Under the pieces are notes generated by a model. That model was given only the letters and a program-made list of their open reading frames with translations. It ran no database searches and was not told the DNA's origin. From assembly GCA_964188305.1 (NCBI GenBank), contig OZ076886.1: 64,000 nt of DNA; one strand, 5' to 3'. Made by a program: the position numbers and the translations under genes. Below are positions 1 through 64,000 of this stretch, one piece after another (the first letter of the stretch is position 1; each line of letters begins with the position of its first letter). Source of the DNA: Podarcis bocagei (taxonomy: Eukaryota).

Positions 1-132
1 GTTTGCATTTTGTTTGTTTTATTTATAAATTCAATTTATTGGTTGCTTTTTTTATCAAAGTGACAGTATATGCATGGGTTCCTGTGCTGGCCAGTTGCGG
101 GTGGGCTTGCTGAGGAAAAATTGTGTGGTTAG

Positions 133-332
133 CAAGGCTGGCCCAAGACATTTTGGCACCTGAAGTGGCACCCAAAATGGCTCCCCTTCTCCCTGCCAGG
201 GAAGAAGGGGTGTGGGAAGATCTACATCAGGAACAAGGGGGAAAGAAATATCAACATGGGTATTTGCTGCCCCAGTGGATCCTGCCGCCCGAAACAATCA
301 CCTCACATTGCCTCATGGGTGGGCCTGCCCTG
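133..332. mobile_element. hAT-type MITE (family C), copy 1
   Basis: Imperfect TIRs caaggctggccc / gggcctgccctg. Perfect 8-bp TSD gtggttag at 125-132 and 333-340. Related copies at ~41870-42035 and 50073-50271. Confidence 0.75.
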
Positions 333-1256
333 GTGGTTAGCTCTTCTTTTGAATTCTGTTCTTATAAAACCATGCTTGTACACATGGCTTGGGCGTGTGA
401 CTTCTGGCTACGTTGAAGCCAAGTGACAAGTCCTGCTAGACAAGTCCCTGGAAAAGCACCACTTCCCAGAGTGCTCTGCCCAGACCCTAGCATGCCATCT
501 GTGTGACAAGCACTTCCGTAAGCAAGAGCATGGCCTCTTCACCCCTTTCCTGGCTGGCCCACATTTTCTCCAGCCCTCAGATCAGACACCGGAATGTATA
601 ATCAACGTGAGAATCTCTCAAGGAGGAGGAATGTGAGTCCAAGGCAAAAAGTCCCTTTTTGCTTCCTGCTCCACCCTCTTAACAACACCCATGCTAGAGA
701 GAAATATAGTTTGGGTTCAGCACTGTAACATCGTTTTGGTTTCCCTAGTAGTATAATATACTCCATCATATTGCCTTGCCTCACCCTGTACTCCTGGTTC
801 AGTGATGCCTTTTGTTTAAGAATTAAAATAATCACATATCATCTTCCCTTTTGCCAGCACCTCTGTAAAAAAATGTATTTATCTCTCAAGAGGAACCTTT
901 GTCTGAAAAGGAAATACTTCCTGTTCCTGCCACATCAGCCTTTCTGCAAGGCCTCTGATAAGCCATGACCAATAATGCTGAGCATATAGTTAGCAAACAG
1001 CTGATCCCAGCTGCATACATGGGAACTAAACATAGAGCAGGCAGGAGGCTCTGGCGTTCCAAGAAAAGGATATGCCAACCACTTGGAGCAGCCTTTTTTG
1101 CTTTCCTGCAGTGCCACCTGCTGCTCTGGCTATGCCAGAGCATGAAACAACGCCATAGTTCATTGACTTTTATCCCTGGGAAGTCTCATTCTCTGAAGTT
1201 CATGACTCTACAAGGCGTGACCATGCAGATACTTGGGTGCGTCTCAGTCTTTAAAA

Positions 1257-1379
1257 TAAGGTTACCAGATTTTTTTCAATGAATCCAGGGACACTTTTCA
1301 ACTTCAGTAGATTTTGTATGGGGACTGATTTGTAAATCCGGGGACTGTCCCCGGGAAACAGGGATGTCTGATAACCTTA
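1257..1379. mobile_element. small hAT-type MITE
   Basis: TIRs taaggttaccaga / tctgataacctta. Perfect 8-bp TSD ctttaaaa at 1249-1256 and 1380-1387. Confidence 0.75.
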
Positions 1380-3254
1380 CTTTAAAAACATTGTGCAAGT
1401 AGCAGCTGTGATTGAGAGAACCCAGATTACAACAGTGGTGCTGGTATGCTTAGCCCTTTCCCATTGCACTATTGTGCTCCCTGCCCCCAAAGAAGATAAA
1501 TGATCCTCCTAAAGTTGCTGTTTACTTGAGCAGGAAAAACATATTTGTACACCCCCCCTCCCTAAACTGGGGGCAAATAGCAGACCTAGAGGTCTGATTT
1601 TCATTGAAAAAAGAGTTAACCCCACACCACTGTCCTGAATCCAGATCCAACATATGCAGTTTTAAAATATGGAGAGTCATTCACACATCTCCATTATCAC
1701 ATCTAGATTCATCTGGAGATATGAGACCAAGCCTACTGTTAAGGCTTTATGCAATTATAAGTGGGAATATAGGTATGTGTACCAATTCACCCAGTATAAA
1801 GCAGATGCAGGTAGCAAAACCACTTCCCACGTGTGGCCTGCTAACAACAGCCATGTCCCATATTTATGCTTATGGCTTATCCACATGTCCTTTTTGCCCT
1901 GTGCTTTCCAGGCACAGGTCTGCACTTTCCCAGTGTGTGGCCACACTTTTTTCTCTCTTTTTTGCCATGGAAAACCCAATCTTTACCATTGTATTTGAGC
2001 AAATGGCAATTTGAGTTTTCTGCAGATTGCCATTTGTTCTGATTCAGTGGTAAAGAGCAGGTTTTCATGGGGAAAAGGGAGAATAAGTGATACTGACCCA
2101 GAAAGCCTGGATATGTGCCTAGAAATGCTAAGCAAGGTAAGTGTGGATAAGCCCTAAGTTGCATCTCATGGCCAGGGCTCAGACATGGAGTTCAGTGCTT
2201 TGCTTAACTGTCCAGTGAATTTACTGGACAGGTTTTTGCAGAGAATTATGGCCAAATGAGAGGAAACAAATGTGTGGTCCAATCCTAGTAGTGATGGATC
2301 AATTCAAAGGACAATTGACTCATCCATTTCCTGCACTGCACAGTTCCAAGTCATGGAGTGTAATAATTGCTCTTTAATCCTACGAAGAAGGATACTGTAG
2401 TGTAGACAACATGATCCTCAGGATCTCTTCCAACTCTACCATCCTAGAATTCTATGATTCTAATTACAAGTGTAGCCTGAGAATGCTTGGGGAAATCTCT
2501 TTCTCTTTCTCCAAGAGCTCCAAATCAGCCTGCATATTGGTTTGTGTGTATTCGTGTGCTGATGCTCGAGTGTTGCAGTGAGGGCAGGGAAAGAAACATG
2601 TTTCCTAGGCAATTGTGCAAAGCCCCCTTCCATTCCACTTGCGCTGGCACTTGTGCCATGATTGGCTGCTGGTACTTGCTACATGTCCGTAGGCATGAGG
2701 ATGCAGTGGATCCACAGGCGGCAGAGACATGATTGGCAGCAGTGTCACCAGCCTTATGGACAGTGGGTGCCACTGAGAAGTGGTTGCTGTGACACCATTC
2801 CTTTGCTGCACTTCTCCACAAGTTCTCTTTCCAACCAGAAGTGGAGCCAGAACTTATAGGCAAGGCGGGTTTCCAGAAGCACAGGAGTTATATGGGTGGG
2901 ATACCTGATTTGACCTGAAGATGGGAAATACCTTGAGATCTGTGCTGTGGGTGGGCTGTGACTAGAATAAATTGATGGCTATGGTGCACAGCTGTTGCAA
3001 GGAACTCCTGGCACACTCCAATTGCAATATGGCAATAACAAAAATACCAGACCGTACTGCAGATTGATGATGTGGTAAGCCCCACCTTTCAGCCCCACCT
3101 TCACCTGCAAGGTGCACTTAAGTCAGAAAATCCAAGGACTGAGAATGAGCACACACAGCTTTGGCGCTGTGTAAATCCCCCCCCCCCAACAGTGGAACAC
3201 AAGTGTGCAATTGTGGCAACACAAGTGTGCAATTGTGGCAATGATCTCGGAGCT

Positions 3255-3855
3255 GCAGTCAATCACTAACTGAACACGAGTCAGCAGAGGGATGCAGCTG
3301 CAAAAATGGCTAATGTGCTTTTAGGCTGAATTGATAGATCCATGGTTCCAAGTCATGGAGTGTAATAATTGCTCTTTAATCCTACGAAGAAGGATACTGT
3401 AGTGTAGACAAATTGGAACAGGTTCAGAGGAGGGTAATGGAGATGGTGAGGAATATGGAAAACAAGTCCTTTGAGAGGAGGTTGAAAGAATTTGGTATGG
3501 AGAAGAGCAAGCGTAGGGAGGACATGCTAGCACTCTTCAAATACCCAAAGGGCTGCCACATACAGGAGGGCAAAGTCTTGTTCTCTCCTGTTCCAGAAGG
3601 AATTGACTAGATCTAATTGGCTTAAGTTACAAGAAGGTAGATTTCAGCTGAACATTAGGAGACACATATTGATGATAATGAGGGGTTTAATAGCGGGCTC
3701 GATTACCTAGAGGGGTGAGGGCTCTTCTTCACTTGGAGGTCTTTAAGCAGGAGCTGGACAAAGATGCTCTAGCATGATTTTCTACCTCAATCAGAGATAG
3801 AGACTAAAGGTCTACTTTACAAAGGCCCTTCTAACTCTTTATCATTCTATGATGC
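3255..3855 (+). mobile_element. degraded CR1 LINE 3' fragment
   Basis: CR1-like RT remnant (ORF 3413-3610 EQVQRRVMEMVRNMENKSFERRLKEFG...) followed by a CR1 tail (ccttctaactct...attctatgat). Boundaries approximate. Confidence 0.75.
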
Positions 3856-3884
3856 AAGATTTTGAAATTTGTCAGCTTGCTCTA

Positions 3885-4230
3885 TGTATGTTTAGCCTGG
3901 TAGAGAGGAGACTAAGAGGTCATATGATAGCCATCCTCAAACATCTCAAGGGCTGTCCTGTTTATTCCTGCTCCGGAGGCTAGGACCTGAACCAATGGAT
4001 TCAAGTTACAAGAAAGGAGATTACACTAAACACCAGAAATAACTTTCTGATAGTAAGAGCCGTGGAACAGATTCCCACTACAGGTGGTGGACTCTCCTTC
4101 CTTGGAGGTTTTAAAGCAGAGATTGGATGACCATCTGTCATGTATGATCTAGTTGAGATTCCTGCATTGCAGGGGATTGGACTAGATGACTCTCTGGGAT
4201 TCCTTCCAACTCTACAGTTTGATTGTATGA
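3885..4230 (+). mobile_element. CR1 LINE 3' fragment
   Basis: Typical CR1 3' end: tttagcctggtagagaggagactaagagg...ggactagatgac...ttccaactctacag...gattgtatgat. Confidence 0.8.
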
Positions 4231-5199
4231 TCCCGCACTTGGTTGCATGTCACCTATACCAATTGGAATGCAAACCTTTTTATCTGTTTGTCTTGCTTTA
4301 AAAAAAAAAAAGCAACGTTGGTAGATTTATTGTTAATTAGGCAAGTTTCCCCTCTCATCCAAATGGTAAGACTCAGAGGTCTGTTTCCACAACAATTGGA
4401 CTTGTGATTTGCTTTTGTAAATGTAACATTTACATGATGCATGCCCTGCCCTTTGGGGCATAACAATTGCTCAAGTCCAGAACTCAGAAGCCAAAGTATT
4501 GTTTTGCAAATTACATACGCATTTTAAAGAAGTTCAAGTCGGTTTCAGTCATCAAGGAACCTGTGCCAATCACCAGCACAGCAACTGCCTTATTGAGCAA
4601 CTAGTCCTGGCAATACAGATTGCGCAGGCACATAAAACTCGTCACATGCTGATTAAATTATGATCAGAACACCCTTTTCAGGGACAAAGGAGCTTGCCTA
4701 GTAACATATTTCTGCATTATGCATTGGGTAAATTCACATTGTGGTGCGAGCCCATTATTTCCCAAAACGTCTGTGGCAACTGCCTACTTAAAATATGTCC
4801 CACTGAATTCAGTTGAATACAACAGAGAAGTTAATGATGTGGGATTAGAATAGACTTGCCTGCTCTTGATGTGGGGTTGTAGTTTTTGTGTGTGTTACAT
4901 TTCCCCTTTTTATCTTGAGGGTACTTCTCGTTCTGAGATTGCTCCTGGATAACCAGGTGGAGACCCAGTTTCCTACTTATGTACTTGTATTTCTTGTACA
5001 CACACATTACATTTTTGCATATGTAAAATGTTTTTCATCTGTCAAAATCAATGTATTAATCAGCCCTCATGCTGAAAGGTCTGTTCAATGCAAGGTCAAT
5101 GGAATCCCAGAACTCCTTATGTCTCTATCCACATCATTCAACCATCTGTGATCATTCTTCCTTTCCTTCACCTTTTCATCATGCCCTGATTCTTCCTTT

Positions 5200-5492
5200 T
5201 TGTTGTTGTTTAGTCGTTTAGTTGTGTCCAACTCTTCGTGACCCCATGGACTTGAGCACGCCAGGCACTTCTGTCTTCCACTGCCTCCCACAGTTTGGTC
5301 AAACTCATGCTGGTAGCTTCTAGAACACTGTCCAACCATCTCGTCCTCTGTCGTCCCCTTCGTCTTGTGCCCTCCATCTTTCCCAACATCAAGGTCTTTT
5401 CCAGGGAGTCTTCTCTTCTCATGAGGTGGCCAAAGTATTGGAGCCTCAGCTTCACGATCTGTCCTTCCACTGAGCACTCAGGGCTGATTTCA
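5200..5492 (-). mobile_element. BovB (RTE-clade LINE) 3' fragment
   Basis: Minus ORF 5210-5470 (KLRLQYFGHLMRREDSLEKTLMLGKMEGTRRRGRQRTRWLD...AWRAQVHGVTKSWTQLND) matches the BovB RT C-terminus. It ends in an (aac)n tail. Confidence 0.9.
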
Positions 5493-6107
5493 GGGGACTC
5501 TCATTTAGTGAAAGCTTCTCCAATTCCTGAATTTTTACCCACAGGATTTCTGACATCCTCATCTCTTGCCATTATATATGTCAAGTCAGAAAGTGTTCAC
5601 CTGTAGGCGATTTATGTATTAGCATTCCACACTAACACTTCCTTCATCCACATGCTAAACAAACTGTTAGCTGTCCCTACAATTCACAGACAACTCAGAA
5701 CGAAAGCTCACTGAATTCAATAGGGTTTACTCCCAGGTAAGCAGGTGCAGGACTGCAGCCTCCTTAAGTCAACTGAACCCCAGAATGTGTCCTAGCCCTC
5801 ACTGCTGGATGAAGAGTTCCCATATTGGTTTCTGCCAAAGGTTTTAATGCATAATTCAGAACTGTTCATGGGCAAGGTTACACAGTGCAGCAAGTATATA
5901 AGAGGCATAAATACATGGCTAAGCACAAAATAAGAAGTTGATCCAACAAAAGCTATGCCCTCTGGGCCTCCTTTTTGAAGAGTGGAGTGGGCACAGCATT
6001 AGTGTGGCAATTGGCTGGAGTTCTGGGACTGGGCAAAAAATAATGGGCAGTCCTTCAGGAGGGTTGTGAAGTCTGTTCACAAAAACTCTGAGAGGTAGGT
6101 TGAGAGG

Positions 6108-6212
6108 CAGCCACTGGCCCAACTTCACCCAAGTTCATGGCTGCGTAGGGATTTGAACACTGATCTCCCAGGTTCTTGTTTGACACTCTACCCACTATAC
6201 CACACTGGATCT
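6108..6212 (-). mobile_element. old tRNA-derived SINE fragment (MIR/Squam3-like)
   Basis: gggatttgaacactgatctcccagg...cactctacccactataccacactgg is the reverse complement of a tRNA-like SINE head. A similar copy lies at ~58930-59050. Confidence 0.55.
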
Positions 6213-6218
6213 CTTTTA

Positions 6219-6513
6219 AAGGTAAAGGTACCCCTGCCCGTATGGGCCAGTCTTGACAGACTCTAGGGTTGTGCGCCCATCTCACTTAAGAGGCCAGGGG
6301 GCCAGCGCTGTCCAGAGACACTTCCGGGTCACGTGGCGAGCGTGACAAAGCTGCATCTGGCGAGCCAGAGCCGCACACGGAAACGCCGTTTACCTTCCCG
6401 CCAGTAAGCGGTCCCTATTTATCTACTTGCACTTTGATGTGCTTTCGAACTGCTAGGTTGGCAGGCGCTGGGACCGAGCAACGGGAGCGCACCCCGCCGT
6501 GGGGATTCGAATC
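6219..6513 (-). mobile_element. Sauria SINE (5'-truncated)
   Basis: aaggtaaaggta tail (reverse complement of (acctt)n) and Sauria SINE body (cgccgtttaccttcccg...ctatttatctacttgcac...ggattcgaa). 12-bp TSD ggatctctttta at 6207-6218 and 6514-6525. CpGs are retained, suggesting a young copy. Confidence 0.85.
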
Positions 6514-6919
6514 GGATCTCTTTTACTTTACTTTTTATTTTTTGTTAATGTATTCTGTTTTACTATGATGGCATGGTGAAGTATTATCTAAATAATTAAA
6601 TTAAATAGCCTGCCCTGTGAGAATGCTAATGCCTAGCTATAATGAGGACTAGTTAATGAAGATTGGTTTAGAGTTCAAGGAGGTGTGGGAGATAGTTTTT
6701 CCATTCCTTCCCTTTGGGAGATTTTCCATTCCTTCTCTTTGGAAGACTTAAATGCACATCCATTCTGGTTTAAGTAATTCCCACTGGATTCAATGGGGCT
6801 TTTACTTCCAAGGAACGTATAAAGCATCGGGCCGTTCCTGGCCTACCTATACGTTTCACCTGCAACCTTATTCCTAACAGCAACCCAAAGGAGCCCATCC
6901 TTGTTCCTCTGCACTCTGC

Positions 6920-8130
6920 ACGCGCACCACATGTAGGACTTCACGCCCACCGAAAGTGCCCGTGGCACCTCCCACCATAACTAACGAGCAACTTCTCGCC
7001 CAATCACACATTTGCACGGGCAACGCTTACAGCCGAGGGAGGGCGGGCGAGCGCGTGGAGCCGAGCGCCCCACTCTAGCCCGTCCAATTCCCCCCTGCAA
7101 GCGACCCGATTGGCCGCTCCTTTTTCAAGACTCCCCCCGCCCCCGCGCCACACCCCACCCCCAAAAAGGCAGTTGGAGCCAATCGCCCCGCGAGGGAGGG
7201 TCTCCGCGCTCCCGGCCCGCCCCTCCTGTCCCTCCAATGAAAAAGAAGGGCAGAGAGGAGGCGGAGGAGGGCCCGCCCGGCCAACCGGGAGCCGATGAGG
7301 GCCGTGCTGGAGCGGGGATTGGCCGGGGCCTGCAGGCAGTGGGCGGGGCTATGCTGGAGGTAGGCGTTGGAGGTTGCTGAGGTGCCGGACCCAGCGGGCG
7401 GAGCGAGGGGTGGGAAGGGGGAGATCCGAGCCTGAGTGGTAAGAGGTGACGGCGGCGGCAGCAGCAGGAACGGCTGAGGCGCCGCGGGCGGGCCCCGATG
7501 GAGCTCGAGAATATCGTGGCCAATACGGTGCTGCTCAAGGCGCGAGAGGGTGAGGAGCCGGCCTGGGGTCGCAGGGGGCGAGCGCGTGAGGGAAACTGAG
7601 GGAAGAAGGAGCCCAGGAAGCCCCCGGCGCCGTTGGGCGAGCGAGGGCATGGCGGCGCCCTCCCGGCCCGGGCATCTCCCCTCCTGCTTGGGGTCACCCC
7701 TTTCGCACGAGCCGCGGAGCTGCGCGTGGAGCGGCGGCGCCTGAGGCAGCGAGAGAGGTTCGCGGGCTGGGCGAGGCGAGAAGCGCGCTCCCCTTGCTGA
7801 AAGAGAGCCCTTCGGAGCCCGGCGTTGAGTGCCCGGCAGCGGTGGGGTGGGGATGGGTGGCCGCTGTCAAAGGCGCGGGAGGGAGGCGGAGAGGCGGCGT
7901 TGCGTGTTATGACCCGGCCCGCCAGCTCTTTCTCCTTCTTCTTCCTACCCCCGCCACCCCACCCCTCTTTCCTCCCTCCCTGTGTGCTGGTGGGGGGTGG
8001 GTGTATATCCGAAAGTAGAAAAACTGCGGAGCTTTGGAGTTAAGGACCAGCCAGCACATGCTTATAGAGGCCTCACAAAAGACCGAGGAACGTAGTGACG
8101 TGGGTTGTGGCCGAATGATGCTTTCTGCAG
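6920..8130 (+). promoter_or_regulatory. GRK6: GRK6 CpG-island promoter; no obvious TATA box; CCAAT/GC-box cluster
   Basis: Dense CpG/GC sequence spanning exon 1. CCAAT/ATTGG at 7000, 7084, 7109, 7179, 7234 and 7318. GC box gggcggggc at 7341. Confidence 0.85.
7498..7549 (+). CDS. GRK6: GRK6 coding exon 1 (MELENIVANTVLLKARE-G)
   Basis: Hallmark GRK4/5/6 N-terminus; donor G|gtgagg; 52 nt, phase 1. Confidence 0.97.
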
Positions 8131-9095
8131 ACACGGCTCGTTGCTTTTATCTGGCAGCTTCCTCTTGATAAAGGCTTTGAACTGTTCTTGTTCCCCGGAA
8201 CCGATGTAGAGATCAGTGAAAGTTTGCACTCTTCTCCAAAAACGCTCATAAGAAGCACTCGCCCAAATATGGGACTGCGATCTCACCTCCCTAGACTGAG
8301 AGGAGCTGATAAATTGACAAGATTTGGAAGTCTTCAGGATTCTGGATGCTAGTAGAGTCAGAGGCATGCTACCCATTGTACTACTTAACTCTAGGTGGAG
8401 CATCAGAAGTTGTTGGTTTTTTAAAAAAAAATTGTAGTAGTAGTAGTGCGTCTCTTGAATGGGTTTCCTCACAGGAACAATGTTCTCTTGCCATAGAGCA
8501 GCAGAGATGTTCTAGAATTGGCTTCTGACTTGGCATATGTGCATGAGATTCCATAAGGGACCGCTGCATTAAAAAACACAGGTCTGAGTGCTGGAATCTT
8601 CCCCCGCTTTCTTTAGCAGACTTTGGCAATGCTTTTTATTGGGATACTCTGCTACCAGATATTTTCCTCTGTGTCAGAATTGTAAGCCTTAAATTTAAGG
8701 GAACAATTTGGCTTTGTAGTAGTGAGTCATTTTTGTGTATAACCAGACACAGGCTTATATTTAAGAGTCTGAAAAATGGAGGGTTCACAGCTCACTAATG
8801 AGGTAATGTAAAATGTGAAAGCAACTTTTATCATGGTCTTTCTTTTAATCATCTGCACATGGAGAAGAAAATGAATGAGGAAGAAGATGAAGCAACCTTT
8901 TCCCTTACTGCAGAATACATACTTTCCACAGCCTTAGATACCATCCTGGAGCAGAAGTGTCAGTTTAGTTTGCTCCTCAACTCTGATTTATTTACTCTTG
9001 TTTCCACTATTTTATTTAGAAAAGTTGCAGATCTTAGCAAGTAGAACCCCACTTGACAATTTCCAGAGGGACAACCACCTGTTGCAACCAAAAAT

Positions 9096-9200
9096 AAAGT
9101 ATTGTAGCACCTTAAAAACCACGTATTATGGCATAAGCTTCTGTGGACTATATTCTAGTCCCCAAAAGCTTGTTCCATAATAAAAATGATAGTCTTTAAG
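9096..9200. mobile_element. degraded Penelope-like inverted-repeat remnant
   Basis: tagcaccttaaaaacc...ataagcttctgtggacta / tagtccccaaaagctt...tagtctttaagg resembles the terminal repeat of the element at 22030-22471, arranged head-to-head. Confidence 0.5.
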
Positions 9201-9320
9201 GCAGCTTTCCCAACTTTGGGTCTTCAGATGTTGTTGGACTACAGCTTTCATAATCCGTGACTGTTGGCTATACTGGCTGAGGGTGAAGGGAGCTGTAGAT
9301 CAACAGGATCTGGGGACTCA

Positions 9321-9552
9321 TAGGGGTGGTGCTGTGGTCTAAACCACTGAGCCACTTGGGCTAAACAGCATTTCTGTGCGCTGCTCTGGTTTTGGTGTTC
9401 TGTTGCGCCAAAAGCGGCTTAGTCATGCTGGCCACATGACTAGGAAAAACTGCAGACAAATGCCGGCTCCCATGGCCCGTAAAGCGAGATGAGCGCCTCA
9501 ACCCCAGAGTTGCCTGCAACTGGACTTAACTGTCAGGGGTCCTTTACCTTTA
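9321..9552 (+). mobile_element. Sauria SINE with internal deletion
   Basis: Head ggtggtgctgtggtctaaaccactgagcc, body gtcatgctggccacatgac, tail gtcctttaccttta. Confidence 0.75.
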
Positions 9553-9606
9553 CAGCAAGATTTGGTAGAACATAGGAATCTCTATAGAGCCGCTTATTTA
9601 GAATTA

Positions 9607-9816
9607 CAGTGGTACCTCGGGTTAAGAACTTAATTCGTTTTGGAGGTCCATTCTTAACCTGAAACAGTTCTTAACCTGAGGTACCACTTTAGCTAATGTG
9701 GCCTCCCACTGCCGCCGCACGATTTCTGTTCTCCTGAAGCAAAGTTCTTAACCCAAGGTACTATTTCTGGGTTAGCGGAGTCTAACCTGAAGCATCTGTA
9801 ACCCGAGGTACCATTG
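9607..9816. mobile_element. Tc1/mariner (Tigger/pogo-like) MITE family A, copy 1
   Basis: TIRs cagtggtacctcgggtta / taacccgaggtaccattg flanked by TA. Same family at 21844-22523 and 40876-41110. Confidence 0.85.
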
Positions 9817-10653
9817 TATATGTCCTCTTTTTGCTAGTCAGTAAGAAGGGGCATGAGAATACTGAAGTCACACCACCTGAATGTGGAAGTCCTATCCCCC
9901 TCTGGTTTAGTTCTTGAGACTTCCAAGTACTTACGTCTTGTAAATGAAAACTGGGTGCCTCCAGTTGTTCAGTTCTCAACTCAGAACCAAATTCTGTGTA
10001 ATGTTATGACAGTACAGTAGATTATACCTACCCCATAGTTTTCAATTAGCCTACTTCACAGTATGCTATAAACACACTGCCTAATTAATATCTTCAGCCA
10101 GACGATACTCAGCCTTTAATGCAAAATTATTGCTACCTGAGGTTGTGTTGCTGAAGGTTTTGGCTGCCTAAGTTGTCCTGGCATTTATTTCACTCTAAAG
10201 ACAGTGAATATTAAAACCATCACTGTCCATTCTTAGTTGCCACCCTAGCTTTTTCAGCTATACATGCCATTCTCCTAAAAGCTTTTTTATTATACAGGTA
10301 TATACATCCCCACACTAGCCATCTAAATGCATAATTTGTGTGAAATGAAAGTAAATCAACCAAACTGTTGTGCGAGTCTTAAATGTAGAACGTTTTATAG
10401 TGGAAGTGGCTCAAGCATGAAAGAGCTACAACATAATGCTAATCAAAAGAGATTTTAAGAGCTTTGTACTCTCTGGCTCTTTGGCAATGAATCTGGGTTC
10501 CTTTCATCCAGAGAAACAGGTGTTTCTTAATCATTTGGTAACTTCAGCAGACAGAAGCTGTATAAAGTTAGAATTTCTAAGAACTGCTCGTTAAAGGCCT
10601 TGTTAAAAAAGGAAACAAACCCTAAACCTTAGAATTACAGCAAATGTATATTC

Positions 10654-10904
10654 CATGGGTAGGCAAACTAAGGCCCAGGGACCAGATCCGGCCCAGTGGC
10701 CTTCTATATCTGGCCTGTGAACGGTCCGCGAATCAGCGTGTTTTTACATGAGTAGAATGTGTGCTTTTATTCACAATGCATCTCTGGGTTAATTTTGGGG
10801 CATAGGAATCCATTCATTCCCCCCCAAAAAATATAGTCTGCCCCACCCATAAGGTGTGAGGGACAGTGGACTGGCCCCCTGCTGAAAAAGTTTGCTGACC
10901 CCTG
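10654..10904. mobile_element. hAT MITE family D, copy 1
   Basis: TIRs catgggtaggcaaac / gtttgctgacccctg. 8-bp TSD gtatattc/gtttattc (7 of 8). Same family at 16660-16980 and 42497-42745. Confidence 0.8.
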
Positions 10905-13900
10905 GTTTATTCAAAGTACTTAATTCACAGGGTTTTGTACTGCCATGGATTAAAGCATTCATATACTGAATCATGGGAAGCCAAGAGTAAAAATATGGTG
11001 AAAGATTAAAATTGGAGTTTTTGATTTATACGAAGTTTTATGAAGTGGGTTGTGAAGCAAAAATAACATGGGCAGCTTCTTTCTCTCATCAGATTTGGAT
11101 GAGAGAATTGAGGAATGGATTTTTTGATGAGAAATAAATATTGAGTTCAGCATTGATAAACTTAAGGCTGTATGAAACCTGTATATGATACTGAGGCCTA
11201 AGTATTCCTTGCCATGAATTACTGACCTTTGTTTTTAAGAGAAGCTGCCAGGCCATTAGGCCTGAAAGGCTTTCTGGCAAGAGTTTAGGGTTCCCCATCA
11301 CTTCTTCTATTCAGTTTTTGTCCAAATGGAATTGGGTCCAATTTAAATATCCATTAAATGTTTCACATTTGGCTGGGCAATAGAAGATGACCAGACATTT
11401 CTGTATTGTACATGGGCTCTAAGGTCCTGAAGACGTCTGCTTTAACTCTTAAAAGTAAGTTTCTATATGCCTTGAAAATTGGATGGCATTAGGTCTTCAG
11501 TGTGCGAACAATAAGATATACAGTTTTAGATCTTGTGAATTGGGTCTCTCTGAATCCATATAATAAGTGATAGGCTTGCTCATAATTGTGAACATATGAA
11601 GCTCAGCAGGCTGGAGTTCTTGATTGTGCTAGGTGGCTGAAAAGCTTAGCTTGTGTAAAACTTCAATTCTCTCCCTCCCCCTGACCTTTTAGCTTGTCAG
11701 GAATTATTTCTTGGGTATACAGCCTCAAGGAAGGTGAGCCTGTGAAGACTAAAATCAATAAGAAAAGTAATTTGATTTTAAGTAGGCATATAAAAGTTTG
11801 CCATGTATAGATTGTTGTTCTATCTAATCGAAGGAAATGTAACTACTCAGAAATGGCTATGGTAGCATTCGAGAAGTTGCTTTATATACAATAGCCACTA
11901 AGAACTACCATTTCCATGAATTTTTTATGCACTGTTTTGTAATTGAGTTTAAGTAGCTGTGTAAATTAGATGAAGCCGTTGTCCATTTCCAGCATGCCCT
12001 CTTAAAGCCAAATGTGACAGTTTTTCTATATAGAGAAAACTTCTGTTCAGGAAAACAGAAAGGAAAGTGCCTGTACACATTCAAGATGATGATGATGATT
12101 AACCTAGCACCATATGAACACTTCACAAAAAATAGATAACAGGTCCCTAGTTGGACTTACAATCTAAAATAAACATAGGGAAGCAATGGAGAAAGGGAAA
12201 TGGAGGCATGGGTAGATGAGATCTGCTACAGAAGATGTGCTACACATGCATTTATTAGCACGCAAATATTTCAGTACATGCACTGAAACCCACTTAGCAG
12301 CTTGTGTACAAAAAGATATACACTTGGTTGTTTGCGTGGTCTTACATAGGAGTACTGTGACTAGGAACTATTCATTTGAAATAGCCTTTGAGGCTGAACA
12401 AGTTGCCCAGTCCTCCTTTGTTCAGAGCTACTTACAGGAGAAGCAGCACCTCACACCACAGTATATTGCCTCTTCATGTACTTCTAGCCTTGGCTTATTC
12501 CAAACTGAAATGTTCTGCAACTCAAATGTTGTGAACTGCCCTGAAATCCACGGGTATAGCAGAATACAAATTTAATAAATAACAATAATAATTATTACTG
12601 CTTGCTAAAACAACTATATTCTGGTTCAGGCTGCAGGCTCACTGCTGACTTATGGGGCTGTGACTTATGCCTCATTAACAGATTCTCATACTTCTTAGGG
12701 CAACCCTCTTATGGTAATAACAGCAGAATTAGGAGGGAATTGAATATATTATTCACTTAAATTGTACAGATCCCTATGAGATGGTGAGCTTAAGTGCAGG
12801 GCTGTATGTACTGTCATGTAAATGAACATACTGTTCTAAGCTAGCCAAAAAACTATACCAAGAAAATTCTGAATTCAAAACCTATGTCAGTTATGTATGT
12901 TTACTGATGCTACATCATTTTGCTTCTGCTAGTCAAAGGAAGAAGCAACCAGATATGACACTGAGGCAGCCCCCATGGGCAACTGGAAATCCTGCTAAGC
13001 CCCTTCTGGTTTAAAAATGACATAAAACCTTGGAAGGCAGTCTTAAACCATAAGGGATAATTCAGCATCTAACCATTTATTTTATTTATATTTTAAATGC
13101 TGAAATTCTTAGGAGGATGAATTGTATACATAGTGGATCCCATGTTCAAATACTTGTGAAAGGGGCTGGCTATATTTACTGGTGATAAAGGAGAAGAGAA
13201 GATTCAGGAGAAGATACTGTACTCCCTCTGCCTTTTCTCTTTAAAAATGCTTTTGCTGCAGTAGCGCTGACCAGCAGAGATAAAATTGCATGGAGTGGTG
13301 GTTGAGATACTGTTTTCTTTCTTGCCCTTTGTACTGAGTTGTAATGGGGGGCGGGTGGACTTTCAGCTCTGGCCTTGTAGAGAGGTGAAGCTGGGGACTT
13401 TTTTTGCAGCAGAGATCTCTCAATGCCCCACCTACCTTCCTTAGTGAGAAAGTATTGTGTAGCCCACTGCCTTGATTCACTTCCTTCCTAGATTTGTACA
13501 GTCAATAATATGGCACAACTCTTAGCTTCTTTTAGGCAATGCATCTTTTCTTATGGGGGGTAGGGGACCTAGACAAGAATTGCTATGGACCATGCATATG
13601 TGTTCTTTCTGCCCCTATCTTCCCCACAGCAGGATGCCAATGTAAAATATTTTAGAGTAGAACTTGTCTCAAAGCCACTGTCCCTTCTGTCTTAAATGAT
13701 ATGCCTAATGGACAGCACTCTGGCAATTATTTCCATATAATAATGTTATGTTGGAGCCATGTTTCTTAGAAGTGCTTATCTCCTCCCTTTCAGCCAGTTT
13801 CTGTTGATTATAATGAAGCTGTAGTGAATATAGCCTTTATTTAATAAGTTGGCTGAGGATGGGTAACCTCAGGTCCAGGTTGCCCTCAGATCTGTGCCAA

Positions 13901-13958
13901 TGCAGTGCCTCCTCCCCAGGTCACACCCCTCACTGGCCTTGCATTTCATCTTCCTATA

Positions 13959-14278
13959 CAGTGGTGCCCCGCAAGACGAATGCCTCGCAAGACGGAAAAC
14001 CCGCTAGACAAAAGGGTTTTCCGTTTTGGAGGTGCTTCGCAAAACAAATTTCCTATGGGCTTGCTTCGCAAGACGAAAATGTCTTGCGAGTTCCTGTGGG
14101 GTTTTTTTCCTTTTCCCCCCTTTTCCCCAAGCCGCTAAGCCGCTTATCAGCTGAACCGCTAAGCCCGCTAAGCCGCTAATAGCGCTAAGCCGCTAATGGG
14201 CTTGCTTCGCAAGACGAAAAAACCGCAAGACGAAGAGACTCGCGGAACGGATTCTTTTCGTCTTGCGAGGCACCACTG
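13959..14278. mobile_element. Tc1/mariner (Tigger-like) MITE family B, copy 1
   Basis: TIRs cagtggtgccccgcaagacgaa / ttcgtcttgcgaggcaccactg flanked by TA; CpG-rich. Confidence 0.85.
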
Positions 14279-15876
14279 TAGTGGTTTTGTGTCCTTGAAC
14301 TGCAACAATACCGCTTGCTTGCTTGCTTGCTTGCTTGGATGGATGGAGAGGGTTGTTTGTCTGACCATAGCTGCCATTCACCACACAGGTAGGTTCCATT
14401 CAGGCGAATACAGGTGCCCCCCCCCCCTTACGTGGAGTTTACGTTCTGGGCCTCCACGCACATAAGCATGGAAATACAGATTACTAACCATTTAGCAGGC
14501 TAGTAACCCGTGTTGGCTGGTACAGTACCAAGATGTAGTAGGCACTATATTATATGCAGCTGGCTGCTTCCCCTACCCTCATTTGAATAGCCTGTTGTAG
14601 TGGCAGTAAGTAGACACAATAAACCAGGCTGGCAACCTGGTTTAACCATGTTGCTGAGGGCTGGCTTTTTTTAGTTGTCTTGTACTGCTGACGGGTATGT
14701 ATAGATTGAACAGCTTAGCAAACTTCAGGCCTGCTCATATATGAGCAGTAATTGTAGTAAGAAGTGTGAGTCGATGCTGGAATTGTATGTGGCAAATGCA
14801 GATTTAAATCTTTCTTCAGTTAGGAAGTTAATGGGTAGTCTGGCATGTCACTGTTTCTTGGCCTCTAGACCCTTTGCTCTGCAGATTTTAGAACTATGCT
14901 TGTCCAATTCAGTTTTGTTAGTGTGGGAAAGAGACCTAAGTATTCTCATGCAGTCTGGAAGTCTTTGCTCAGGGCTGTTAAAAAGGCGTAATTATGCGAC
15001 CTTGCTTGGTGGGGAGGAGGTGGCTTCCCCTTCTGATGGTATGTGGTGTGTATAGAAGTAGGTGGTATGTATAGAACAAGCAGTATTTTCAATCCTTAAA
15101 TCTTATCATGCACAATAGTGCCTGAAGGCAAGCTAGAAGGCCTGGGCAATTAACCCTAATACCTCCTATTAGCATGGTAAAATCTGCAGTGCCAGTTAGC
15201 CTCCTTTGTTCAAAATGCTAATTAACTATCCCTTTATTCATTGGAAGAAAGAACTAAAGCGATAGATATCCTTATGCACTGTTTCAGACTGAAGTGGTTA
15301 ACTTATGGCTAACTTTTGAATCAGTTTTAGCACATAAGTTGAAATTTAGGAATGGCTGTGTCAATAAATTCTTCCTTCTTGGCCATTAGGTATATTTTAA
15401 TTTAGTCAATTATGTAATAGGCTTATGTTACAAAACGAATATGGATTTTGAATATGATGTTTGTAATTTTGTAAAAAAAAAATCGGTTTTGGAATAAAGT
15501 TTTTTAAAAAATCTTCCTTCTTGGCATTTGGTTACTTGACTGTAATGCGTACCTGTAACTGTGGTATGGAATACACTCTGAACTATCATATTTCAGTGCA
15601 TTGTATATCCAGCCAACTGAAGGTTAGTTACAGGGGGACAATCTGTGACTTAACCAAGTTCTTAACCTGAATATTTGAACTTTCCTGAAATGGTGATGTG
15701 GACAGTGCTCAGAAAAGTCTTGGAGCAAATTTGGCCAATTATTTCCTGGCCACCTTTAAAAGGAATTCTGATATGACTGAAATGTTAATAACAGAACATC
15801 AGAAGGTGAACATACTAATCAGCTTCTGTTCTTGGTTTTCCTGCTGATCCCCCCCGCCCAATTCTGTGTCATGCAG

Positions 15877-15972
15877 GTGGAGGAGGAAACCGAAAAGGCA
15901 AGAGTAAAAAATGGCGCCAAATGCTACAGTTCCCACACATCAGCCAATGTGAAGATCTTCGGCATACTTTGG
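15877..15972 (+). CDS. GRK6: GRK6 coding exon 2 ([31 protein letters not shown])
   Basis: Acceptor atgcag|, donor G|gtaagg; 96 nt; basic N-terminal lipid/calmodulin-binding patch of the GRK4 subfamily. Confidence 0.96.
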
Positions 15973-16659
15973 GTAAGGAGCATGCTTGCATTGGAGAGAT
16001 GCTGTCTTCCCTGCTTTCTTGTATGTGGAGTGGAAGTGGCTGGGTTACAAAGAAGCCTTGAGTGCTTGGCATAAGATCTTGTACATTCACCCTATGGTAA
16101 GCTATGCTTGTTCATATGATTGCCTGATGATGCAGGATTTTGTGGCGGTAGCATTGTCGTTACCAAACACTCCTGTGCAATTATTTTGCCTTAGTATTGC
16201 ATCACCATGACCCTCTGGCAGCATTGTGAGAGGTTCTAGTTCAGTAATAGAGCATATACTTTATATGCATTAAGTCCCAGATGCAGTCTTGAGTATCTGA
16301 ACTGGGAACTGCCTCTGCTTGAGATGTTGTAGAGCAGCTGCTACTCAAGAGTAGGCAGTATTGGGCTAGATGGACTGGTGATCAGACTTGGTACAAGGCA
16401 TCTTCCTAAGTTTAGAGATGCCTTTCTCCTCTTGCAAAGTTTACCTGATCTCATTTTAATCAGCTACTTTACTGCTCTCCTTAATTCCACTTGCTTTCCC
16501 CTGGGAACCAGTGATTTTCTTCCAGCTGTGTCAAAATCCAAGCAGTCTCCTCTCCCACTTCTGCTGGCTTAATAATTCCTGGAAAACTCCAGCCATGTCT
16601 TCCCTGATCCCTTTGAAGTTCTTATGAAGTATTGGGGGGAACTGCATATCAGTTTAGAG

Positions 16660-16980
16660 CAGGGGTCAGCAACCTTTTTCAGCCATGGACCAGTCCACCA
16701 TCCCTCAGACCATGTGATGGGGTGGACTATATTTTGGGGGTGGAAATGAACAAATTCCTATGCCCCACAAGTAACCCAGAGATGCATTTTAAATAAAAGC
16801 ACACATTCTACTCATGTAAAAACACCAGGCAGGCCCCACAAATAATCCAGAGATGCATTTTAAATAAAAGGGCACATTCTACTCATGTAAAAACACGCTG
16901 ATTCCCGGACTGTCTGTGGGCCGGATTGAGAAGGCGATTGGACCGCATCTGGCTCCCGGGCCTTAGGTTGCCTACCCCTG
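16660..16980. mobile_element. hAT MITE family D, copy 2
   Basis: TIRs caggggtcagcaacc / ggttgcctacccctg. TSD gtttagag/ctttagag. Internal ~70-bp direct duplication. Confidence 0.8.
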
Positions 16981-17776
16981 CTTTAGAGCCTGTTTTCCTG
17001 CTCCAAGTTGGCCTGCTTGCTTCTTTTCTTCCACCTATTAACTATACAGCTCCTCATCTCTAATTATAGTGAACAAAAAATGCTCATTGAGAAGGCTGTG
17101 AGCAGTTATGTGGTATGGGAAAACTTGAACTGTTGCCTGGCAAGTTGAAATCATGCAGTCTTCTAGCTTAAGCTTGGTTTCTGAATTGCAGTTAAAGCAA
17201 TTTCTTCTTAAATGCTAGCTGGGGCCTCTTTCACTCTCAGGATGCCAGCCCACAGACCTATCCAAGGGGAAAGTTGTTGACTTTCTCTGTAGAGCATCCC
17301 TTCAAATCAAGCCTGGGGCGCTTGCAACTCTCCAGATGTTTCTGCTCTTTGACTGTTAACCATGCTGACCAGGGCTAATGGAAGTTGGAGAGGCACATGT
17401 TCTCCAGACAGGCTTCAAATTATTGGTGACAAAGGAATTCTTGGGAGTGACAAAATTGTGAAAATAGCCCAAGGTGCAGAAAAGAATGCTGCACAGAGTT
17501 TCTTGTTACTGACAGGACTTGCTCAGCCTGGCTACATTAGAAGCTCTTTGCTATCGGGTGTATGGTAGCTGTACAGATTTCCTTGCAGTTGACAACAGTG
17601 GTTCTTGTTCCCAAGATCATGTGCCTTGATACAGCAGTACCATTAATTATTTAAAAAGAGGCCTTTTATAGATGACTTGAATGCTACTCTAAATCAAGAT
17701 TTATCTGTTAGATTTGGATTTCTTTTGGTGGTGATTATTTCTGGAAGCCCAGCCAGATGGGCGGGGTATAAATAAA

Positions 17777-17808
17777 TTATTATTATTATTATTATTATTA
17801 TTTTATTA
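17777..17808. repeat. (TTA)n microsatellite, probably a retroelement tail
   Basis: tattattatt... follows agccagatgggcggggtataaataaa. Confidence 0.7.
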
Positions 17809-20800
17809 TGGACTAATGGTGTAAATTATTTTCTAGCACGATAGATTCTTTAAAGAAGAACTGGCAATTTGAATAGGTCTTACGTGGTACTGATTTTTTG
17901 TGGGATTTTTTGGTAGAAGGATGTTCCTTAATTCTAATAAACATTCAATAGTAACATTGTTACTTTTCAAATTTATAACATCAGGTTATGGGTTTACCAT
18001 AAAAGGTTACTGAGTTGAGTGAGAGAAACTCACTCCATTAAACACTCGATGATTTGCTTACACCCTGGTCATGCTGATTTCTGGGCTACTATTCATAAGA
18101 CTCTGAATACTGATTTCTGGATCTTATTCAGACTTTTGGCCCATCAAACTCAGCATTGTCTAGACTACACAGACTCAGCAGCACTTTGGGGTTTCACTTT
18201 CCCAACTCTGCCTGGAGATATCGGGGATTGAACCTGGAACCCCCTGCATGAAAAACATGTGCTTTACCGCTTCACTATGGTCCTTTCCCTGAAAGAGCTT
18301 AATGTCTCCCTTCAGCTCAATGTCCTTTTCAGTTTCTCTCCCTGTATACTTCCCCTCCCCCTTGTTAATCCAAGCTGGACCATGTCAGGGTTTCCTTGTG
18401 TTGTCCACAATAATGCCCAGTAGTGAAGTGGTTTCACTTTAATATTCCATTTCCTTACAATGGTCATTATCTTGTGTTCGATTGAAGATAAAAATCACTG
18501 CTGGTTTTCTGCCAGTTTTCTAGTGCTGACTCTGGAAACTTGCATTCTTCATTTATAGCCTAGCCATTTGTCCACTTTGAACTCAGTTGGCCTGGCTTTG
18601 TTTGGATAACATTTTTCTCTGTCACTATCTTTGCTCTGGGAAAAGTCCCTGTTATTTCCCTGTCCTCCTTCTATCTCCTTATAGTGTCTAGTTTGCAGCT
18701 TGCCAGAACGTTCTTCTGTCATAGTTTGAACAAAATAACTTTGGACATGGTGCATTGACTAGGGAGCTGCTGGTTGTCTGGTGCATTTTGTGTGTCTGTG
18801 AAAACTGGCTGATCTTAGTAACTGTATGAAGAAGTCCTATTCCAGGGGAGTCTGTGGCCCTCTAGATGCTATTAAACTGTGGTTTCCATCAACCCTGGCC
18901 ATTCGTGTTGCTGACTTGGGCTTCTGGGAGTTAAGGTCTAACATTAATTGGATGGTAGGTTCTCCATCCCTGCCTATGGACTTTCTTTCTCTTTGAAAGA
19001 ATGTGGGAAACTTGAGATTCCCTACTCTTTTATACTTCTTGTGTGTTAATTTCCTTTCCTCCCTCCCATTACGGAGACCTTGGACCAGGTTGATTTAACA
19101 CAGAGCTGCCTAGAGCAAAGCTCTTCCCTTTACGTGGCCTGGGTAGAAAATAATTTTTCTGCAAAAAGTGTCCATTATCCAGCAGAGCTATGAAGAATCC
19201 TCTAATCCTGCCAGGCTCTGACCCCTTCACCTTCCTTCATTCAATACACTCATTTCCTGCAAGAGAAGGAAATGGTGCAGTTTGCATATGGCCCCTTCCC
19301 CCCCTCTCCACACTTTCTGCATTGGCTTTGTTTTCTTCGACTGTATTCTTACATCAGGAAACCACAGCTTCCTTAGAGCAACTGCTGCACAGAAGAGAAC
19401 ACTTACAACATGCTCCGTAAGAGAGTTGGGGTGGGGTGATTTACAGAAGAACGGCTTCCTGGGAAGTGATGATTAAACTAATTCCACCACAGTGGGTGGG
19501 GCCGTGGGCCTTGCCGGGGGGGGCAGTGAGGGGCAGTTGCCCCCCATCAATAAAAATCAGTAAAAATACATAGCTAACTGAGGTTCTGCCCCCCTAACAA
19601 AAGGCCTGCCCCCCCCCCGAAATCCTGGCTACACCTATGGGTGGAGCTACAAAGTACTGCCAGGTTCGTTCAAAATATTGCCAGCTGTGGAAGATAAACA
19701 AACCCATAAACTGCAAGAAGCATCATCACAGTTCAGGGACATCAATCAACCAGGCAAAAGCACTCCAGGACGGTGTGGAGCAGGGATGGGGAAGGGGCAT
19801 GACATGGGGAGAATCTTGAGGGCAGGGTAGAGGCTTGGTAGGCTGTATTGGCACCTGGGCTTGAGGTTCCTCACCTCCAACATAGGGATGGAAGCATAGC
19901 TGGCTTGTTTCTTTCTTGCAAAGTTACAAGGTCCTGGATTTCTGCACACGCCTCTTGATTAGAAGGAGAATTGGGGGCCCTGGAAAGGGATCATTAGTTA
20001 CACTAGTCAGCCTGTACCCCACAGCCATAACCTACCTCTCCGTAACCATTGTGGTTTTTCTGTGTGCTTCAAGAAATTAATAATTAAAGGATTCTGCGAA
20101 CCCAAAGCACTTGCCTACAGATGGAGACTGCCTACTGCTTCTTCGCATGATATTGCTGTTCTGGCCTCGCTGCCTTCTATTAGCCTCTGCTCATTAATTC
20201 TGCCATATCTCTGCATCTTGTGTGAACTAATCGTTCAGTTATACCCAATACAGCTGAATTAAGTTACCCTGAGGAGGCTGACCTGTTGCTTCGCTGTTGA
20301 CGTCACTTTTCTAGCTTTGTCCCCTTCAGATTAGAAGACATGCCCAGATCAGGGGAAGAGGGCGGAATCCTTTTAACATGATTTAATAATGTCGTTCCTC
20401 CTGTGGTGAGAAAGAGAGAGTAAAATTGTTGATCATTGTCTTTCTGTATGAATAATTGAAACCAATAAAATGTAAATTTCAAAAATAATGTCACTCCTCT
20501 TCTCCCTACTCCCTCCAATTAAGTCAGCGATGTGAAGGAGAGGGAACAACACCTCTGGTGTACAGACTTCAGGTTGAGAGCCTAAAATCAAGCCATGAAA
20601 AATTAACCTAAATTTTGGGACTTGATATGTCTGACTTGTAGTTGTGCCAAGTAACTCCTCTGGTGGACAAGTTGACCTGTCTTTATTATTATAGCCAAAA
20701 TGGGGGGGTGGGGGACACACCCTCATCCACTCGAACAAACCTATGACACCCCAAAAGGCAAAAACATGAAAAGAAGCAAGCCTTAAGCTGGTGCCTGATA

Positions 20801-21557
20801 AGATCTCCCCCCCTCTTCTGAACAAGTGTTAAATAGACTGTACTTTGATATAAAATACCAGCAGCACCTTCCTAGGGAGCAATGAGTTGTGGTATGAGTT
20901 GTGGTGATTCTGTCACATAGAAAAAGAAAAAAAAGGTTCATTGATATCCTGCTAGAGAAGATATGCGGCAGTGGATGTTTCCATCCTGCTGCAAAGAGAT
21001 TTAATATCCCCTTGTATAGATGTGGGGAACCTGTGGCTCTCCAGATGTTGCTGGGCCACAACTTCCATAATTCCTGGTACCGGCCATGCTGGCTGTGGCT
21101 GATGGGGGTTTGGAGTCCAACATCATCAAGAGGGCGACAAGTTCCCCATTCCTGCCATACGAGTTACCAGATATATTGCTTGGAAATTCACTTTCTGCTC
21201 CATGATTCAGCTGTGGCCATGCAGGTTCCTAAACTTTCTGATAAGCAGTTGAGTGACTTTGCAAAAGTAGTTCCATGCAGTGGCCAGAAGGAAATGTCAG
21301 TTACTCAAGAGAGCACTTTAATTCTTGAAGATAAAGATTTAACATGAAGATCTTATGGCTGGGAATTAAAATGAGTCAGACACACAGGTTATCTGCTCCA
21401 TTGAATAGTCTTCTGGACTTGGAATGGACCCTTCTCCTAATCTTTGATTGCTAAAGTGGTTGCTTCAGATCAGATCAAGTAAATTCTTTTGAAAATGGGT
21501 TTAGTGTCCTCCTCTCTTAAATGTTCCCTGATTGTGGTATGGGCTAGTAGCCGTTGA

Positions 21558-21707
<150 letters not shown>

Positions 21708-22029
21708 TGAGAATCCCTTCCTGGGGGTTAAACATGGGAGCTGATTAACTGTAAGTTTTGAAGGAAGGGATCCTGGCATATGGCATATTGCAAATCCAAG
21801 TGTATGGAGGTGGCTTTATTCTTACCTCATTACTTTCACAGTACAGTGGTACCTTGGGTTAAGTACTTAATTCGTTCCGGAGGTCCGTTCTTAACCTGAA
21901 ACTGTTCTTAACCTGAAGACCACTTTAGCTAATGGGGCCTCCTGCTGCCGCTGCACCGCCAGAGCACGATTTCTGTTCTTATCCTGAAGCAAAGTTCTTA
22001 ACCCGAGGTACTATTTCTGGGTTAGCAGA

Positions 22030-22471
22030 ATAAAAAAAAATCCTTCCTGTAGCACCTTAAAGACCGACTAAGTTAGTTCTTGGTATAAGCTTGGTATAAG
22101 ATAAAAACAATGGAGAGACCTGGTCTGAACAGAGACATTGGATTCTTATCTCATTATACATGACTAAGCCATTTCTCACCTTCTCACCCCTTGCCTTTTC
22201 CTGTAAGACCTATTACAGTCGTTAAGAGTCGTCAACAGGCTCATCTCAGCTATCTGCCAATCTCCCATTCCCACCACCCTTCTGAGTAATACCCCTCCCC
22301 ACCTTCTCACTATATAGAAGGATCTGGCAACTTCTGTTTCAGTGTATCTGAAGAAGTGTGCATGCACACGAAAGCTTATACCAAGAACTAACTTAGTCGG
22401 TCTTTAAGGTGCTACAGGAAGGATTTTTTTTATTTTGACTATGGCAGACCAACACGGCTACCTATCTGTAA
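22030..22471 (+). mobile_element. Penelope-like retroelement (PLE) 3' fragment with inverted terminal segment
   Basis: 22101-22163 translates IKTMERPGLNRDIGFLSHYT*, typical of the PLE GIY-YIG endonuclease C-terminus. ~63-bp inverted repeat at 22029-22092 / 22372-22434. 13-bp TSD ctgggttagcaga at 22017-22029 and 22472-22484. Confidence 0.8.
22344..22381 (+). ncRNA. minimal type I hammerhead ribozyme motif (PLE-associated)
   Basis: gtat-CTGAAGA-a-[gtgtgcatgcacac stem II]-GAAA-gc-TT-atac. Stem I is gtat/atac, the CUGANGA and GAAA cores are present, and stem III is the palindrome AGCT. Confidence 0.7.
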
Positions 22472-22681
22472 CTGGGTTAGCAGAGTCTGTAACCTGAAGC
22501 GTATGTAACTCGAGGTACCACTGTACTCATATTCTGCTCATAGTGGAGTCTGGAACAGGTAGTGGTGGTTCTTGGATTATACAAGAATATGTAGTTTGTT
22601 TACATCATTTCTGCATTTTTATTCTTGGGAGAGGTATATAGAATAATTGAATATTGCTTTCTTATCCTCATTCTTACATAG

Positions 22682-22759
22682 GCAGAGTATGAAGTAACCC
22701 CTGATGAAAAACTAAAAGAGTGTGGTCAGCTCCTGATTGAGACGTATTTGACCCCTAAG
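22682..22759 (+). CDS. GRK6: GRK6 coding exon 4 (AEYEVTPDEKLKECGQLLIETYLTPK)
   Basis: acatag| ... AAG|gtgaga; 78 nt. Confidence 0.95.
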
Positions 22760-23035
22760 GTGAGATTTGCATTAGCTAAACAAAGGGAAAGTTGCCTTAA
22801 TGAGAGCTGCACTTGCCCTAGACCAAGCTGGGTCAAGGATATGCCTAAATATTACCAACAGGGAGTAAACATTGGTACCTAGGCCTGGCATTAGCTCCCA
22901 GCAGGCGTGGGGGGCTGAGGACCTCCTAGGAGGTTTAATTTTAAGTGCCTGGCACTCCAAGAGCAAATATGAAGAAGAAGAAGCATCCACCATGCCCCAC
23001 AGGCTCTCTCCATAATAGAGGAATACTATGTCTGG

Positions 23036-23088
23036 TCCATGGGGTCACGAAGAGTCGGACACGGCTAAATGACTAAACAACAACAACA
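23036..23088 (+). mobile_element. extremely truncated BovB 3' end
   Basis: tccatggggtcacgaagagtcggacacggctaaatgactaaacaacaac. 8-bp TSD atgtctgg at 23028-23035 and 23089-23096. Confidence 0.8.
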
Positions 23089-23795
23089 ATGTCTGGAGCC
23101 AGAAGCATTTGGGAGGAAAGATAGTAGTGGCGGCATCTGTCCAGCACTTGTCCTTGCACTGCCAGGTACTTGGAAGAAACAAATTATTTTTGCCAGCACT
23201 GCTGCCTCCCCAAAGTGCTAACCTGACCCCCCAGCAAGCTTGGCATTATTACAATCTTTTTAAATTTTAAGGGCCTGGTGATGAAGGAGAAGAACAAGGC
23301 CGGGCAGCTGCCATAGCCACACCATGCCACTTTCCCCTGGTGCTGTCCACCCCTGCCACTCTGTAAGCTCACTTGGGGTCACCCCAGGATGGTGCTTTGG
23401 AGGGGCCCAGAGGCACCTTGCCCAGGACCTCCTTCAAACCTGGTGCTGAATTTGACTCTACCAGTCCATTAGTAGTACCTTCTCCATGGTGATGCCCCAA
23501 ATTTGGAACAGCTTCTTTCATGAGGGGCACTTGGTGCTAACTTCATTGACATTCCAGGGTCAGACTCTGGTTTCTCCAGACATTTATGAATACTTAGTTG
23601 CTGCAATAATGAATATGTAATTATTGTGGTTGGATCTGATTATCTGTTCTCACTATTCATTGTTTTCTTGTATTGTTGGTTGGCTTAATAATGTTGTTAC
23701 CTGCTCTGGGATTTATGGGAAGGGCAGGATATAAATTCATAGGTATTAAAAACAACACAACTCTGATTTTCCTGTCTGATCCTATCTATTCTCAG

Positions 23796-23896
23796 GGTGT
23801 GGATCATGTGCCTGAAGTGCCCTTGGAGCTAGTAAATCTGTGTTCTAAGAGACTGGAGCAGGAACCGGGTAAAGAGCTCTTTAAGGAATCTACCAA
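23796..23896 (+). CDS. GRK6: GRK6 coding exon 5 (GVDHVPEVPLELVNLCSKRLEQEPGKELFKEST)
   Basis: ttctcag| ... AA|gtgagt; 101 nt. Confidence 0.94.
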
Positions 23897-24914
23897 GTGA
23901 GTGGGGGGATTGGGAGGAATTTGTTTCATGATGTGCAAATTTCCCAGGACAGTAGTCACTGATTATCTAGTAGGGGCTAACTTTGCATACAACCTGTTGC
24001 ATCTGTAAGTGGGTTGTCACCAGCAAGTCTTGGAATTCATTGCTTAAAATTCATGTACTGTTTATTTCCCTGCTGTAGGAGAGCCAGTGGGTGCCATGTT
24101 GCGTATAGGTGGCTTATAAGGCTTAATAAATATTAATATTGGAGTTGCTAGATGGCTTACCCTGCTCTTGATGGTGAATGGAAAAGGAGTCACCCCAGCC
24201 TGTTGTGATGCTCCTTTTGGCTTGTATTCTTTCTCCCTTGGGAACAGTGTACTTTCATTAGAAGTCCCAGGGCATAGTCTGAAGGCACATGATGCAGCAG
24301 CCTTTGCTGAAGCCAGGCAGGTATTATCTGGTCAATACCTAGATGGAAGACTGGCTGCCTGAGAGCCATATGTATACCATCTTGATTTCAGTGGAGGAAA
24401 GGCAGGGTTTAAATAAGTAAGACCTACCTTTAAAGCATCTCTCACTACCTTGGCAGCAAATATCAGACCAGACTTGGATGATTGCAGTTAACATTGTGGT
24501 GGCACTTTGTACTGATGGTAGTGGTGGTGCTTGGAAGCTGTGGCAGTATCAAAAGGAATTTTCTTAAAAGTGAGCCTTGTCTAGAGTTCCCTGTCTTTGT
24601 GTTCTTCATCTTGCTGCATTTGCCCATATAATTCAGATTTCTGGCCCCAGGTCTTGCTGCTGCAGCTGTGCAAAAAGCTCTGGCAGGGACCTACATGGCT
24701 GTGGTGTATGAACAAAGAGCCTCTGATCTGGAGCCCTGCTTTCTCTGGCAGCCTCTGAAAAGGGAAGTAACCATCATATTCCTTCCTATTGCTCTCCAGA
24801 TTGGATAGTATGTTGCCTGAGCCTTCTCAATGTCTGCTGTCTCTGGCAGTCTCCTCGCCTTATGATCCAAGAGCTTGTCAAATCCCTTGAAGCGTCTCAA
24901 GCTTTAAAACTTGA

Positions 24915-25118
<204 letters not shown>

Positions 25119-25472
25119 TAAACCTCCACTTTGCTATGGGGTCAGAGATAGGTGTAGCTTTGCTTTTCAACCTAATACCCTTTTGCACATTGTAAAGAAC
25201 ACATTTCATGCCCTTGATACTTTCACTGATAAGTGAAAGAGAAAATGCTAGTCGGTGACTCCTGGTCATATAGTGAGAACAAATCCTCTTCAAGATCAGC
25301 TTTTGCTTTTCATTTTGTCAGCCTTGAAACTTGCTAACCATGTAGTCTTAATCCATGCTGTATTCTAGTTTGTCAAGCTTGTGTGTATACTATGCCTTGC
25401 ATAAACTGCAGAACAACGGGCTGAATCCCGCACTTTCCATGTGTGAGTGAAACATGTATGCTTGTGTAGTGA

Positions 25473-25862
<390 letters not shown>

Positions 25863-26223
25863 TAAGATGCTGATATCTAGAAATATTAGCTGAATGTTGG
25901 GTGGCATGTTGCTGACTGCTGTGTTAAGTATATTTTAAGCTCCTAAGTTTTACATGCAGCACTTCACAAGCAGGAGAATACTAGGTGTGACTTGGGAGTG
26001 ATTCAACACGACTGAGTCAATCAACCATTCATTTTGGATTTGATTCTGAGCTCTGAGTTTGTCACCTTCTTGTTACAGCAACATGACCGTGAACCAATTT
26101 TTCCAGTGAAAGTTGGGGCTTTCATGGTGTGCCACAATAAACCATTTACTTAATCTCTATGGTACCACATCACTTTTGCTTTCAGTATCTCAAAGTGAGA
26201 GTAATGATTTTGGGATCCAATAA

Positions 26224-26451
<228 letters not shown>

Positions 26452-27604
26452 TAGGAACTGCTTTACTTCTGCACTGAGGCTGAGACAGAACGTGGCCATG
26501 TCTTTGACTCTCTCACCCTGGTGAAGCAATCTTGACTAATTCAGGAGAGGACTGCAATATTTGGAATCTTACCCAGATGGCAAGAAAAGCATAAGGCTCT
26601 TGGACTTACATTTCTAGGCCATAAGCCCGCATTACAGCATTTGCAGACTAGGATCTGGCTGTAAGGAGATCCCTTTAGTAATAACCAGTTCATGCAGGTT
26701 CTTCACTTACCGGGGATGTTGTGGGGAAGATACGGGGAATCATTCTTTTTCATACAATATTATGCAGAAAACTTTCTCTCCCTTTTAAGCTTTAATGCAT
26801 GACCACAAATGTGCCACAGCTGCTTTTCCATGGCTTTGTCTCACACTGCCACTGCAACAGTTGAAAATTATGGTCATGTGAGCAGGGCCAGTTTTGTGGG
26901 CCTTTCCCACTCAGTTGTCTGCCTCTTCTAGCCAGGCAGCTATCAGGAGGGAGGAACCTACACAGTTGGCTTTGCTCACATAATGCTGGACTGTCAAAAT
27001 ATTGCTATTGTATGGCATGAAACAATGGGAAACCCGTCTATGAAAGGATTGTGATGATATAATAAAAGTACATTACTCTGGGGTCTGGCTGGATTTGTCT
27101 GTCTCACTGAAGGGGACGAGAGTAATAAGGGAAGAGTGCTTCATTTAGTGCAACACCCCCCCCCCCAGCCTGGTAGCCTCCATATTTTTTCAATTACAAC
27201 TCCCATCAGCCCTTTGCTAATCAGGAATGCTGGGAATTGTAGCCCAAAATATTTGAAGGTTACTGAGTTGGGGAAGGCTGCTCCAATGGCTGAAAAGTGC
27301 CCTGGCAGGAGTTGTAGCTCTGCCATTCTTTGTTCTCTCCATCTGCAACTCACTATCATGTCGGGTCCCATCGCTATTAACCCTACTCCCTCCATACTTT
27401 TCAGCTCCTCCTCACCTCTTACCCAAAAAGCTTCATGCAAAGTTAACTCTTCCTGTACAAGATACATAAATTATCCTGCATCTTGCTTTGAGCATCTATT
27501 TTGTTGTGTATAGCTGGTGCAGAATTGTGCCAGGTGTGTAGGTGCTATGCTGTGCGAGGCTGCTCTGCTTTTCTAGTGGTTGACTTGGCTTGCTTGTGTT
27601 GTAG

Positions 27605-27796
<192 letters not shown>

Positions 27797-28240
27797 TGAG
27801 AACAGTCTTTTCTCCCAGGTGTAGCTGGGGTTCACACTGGGGTTTTATGTTAACAAGGATTTGTGCAGTATCTTAAGCACTGCTACTATATTGTAAAAGC
27901 AGTTGTTCAGAATTTAGCAAGGAAACCTGTGAGACAGGACTAGTTTCTCAGAACTCACCAGCACAGGTTTTCATTCTCCTTCCAAGCTGAGAATCCAAAA
28001 CATATCAGACTCTCATTAATGCCCAAGTGGAAGAAAGATGGGGACAAATTTGTACTGGGAAAGTGGCCCTGCCTCACAAATTTCCCATATGTGAAAGGTA
28101 TGGCTATATAGTTCATATTTTCCTGTGATATTGGCATCACTAATTCTTGCTTATATGTTTTATGGTGCTTCTCCTCTGCTAGTCCTGGAGAAGCAACCCA
28201 TTGAGGTTTATATCTTACACAATCTATTTTCCTCCATTAG

Positions 28241-28278
28241 GGACCTGAAGCCAGAAAATATATTGTTGGATGACCATG
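28241..28278 (+). CDS. GRK6: GRK6 coding exon 10 (DLKPENILLDDH; catalytic loop)
   Basis: ccattag| ... G|gtgagt; 38 nt. Confidence 0.96.
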
Positions 28279-28403
28279 GTGAGTAAATGTCTATTCTAAA
28301 CACTCTGGCTTCACTGCTATCTGCAGTTTTTATATCAGATTTTGTTCTGGGTTGAGGGAAATCTGCAAACTGCACACTTGCATGACTCACTTTCCTTTGA
28401 TAA

Positions 28404-28523
<120 letters not shown>

Positions 28524-30010
28524 TGACTGGGGTCAACATGGAGACCATGAAGTGCAGCAGCCAAGGACACTGGGTAAAAGCAATATCTTGTCAAAGTTTG
28601 CAGTTCAGAACAATGGTGGGTGCTATTTTAGTATGTTGGAAATCCAGTGAAACTTAAACCCTAGGTTCGACATTCTGGTAAGATATTAGTCTCCCAAGAA
28701 GTTAAATTATCAGTTAAATCTTTAAGTTTGACTCAGAAAGTGCATTTGTCTTCATTGCTGTGTAATCCATTTCTTCTATTCTATACTTCTATTTTGGCAA
28801 TACCTTACTTGATCCTAAGCATTCCTTCTCTTCAATTACATTTGGGCCCTAAGTTTTGTAGGAAATTAGATGGAGGTGAATTAATTCTTTTTACAGTGCT
28901 TATAAAACAAACAAGCTCCTATTGTTTCTGCAAAGCTGTAATTTTGTACTCTTTGGGACTAACATTTTCCTGGTGTCCAAAGAGCAGCAGTCTAGATAAC
29001 AAAATTGTGCAAGAATTGGCACCCCTTTCAAGGTGTCAGAACAAGGATGCTTTAGATTGGGTAGAACTGGCAAAGCAAGCAGAGTTCAGTGGTGCTGTTG
29101 ACTTGTGGTACCATGTTGTGTACAAATTCTTTCCTGTTACTGCAAGCCAAAAACCTGGTGGTGGTTAAAGTACAGTATTGGTATGGTGCCAGTTAGCCTA
29201 CGTTCACTTAATTAGTATATCTTGGTAGATGTTCTACAGACATTGACTCTTCCTTGCATTGTTTGCCTGGAGGGGAAAAAAGGACGGTATTTGAGACATT
29301 GTTGGGCATTGTGGAAGGATGAAGGAAGGAATTAAACATCATGCTCTGTTGAACTTTCCATCTGCACAACCTTTTAAGTTTGCCAGATGGAACAACCTCC
29401 TCTGTTCTGGGGGTTCTCCCATCTCTTCCTCCCACCAAGTTTGAAGAGTGCCTGGGCAGGGACAAAACTAGGCTTTATTTCACCCAGGTCAGAGACCCAG
29501 TTTGGCACACCCACATGCATTTGCACGCACACACACACACACACACTGGAAGCCTCTGGGGGCTTCACCTGGGGCAAAAACCTGGCTAGCCGCCGCCACC
29601 ATGCCATAGCTACGGCTCTGGGGGTTTTTTTGGTGGGGGGAGCACTTTTACCCAGTGGAAGACCTTGCACAGGGCTTCTGCTTATGGGGAATCATTAGGT
29701 GAATCCTGCCAAAGACTAAAGTATATTACAAAGGTGTACATGATGAGATGGCTCCTCTTTGTGGCACATCACTGAACCCTAGCTTGGGGACTATGTTAAG
29801 CATTCCCTTTCCTGCCTGCTGCTGCTTCTTAAAGCAGTTGCAAGTACTGTACTTTACACTGCCACTACATTAAACATGAGATTTGGAATTGCACTTGGCA
29901 ACACAAGCAGAAGTCTGACCAGTTCTATTGAGCTCATAGCTAGCTGCCTGAACATTGGTCCACGTAGCTCAATATTATCTGTCTTGATGGGCAGTGGCTC
30001 ACTAGAGTTA

Positions 30011-30517
30011 CAGTGGTGCCCCGCAAGACGAACGCCTCGGAAGACGAAAAACTCGCTAGACGAAGGAGTTTTTCATTTTCTTAGCCGCTTCGCAAGACGC
30101 ATTTCCCTATGGGCTTGCTTCGCAAAACGAAGCTTGCCCCGCAAGCTCCGGGGATAGCGGGGAAGCGCAGCGTGTCTTCCCCGCTGTCCCCGGACCTCTT
30201 TTGAAGCAAGGGGCGGCGGGGAGAAGATCGCTTCTCCCCGTTGCCAGCCCCTCTCTCCCCGGACCCCTTTTGAACCAAGGGGCGGCAACGGGGAGAAGCG
30301 ATCTTCTCCCCTCCGCCCCTTCCCTTGCTTTAAAACAGGTCCGGGGACAGAGGGGAAGGCGCGCGGCGCTTCCCCTCTGTCCCCGTACGGTCTCCATAGG
30401 AACGCATTGATTGATTTTCAATGCATTCCTATGGGAAACCGTGCTTCGCAAGACGAAAAACTCTCAAGAAGAAAAAACTTGCGGAACGAATTAATTTCGT
30501 CTTGCAAGACACCACTG
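30011..30517. mobile_element. MITE family B, copy 2 (GC-rich hairpin interior)
   Basis: Same TIRs and TA flanks as 13959-14278. Confidence 0.85.
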
Positions 30518-30598
30518 TAGATTTTTCCAGCTGTACTTGGAGATACTAGGATCTGAATCTGGGACCTGTTGTGTGCAAATTGTGTTCGCCTTCACTGA

Positions 30599-30910
<312 letters not shown>

Positions 30911-32335
30911 TAAGCTAGTTACCCTCCTTTTAGCATTTAAAAGGGGTGCCTGCTCACTTCTAAGTGGGCTCTGGGTACGTTGAGAAAGCTGCACCTGCTC
31001 ACTGGAAACTAACTTCAGAGTAGTGCAGTACACCATAACTTTTGTTTTGCTACTAGATCTCATTTTGTGTGTATGACTTCTCCAGAGCCAGGTTCAGCCA
31101 GGAAATCAAGGCAGTGTACCTTTGTGAAATGAACGAAAATTGTAAAAATACTTCTCTTCAGGGCAGTTGTAGCTTGGTAGCAGTTTAGTGTCAGACTCAG
31201 AAAACATCATCTCATCTGTACTCACTAGTTCTTCATTCCTCTTCAATCTGGCTCCTGGAACATTTGTATTTGCAATAAGAGTAGGGTATGGTGCAGTATG
31301 GCCTAGCTGCAACTGTGACATGATCCTAGATCCCTTCCTAGATTACCTACCTACCTACTTGGCATCAAGCAGTTTAACATTTTAAGCTTTTCCTTGTCCC
31401 ATCCTGTTAATTTATTCTCTCAGTTAGCTTATTGGAGCTTAAGCAATTGAAGGAAACCTCAATCATAACCAGTGCAGAGGGTTTCATTCAAGCAGGAGGT
31501 CTCTGAAGTGTCAGTTACCCATTAAATACACATCAATAGTTTCAAAAATCCCTTCTTGTTTTTGAGTAAATGTAAAAAGATTGGTAGAAGAACTAAGGGT
31601 CGGGTATGAAATCATGTGAGTGCTATGTCCCAGTCATCAATCTTGTTGCATGCATAACAGTCTCAGATGTTTGGAAGAATTAGCAAGCCTTATTTACTTC
31701 TTTCCTCCACACTATAACTCACTTTACGTAGCTAAGAGTTTTTGCATCTTGCAAGAGGCTTGAATAAGCAATGGTTGGGAGGGAGGTTGCTTGCTCATGT
31801 AAGAAACTTTTATGTCCTTCAATATGCAGATTGATGTTTAAAATAATCCATGCTTCCTGTGATTATCCAGGATACCCTAGAATGCAGCTATTGGACTAGA
31901 CCCTTCCCCTCCAGCGGCCTTATTTTGTTTATCAGTGTACAAGATACATTCATTCTGTATTGTAATTTCTGTGGATTGTTGTCTTAAAGCCATGGGATTT
32001 CTGACAGGCTAGTGGAAAACGGGGTATAAGTCTCAGAAATAAAGCAACAGGGATCCTTCTTGCTGTTTACTGCCTTTGAAAGGGCTGAGAAACCTGAGCA
32101 AATAAGAGCATAATATTAAAACAAATCCTCACAGATTATTTTGATGTCTTTTTATGTCATATGTGGGGATTTAGAAGGCCATAGTGCAGTCAAGAGCTGA
32201 TATCCTATCAGCTTTTATTAAGTTATTCATAACCAGTAACTTAAGCTGTGTTTCGGGTTCAGTTGAAAAGAACCTCATTCTACCAATAATGGTGCAAGTT
32301 CTGTTCCAGAATATTGTTCAAAAATAACATTTTAA

Positions 32336-32895
<560 letters not shown>

Positions 32896-33065
32896 TGAGT
32901 CATCTGCACTTGCTGGGGGTGGGGTGCAAAGCTGTTCCATAACTGACTGGCTGAGGTATTGTATAAGTAGCTAATTTGGGACAAGTGTCATGGAGACACC
33001 CTGTCGATGAGGACCTGAGCAGGGAAGACCAATAGTGAGCTCGTCATCTTTTTATTCTCCCCTAG

Positions 33066-33515
<450 letters not shown>

Positions 33516-34612
33516 TGAGCAACCCAGGAGAGTGCCTGTACCACTGCCACTTTCCTGGGGTGGTCTTTTAACATCATTTAAAAGTTTAAACGCAGCAGTG
33601 GTATAGGCACTTTCCTATGCCGCCTCTCTCAGTATGTCTTGCTCTGAGGAAGGACCCTCTTGTTTTCCTGCGGCAGAGAGGAGGTGGAGGCATGCTACTG
33701 CTGCTGCTGCATTAGCACCAGCAAAACATTAAAAGAGAGAGAAGAGGAGAAGAGGTGGTGGAGGAGGGGTGAAGGTGTGAGAGGAGAGGGTAGCAGCTTT
33801 CCTCAAATGGTACCATGTTGTATGCCAGTCCTAGCACCACTGATCTTTCTGTATCTATACACCTCAGACCCATTAGCAGGCCAGCTGCTGTAGTGGCATT
33901 TGAGCTCAGCTAGTTCAGTTTACTAACATAAGCTCCATAAACTATCCAGATGTGACTTCCCACTTCCAGAGCAACTTTCTTTCTGAATAACTGGAAGGAC
34001 GTCTTGGGGTTTGGTACCCAAGAGGCCCTAGCTTTGTATGTGTGATACTTAACATAGATTTGTGGGTGGCTGGAAGCATATAATAATTCTTGGCTTTAGA
34101 CAGCCTTGCTCCTTTTGGCCTGGACAAATAGCTGGAAAGCAGTGTAGTCCCCCATGTACCCAAATGCCTCTTGTCATGGCCAGTCTGGCCTGGCTGTTTC
34201 CTATGCCAAAACTTCTAAGACAGCTGTGGGAGAGAAACACTTGATAAAGTGTCATTTGTTCTTCTCAGAAACTAGTCCCTGAACCCCCTTATGTCTTCAT
34301 GATTTAGAAATACAGCTTCTTGCACAGCACATATCTTTGCAGTGCTTTTTGCTTAGAAAAAAGTGTTCGCTCCCAGTGCTAGGAGCCTGACCTTATTGTG
34401 GTGTGGTGTGTGAATGAGAGCCCATTTGAATTGGCATCTTCCCTCCTTTCTGTGGGCTCATCATTTTCCAGTATCCCTCACCTTGGCAATTCCTCTGGGT
34501 CTTGCTCTGGCTGCTCTGTTTGGTGGTAGTTATCCCTGTAGGCCGGGAGAGGCCTTAGGAGAGGGCATGGCTATTTCTGGCCGGGCTCTCACAGCATGTT
34601 TTCTCTTTCCAG

Positions 34613-34618
34613 AGGTGA
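34613..34618 (+). CDS. GRK6: GRK6 isoform C terminal codons (R-stop); first 2 nt double as the isoform B microexon
   Basis: ttttctctttccag|AG|GTGAGC. Read-through gives AGG TGA (SRQR*, 560 aa). Use of the gtgagc donor gives a 2-nt exon. Confidence 0.8.
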   Translation, partial: R

Positions 34619-35586
34619 GCAACCTCTTCTCTGCTGCTCTGCTCAGGAAAATGACTACCTGGTTCCCCAAACTCCCCTGGCGGACATGACAAGACAAGGG
34701 GATGAGGACTCTACCTCTTCAGTGCCTCCCTCTCCTTCCCCCCTCCCCCCTCTCCAAAATACGCTGTTTGTTCATTAATAGTTCTTCAAGCCACTAATCC
34801 TGCTTCCTGCAAAGCACCATGAATGTCTTGCCTTGTTCCCTTGCTATGGAAGCAGCTGGATTATTATTTAAACATCCCTTTTCTCCAGCTCCCATGCCTT
34901 CTTTATGTGGCCTTGCTATTAAGAATGGAAGTTTTCTCTCTCTCCCTCATGTACCCAAGAACCCTGCACACTTTTTGAGAGCTTGCTGATGGTCTAGACA
35001 TGTCCTGCTTTCTACAGTTAGGCCATGCTCCTATCTTATTGCAGTTGTTCCACTGAAGTAATGGTTCATCTTTCTGGGTTTATCTGTTTCCTGCTGTGGT
35101 TTTACTAGGCCTACATAAGACCTCACTATGGTCCTGGGCTCACTAACATAGAATAATTTCCGTTCCTACTTCTGTACTTGGCCATGGCCAAGTACAATTA
35201 GATTCCTCACAGCCCATAAATAGGCATTGAAAGGGTATGGAAAAGGCACAGTCTGGTTGTGAAGAAGGGAGTGTGGTAGGAGGTCCAGCATGATATTCTC
35301 TCTCTCCCTCTCTAGTCCTGCAGGTTGGCTGCCAGAGAGCACTGACTGCAAGCAGCTCCACCATCAGATTTGGTTTTGGTGCTGAGCCCCAAAGTTATTT
35401 TCTAAGCAATGGTTTCTTTTTCTGTGGGGACTGGGAATAGAATCCTGTGGCATGTCTGCGTGTTGAATAATAACTGTACTCACTCTGTGCTTGCTGTGTG
35501 CTCTCCCTTTTCCCCTTGCTTTCCCCCACCCTTCCCTCCTCCTCCTCCTCCTCCTCTTGCCGCCTCCCCCTTCCTTCATTCTCCAG

Positions 35587-35637
35587 GACTGTTGTGGGAA
35601 CTGCAGTGAAAGTGAAGAGGAACCCACTCGCCTATAG
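35587..35637 (+). CDS. GRK6: GRK6 isoform A last coding exon (DCCGNCSESEEEPTRL*)
   Basis: Long pyrimidine tract then ctccag|. Palmitoylation Cys cluster and C-terminal PDZ-type TRL. Total 575 aa. Confidence 0.95.
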   Translation, partial: DCCGNCSESEEEPTRL

Positions 35638-35713
35638 GTCCCGCCAGCCTATTATTTCTATGAGCCTGGCCAAGCAGCGAGCTGACTCAACAAAAGAGAT
35701 GGTACTGGCTTAG
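35587..35713 (+). CDS. GRK6: GRK6 isoform B last coding exon (R-TVVGTAVKVKRNPLAYRSRQPIISMSLAKQRADSTKEMVLA*)
   Basis: Alternative frame reached by adding the 2-nt AG microexon; same frame as ORF track 35498-35713. Total 601 aa. Confidence 0.65.
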
Positions 35714-37192
35714 CACTGGCTTGGCTTACAACCCAGCGCACATGCTAGCTGTATGAGTGTGGGATCATCGTTTCAGGGTGGCAGCAGACTCCACCCTACA
35801 GAGGAAATGCTCCAGGACGGGGGAAAGTAGACACCTCTGCACAGGTCTTCAGTCTACTGCCGAGGGATCATCCTGCCACACCTTTTCCATAGCGGAGAGA
35901 TGATGGCAGGAACTAGTGAAACATTCCAGGGCTGGCCCTGATCCTGGCCTTTGGCCTCCCATCTGCTCACCTGCTGGAGTTTGTTTTATATATTTATATT
36001 GATATATCTATGAATGTATGTATATAGCATATGTACATTTTTAATTGTTGGGGATGGAGGTCCTTCTGTATCTCTCTCTCTTCTTTACTCCAGCGTCCTT
36101 GCTTCACCCTCGTGAACACTGTGCACCAGTAACTTCTAAGAAACAAGTAAGCAGCTCTGTTCCCCAAGCAATGGATCCTTTTAATGTTCCCTGTGGAATA
36201 TCCACCAATCTGTTCTGCTGGTGGAAATGGGTAGAAGGAGAAGCTCAGGAATGGCAGCTGCAGTGCAAGAGCAGCCTCCACTGGCATATCTAGTCTGCAG
36301 GGACACAATTGGGATAACCTGTGTGTGTCCAGGACTTCCCCCAGATGACTTGCTTTGTTCCCATAATGCACAATGAGAGTGATGGAGAGATGCTAAGGCT
36401 TGTAGACATGTCAAGATAATACCTGCAGGTTTTTCTGAGATGACAGGCTGTGGGTTTTTGGTTGGTTGGTTGGTTTTTAACATGGTTAATTGAAGTAAGG
36501 AAGTTTTCAAACACTAGAGTAGCATTACAGTTGACTCTCAGCTTACACAGGGGTTTCATTCCAGGGATAGCGCATAAAGCCAAAATAATGTATAATCAAA
36601 ACAACCCTTTAAAAACAGTAAAAGGCATGTCCTAGCACTCTCCAGCCACCTCTACATTCTATCTGAAGGCTGCACACTCTCTCCCAAGGTTGCTACAGAC
36701 TCTCCCCGCACCTCCAAACAATCTCCCAGGGTGAGTGCAATGGTTGGTGGGATTGCCAATGTTTCCTCTCCACCACCTTCTGACATTTATCCCTGCTGCC
36801 CCCTTTTCTTTGACCAAGCACATAAAGCTGTGATCACACAAGTTAAATGGAAGCTGTTGGCAGCATACTGGTTTCTAGCTTTAATTTCTTTCTTGAAACT
36901 CCAATAAGGCCAGTATGAGTTGACAAGGAAAGCTGGGGAGGGTTTGTCATTTACCTTGGGAACCTATAAAAGTTGAGTCTGTATTTTTATTTATTTTATT
37001 TTCTGGACCACTGTGCCCTATTTTTCTCCCCCAAGAAATGATGTGATTCTGTTGTTTGTCCTAGTAATGTTTTCTAAAGAGTTCACCTGCCAACTGTGCC
37101 AATGTGGGAGCATGCATGGATTCGAGCCTAGAATCTTGAGCCCTCTGCACTTTTTTGAAAGGGTTAAACTTCATGAAAAGTGAGAGGTCTCT

Positions 37193-37198
37193 AATAAA
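37193..37198 (+). terminator. GRK6: candidate GRK6 polyadenylation signal AATAAA
   Basis: AATAAA ~1.55 kb past the isoform A stop, with U-rich flanks. More AATAAA at 38583, 38626 and 38747. Confidence 0.55.
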
Positions 37199-37684
37199 AC
37201 CTCGCGGTGTCTTCATTTTTAATGTAAAGCAGGTGCTAGTTCTCTGAATTTGGAACAGCAGCATTGAAAGTGTAGGGTTTACCCTTTTCCCTTGCACAAT
37301 TTTCCTAATCACATCACACCTCAAAGCTGCTTGTTAGCCTTAGAGTAGAAAAATAGCAGCTTTGTCCAGGTAAAGCTTGGCTCTTTTGGTGAAGAGCTCA
37401 GAAAACATTAGGAGATTCAAGTGTAGATGTTTTCTGTCTGGTGTAGCTAGGCTGAAAGTCCTAGTCATCTTTCTCCATAGGAATCTCTTCTACAGTCTTC
37501 CATGGCTGGGAGCCCAAGGCACCCACAGAGCTGCATTTGTGCCTTCATGAAGCTCTGATAAGTAGACCTATTTATTGCCTGGACTAAAGATTTCCAATCT
37601 CAAATAATTCCCCTTATTCTGTATCTAGTGTGCACTTCTTCAGTCTCCCAGCAGTTATTTCTAACCTGGAGATTGTGGGTGAGT

Positions 37685-37685
<1 letters not shown>

Positions 37686-37730
<45 letters not shown>
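37686..37730. repeat. (GT)n microsatellite
   Basis: About 22 GT units. Confidence 0.95.
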
Positions 37731-37732
<2 letters not shown>

Positions 37733-40700
37733 CTGCCTTGCTCCTGGGCAGTTAACCTCATCTGCCAGTTCACCTATGGTATCTCATGCTAGTGTTGCAC
37801 TGTTCTTGATAATATTGGAACTATTTTGAACTTGTTTGCTAACTGTATGTCCTGATGATTCATTGCTGTGGTACAGAAGTGGATGCAGTGAACACATTGC
37901 CAGGTGCTGGGCAGTTTCATTCTGATGCTCCTGAATGTGGAGCATCAGTCAGCATGTCCCTGAATTAGAAAAGAGCAGCTTCTCTTCATTGTTTTCTGTG
38001 TGGCAAATAGATCTTTTGTTACTGCCTTCCATCCTTGTCTGCTCTACACACTCTCACGTGCCTCTTGCAGCCTGTCAGTTAACATCCAGCTAGCAATTCA
38101 GTGAGCCTTTCTCATTCCTTTCCTTAGAAACTCCAGTTGAACGTGATATTTTATTTACAGACTTCTTCATTGTGTCTTTTCCCTGTCTTCTCCATCTTTT
38201 GATTTTATTCTGCCTCTTTCAAATACTTTTGAAAAATATTTCTGATCATCTGAAAATTTATCTGAGAATATCATTAGTCACTTCATCCCACATAATATCT
38301 TAGAGCTGATGTACATTTGTAGACACAACCTGAAAGGCAGAGTTTAAAAATGGAAAGTGGACTGCAACTGTAAATAGAACATGGGCAGGTTTCAGTGCAA
38401 TAATATGGATGTCAGTCCCAGTTCCAGATGTTACTGCAGGGAATCCATGTTTTTTAAACTCCTGTGTGCTGTTCACAATTGACAGGGAAACCTGTAGTTC
38501 TGTCATTTAAACTTGAGTCCTTTTAGTAATGTTTAAGCATGACATCCCTAAGACTTGTTATAGGTACATAATGCAAAAGACTAATAAAAAGGACAGTTTC
38601 CCTTAGGTGTAAGATTATATGATTTAATAAAATCTACTACTTATTTCCAGCAGAAAATGTCATCTTAATATTTTACATTTAATCAAATTTGGGAATATAG
38701 AATATTCTCTCCTTAACAAAAAAAAACACCCCTGTTTTAAAAAAGAAATAAAACTTCATGTTCCATCAGTATTATACATATATATTTAAGTGTAGTTATT
38801 GGTGTTAAAACACAGTGGCAAATTTTGTGTTCTGGTTTTTGAATTGAAGTAGTGGAGAGAAAGAAATGTAAGTTTCAAGTATCTTTTCTTCATCGAATCT
38901 GGAAGAAGGAGTTAATTGTCTCCAATTATCTGTAAGGTGGTAGGTGCCTGTTAGGAAGTTGCCTTGCATCAGGTCAGATTATGGTCCATCTAGACCAGTA
39001 TTGTCTACTCTGATTGGCTAGTGACTTTCTTAGGTTCTCAGGCAGAGAAAGGTTAGTAGCACCTGCTACTCAGTTGTTTTTCATGAGAGCTGCTAGATAA
39101 TGGGCCTGGGACTTCCAGCATACCAATTAGAAACAGATCTTCCCTTGTTGGCAGCCCCTCTAACTAATAGGAATCTCCCCCCCCCCCCGTATTTTAAAAG
39201 CTTGCTTGATTAGCAGTGCAACTCTAATCACGTCTACTCAGAAGTAAGTCCTATTTAATGGAGCTTATTCCCAGGTAAGTAGGGTGAAGATTGCAGCCTA
39301 AATCAAGGCCTAGGGTAGAATTCAGGGTTGCACTATGGTGAATGTCTCATCAGTGCAAGTATTGTAGCTTGTGAGACAGAACAATTCCACCTCTTGTCCC
39401 GCACACCAATGCTGCTTTGGGGGTTCTCCCAACTCCCAAGCCAATTTTGAGGAGCATGGGAGGAGGGCTGAGGGGAAAGCCCTGTTATGCAAACCAGAAC
39501 CCTCATGCAACTTGTGCTTATGGGACTCATTAGGTGACTTTCACCCCTAGTTTTATGTGTAAGAACCCCGTGTTCCTCCTTTATTCTGGCTTCAAATTCA
39601 AAACTATGGCTGTAGCAATATCCTTCTAAGGTCAGGAGCATCTGAGCTCAGTTCTATGAGCACTTCAGAATTGTCCTTTGTGTCTGCCAAAACCCTGATC
39701 TGACCTGTTGGCCTGGGTCTGTTCTCCATTCTCCCTGCCTCTTGAGGATAGGCTTCTGCCTTGATTCTTTCTTCCACCCCATCCCTGTTAAATTTTAAGT
39801 TTGTACCTTTGCTTGTTTCTCTTCTGTCTTAACAGGTCTGTGCTGCAGTCTGTTAGCAATTCTTCTCTAGCCTAACTCCTGTCTGATTTGTCTTTCCATA
39901 GCGGCAGTAAACTTATGTATGAAAGATATAAAATTGTGATATTATAAAATGTATATGCTGGAGATACGCCCACTAAAATTGGAAATTGGACATGCTACTA
40001 TCTACTGCCGTTGCCTAGGCAAGAGTGTTTCTGGAATTGATTGTTTTTTTAGGGAGGTGTCTCTGTCTCCCCTCACCCAATGGAAATCCAGGAATAAAAG
40101 GACCTCCTTCAAAATTACTGTTGTGTGCCCCATTTATAACTGCAATAGCACTCAGAAACATGATTTGTGAATATGGCTCAAAATGTACTATTTCGACTTT
40201 CATCCCACAGTATTTGTTGTAGAAATGCCTCACCTCCAGGGTTTTCTAGTGTATATGTCATCTTAACTGAGATGTAGCTGTATCAGGGGGTCTGATATCT
40301 TTCCTTCATCTGTAAGATATAACTTCACAGATATGTATGTGTGAAATGCACAAGAGTTCAACTGCCACATTTTATGCAACCACACATATTTTAGAAGCTG
40401 TAGATTAAAGAGAGCACTGAATGTGCTTGGCATTGCTGAAGCCTGTAGAACACATTAGAACAGTTTTACACCGTGTTGCAATTCCAGTGCAAGTTGGCAT
40501 CTACACTACCCCCTGCCCCCCCCCCAATATTTAGCCTTGTATGATTTCATGAGCCCTGGCCCTCTTCAGTAAGCACACTATTGCATTTCCTATGAAAAAT
40601 GGCTGGGTGGAAGTAGTTTTGCTATTGGCAGTGGGCCAGGAAGGGAAGTCATAGTGCATGTGGAGAAATAACTTGTTGCTGGCCTTCCCTCATCTTTTAA

Positions 40701-40875
40701 ACAGCAGATGTGCTGGAGAAGAGCAGTGTACACTCTTCAGAAAATTGTGGCGGGGAGGGGGGAAATGACAGGCTATTATTGAGGGAATAGCCTAGTAATT
40801 TTTTTTTTTACCTTCCCCTCTTTTTAAGGCACTGAATGGAGTAAGTTTGATAGAGTATCAATTTATTATTGTGTA

Positions 40876-41110
40876 CAGTAGTACCTCGGGTTAAGTACTT
40901 AATTCGTTCTGGAGGTCCGTTCTTAACCTGAAACTGTTCTTAACCTGAAGCACCACTTTAGCTAATGGGGGCCTCCTGCTGCCCCCGGAGCACGATTTCT
41001 ATTCTCATCCTGAAGCAAAGTTCTTAACCCGAGGTACTATTTCTGGGTTCGCGGAGTCTGTAACCTGAAGTGTATGTAACCTGAAGCGTATGTAACCTGA
41101 GGTACCACTG
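40876..41110. mobile_element. MITE family A, copy 3
   Basis: TIRs cagtagtacctcgggtta / taacctgaggtaccactg with TA flanks. Confidence 0.85.
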
Positions 41111-41869
41111 TATTAAAATTAGGGCTGGCTTAACTTTCCTTAAAACCCTAATGCCTTAAAATTCAATAAATAGTATGGATAGAAGAAAGCATCCCTGCTG
41201 CTTGTGAAGCACTTAACCCGGAGGTTTCTGAACATCTCAGATTCACATAAAATACTTAAATAGTAAAAATATAAAAGGATATACTCTGGAATATGCAAAT
41301 TAGAAAACCCAAATCAAGCTGGTTTAAAAAGTGTGCCATTTGTTTCTACGGCTCAAAGGCCTTCCTAAGAAAGACGGTATCTCTGGAGATTTGAATAGTT
41401 AAAGAGACAAGAGGGATGCATATTTAAGATCAGGGATTCCTTCAACTACTATGGGACCCAGACCCTTTGATTTGGGACTTGAACCAGAAGACACAGACAC
41501 CCAGGGCAAATATTACAAAATATATTCAGCCTTCTCTCTGTTGACAACAGCTATTGGGAACAGTCACAGTTTGCACTAGTGAAAACTTTTCAGAGGCAGC
41601 CCTATGTAGAACACATTTCAGTAACCTAATCCAGAGATTATTATGGCATGTATCACGGTGGCTAAATTGTAACTGCCCTGTTTGTGCCAGTACAGCAGGC
41701 AGCAAGCTTACTCTTGGAAGCCTGAGCTGACCTTGAATAGGGTAAGCATCTAATCAATGTCAGATCAATTACTCACAGCCAGTCTTTCTTTGAGCTGAGC
41801 TTTGATTTCTTAGCCCTACCATCAGGGATGTGTGGGAATCTGTTGCTCAACCACAAGGGGAATCCCCAT

Positions 41870-42035
41870 AGCTGACCCAATATATTTTAGCATCTGAGGT
41901 GAACCACAAAGTGGTGCCCCTCCTCACCAGGCAAGAAGCATGACATCAGGAACAAGGGGAGGAGGGAATAAAGAACAAGGTTGGGATTCGCTGCCCTTGT
42001 GGTCACTTCTTTGAGCCTCTGGTGGGCTGGCCCTG
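41870..42035. mobile_element. hAT-type MITE family C, degraded copy
   Basis: Shares tgaggtgaaccacaaa...acatcaggaacaagggg...gattcgctgccc...gggctggccctg with 133-332 and 50073-50271. Confidence 0.6.
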
Positions 42036-42057
42036 AGCAGCCCCTGAATCCTTTATA

Positions 42058-42411
42058 CAGTGGTGCCTCGCAAGATGAAATTAATTCATTCCGCGAGTTT
42101 TTTCGTCTAGCGAATTTTTCGTCTTGTGAAGCACGGTGTCAGAAAAGTTTTGGAAAAGCTTCAAAAATCACCAAAAACCTCAAAAAAGGCTACCACACCG
42201 CGTTCTATGAGTTGCTCCTCGAAGTCAAGTCGCAACTGTATTAACGGTGTTAAGAAAAAGGAAACAAACTTGCAAAAAACGCAAGACGTTTTCGTCTTGC
42301 GAAGCAAGCCCATAGGGAAATTCGTCTTGCGAAGCAGCTCAAAAACCGCAAAACCCTTTCGTCTAGCGAGTTTTTCGTCTTGCGAGGCATTCGTCTTGCG
42401 GGGCACCACTG
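42058..42411. mobile_element. MITE family B, copy 3 (opposite orientation)
   Basis: TIRs cagtggtgcctcgcaaga / tcttgcggggcaccactg with TA flanks. Confidence 0.85.
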
Positions 42412-42496
42412 TAATGCAATGCATGCAGGCCCACTTGCTGCAGCCAAGGACTTGCATGTGCTTTGTGGCCCTCATCCAGCCCTTCACTACTTGGAG

Positions 42497-42745
42497 CAGG
42501 AGTAGGCAACCCAGGGGCCGGATACAGACCATTTGCCATCTCAAGCCGGCCCGCGGACGGTCCGGGAATCAGCGTGTTTTTACATGAGTAGAATGTGTCC
42601 TTTTATTTAAAATGCAGTTCTGTGTTATTTGTGGGGCATAGGAATTTGTTCATTCCCCCCCCCCAAAAAAAAATATAGTCTGGCCCACCACATGGTCTCA
42701 GGGATGGTGGACTGGCCTACGGCTGAAAAAGGTTGCTTACCCCTG
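42497..42745. mobile_element. hAT MITE family D, copy 3
   Basis: Perfect 8-bp TSD acttggag at 42489-42496 and 42746-42753. Confidence 0.85.
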
Positions 42746-44602
42746 ACTTGGAGGCACCTATTTAAGCATCTTACTTGGGTCATCATAGAAGGTGTGAAAT
42801 AACTCTTAAAGGAGCCAAAGCTGCTCAAAACCAGTTCTTGCCTAACGGGAGAACTGGTGTTTTGCACTTAACAGCACTAATCCAGGGTGGGAATTCAGCA
42901 TTGCACTCTTCACTAGCAGGATTCCTTGCACAGACACTGGGTTAACTGAATCGGGGCCCATGCGATTTATGGTGTGTTGTCACTCTTCTTGGTAAGAGTG
43001 AGGCACTGAACTTATAAGGTTCTCTGAAATTAAAATTGGATAAATCATACATGTTGATTCAGCTTCCTTTGTTTAGGTAGCAAAAAGAATCCATTGGAAA
43101 TACCTCCAGGCTGCAACTGAAGGAGTAGCAAGCTGTTGAGAAAGCAGCAGCTTTGGAGCTGAAAGACACCCACAACAGATAGGTTTTTAATACCCAGGCC
43201 CTTTCTGCCCAAGATAGTTTAGTCACTCACTACAGCTGCAGGAGCATAACTTCTAATTAGGGCTGCAATGTGTGGCCAATTGATCAGAAGGAAACCATTT
43301 TAATGGCTTAAAATGAGATCCCCATTTAATCAGTTGGCAGATGTTATCTCTCTTCTTCTTTTTTAAAGATGTGTCTAACAGTGCTAATTGAAACTGCATA
43401 TGGCAAGCAACACTTTAGAAGAGGTATTGCCTCGTAGGTGAGAGAAAATGAACTGCCTCTTTTAAGATGATGCCTTCTGCGACACATCTAAAAACAAGCT
43501 AATCTTTTCTGCAGAACTATTTTTTCTCAGAACCAATCTTTTGCAGACTTAACTGCTAAAATTGTGATTTGTATGACTAAGTCTGCGGTTCCTTTAATCG
43601 ATAGTACCCCAAGTTTGAATGTTCGCGAATTCAGCCTGGATAGCCTGTGCTCTTGATGAACATAACCTGCACCCTTTTGCAATCACTGCATAATTTGTCT
43701 ACATTTGTTGTGTTTAAAGTCTGGGTTCACTTTACATTTTCTAATCCTTTGCAGAGTTTAGCATCTAATGCCATTGGGTGTCTGTACAGCTAGGCTGCAA
43801 CAGATGCTTGTTCTCATACCTCATACCCTCATACCTGGATTAGCAGGTAAAACATCTTACATTGTATTTCCCCAACAGGCCTAGCTTTTGACATTTCAGC
43901 TTCAGAAGAGAGGTTGATGGGCGTGTAAGCCTGCTGCCATATATAACATAATCGCTTAACAGGGTAACATTTAGTTTATGTTAAAACAAATCATTGTGAG
44001 GGTGTGTAATAGTGCTCTCCGTTGGGCTGACTGTAGCTAAAAATAAGAAGAGAAAAATCAATGTTCTGTGCCAGGGAAACTTGCATTTTGTGCTTAAAAC
44101 AAATTACGTCAATCCTGAAACTAATTAATTTGCATAATGTCAGTATTGCACTATTTTTGGTATATGCAAGGTTCAGATTAATTTGGCAAATCAGGATTGG
44201 CAGGGATGGGGTTGGGCAATGGAGCACAGATAATGAGATAGGAGGAGGAGGTTTATGCAGCTGCCTAATTATGAACCCCACCCCCAAAAAAAGTATTTCC
44301 AGGGCATGTATGTCAGTCAACTATTAGTTGAGGGCTCTGGTCTTGACAGTTCTTGAAGGTGGGAGCTCTTCCCAGAAGAGGCCAAGGATTGCCCTTCTCA
44401 TCCCAAGGCTTTGGTTAAATAGCTGTTATCAAGAATCCTCACTGTAAGAAGCGGGGGGAGAGAGAGCTCTTCCCTGTTCTTTCACCCTGCCAAGAAGGAG
44501 CGAGACACGATCTCCGTGCTGCTGTTTCTCCCCGACGACGTTTCCAAGGCGATGAGAATGGAGGAGCAAGGGGTGAGCTGAGCAAGCAGAAGCAGTCGGC
44601 GC

Positions 44603-44620
44603 TCTCGCTAGGGGGCGCGT
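44603..44620 (+). promoter_or_regulatory. CTCF-like motif in a CpG-rich patch
   Basis: tctcgctagggggcgcgt closely matches the CTCF core CCGC/CCAC-NAG-GGGGCGC. Confidence 0.55.
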
Positions 44621-45599
44621 GATTCTTTCCCGCTCGAGCCTCCTGTTGCTTGCAAGGGTTGCACCGCGGATGGAGGCAGATGGGGGTTGAGCGGAAACTG
44701 CGGCTGAGGGATATTTTGAGGGGGGAAGGAGGTCGGTGGTGCGCAGCAGGCGAGGTGGTCTGATGGCACACGGGATTCCTGAGGGCTTCGGCAGCGTGCA
44801 TCCTATTCTACGTCGCTACGCAAGGAACATGCTTAGGTTCCATTCGGATCGAATGGAACAAAAAGGAGTTGCTTTATTTTTTGACCACACACTTCAGTCT
44901 TCTAAGAGTTTTGCTACATTGTTGGGGATTATAATACTTTTAAAGACTCATGTAAGCTCAGCTATCAGTAGATTTGCCTCATTTGAAGGTGTTTTTCAAG
45001 CAGCACGTTGGCCTATGTTTCAGTAGATCTGTTGAGGTTTTAGCAGATGTGGCAATATTGGAATAGCTTGAGGACATAAAGTTATTTCCTTCGTTTTGGA
45101 GGCTCTGTGTGCCTCGGCCTACCTAGTTCAGCCTGTGTGCCTAGTAGCTGTCAGTACGGGGGTTTCTCTGAGCTGGTGCTGCAGCTGCTGTAAATTGAGA
45201 GGAGGGAGGAGGAATCTGCAGGCCTGAAGAAAGAGTTGGGCCCTGTTTATATTTTTTAAAAACAGAGAGAACTAACAGTTAATGATCTCTGTTAGAACTT
45301 AGCAGAGCCGGGGCTGAAGAACTCAAGGGCAGAGGAGAACTGTAGCTTCTGGAGATAGGTTTTGGAGTTCGTTACTGGCTAGGATATGCTCAAATAAAGG
45401 TTTGAAACTGTAGGGGGACATATTTAGCAGGGGGATATATCCTGCTCCCCCCCCCCCCATATATGCCCCTCATCCCTGAGACCACAAACACTCAAACAAT
45501 AATAGCATGTGGTGTCCTGCTTCCTCCGGTGAGCTAACTGCAGTCCATACTGAAAGTCTGCACTGCAGACGCTACTGACCACGGTGTAAAATGGACCAG

Positions 45600-46900
45600 T
45601 TTAAACCACAAGCTGAGTTGTGCTTTGATGGATAACTTTCAGGATGATCCGACGGCCCTGGCGCAAGGGCCCTTAGATTTTTCTTGTCAGTGACCATAAT
45701 AGGTAAGATCTCCTAACTCCTGTGGAGAAACGACCGCTGAAAAGAGGGCAATAAGCACGGAGCAAAGCATGCTTTGTGTTCCTTTTTTGTTGCTTTGATT
45801 GTGCGGTGCGGGTGGGAGAGGGGAATTGGTACCTTTGGAAAATCTGCTTTAACACGCACAGCCACCCAGTCTTTTCCCCTCAAATCCTTGCAGGCAGCAC
45901 TTCCAGCACGTGCTCAGCGCTGGCTCTGTCTGCTCTTTCGGAGGCTCATCTTGTTTACACGAGATTCGCCGTCTCGACATGACAGGCCCCTTAACTCGCC
46001 TCAACCGAGGCGGGTTTTGCTTGCACAACGGGAAGGGTGGGAAGTAAACACGTGGGAGGCTGAAATGCGTTATAAAGGAGGAGAGGAAGCAGCCTCGGAT
46101 GCGGAGGAGTGCTTTCCTCCTTGCCGATTGGATCGAAAAGCGCAAGGAGCTGGGGCGGGGGGCTCCTTCCCCTTTCTAGCCCCGCCCCCTGCCTTGGCGA
46201 CGGGACGTCCTGTACCTCCGACGGACGTGGCTCCACACGGTCGACGCCCGCCCAGCCTTGTCTTGGAAATCTCCAAAGAAGGGCATTTCGCAAGCTCACA
46301 AAGGCCGTTGTTGTTCCATTGTTGAAATGCCCTTGTCCTGACGAAGTTCTTCCTAATCTTGACTCAGAATCTAGCTTCCTGTCTTTTAGAAACGGTGATA
46401 AAAACCATTGTGTTTCTTCCCCCCACCCCACCCCACCCCACCCCTGATCTACCCAACCAGGATGGAACAGGAAGAGCCTTTTTATTTTTCCTTTTTGCTT
46501 CTTTGGAGAATGCCTCGTGGTGTTGCTCGTCTTTTCCTTAACTGTACCTTTACACGTGGTGATTGTGGCTTGCCCCTGCTGTCAGGGAAAGTGGAGGGTG
46601 AAGTGAGGTTAGGAAGAGGAGGAGGAAGAGGCTGGTGCTGGCTGGGTCATTTGAACACATCTCTCTACCTCGGCGCTTAGCAACTCCGCTTCCTTCCCAG
46701 TGACAGCTCCGCCTCTCCGATCGGGAACAGTATGTGGGGTGGAAGGCTGTCTGCCTAATTCTGGAATCATTTACACTGACTTCAGATCTGCCAACTGCGG
46801 CTGCAAAAGGACGGGGAGGGGGGGCGCTGTGGGAGAGAAGAGAAAAAGACGAAGGCCCCTTTGCTATTCTTGCTTTGTAATTTACACAAAGGGGGGGAAA
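45600..46900. promoter_or_regulatory. orphan CpG-rich, promoter-like region
   Basis: CpG-retaining sequence not matching the recognised repeats. ATTGG at 46127; opposed GC boxes at 46152-46160 and 46180-46188. Confidence 0.5.
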
Positions 46901-49900
46901 CAACTCCCTTTTATAGCTGAGTGAAGAGTACTTGAACCTCTAAGGTAGTAGCTAACCAGGCTATGACCCTCCTGTGCTTGTTTGACTCCAACTCCCAACA
47001 GCACCCAGCCAGCATGGTCAGTGGTCAGGGATGAGGGGAGCTGCAGTTGCCTACTTCTGCTCTAGAGGAGTGCTGTGGGCGGGAGGGGGGTAGGGAATAG
47101 CATGGTGTTTTCACTCACAAATGTTTCCCAACGAAGCAGAAGCGCTGATCCTGTCACCTCCTCTTCCATTGAGCATTGTTAAGTGGGAATTTTGGTTTCA
47201 GATTGCCATTTTTAAAGGGGGTTCCAAAATTTGATGAGCTTCAAAAAGGCACAGGTGTAGGGTCACTTGAGGGCTGTACTGTAGGTCCAATGATTTAGGC
47301 TGTCAATGTTCATGGAGCTACCTCATTCACTGCAAGTACAGGTAAAGAAGCTCTAAGGCATCCTCTGCATTCCAAAGTAGCTTCAGGAGGAGATGCTTTG
47401 CAATGTGAATGGCAGGGAGTGTTTAATCCTCCTGCTGTCCACTGTCTTCCCCGCTGCCCCTCAGGTAAACCCCAACAACTTCTCACCTAGCTGATTTTAC
47501 TTCTGCCAGAGTTCTTACCTGGTATCTACCTCATATGAGTACACATTTTTCAAATTGCAACTAAACGAAAATACCCCAGTTTGCAAAGATGCCACCCCAA
47601 AAAACACACTTTGCTCAAGGAACAGAGCAGGTCAAGCTATTAGTTCCACTGTAGTTAATGGGAGAGAAACAGCTGAGTTCAACACAACTGGGTTTAGATG
47701 AGCTGAACTTTTGCTGGAGTGTGCCTTATGAGCTGACACCTAAACTGGGCTTCCTTTTGAGGATGGGGCCATTGAAGTTCTGAAACTCCTTGCAAACAAT
47801 TGTCTGAGATTGGGTGAGGGGGGGATTGATCCCAATTCTAAGAACCATGTCCCAGCTACATTTTCTGCAGTGCTTTGCATGAGACTGGTGAGTGCAGTTT
47901 GTTATCTTGGGAACAGTTGCCATAGAAACAGGCGGAGGTGGATGGATTTTTTCCCCCCAGCCAGCAGGAAAAAGGGGCATTTTAGGGTAAAATCCCTTCG
48001 AATATTTTAACTGCGGAGACTCAGCAGAACCAAACTCTCAGTCCTAGAGAGGGGGTCCAACACTGGATGTTTGGTCTCCTGGAGAAGCACAATGCATCCA
48101 CAGCAGGAGCAAAAATAGGGAAGGGAGTTGCCTGCAAATGGGGTCACGGCAATCTTTGTGTTCCATCAGTCATTGTTATTCATTCCCTATAGACTTATTC
48201 CCACTCCCTGGACAGCCATAATATCACACCTGCACTAGCCTTAATACTTGATGGGGTAAAATATATGAAGCTGCTTTGTACTGATGCAGACCAATAGGAC
48301 TGATATTGTCTACCTTGACTGGAAGTTCTCTATGGCCTTAGACAGGGACATGTCCCCCCTCCTCCCCTAGCCTTGTTCTTCTCTTTTTGATCCCAGTTCT
48401 ACAAATGATGTCAAGTATGCATTGAACTGGTCATTTTTTCCAACAAATGTTGCTACTCAGGCAAAAGGCTTTTGTGTCAGCTTAATAGACACCAAGTTAA
48501 AACACAAATAAAATTCAACATAAATAACACACAAGAATCACAAAACCTTGACAGCAATAAAAGGAAGTCACAGAAGTAGCAATGGACCATTTATCCAATG
48601 GGCGATTCATCCAAATGTCATCCTCTTAAATGGTTTGAATTGGCTCAGTCAACTGACCAAGTGAGTTTCTTTAGGCAAATCATTCCCCGGTGAGGTTTCT
48701 ACTATCAGGGAATGGGCCCTGCTCCTCATTGCCCTAAGCCTTCTTTTTGAAGGGAAAAGTACCTCCTCAAAAGGTCTCAAAATAATGGTGAGAAATGCTG
48801 GAGATCACGGTTAGCCTATGAATTCATGAGATGAAAAGAGGGCAGCGCCTAGGAGTGAATCCTGAAAAGAATAGCCAAGTGTGATATTGCATTAACTACT
48901 TGCTCCTAATTCTAGAGGAAACTATCCTTCAGCTCTCAAAATTGAACCTAACCAGGACCAGTCTAACAGAGGTGAAAGCTAGAGCTAAAATAAAATAAAA
49001 TTGTCCTAATAAACTGTCCCAAGAAGCAACTCGGTGTGTTTTGATATCTGCTAGATTTTTGATATATAACACAGGATGTCAGGGTTTGACAATATAGTTG
49101 ATTCCAACTATTGGACACATTGCAAAAGACTGCTTAATATTTCACTTTCACTAAAATAGTCTATATGACATTATCAGTGGTATCTGATATATATAAATCT
49201 ATATATATGATATATATCTATATATGATATCTATATAAAATTTTTGTATAATTTCCCCCACTATTAATGTATCTATGTTCATCATTTGATAGCTGATAGT
49301 CAACATCAGTTGACAATTATCTACATATCTTCATATTTAAAATCTACATTCCAAAGGAGTTCAGTTAATTCTTTGCAATATTGCAATCATGTTTTTTATC
49401 TGTTCTTGACAAGAATTGTTTACTAAGATACATTTTCTACAAGGTTCATGAATTCATAAAGGCAAATGACTGATCAACAAAACAAAGAGAGGAATAAAAG
49501 TAAATTTGTCCTTCTTAGTGGGTGCTAGAAAGTCCCAATATGATATAATCGCCCCTTAAGTTGCTAGTCTCCCAGGCAGTTCCATGCAGATAGCATACTT
49601 TTTCTGTCCAAAATATATAGTTCACTATGGAGAAAAAAATTATCTGAACTTCTTTGGTAGGAAGGGTGGGATATAAATTTAATAAACAAATAGATATTTT
49701 AATGACCTGGATTGGAGTGCTGCAACAGCGTTCTCTTTAACAAGACACCTGAAGATGGCAACATGTGCAAAAATGAGACAAGCTCTTGACACAGTACACT
49801 TAGAAAACTAAAACTGCCTGAAAATGGAATAAGTACAAGTCTCACTCAAAAGCCCTAGGACACAAGACACATTCCCTCAGAGATAATTTGTGGATAGGGA

Positions 49901-50072
49901 CAGAGCCACAACTGAGCAGCCCCTTTTATTTCTGTCACCCCTTTGTCATGCGCCTGAGGTCTGAAATGTTCACTTGCAAAGGGCATTTGAAATTAGGCTG
50001 TGGGCCACAGGTTGCCCATCCCTGTCCTATGAAGAACAATGTGCTGTCAACATAGCAGTGGTAATTGTGAAA

Positions 50073-50271
50073 GAGGGCCAGCCCAAGACATTTTTGTACC
50101 TGAGGTGAACCACAAAATGGCACCCTGCTCCCCACCAGGGTAGAAACTGGGAGTGAAGATCAACATCAGGAACAAAGGGGGAATAAAGATCTACATCAGA
50201 TTCCGCTGCCCCTGTGGATCCTGCCGCCTGATGCGGTCTCCTCACCTTGCCTCATGGGTGGGTCGGCCCTG
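50073..50271. mobile_element. hAT-type MITE family C, copy 3
   Basis: Homologous to 133-332 along its length; ends gagggccagccc / gggtcggccctg. Confidence 0.7.
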
Positions 50272-51779
50272 TTTGGAAACAAGCTACTTCTTAACTGAAT
50301 GCACCAAATGTGGAGAAGCCTATCTTTTTATTGTCACAGCCATAGGTGTAAACATGATGGCAAAGTATAGAAAAGGCTACACCTCTCTTTACCACAGATG
50401 GGGTGATACATGCAAGCTCTTCCACATCCATAGCCAGAGGGTTTACCATTTATTGATTAGATTGCCACTTACAAAATAGCCTATTAAATGTCTGACAACA
50501 ACCATTTAAAGAGACTGCTCAACAGTTGAAAGCTCTTACAATCTGCCACGCTTTAAATGTTGAGGCAGAATACTGCAGTTAGAATCCCAATGCTAAAACT
50601 GGAAATCTGGAGAGTTCAAAATGTCCCCCAGATCCCAAATCTGCTTTATTCCAAGCCCAGCCAATGGACTCCCCCCGCCCAACTGTTCACTGCTGGCCTG
50701 GCAATATGGCTCCCATAAAGGTATTTCAAAACCAAGCTCCCCTTCCCTTGACTCTCAATTAAACTGGGCCTATGCTACCCTCTTATCCCTGCAGCAACCT
50801 GATGTCCTGCTTCTTTTCCTGGGATGAACTGTGGGAGGCTTCTTTTCAGGGTGAGCAGTGCTCTTAGCTGTTGCTAGGAAACAGCTCCTCACTCCGCACA
50901 ACACGCAGCTGATGGCAGCAGCTTTTTTGGATACTCCCTCCTTTCTCTCGATTCTAGCCATCACCTGTGCAGTTAAGAATCTAGCAGCAAACCTGATTTT
51001 TTAACTGGGTTGTGGTGGAGTTGCAGTCGCAAGTGTTGTGTGCCAAAGTCCAGAGCATTATGTGACTGTGCTACCCTACAGTATGGCACATCTGCAGGCT
51101 CCCAAAGTCTTGGGGCTTGTGCACACTTCGAGGAAGCTGGGGTCCATCCAAGCAGTTTTCTGTTTGCATTGCCACTTTCCCCATTAAAATCCGCTCTTTG
51201 GTGCTGAATTGGAGCAAATGACATTCCACAGAAAACCTGATTGACATTTGCTCCGACTGAGTGGTAAAAATTGAGTTTCCCTGTGGGAAAATGGTGGGAC
51301 ACGTAGAAGTCTAGATAAGCCTTTAGTGTGATCTTCCCTCAGTGTCAGTGTTTCTCAAACAGTAGGCCAGGGCCAAGTGGAGATCTGCCCACTTCCAGGT
51401 AGGCCTCAGTGCCTCCCTCACTTGCCCATACCACCCCTTCACTGTGGTGAAATATTTTGGCTGGAGACCTGGAGCAATATCAGCACCAGCAGTTCCCCAC
51501 ATATTGTGTAGAGGTGAGGAAGGGAGGGCCCCTCTTTTAAGGGGTGAAGGCCAGAGATGTTGTTGAACGAAATTAGAGAGATAAAAGGTTAATCTTTGTT
51601 TAAGAATAATATGAAATGGGGGAGTAGAAAGAAAGGGGACATAAGAAACTGTTATGAGGGAAGAAGTGACTGTAAAAGGACAGGGAATGAAAGAGAGGCA
51701 GCTTGGGTGGCAGATAGAGTACAAGTGTGACAGGGAAGAAATTGCAGGAGGTGAATAAAAATATTTTGAGAGGCATGGG

Positions 51780-52345
51780 GGTGGGGAGAGCATCCTATTC
51801 CCACCGTGGCCACCCAGATACCTGTGGGAAACTTGCAAGCGAGACCTGAACACAAGAGCGCTCTCCCTTCCAGTGACTTTCAGCAACTGGTATTTAGTTG
51901 CATTACTGCCTCTGACTGAGGAGCAGCCCTTGATAGCCTTCTCCTCCATGAATATGTCCAGTTGTCTTTTTAAGCCATCCAAGTTGGTGGCCTATGAAGT
52001 TATTTTATCTGTCCTGAATTGTCAAACATCCAGCTTTACTGCATGTGCATGAGTTTTAGTGTCGTGAGAGAGGGAGAAAAAGTTTTCTCTATCCACTTTC
52101 TCTACGCTATGCATAATTTTATAAACGTCTGTCATGTCGCCTCTCTTACTCACTTTTTCGCTCAACGAAAAAGTCCCAAATGCTGCAACCTTTGTTATGC
52201 CCCCCTTTCATTCCCTTGATCATTTGGGCTGCCCTTTTTTCAATTGTTTCCAGTTCTACAATATCCTTTTTACCAGAACTGTACACATTATTCCAAATAT
52301 GGTCACACCATAGATTTGTATAACGGTATTATGATACTGGCAATT
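51780..52345 (-). mobile_element. CR1 LINE 3' fragment
   Basis: The reverse complement contains ggccaccaacttggatggcttaaaaagacaactggacatattcatggaggagaaggctatcaa, a typical reptile CR1 3' end. Confidence 0.7.
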
Positions 52346-53102
52346 TTATTTTCGATTCCGATATGATGCAGGGTCTAACATAACTAAAGTATGCTAGTAA
52401 AACCAGGGAAATATGCTAGAAGGCTCCGGTGTTCAGTAGATTTTTGCTGAGGAATGGGCATCCGCAAGTGGCCTGTTCCAGTAGGAATACAATGTTCCAT
52501 GCACAACGCTGAGTAAGTCCCAGTTCCTACCCACACACAGGAAGTGCCATTCTGGGTCACATTCCACAGGGGGCAACAGCCACAGCACAACAGAGCTGAC
52601 TCACGACATGTAACTGTTTGCTCTCTCGGAGTCTATCCCATGATGCAAGTGAAGATTCCCGGACAACTCAGTGATGGCAAGGAGTGTTCATTCTTCTGTA
52701 GCAAAGGGAGCAGTCAAGTAGGTACATCAGGACCCTTAGCAACTGAGAACACTTGACATCTATTTCTTGCATCACACAGCTCCCCATGCCCAACATGGCT
52801 GCTGACTTTGCCTGGTATGTTGCATGTAACCCCTTGGTAAGCTGCTTGCCAATGCTGTCTTGCTAGGTGGCAAGGGATTATTTTTTTTGTCACACCCATG
52901 TTGTCCAGACACCTTGGGCAGCAGGGAGGCGGTAACATTCTCAGCACCAGAAAGCAGGACATTAGAGAGATTTCAGATTGGTGCCCAAGGTGCCCTGGGG
53001 TGAGCTCTCTCAGACTGGGACAATGTGGCCACCTGGGTGATGTGGCAGCATGCTTGCCTAGGCACATCCTGTGGGTCTGTCAAGTGGTCATGCCACTTTG
53101 AG

Positions 53103-53262
53103 GATGCAGCTCAGTGGAAGAGCATCTGCTGTGCATGCAGAAAGCCCCAGGTTCAATTCCTCGCATCCTGAGGGACTGTCCCTCATCTAAAAGCCTGGAG
53201 AGCCACTGCCAGTCAACACTGAGCACCAATGGCCTGACTCAAGTTTCAAGCCAGCTTCCTAT
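53103..53262 (+). mobile_element. tRNA-derived SINE
   Basis: gcagctcagtggaagagcatctgctgtgcatgcagaaagccccaggttcaattcc (A/B-box tRNA head). Related copies at ~16235-16410 and 63110-63290 (-). Confidence 0.65.
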
Positions 53263-54559
53263 GTGTGTCCACTGTCTCCCTTCCTCGCCATTTCCTTTAG
53301 GGTGAGCCATACCCAAGTCCCAATACCCTTGCTTTGCCCCTACCCTGTGGTGAGGTGACAAGGTTATCTGTCCACTTACATTTCCCTGACAGGACTCCTC
53401 ACAGCTCCCCTTCCCCAGGCTTCGCCAGGCAGGCACGACACTTTTCATTAACTACTACTGAGTGGCAGCTTCGTGTGTTTCTCCCGGCTCTGTCACCATG
53501 ACAGCAGCAGAGAGGCCTGCAGGCTGCATTATTGCTGCCATGGTGTGTGCGCGCCCCCCGCACCCCACCCTGCTTGCTTCTCTGCAGTCAGGAATGACAA
53601 CTGTCAGCTCTGCAGAGAGCACATGGCTGAGTGGAGGAGGCATTGCTGACCAGCCCCAGGCTCTTACACAGGGCTGCTTGCAAATCCTCCAGTAACAATG
53701 ACCCAGGCAGCCCTTCCAGGCACTATTGCCAGCCCTCTCTGGTCCATGGGGTGAAACACAGCTGGCATCATAAATGAGGAACAGAGCACCCAGGGAGTGT
53801 GGTGCAGTGACCCTTCCAAACAGCTAATTGGGTCTTTACAAATGAAACATTAAGAAACCTCTGCGCTTGATGGTGTGCAAGTGGTTAAAGGCCAGGCTCT
53901 GCCATGCTGGCAGGTTGGGTGTTTGTAAGGGGTGATGAGAGACTTTACAACCCCTAGTTAGTAAATATCCCTCACACCTCCCAGACGATCTGCAGGGAGG
54001 TTAGTCAATGGGCAGAAATGGTGGCTGAAAACCACAAAGCAAGGGTTATTGAAATTCCTGACTTGTTCTTTATAGCAATAAGTCACACCAGCTTTGGGGG
54101 GAGCGGATCTGTTGCACAAGACCTCCATGTATGACCTGGGATTTGTGCCAGTGCAGTGTGTGATTATCCCACCGCAAAAACCCGGCAGCAGTCGGGAATC
54201 ACCCTCTCTTGAACAAGGTGTCGGATTGCTGGCCAAGCCATGCCACATCCCACTGGAGGCCTCCCTTTGCTACACCCACCCCTCCTTTCATACCCACCCT
54301 TCACATTTGGGTTAAGAAGGGGAGGGGGCCAGGTAGGGGAAGGGCAAATTTGGGCATGGGCTTTCCATTGTTAACCCTTATCTTGCACCATTTTAAGGAG
54401 AGCCTTTCGACACATGCTTCACTTAACTGGGTCCCCTGGTGGACACCTGCACTGGGCATTCCAGAAGAGGAAGGAAAGGCCATGCCACATTAAGAAGGAA
54501 TCCGTCTATCTACAGGGGGCTTCCAGAACCCAGATCTGAGAATAGCAGGGGATCTGCAG

Positions 54560-56300
54560 CATGTGTGTCTTCCCAGCGCGGCACGGCCGGTTTTAGGTAA
54601 CCCGGGGGTCTCCCCCAACCCAAGCCTTTTCTGCTTTCTTGAGGCTTTGCTGTGTTGCTGCTCACCAAGACAAGAGCCTAGGAATAGATTTCCTCTTGCG
54701 TCTGTGTGCGTTAGGGTGGCGGAGGTGGGGGGAAGGAGGCTATGAATCAAGGCCTCGGTTCCAGGGACTATTCTTGGCTCGGGAAGCGAGGAGGGAGAGA
54801 TCACGGATTTCTCTCCGGGGGGGGGGGCTGGGAGGGCCTCGGAGGTGCTTTTGCCGGACTTTCCCTGCTGCCTGGCGTTCTCCCCACCTCTGCGCCCCCC
54901 GCTTTGGCCCTGACGTGCCGAGGCTACAGTCGTGACGTCGGGAGGAGAGGGAGAAGCCCGCCCGGATCGGAAAGGACAGCGAGGGAGCCAAGCGAATCCC
55001 GGCAGGAAATTCCAACGAGGAGCAAAAAAAGAAAAAAGCAAGCAAGCCAAGGAGCCCCCAAGATCAGCGAGCCCCAGGCGCTGCCGCCACTGCTCTTTGA
55101 CGCCCCCCGGCGACCCCCACCGCACCCCACTCCGGACGGCCTTGGAGTCCCGGGGTTTCTCCTAGGAAAGACCCGCGCGCCGTCCCCACGAGGCTGCAAG
55201 CCCCCCGAAGTGGGCAGGAAGAGGCTGGCGAGGGCCGCCGCCGGCGGAGGGAGGAGCCAGAGGGCGGGGCCGGCAGAGCAAGCGAGGCAGGAGCTGGAGA
55301 GAGAAGAAAGAAGAAAGGAAGAGACGCGCGAGCGCTTGCGGCGGCGGAGGAGACAAAGGGAGAGCCCGGCACCGCCCGCGTGGAGCTGCCGCGTCGGGCA
55401 ATGGGCAAGGCGAGAGGCAGCCCACACGCCTGACGCCGCGCTCTCCTGGCCGCGCCTGCCCCAGCCCCGCTCCACGCCTCACCGAAGCCGAAGGGATGGC
55501 TCTGACGGCTTCCCGAGATGGGGCTCCTGCGGGCGATCCCTGATCTCGGCGCTGGAAGTGACGGTGAGAACGAAAAAGGCGAGAGACCCTGTGGGAGTCA
55601 CCGGGGGCCCATCGAGGCGAGGCACCAGCACCAGCCACCTGCCAAGCGAGGCTCCTCTGCGCTTAGCTGCCTGTTTCCTGCTCTCTTCTCCCCCACCCTT
55701 CAGCTGCCCACAACTGGTGGAAGGGGCCCGGCCGGCCGCCCCTCTCCCCACGTGCAGCTGCCCCTTAAGGTGCCAGCAGACAGGACTGATGGTCTGCTCG
55801 CCCCCAAGCGAGCGGGGCGACCCCAGGGAAGACCCTCCGGGGTTGCAGCTTCGGCGCCTCCTGTTGCTTGGGCACCTGGGGACTTGGCATAGCTGGGGAA
55901 CGTGGCGGCGTCACCCGGCGCTGCCAATGGACTTGCTAGGAGGCGGTTGGCAGGTTGGGGAAGGAACGCGGGGGGGGGGCAGGAGAGAAGTCCTGCGCGC
56001 TCTCGCCTGCCTTGGTTGAGCGCGCACCCATCTCTGCGTTGTGGGGTGTGCGTGTGTGCGTTTGGTGTGTGTGCGCGCGCAAAAGCCGCCTCTTCGCAAT
56101 GCCAGCTTGGTAGGCGCATTCAGCTCAGGATCGGTGCCTCTCATGTTGGCTGGAGCCGCTGTGTTTGCGGGGTAGGGTGGATGATAATGGGCACTGCCAC
56201 GGTAGAGACGCTATTCCGAGAGGTGGGAAGCATCTTAAGCTAGCTGTAAGCACCGGAGATCATCATGCACCAAGACGGGGGAGAGTCGGAGGGCCTTGCA
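54560..56300 (+). promoter_or_regulatory. PRR7: PRR7 CpG-island promoter and probable non-coding exon 1
   Basis: Dense CpG ~7 kb upstream of the PRR7 ATG; GC box at 55262; candidate donor ACG|gtgaga at 55563/55564. Confidence 0.7.
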
Positions 56301-57098
56301 TAGGCCCACTGGGTTTCCCCCAAATGCAAGCAGCGTCAGAAGGTTGCTTTAGTGTTTTGAGTGGACAGGGTTAATCGGCCTTCTAGAAAAACAAAACAGA
56401 TAAATGGCCCCCCTCCCCATCCTTCAAGAGAAGGAGGCACCATAGCTCAGTTGAGAGATCAGGCCATGGTCCTTGTTCCCCAGTTATTCTTGCTCTGATA
56501 CTAATTTCTGTGCCCCACCAAAACACTTGGCCAAGGAACTTTAGCTACTGTCAGTCTGCGAACGCAACACTGAGCCAGATCAGTGGTCTGATTTTAGTAC
56601 AAGGCAGCTTCTTTGGGTGACAGGCAGTGGCTAAAAAGATGTCAGTGTATTAAACCTGACCTCCAGGGTTTAATTTATGCCTGGGCTCAGCCCTGGAATT
56701 TGCTTTCTAGGCTGCATCTTGATCCTGGACCATAAGATGGAAAAGCAGGACACCAGTAACCTTTGCAGGCTGCCTCACGTGGTCACAATCAGGAGTCAGG
56801 TCTTTTAGGGCAACCTGTAAAGCTTATCAGGCAAGAGACAGCAGAAGTTAAGTGCCCCTGGAAGCCATAGTGGTTCCTGGATGCCCACTTTAGGAGTGGA
56901 TGGCTGTGGATTTCCAGAGGGTCAGATGGACATGCTCAGTGGTGTGTTTGACTTCATATGTATCAGCTTTAATTTAAATTAAGCCTGGGAGCTTCTGTAG
57001 TGGTGGCTAGGTAGGAAAATGTAAGAAGTGCTTGCCTAGAATCTGAGGTGCCCTCTGTGCTATCAGAGAAAATAGTTGAGGGCTTGTTCAGTGTGGGG

Positions 57099-57122
57099 AC
57101 ACACACACACACACACACACAC
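57099..57122. repeat. (AC)n microsatellite
   Basis: About 12 AC units; another (CA)n at ~29527-29546. Confidence 0.9.
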
Positions 57123-60100
57123 TGCTGCCCAGGAATGTATGTAACCTACTTGTGCACAAGGGCTGTTGGTGTCATCTGCATGGATGAGCAAAGCTGGTGT
57201 TCAAGAAGAAGCCACAGCCTGTAACAGTACAGGTAGGGACATATTACCTGTAAAGGCACCCTATCTTCAGAAGTTTGAAAATGAACGGGGAAGTGCAGGC
57301 CTCATGCACACAAAAGGTGGATCTGACGTTGGAGAGGCAAGGAAGCCCAGTGCTCCAGAATCACCAGAGGTTCCAGCTGCAGGCCAGAGCAGTTCCTGTT
57401 CCAGATGGATTGGCTGCCTGTGCTTTTAAGGTGGACTAGTCCTTTTGATGCAGTGCTCCACCCTCCCTCCCTCCCTCCCAACCCCCACCCCTCCAGCAGC
57501 CATAGCCAACACTGCACACCAGTCATCTCAGTGTCCCGTAGATGCCAGCCTTGCACGAGGCCAGATTCATGCTGTGGAGGAGTCCTTGCCAAGGTGCTGC
57601 TAAGTCTTTACTTTGACATTTATTGTCGTGATTTGACGCTGGGATCTGCATTGCCCAGCACAGGCGTAGCTGTTCTCTTCTATTTGAGGAGGAGGGGAGG
57701 CACTGGAGTCTCGGGGAGCCGTTCACAGGCCCTGTTGCAATTCCCTCCCGCATCACCAGTTGCAATGCTTTCTATGCAGAAACCCTCAATAGCATACTGT
57801 ATCCATAGCCATCCTCATCTTATTAGGGACTTCTAAAAACACACCCAGAAAGGATATTTATAGGTAAAGATGAGCTACATTTGGAAGAACCATCCTGGCC
57901 TTTTCTGCTGGAATGGACAATTTTTATTAAGTATCTTAAACAGGATGTTAAGGCTGCTGGTGGAGGCATTGCCTTGAGAAGACCTTGGTACTGAGGACCG
58001 TGGGATCAGTAAGACAGGGTCATATAGTAGGTTCACTTGGAACACAAGTAGATCCCTGCTGGATCAGACCAGAGGCCTATCTACTCCAGCTTCCTGTTCT
58101 CACAGTAGCCACCCAGTTGCTTTTGGGAAGGTCACAAGCCGGACATCAGGGCAATGCCCCTCTCCCGCTGTTACCTCCCAGCAGAGGCATATATTGGTCA
58201 CTGGTTTATGGCCACCTGTAACTGGAGCTTTTTGTCCTGCAGGTGTGTGAATATTGCACTGGTCTCTGCTGGAATTATACTGTTCTCATGTACAGCAGAA
58301 TATTCAGGGAGATCTAGGCAGCTCTGTGACCTCTTCCTTCTGGCCAGCAGCCAGCAATCTCACCAAGTACCAAGGTTGTCCCAGGTGGAGGTCTGGCACT
58401 GTGACCTTGTCTTTGTTACAGAGTTCTCTGTGCTCTGCATTTAGAAAGTGTCTGCAATTCTATACTTTTTTGGAAGCAGGTTGTGTGTGTGTGTGTTTGC
58501 ACTCAGTTAATTCTAGGTAAGCTGGATCTTTGTACAATTATGCAAATCAAAGCATATTATGCAAATCAAAGGTGAGCCAAAATTGGATAAGATGAGGTAG
58601 GCTCTCTCAGATGGCATATTTTGAGGTACCATCAAGGGGAACCAAATTGTCAGTGGTTTTCTTATTACCATTTTTCTTTTTTTAGATCTCCTGGGAGATT
58701 TTTTGGGTCATTTTGCATTATACTTTCTTCTAACCAATGGGAAGGTGCAGAGAGCTATGCACAACCCTGTAAATCTTCTCCCTGGCAACTGAATATCCTG
58801 TTCATCTCCCACTGTGGCTTTTGAAATTTCATGGATCCCCCCCCCCGGTCTATTCATTACATTTATTTCTCTGCTTTCCTCCGCGTTACTCAGAGCCACA
58901 TACCTTGGCCCTCTGCTATTTTTTCTTCACAACAACCCAGTGGGCTAGGCTACGCTATAGGATAGTAGCTGAACCAAGCGAGTTTCATGACTGAGTGTGG
59001 ATTTGAACCCTGGTTTCTCTGGTCCTGTCCCAGTACTCTAACCACTTAACCAGTCTGTCATGACACATTGCTTAATCTTACAAGCCTGCCTTCATGGCAA
59101 TAAAGGTTAGAAACATACTTTAAACATAAATATTTCCCGGAAAGCTGAATTCAGTGCCTATTAACAAATTTCACCCTTGTACAACATGATCATTTGCAGC
59201 CTTTTTTGTGGGCATTTAGTTAATGTCAGCTTGCTGTTGACCTAATCACGCTGAAATTTTGTAGTTCCTTAGAAAATCCTGTTTTTAATTAGCAGATTTT
59301 GGGGAAGAGTAAACTGGAAGCGGGGGGGGGGGGGAGAGCTTGATCTCCACTGTTGCTGCCATATTGGCAACTGCAAAGTTGTTCTTCCTGGGCTTGTTTT
59401 AGCTCAGTCACACTTCCTTGATGGAGCCACCAACTGGGACACGTGCATTCAAAGACGGGACAAAGGACATTCCCATTCAACCCATGTTTCACGGGCTGCT
59501 TCATTTCCTGTGTGGATTCAGCCACCCACCTGCTTACCCAGTTACACTTCCTTTTTTCTTCTAACTTGTGGCCACCACTTCTGAATGTAAACTTGACAGT
59601 CTTAATGTAATTTGTGTTTTTAATAATGGGCCTGCACATAGATAAGTAGAAAGGCTTATCTATGTGCCTTGTCAAAGATTCAGAAGGCCTATAGCTCAAG
59701 GTAATATATAGTTCAGTTGGCTGAGTCCCAGATGGAATATTTTGGGGCTACTGCCTTAGAATATGGATAATAACAAAGGAAATGATCCAGACAAGCATCA
59801 CACAAGTGGCAAAAGGGTCCATTCAAACCCAAAACTTTAGTATAGGGCCATTATGAGGAAGATGTTAAGCAGTGGTCAACTGTATTGAGGCTAGAAGACT
59901 GACATTTCAGGCATTTTCTGTGATTGGCTGGCCTGTGGTGTCTCTTCTGACTAAACAGTTTAATGCTTACTGGTATTGATTTGCACCTGCCTTATGATGT
60001 ATGGCAGGCAGGTGGAAGGTAAACAGCAGCCGACTCAGAGCAGGGTCCCTGTTTCTGACAGAGCACTCAGTGCTTGTTGACTGATGGGCTTCTTACAAAG

Positions 60101-61451
60101 AACACTTGGCCTTGATCTGACCTGATGTGAAGCAAGAGAACAGATCCAGGAACACAGCTTAGTTGCCAGCTGTTAACCTTAACTGTTAATGGCTGCCGAT
60201 CATGCACTCTGGCTCTGTACATTTAAAACACACCAACAGGGTTGGCAGCTGACAGGGGCTCTCGGTAAGGTGAAGGAGATCCACACGAGGCTGAAGCTCA
60301 GCCCACTTCTTAAGTTTTAGCAGCTGGTTTGGGCTCTGATAAGAAGGCTGGCTTAGTGTAAGCAATAATAAAAGCTTGCAGGCTTATCTCTTAACGCCTT
60401 GATATGGTGGGGAATACCCTCTCAGCTGTGTTTGAGGTGACAGTGAGATACTTTTAAAGGAGAAATGGAGTTGTTCCTCAGTACAGAGTTACTCAGAAAG
60501 GTCTAATCCCAAATAGGTCCTGTTAACATTTGGGGAAGCTCTGATGACACTTTGAAAGGCCATTCTATGAACGGTGCTTACAGAGATTCCCAAGTTAAAT
60601 AGGGTGCACACTAGCCAAAAGTGGTCAACAACAGGCCTCTCTACCTGGCCCTTGGTTGCACCCTCCCTGCCTAGGCCACGCCCCCTGCTGCCCTCTTCTG
60701 CAGCCTCCTCCTCTGTTTGCCTGGGTGGAATGTGGAATACCTCTTGCTGCATCTAGAATGCAGCCTAAGTGTACAGAGGCAAGATTCAGATCACCTCATC
60801 CCCACAGCTTGTGATCTGCTGCAGTATACATGCAGGAGGAATTCTCCCTCTGGAGTGATTGTGATTTCCTGAAATGAGGTACTGGGATCAGTCCATTTAT
60901 GAAATATCCTGGGAATAACATACCGGTACTTACTTGCCTTGGATTATGGTGGCCTAGCTACTGGCACACATCAGAACTAATAAGCAATGAATTAAGCAGG
61001 CAGGAGGAGGGTGGAGATGTAGCTGATGGTGGGGCCTTTACCTGATGCAAGTGTCAAAGTTCAGTTTTAGCTTAGGGCGACCTGCTTTGCGCTTAGTGGT
61101 CCTTAAGCTGCATTGCAAACAGCTTTGCTATGAATGGGAGGTTGTTGCTTGGCATCCATTACCTGGGGGTAGGGGGTAAGCGAAGGCAGAGAAGGAGGAA
61201 TCAGCACACATCTTGGCAGTGGCGTGTGATGCACCATGTGGAGAGCAGTCCCTTGAGGGGTGAAGCTGTGACATGTGTGGGCAGGAGGCTTCTGTGATGG
61301 TTTGTGGATGAGCAGAGGAGTGCCGTTGGGCTAGCAGTGCCATCAGGAGGAGAAGTGAGGTACTGCTCTGGTACCGGTGCTTTGCTGTCTTCTCTTGGCC
61401 TCTCCCTTTTGTGCCCTGCTGTTTCGTGAGTCCTCTCTTTCACTGCCACAG

Positions 61452-61642
61452 CAGCAGCAGCAGCAGGTCTGGAATTTGGGTTCGCTCCATCCCTGGAAGC
61501 TTATCGCCTCAGTCGGAAATGGCCAGGGCGATGGGGGTCCACAGCTTTGGTTGCAACCTGTGCAAGGAGCATGCCTGAATGCCGTAAGCCCAGCCTGATC
61601 TATGAGTGTTCAGTGCATGAATGAGAGTGGGCACATGTGATG
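61452..61642 (+). other. PRR7: putative PRR7 5' UTR exon
   Basis: Long pyrimidine tract (61380-61447) followed by (CAG)6 acceptors; consensus donor ATG|gtgagt at 61642/61643. Confidence 0.55.
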
Positions 61643-62688
61643 GTGAGTGTGTGGGCAGTACTGTGGCTGCATGAAAGGGGGCACATGCCCACTTGGTAGT
61701 CACAGGCTTAGATTGCTGGACAGGGGTAGGAGGCTGTACAATACACCCAATTTAACCAAAAGGTTTCCTCCCCTCTACTTTGCAGTTGCAACTGGTGGGA
61801 AGCCAAGTCAAGCCGTAGGCTTTTGTGTTCAAGGGGAGGGCAGTGTTTGCAGTCAGGGTCTAAGCTCTACACCCCTTCATTGGACCACCAGTGGCTTGTG
61901 CTCGTTAGCTGGGGAGGGGCTTAGAGCAGGTAGGGTGGGTTCTGCAAAATAGCACTTGTCTGTCCCCTCCTACAATCAATGGCATTCTCTGTCTGTTTGC
62001 AGGGAGCGAGCTCCTGTTGGAAGTGCTGTTGGCCCTGCAAAGCCCCGAGCCAGCAATGGGAAGAAGTTGGGCTGGGTGCTGGTGTTACTGGTCGTGTTAC
62101 CCCAAGTATCCAAGAACTCAGGAGTTTGAAGAAGAGAGCACAGGCCGTGCCCATGAGCCTTCCCAGCACTCTCCTTTCCTTCCTTGGGCTCCTTTAGGAG
62201 CCAGAACTCCACCCTCTCCGTGAAAGGCCCAAGCCTGCACCCCAGTCTCCGGCCAACCTCTTCTATGGCTGCAGTTGTGGAGCACCTCTGGGAGGCCGCG
62301 TAACTCACAAGGGGCTGAGCTGCTGCAGACCCTGCTTCCACTGCCTTGACCGAAGCAGGGCCCTGTTGGTGGTGGCCCCTGGATTGTACTGCGGCTGAAA
62401 GAGAGCACCCTGCACAATCTTTGGGGAAAAGGCAAAACTGGACGTACAAGGAGAGCAGAGGGGAAGCTTGTGATCCCATCAACATGACTAGGCAGCAAGG
62501 GAGGAAGCAGAGCAGGCAAAGGCACCCGCAGAACTCAGCCTAGTCCCTGCTTCTTTGCAGAAGACCCAAAAGTGGGGGAAAGAGAGAAAGAGTCTCCTGC
62601 CCACCCCCACCCCCAAAGCTGGAACTGAATAAACTCCTTGGCTTCAAAGCTCCTAGGGCGAAACCTCTGCCAGTCCTCCGGAGCGAAG

Positions 62689-63019
62689 ATGGTGATGTCC
62701 CACGGCACCTACACCTTCCTCACCTGCTTTGCCGGCTTCTGGCTGATCTGGGGGCTCATTGTGTTGCTATGTTGCTTCTGCAGCTACCTGCGGCGGCGCA
62801 TGAAGCGGCGGCAGGAGGAGCGGCTGCGAGAGCAGCACCTGCGCACCCTGGAGATGGAGCCCCTCCACTACGAGGGCTATGGGGGCCCTGCCTATGGGGG
62901 CTCCGGCTATGGGGGCGGGTACATCAGGAACCCACCGGGCATCGCGGTACCTCACCGACTCCGGATCGAGCCCCATCGCCCTCACCTCCCACCCCCGAGG
63001 CCGTGGAGCTGCAGGCATG
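62689..63019 (+). CDS. PRR7: PRR7 first coding exon ([49 protein letters not shown]...PPRPWSCRH)
   Basis: Recognisable PRR7 N-terminus: TM helix, CCxC palmitoylation motif, basic juxtamembrane stretch. Good Kozak context aagATGg; donor G|gtaagg. The exon probably starts at acceptor 62003 (alternative 62561). Confidence 0.95.
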
Positions 63020-63109
63020 GTAAGGGCACCCGAAGGGGACTGAGCCCACTCCTGGTGCAGAATACAGTCGCGTTTGGGAGGAGCGCTGCTTCTGCAGGTG
63101 GGTAGCTGG

Positions 63110-63290
63110 CTGGCGAGAACAGAGGAAGTCAGGCCATTGGTCCATCTAGCATAGGACGGGCTGTACTGGCTGGCAGGGGCTCCCCAGGGTTTCACGCAGA
63201 GATCTCCCCGCCCTCTCTGGAGATGCTGGGGATTGAACCTGCAACCTTCTGCATGCAAGGCAGATGCCCCACCACTGAGCCACAGCTAAG
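63110..63290 (-). mobile_element. tRNA-derived SINE
   Basis: ggggattgaacctgcaaccttctgcatgcaaggcagatgccccaccactgagccacagc is the reverse complement of a tRNA-like head. Confidence 0.65.
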
Positions 63291-63339
63291 GGAGCCAAAG
63301 CTGCCTCCAGTAGGCTGAAAGGGTTCAGCCTTCACCCAG

Positions 63340-63610
63340 AGCTTGCAAAGTTTCAGCTCCCTTAATGGCAGCTCCCAACAAAATATGAAGGAATGAAACA
63401 AAACATTGCTTTGGGCTGCCTTCAGAAGCCTTCTAAAAGTCAGATAGTTATTTATTTCCTTGACATCTGACACAAGAGTGTTCCACAGGGTGGGTGCCAC
63501 TGCAGAAATGGCCCTCTGCCTGGTTCCCTGTAAATTCACATCTCGCAGTGAGGGAACCGCCGAAAGGCCCTCAGAGCTGGACCTGTGTCTGAATGATGGG
63601 GGTGGAGAAG
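63340..63610 (-). mobile_element. L2 LINE 3' fragment
   Basis: Minus ORF RQRAISAVAPTLWNTLVSDVKEINNYLTFRRLLKA resembles the L2 RT C-terminus (RAFSVAAPxLWNxLP...FKxxLK). Confidence 0.7.
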
Positions 63611-63952
63611 CCCTTTCAGGTATGCAGGGCTGAAGTGGGCAGGATCTCAGGAAGCTTATTTAAGAGGAAGGTGAGGTCAGAATGCCCATTCCGTGTAGCC
63701 AAAGTCTTGCACCATCCCTGATCCCATTTGCTTGCCTGTGAAGTGTAGGTCTGTGGTTGTAGCCAGCTCTTGGGTTGTGATAATAGAGCTTAGGGCGTTT
63801 GTGTCTCTGTCTCTCCCCAAACCTTGCTCGGGACAGGTGAGCTTGTATTTTGTATGCCTGGGGGGGGGGGGAAGAGAGCAGGCAATGGTGGGATGGCACG
63901 CTTAACTGTATCAGTTCCTTGCACTCGGTCACTGTGATTGCTTTGCTTGCAG

Positions 63953-64000
63953 AACCAGATCCATCCAAGCCACCTTGCTACGAGGAAGCAGTGCTGATGG
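63953..64000 (+). CDS. PRR7: PRR7 second coding exon, truncated by window end (E-PDPSKPPCYEEAVLM...)
   Basis: tttgcttgcag|AA; phase 1 matches the upstream donor; conserved SKPPCYEEAVLM motif. Confidence 0.93.

Follow-up and report, generated by a model that had tools for sequence, protein, structure and literature searches.

The window, a stretch of 64,000 nucleotides from Podarcis bocagei, contains part of the GRK6 gene on the plus strand. Exon 3 (21580–21692) and exon 4 (22682–22759) both possess AG/GT ends and delimit intron 3 (21693–22681). The best PDB match for exon 3 was GRK6. When the exons were compared with solved structures, GRK6 scored ahead of GRK5 in the first test (4.4e-15 vs. 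1.2e-10) and ahead of GRK4 in the second (2.7e-38 vs. 1.4e-27). A frame at positions 62629–63105 appears to resemble PRR7, the usual neighbor of GRK6. A hammerhead ribozyme motif had been noticed in the intron from the letters alone, and its placement on the sense strand was confirmed, with 300 nt separating it from exon 4. A literature search that paired GRK6 with hammerhead yielded no relevant paper.

Intron 3 contains a MITE (21844–22523), an older non-autonomous DNA transposon bounded by terminal inverted repeats, which is flanked by TA at 21842–21843 and 22524–22525, and which is presumably of the Tc1/mariner type in view of the TA duplication. The MITE is split by a 5′-truncated copy of a Penelope-like element (PLE; 22030–22472) with a 13-bp target-site duplication on the plus strand. 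The left copy of the duplication is at 22017–22029 and the right copy is at 22472–22484, the first base of the latter being shared with the end of the element. Two other copies of the MITE in the window (9605–9818 and 40873–41120; 85–92% identity) are both without the PLE insertion, and the joint expected of an empty site, 22016 directly to 22472, was present in other MITE copies in all four DNA runs examined. At the GRK6 locus the MITE was present in all four runs, with contigs that break inside it.

The PLE copy consists of two arms of opposite orientation. The left arm (22030–22092, minus strand) is an inverted, 5′-truncated piece of the element's pseudo-LTR (pLTR) that has no tail. It is the reverse complement of 22372–22433, identical at 60 of 60 positions in BLAST, and takes in the cut site together with the ribozyme's 3′ half. 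A junction filler (22093–22103) follows, most of which is the second copy in a tandemly duplicated 11-nt sequence (22079–22089/22090–22100), and the match to natural element sequence ends at 22104. The direct arm (22104–22472, plus strand) opens with the last 19 codons of the element's ORF (22104–22163), the only ones retained in the window, and the encoded peptide also closes the ORFs of longer copies that carry GIY-YIG and RVT_1 domains. The remainder is the pLTR with its tail (22164–22472), that is, the 3′ UTR of one unit and the start of the next. The tail (22434–22472) occupies ~39 nt between two preferred 3′ ends and holds the start codon of the next unit's ORF at 22441–22443, as read from a tandem array of the family. 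The endonuclease C-terminus, the target duplication and the inverted arm complementary to the cleavage site had been overlooked in the sequence-only reading of the motif.

The motif (22344–22381, plus strand) is a minimal type I hammerhead of a U17 subfamily, and upon re-reading its letters proved to be exactly those reported earlier. Helix I is formed by gtat and atac (22344–22347/22378–22381) with four Watson-Crick pairs, and the core comprises CUGAAGA (22348–22354) and GAAA (22370–22373) with an extra A at 22355. There is no helix III, which is reduced as first suggested to the self-complementary A-G-C-U at 22373–22376. U16.1 and U17 precede the predicted cut, which falls after U17 (position 22377). 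Helix II had been described as a 14-bp palindrome: the sequence indeed is palindromic, but it is 14 nt long and folds as a 5-bp helix with a 4-nt loop. In the motif taken alone, helices I and II are predicted to form with probabilities of ~0.82 and ~0.99, respectively.

The earlier assignment to the PLE type is sustained by comparison with the minimal hammerheads (min-HHR) that PMC4209133 describes in the pLTRs of metazoan PLEs. Features in common are the type I arrangement with a CUGANGA core and GAAA accompanied by U16.1 and H17, a helix I of 4 bp (4–5 bp in the class), an unpaired nucleotide before helix II, a G10.1–C11.1 pair, the lack of helix III with palindromic positions 15.2–16.2, and a pLTR location. 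The min-HHR there also are mostly single copies from truncated elements, occur in pairs on opposite strands, and are reported in turtles and snakes (PMC4209133). Helix II differs, since the Schistosoma min-HHR has 7–8 bp in this account whereas the present motif has the short helix described above. The sequence at 22344–22381 is a real motif and a further PLE hammerhead of known kind, not a feature specific to GRK6. The same motif may already stand in the alignments that accompany PMC4209133.

The converse reading, that a chance look-alike is present and no ribozyme, was weighed against these features. Matches to the bare core pattern numbered five in the window with 6.89 expected, and hence were not above the chance level. 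No compensatory changes were found within the PLE family: a search of the genome for the motif with one helix II pair changed gave no matches, and three variants were present in the loci examined, the family being very uniform. An Rfam scan revealed no hammerhead family at E ≤ 10, and hence no fit to an Rfam covariance model. Rfam hammerhead models expect helix III, and this null result was judged to be uninformative for a motif without that helix. Against a chance origin, the full structural descriptor produced one match in the window and none in 200 simulated 64-kb sequences, the motif is situated in the pLTR, which is the usual site in PLEs, and the hallmarks given in PMC4209133 (the extra nucleotide between 9 and 10.1, G10.1–C11.1 and the palindromic 15.2–16.2) are in place. 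A chance resemblance consequently has next to no probability.

Exact copies and a one-base variant taken together, the motif is present ~9,700 times in the genome. The exact 38-mer occurs 1,726 times (837 + 889) and a one-base variant with C17 occurs 7,948 times (3,974 + 3,974), with no occurrence of either in reversed controls, and a looser core pattern produced 13,093 matches compared to a single match for the reversed control. The window copy belongs to the U17 subfamily, whereas most copies of the family possess C17. A U17 ribozyme would be expected to cut more slowly than a C17 ribozyme. Decay as the source of U17 was rejected as the U is present in 1,726 copies and in tandem units; instead, it is a trait of the subfamily because tandem units with intact frames carry the 38-mer. 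GUU appears among the active hammerhead sites in PMC3138052, in a list that gives no ranking. The density of the family is uneven, with 45 pieces in 600 kb near the start of C1 and five in 400 kb of C6.

The tandem units form an array on C3 (82878700–82893600) that comprises 3,010-bp units and an inverted block, with six hammerhead motifs and four uninterrupted frames of 921 codons. The 38-mer in the array is identical to that in the window, and neighboring units have common differences from the window copy. A non-LTR retrozyme, which is characterized by a non-coding tandem unit, was rejected since the 3,010-bp unit is protein-coding. Longer family copies have a single ORF that specifies a reverse transcriptase followed by a C-terminal GIY-YIG endonuclease: RVT_1 was detected at 8e-13 (two of three proteins above the cut-off) and GIY-YIG at 3.8e-06 (two of two proteins). 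The protein has DKG and YIDD motifs and a CX4CxxC linker ahead of the endonuclease, the sole match to the CX2-5CxxC pattern, located 40 residues before the GIY-YIG core. This linker marks Neptune or Nematis elements and is absent from Penelope and Poseidon elements, according to PMC8557442, and assignment to either of the latter two was rejected as the linker zinc-finger motif is present. The family probably belongs with elements of Neptune type, a placement made from the linker motif and the type of host, as Nematis also has the motif.

Descriptions of Neptune-clade, endonuclease-bearing PLEs in PMC8557442 and PMC3846280 match the family in the order of reverse transcriptase and GIY-YIG domain, in the DKG and linker motifs, and in the architecture of copies with partial pLTR tandems, an inverted 5′-truncated copy, a one-ended tail of 30–40 bp and a short target duplication. 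The pLTRs of these and rotifer elements likewise include a TATA box with an initiator-like site and the first codons of the ORF. The 13-bp target duplication is longer than the 8–10 bp of the rotifer examples presented in PMC3846280. The family also resembles PAc (Poseidon_Ac) of Anolis carolinensis, a squamate PLE with a pLTR hammerhead, in which two internal sites at which reverse transcription starts define the tail and copies derive from uncut RNA (PMC11167929). Measured from the start of helix II, the distal end is 117 nt away in the GRK6 copy and 111–118 nt away in PAc. Two differences are the CX4CxxC linker, which Penelope and Poseidon elements are without, and the long ORF, which starts 63 nt after the cut site here but at helix II in the published account of PAc. 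A second, different PLE was observed at another genomic locus (positions 1–3537) with an 834-codon frame, DKG and YVDD motifs, a GIY-YIG-like domain and a 1,045-bp perfect inverted copy. It has no CX2-5CxxC linker and so is Poseidon-like, and the structural descriptor revealed no hammerhead of another type at that locus.

A search with the direct arm retrieved 1,315 candidates. Of these, 40 were scored, and all 40 matched along the full length with 98–100% identity. The pLTR at 22164–22472 has 99% identity to the other full-length matches listed, among which the nearest unlinked copy differs at two of 363 positions. The PLE copy in GRK6 intron 3 appears from this divergence to be very young. 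The best 30 loci, including the GRK6 copy, were surveyed for their ends, with some 5′ ends falling beyond the flank examined: 12 have an adjacent inverted 5′ piece, six of which cover the cut site, and 11 of the 30 have duplications of at least 10 bp. Amniote hammerheads of the RECK type, as outlined in PMC6155905, also are type I motifs in a host intron, but they are conserved across amniote groups and were proposed to be domesticated, whereas a minimal motif in a recent, 99%-identical insertion is present here. A domesticated intronic hammerhead of this type was rejected given the two differences in 363 positions from an unlinked copy and the 1,726 identical motifs.

If cut RNA were the usual template for insertion, then copies would start at 22378. 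The ends of all family pieces were mapped in 1.2 Mb. Of this, 600 kb of C1 were chosen for their dense complete motifs, which introduces a bias toward uncut copies, whereas the other 600 kb, from C6 and C9, were chosen blind. Two of 58 pieces were dropped as they reached <20 nt past the cut, leaving 56. Ends placed by BLAST may be off by a few bases, and in inverted pairs they are further blurred by the palindrome. The pieces run through the cut by at least 6 nt in 47 of 56 cases and start within 3 nt of it in one; the corresponding values in the blind set are 10 and zero of 13. Both arms of the GRK6 copy also span the cut site. The copied RNA was likely mostly uncut, since 47 pieces run through the cut and one starts there. 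However, cut RNA might fail to integrate, in which case the ends reflect only RNA that was copied successfully.

The starts of the pieces accumulate at the 5′ edge of the ribozyme. Nineteen of 56 lie at 22337–22346 and a further 15 at 22347–22360, giving 34 together, and four and two, respectively, of the 13 pieces in the blind set lie in these intervals. A putative core promoter (22311–22345, plus strand) with a TATA-like box at 22311–22318 and an initiator-like A at 22341, at a spacing of –30, is located here, and a comparable arrangement was described in a rotifer pLTR (PMC3846280). The accumulation could also be due to a splice acceptor at 22342 or to a reverse transcriptase that stalls on reaching the ribozyme, but run-off at the 5′ end of a transcript is the likely cause and is preferred because the TATA/initiator-like pair stands just ahead of the starts. 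The 3′ ends are bimodal, at 22430–22442 in 22 of 56 pieces and at 22463–22472 in 26. Head-to-head stub pairs on C1 and C9 combine one tailed and one untailed arm in 11 of 12 cases, as does the GRK6 copy, from which we infer one start site of reverse transcription per target strand. In at least two head-to-head pairs the junction of the arms is the 14-nt palindrome of helix II, a sequence that may serve in DNA joining besides RNA folding.

The arrangement at GRK6 can be accommodated in the following scheme. The element endonuclease would make a staggered cut with the two nicks 13 bp apart, as suggested by the ends of the copy and the description of PAc in PMC11167929. Uncut element RNA would then be reverse-transcribed from two internal start sites, each used for one target strand, to give a long direct arm that reaches 22472 and a short inverted arm that reaches the equivalent of 22433, and the arms would be joined through an 11-nt slip. 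During transcription of GRK6 the antisense arm would be made first and is predicted to form a 60-bp helix with 22372–22431; helix I and the core therefore are predicted not to assemble, and splicing would remove the intron along with the hairpin that it contains. Within the 3-kb tandem units that are its native setting, the ribozyme instead would cut at a slow rate, either as a dimer or aided by the protein of the element.

The predicted energetics fit this scheme. The cost of imposing helices I and II while the core stays unpaired, in equilibrium predictions, is 1.4 kcal/mol for the motif alone, 4.4 for the direct arm and 3.4 for a tandem unit, and rises to 17.9 kcal/mol in the whole insertion or the intron. 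For RNAs that end within the region, the predicted cost is 8.8 kcal/mol with a 3′ end at 22382 and 17.8 with one at 22390. Nucleotides 22376–22381 are predicted to pair with the upstream arm with p ~0.999 in the intron, in which the predicted probability of helix I is ~2e-12, and the duplex of the inverted and direct arms is predicted at –103.7 kcal/mol. In the best predicted dimer of the motif (–31.2 kcal/mol), it is the 14-nt palindrome of helix II that pairs and not the positions of helix III. A partner ribozyme in cis is lacking, as the structural descriptor found one match and no second hammerhead motif in the 64-kb window.

The proposal that the motif is a working self-cleaving element of every GRK6 pre-mRNA fares poorly with a ribozyme that is predicted to be sequestered, has no partner in the window and has ~9,700 sibling copies. 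In assays reported in PMC4209133, cleavage could not be detected for a single min-HHR and was weak for dimers. In the data described in PMC11167929, the anole PLE ribozyme cut only with its protein and was not needed for insertion, and RNA-seq revealed no ends at its cut. Cleavage of GRK6 pre-mRNA through a dimer in trans or with the help of the protein, with a reduction in exon 3–4 splicing or transcript level, nevertheless could be argued from the intact catalytic core on the sense strand, from the identical 38-mer in uninterrupted tandem units, from the activity of the anole ribozyme in the presence of its protein, and from conserved intronic hammerheads in amniote genes such as RECK (PMC6155905). 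As related second-hand in PMC2995048, splicing was blocked by a fast HDV ribozyme but went ahead in an intron that a hammerhead had cut. Intronic hammerheads can be under selection, since non-LTR retrozymes are reported to be depleted from Xenopus introns (bioRxiv 10.64898/2026.07.22.740005). Set against this are the predicted pairing over the cut site, the absence of a cis partner, the one piece in 56 that starts at the cut, and the youth of the copy, which is unlike the conserved amniote motifs. Moreover, counting from the start of helix II, the anole protein needed the first 172 nt (PMC11167929) and the GRK6 copy stops at 117, by analogy across clades. Cutting of GRK6 pre-mRNA thus is very improbable. 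Pairing between the arms could be undone by helicases or A-to-I editing, and a transcript from the putative pLTR promoter at 22341 would lack the antisense arm.

The insertion might affect GRK6 without catalysis by any of three routes. First, the 60-bp hairpin is nested in the inverted ends of the MITE, which could lead to editing or to faster or altered splicing, and the intron folds much better than shuffled sequences (z –9.2). Second, the pLTR promoter might fire 340 nt before exon 4; the TATA/initiator-like pair and the accumulation of copy starts favor this route, as does the activation of cryptic starts by Penelope sequences in a reporter (PMC2377424). Third, the acceptor-like site that ends at 22342 could produce a cryptic exon that contains a stop. 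An intron in Penelope of D. virilis ends at helix I (PMC4209133), and in the window a donor-like site, a branch-point-like site and an acceptor-like end 2 nt before helix I delimit 22204–22342. These ends resemble consensus sites, but a pLTR intron here was not adopted: the candidate donor joined to the acceptor had no match in the genome, and the stubs start without donor-side sequence ahead of the acceptor. As PLEs retain introns, the absence of joined copies does not by itself dispose of such an intron. Thousands of similar copies also are tolerated genome-wide, and on this evidence a non-catalytic effect on GRK6 is quite unlikely.

The interpretation that best accommodates these observations, and that very probably is correct, is that a young, 5′-truncated PLE copy inserted in a MITE of GRK6 intron 3 carries the motif as its terminal-repeat hammerhead, and that the motif is a passenger, likely inert because the inverted arm is predicted to mask the cut site by base pairing. 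On these folding predictions an effect on GRK6 is unlikely, and the copy would be an ordinary recent insertion of little consequence for the gene. The PLE family, on the other hand, is a good test set for the role of hammerheads in PLEs, as it combines youth and abundance (the 13,093 core matches) with tandem units that are uninterrupted.

A broader and distinctly unlikely extension is that the ribozyme of the family acts as a protein-gated switch in thousands of host introns. The element protein would activate cutting of sense copies, surviving copies like that in GRK6 would be silenced by their own inverted arm, and the stubs of ~100–130 nt would be strong-stop-like run-off products from the pLTR promoter, whose transcript would start with the ribozyme. 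If so, a transposon protein would control cleavage of host pre-mRNA genome-wide, and self-silenced copies would be enriched among sense intronic insertions. A minor observation is that an ATG in helix II opens a frame of nine codons (22362–22391) that spans the cut site.
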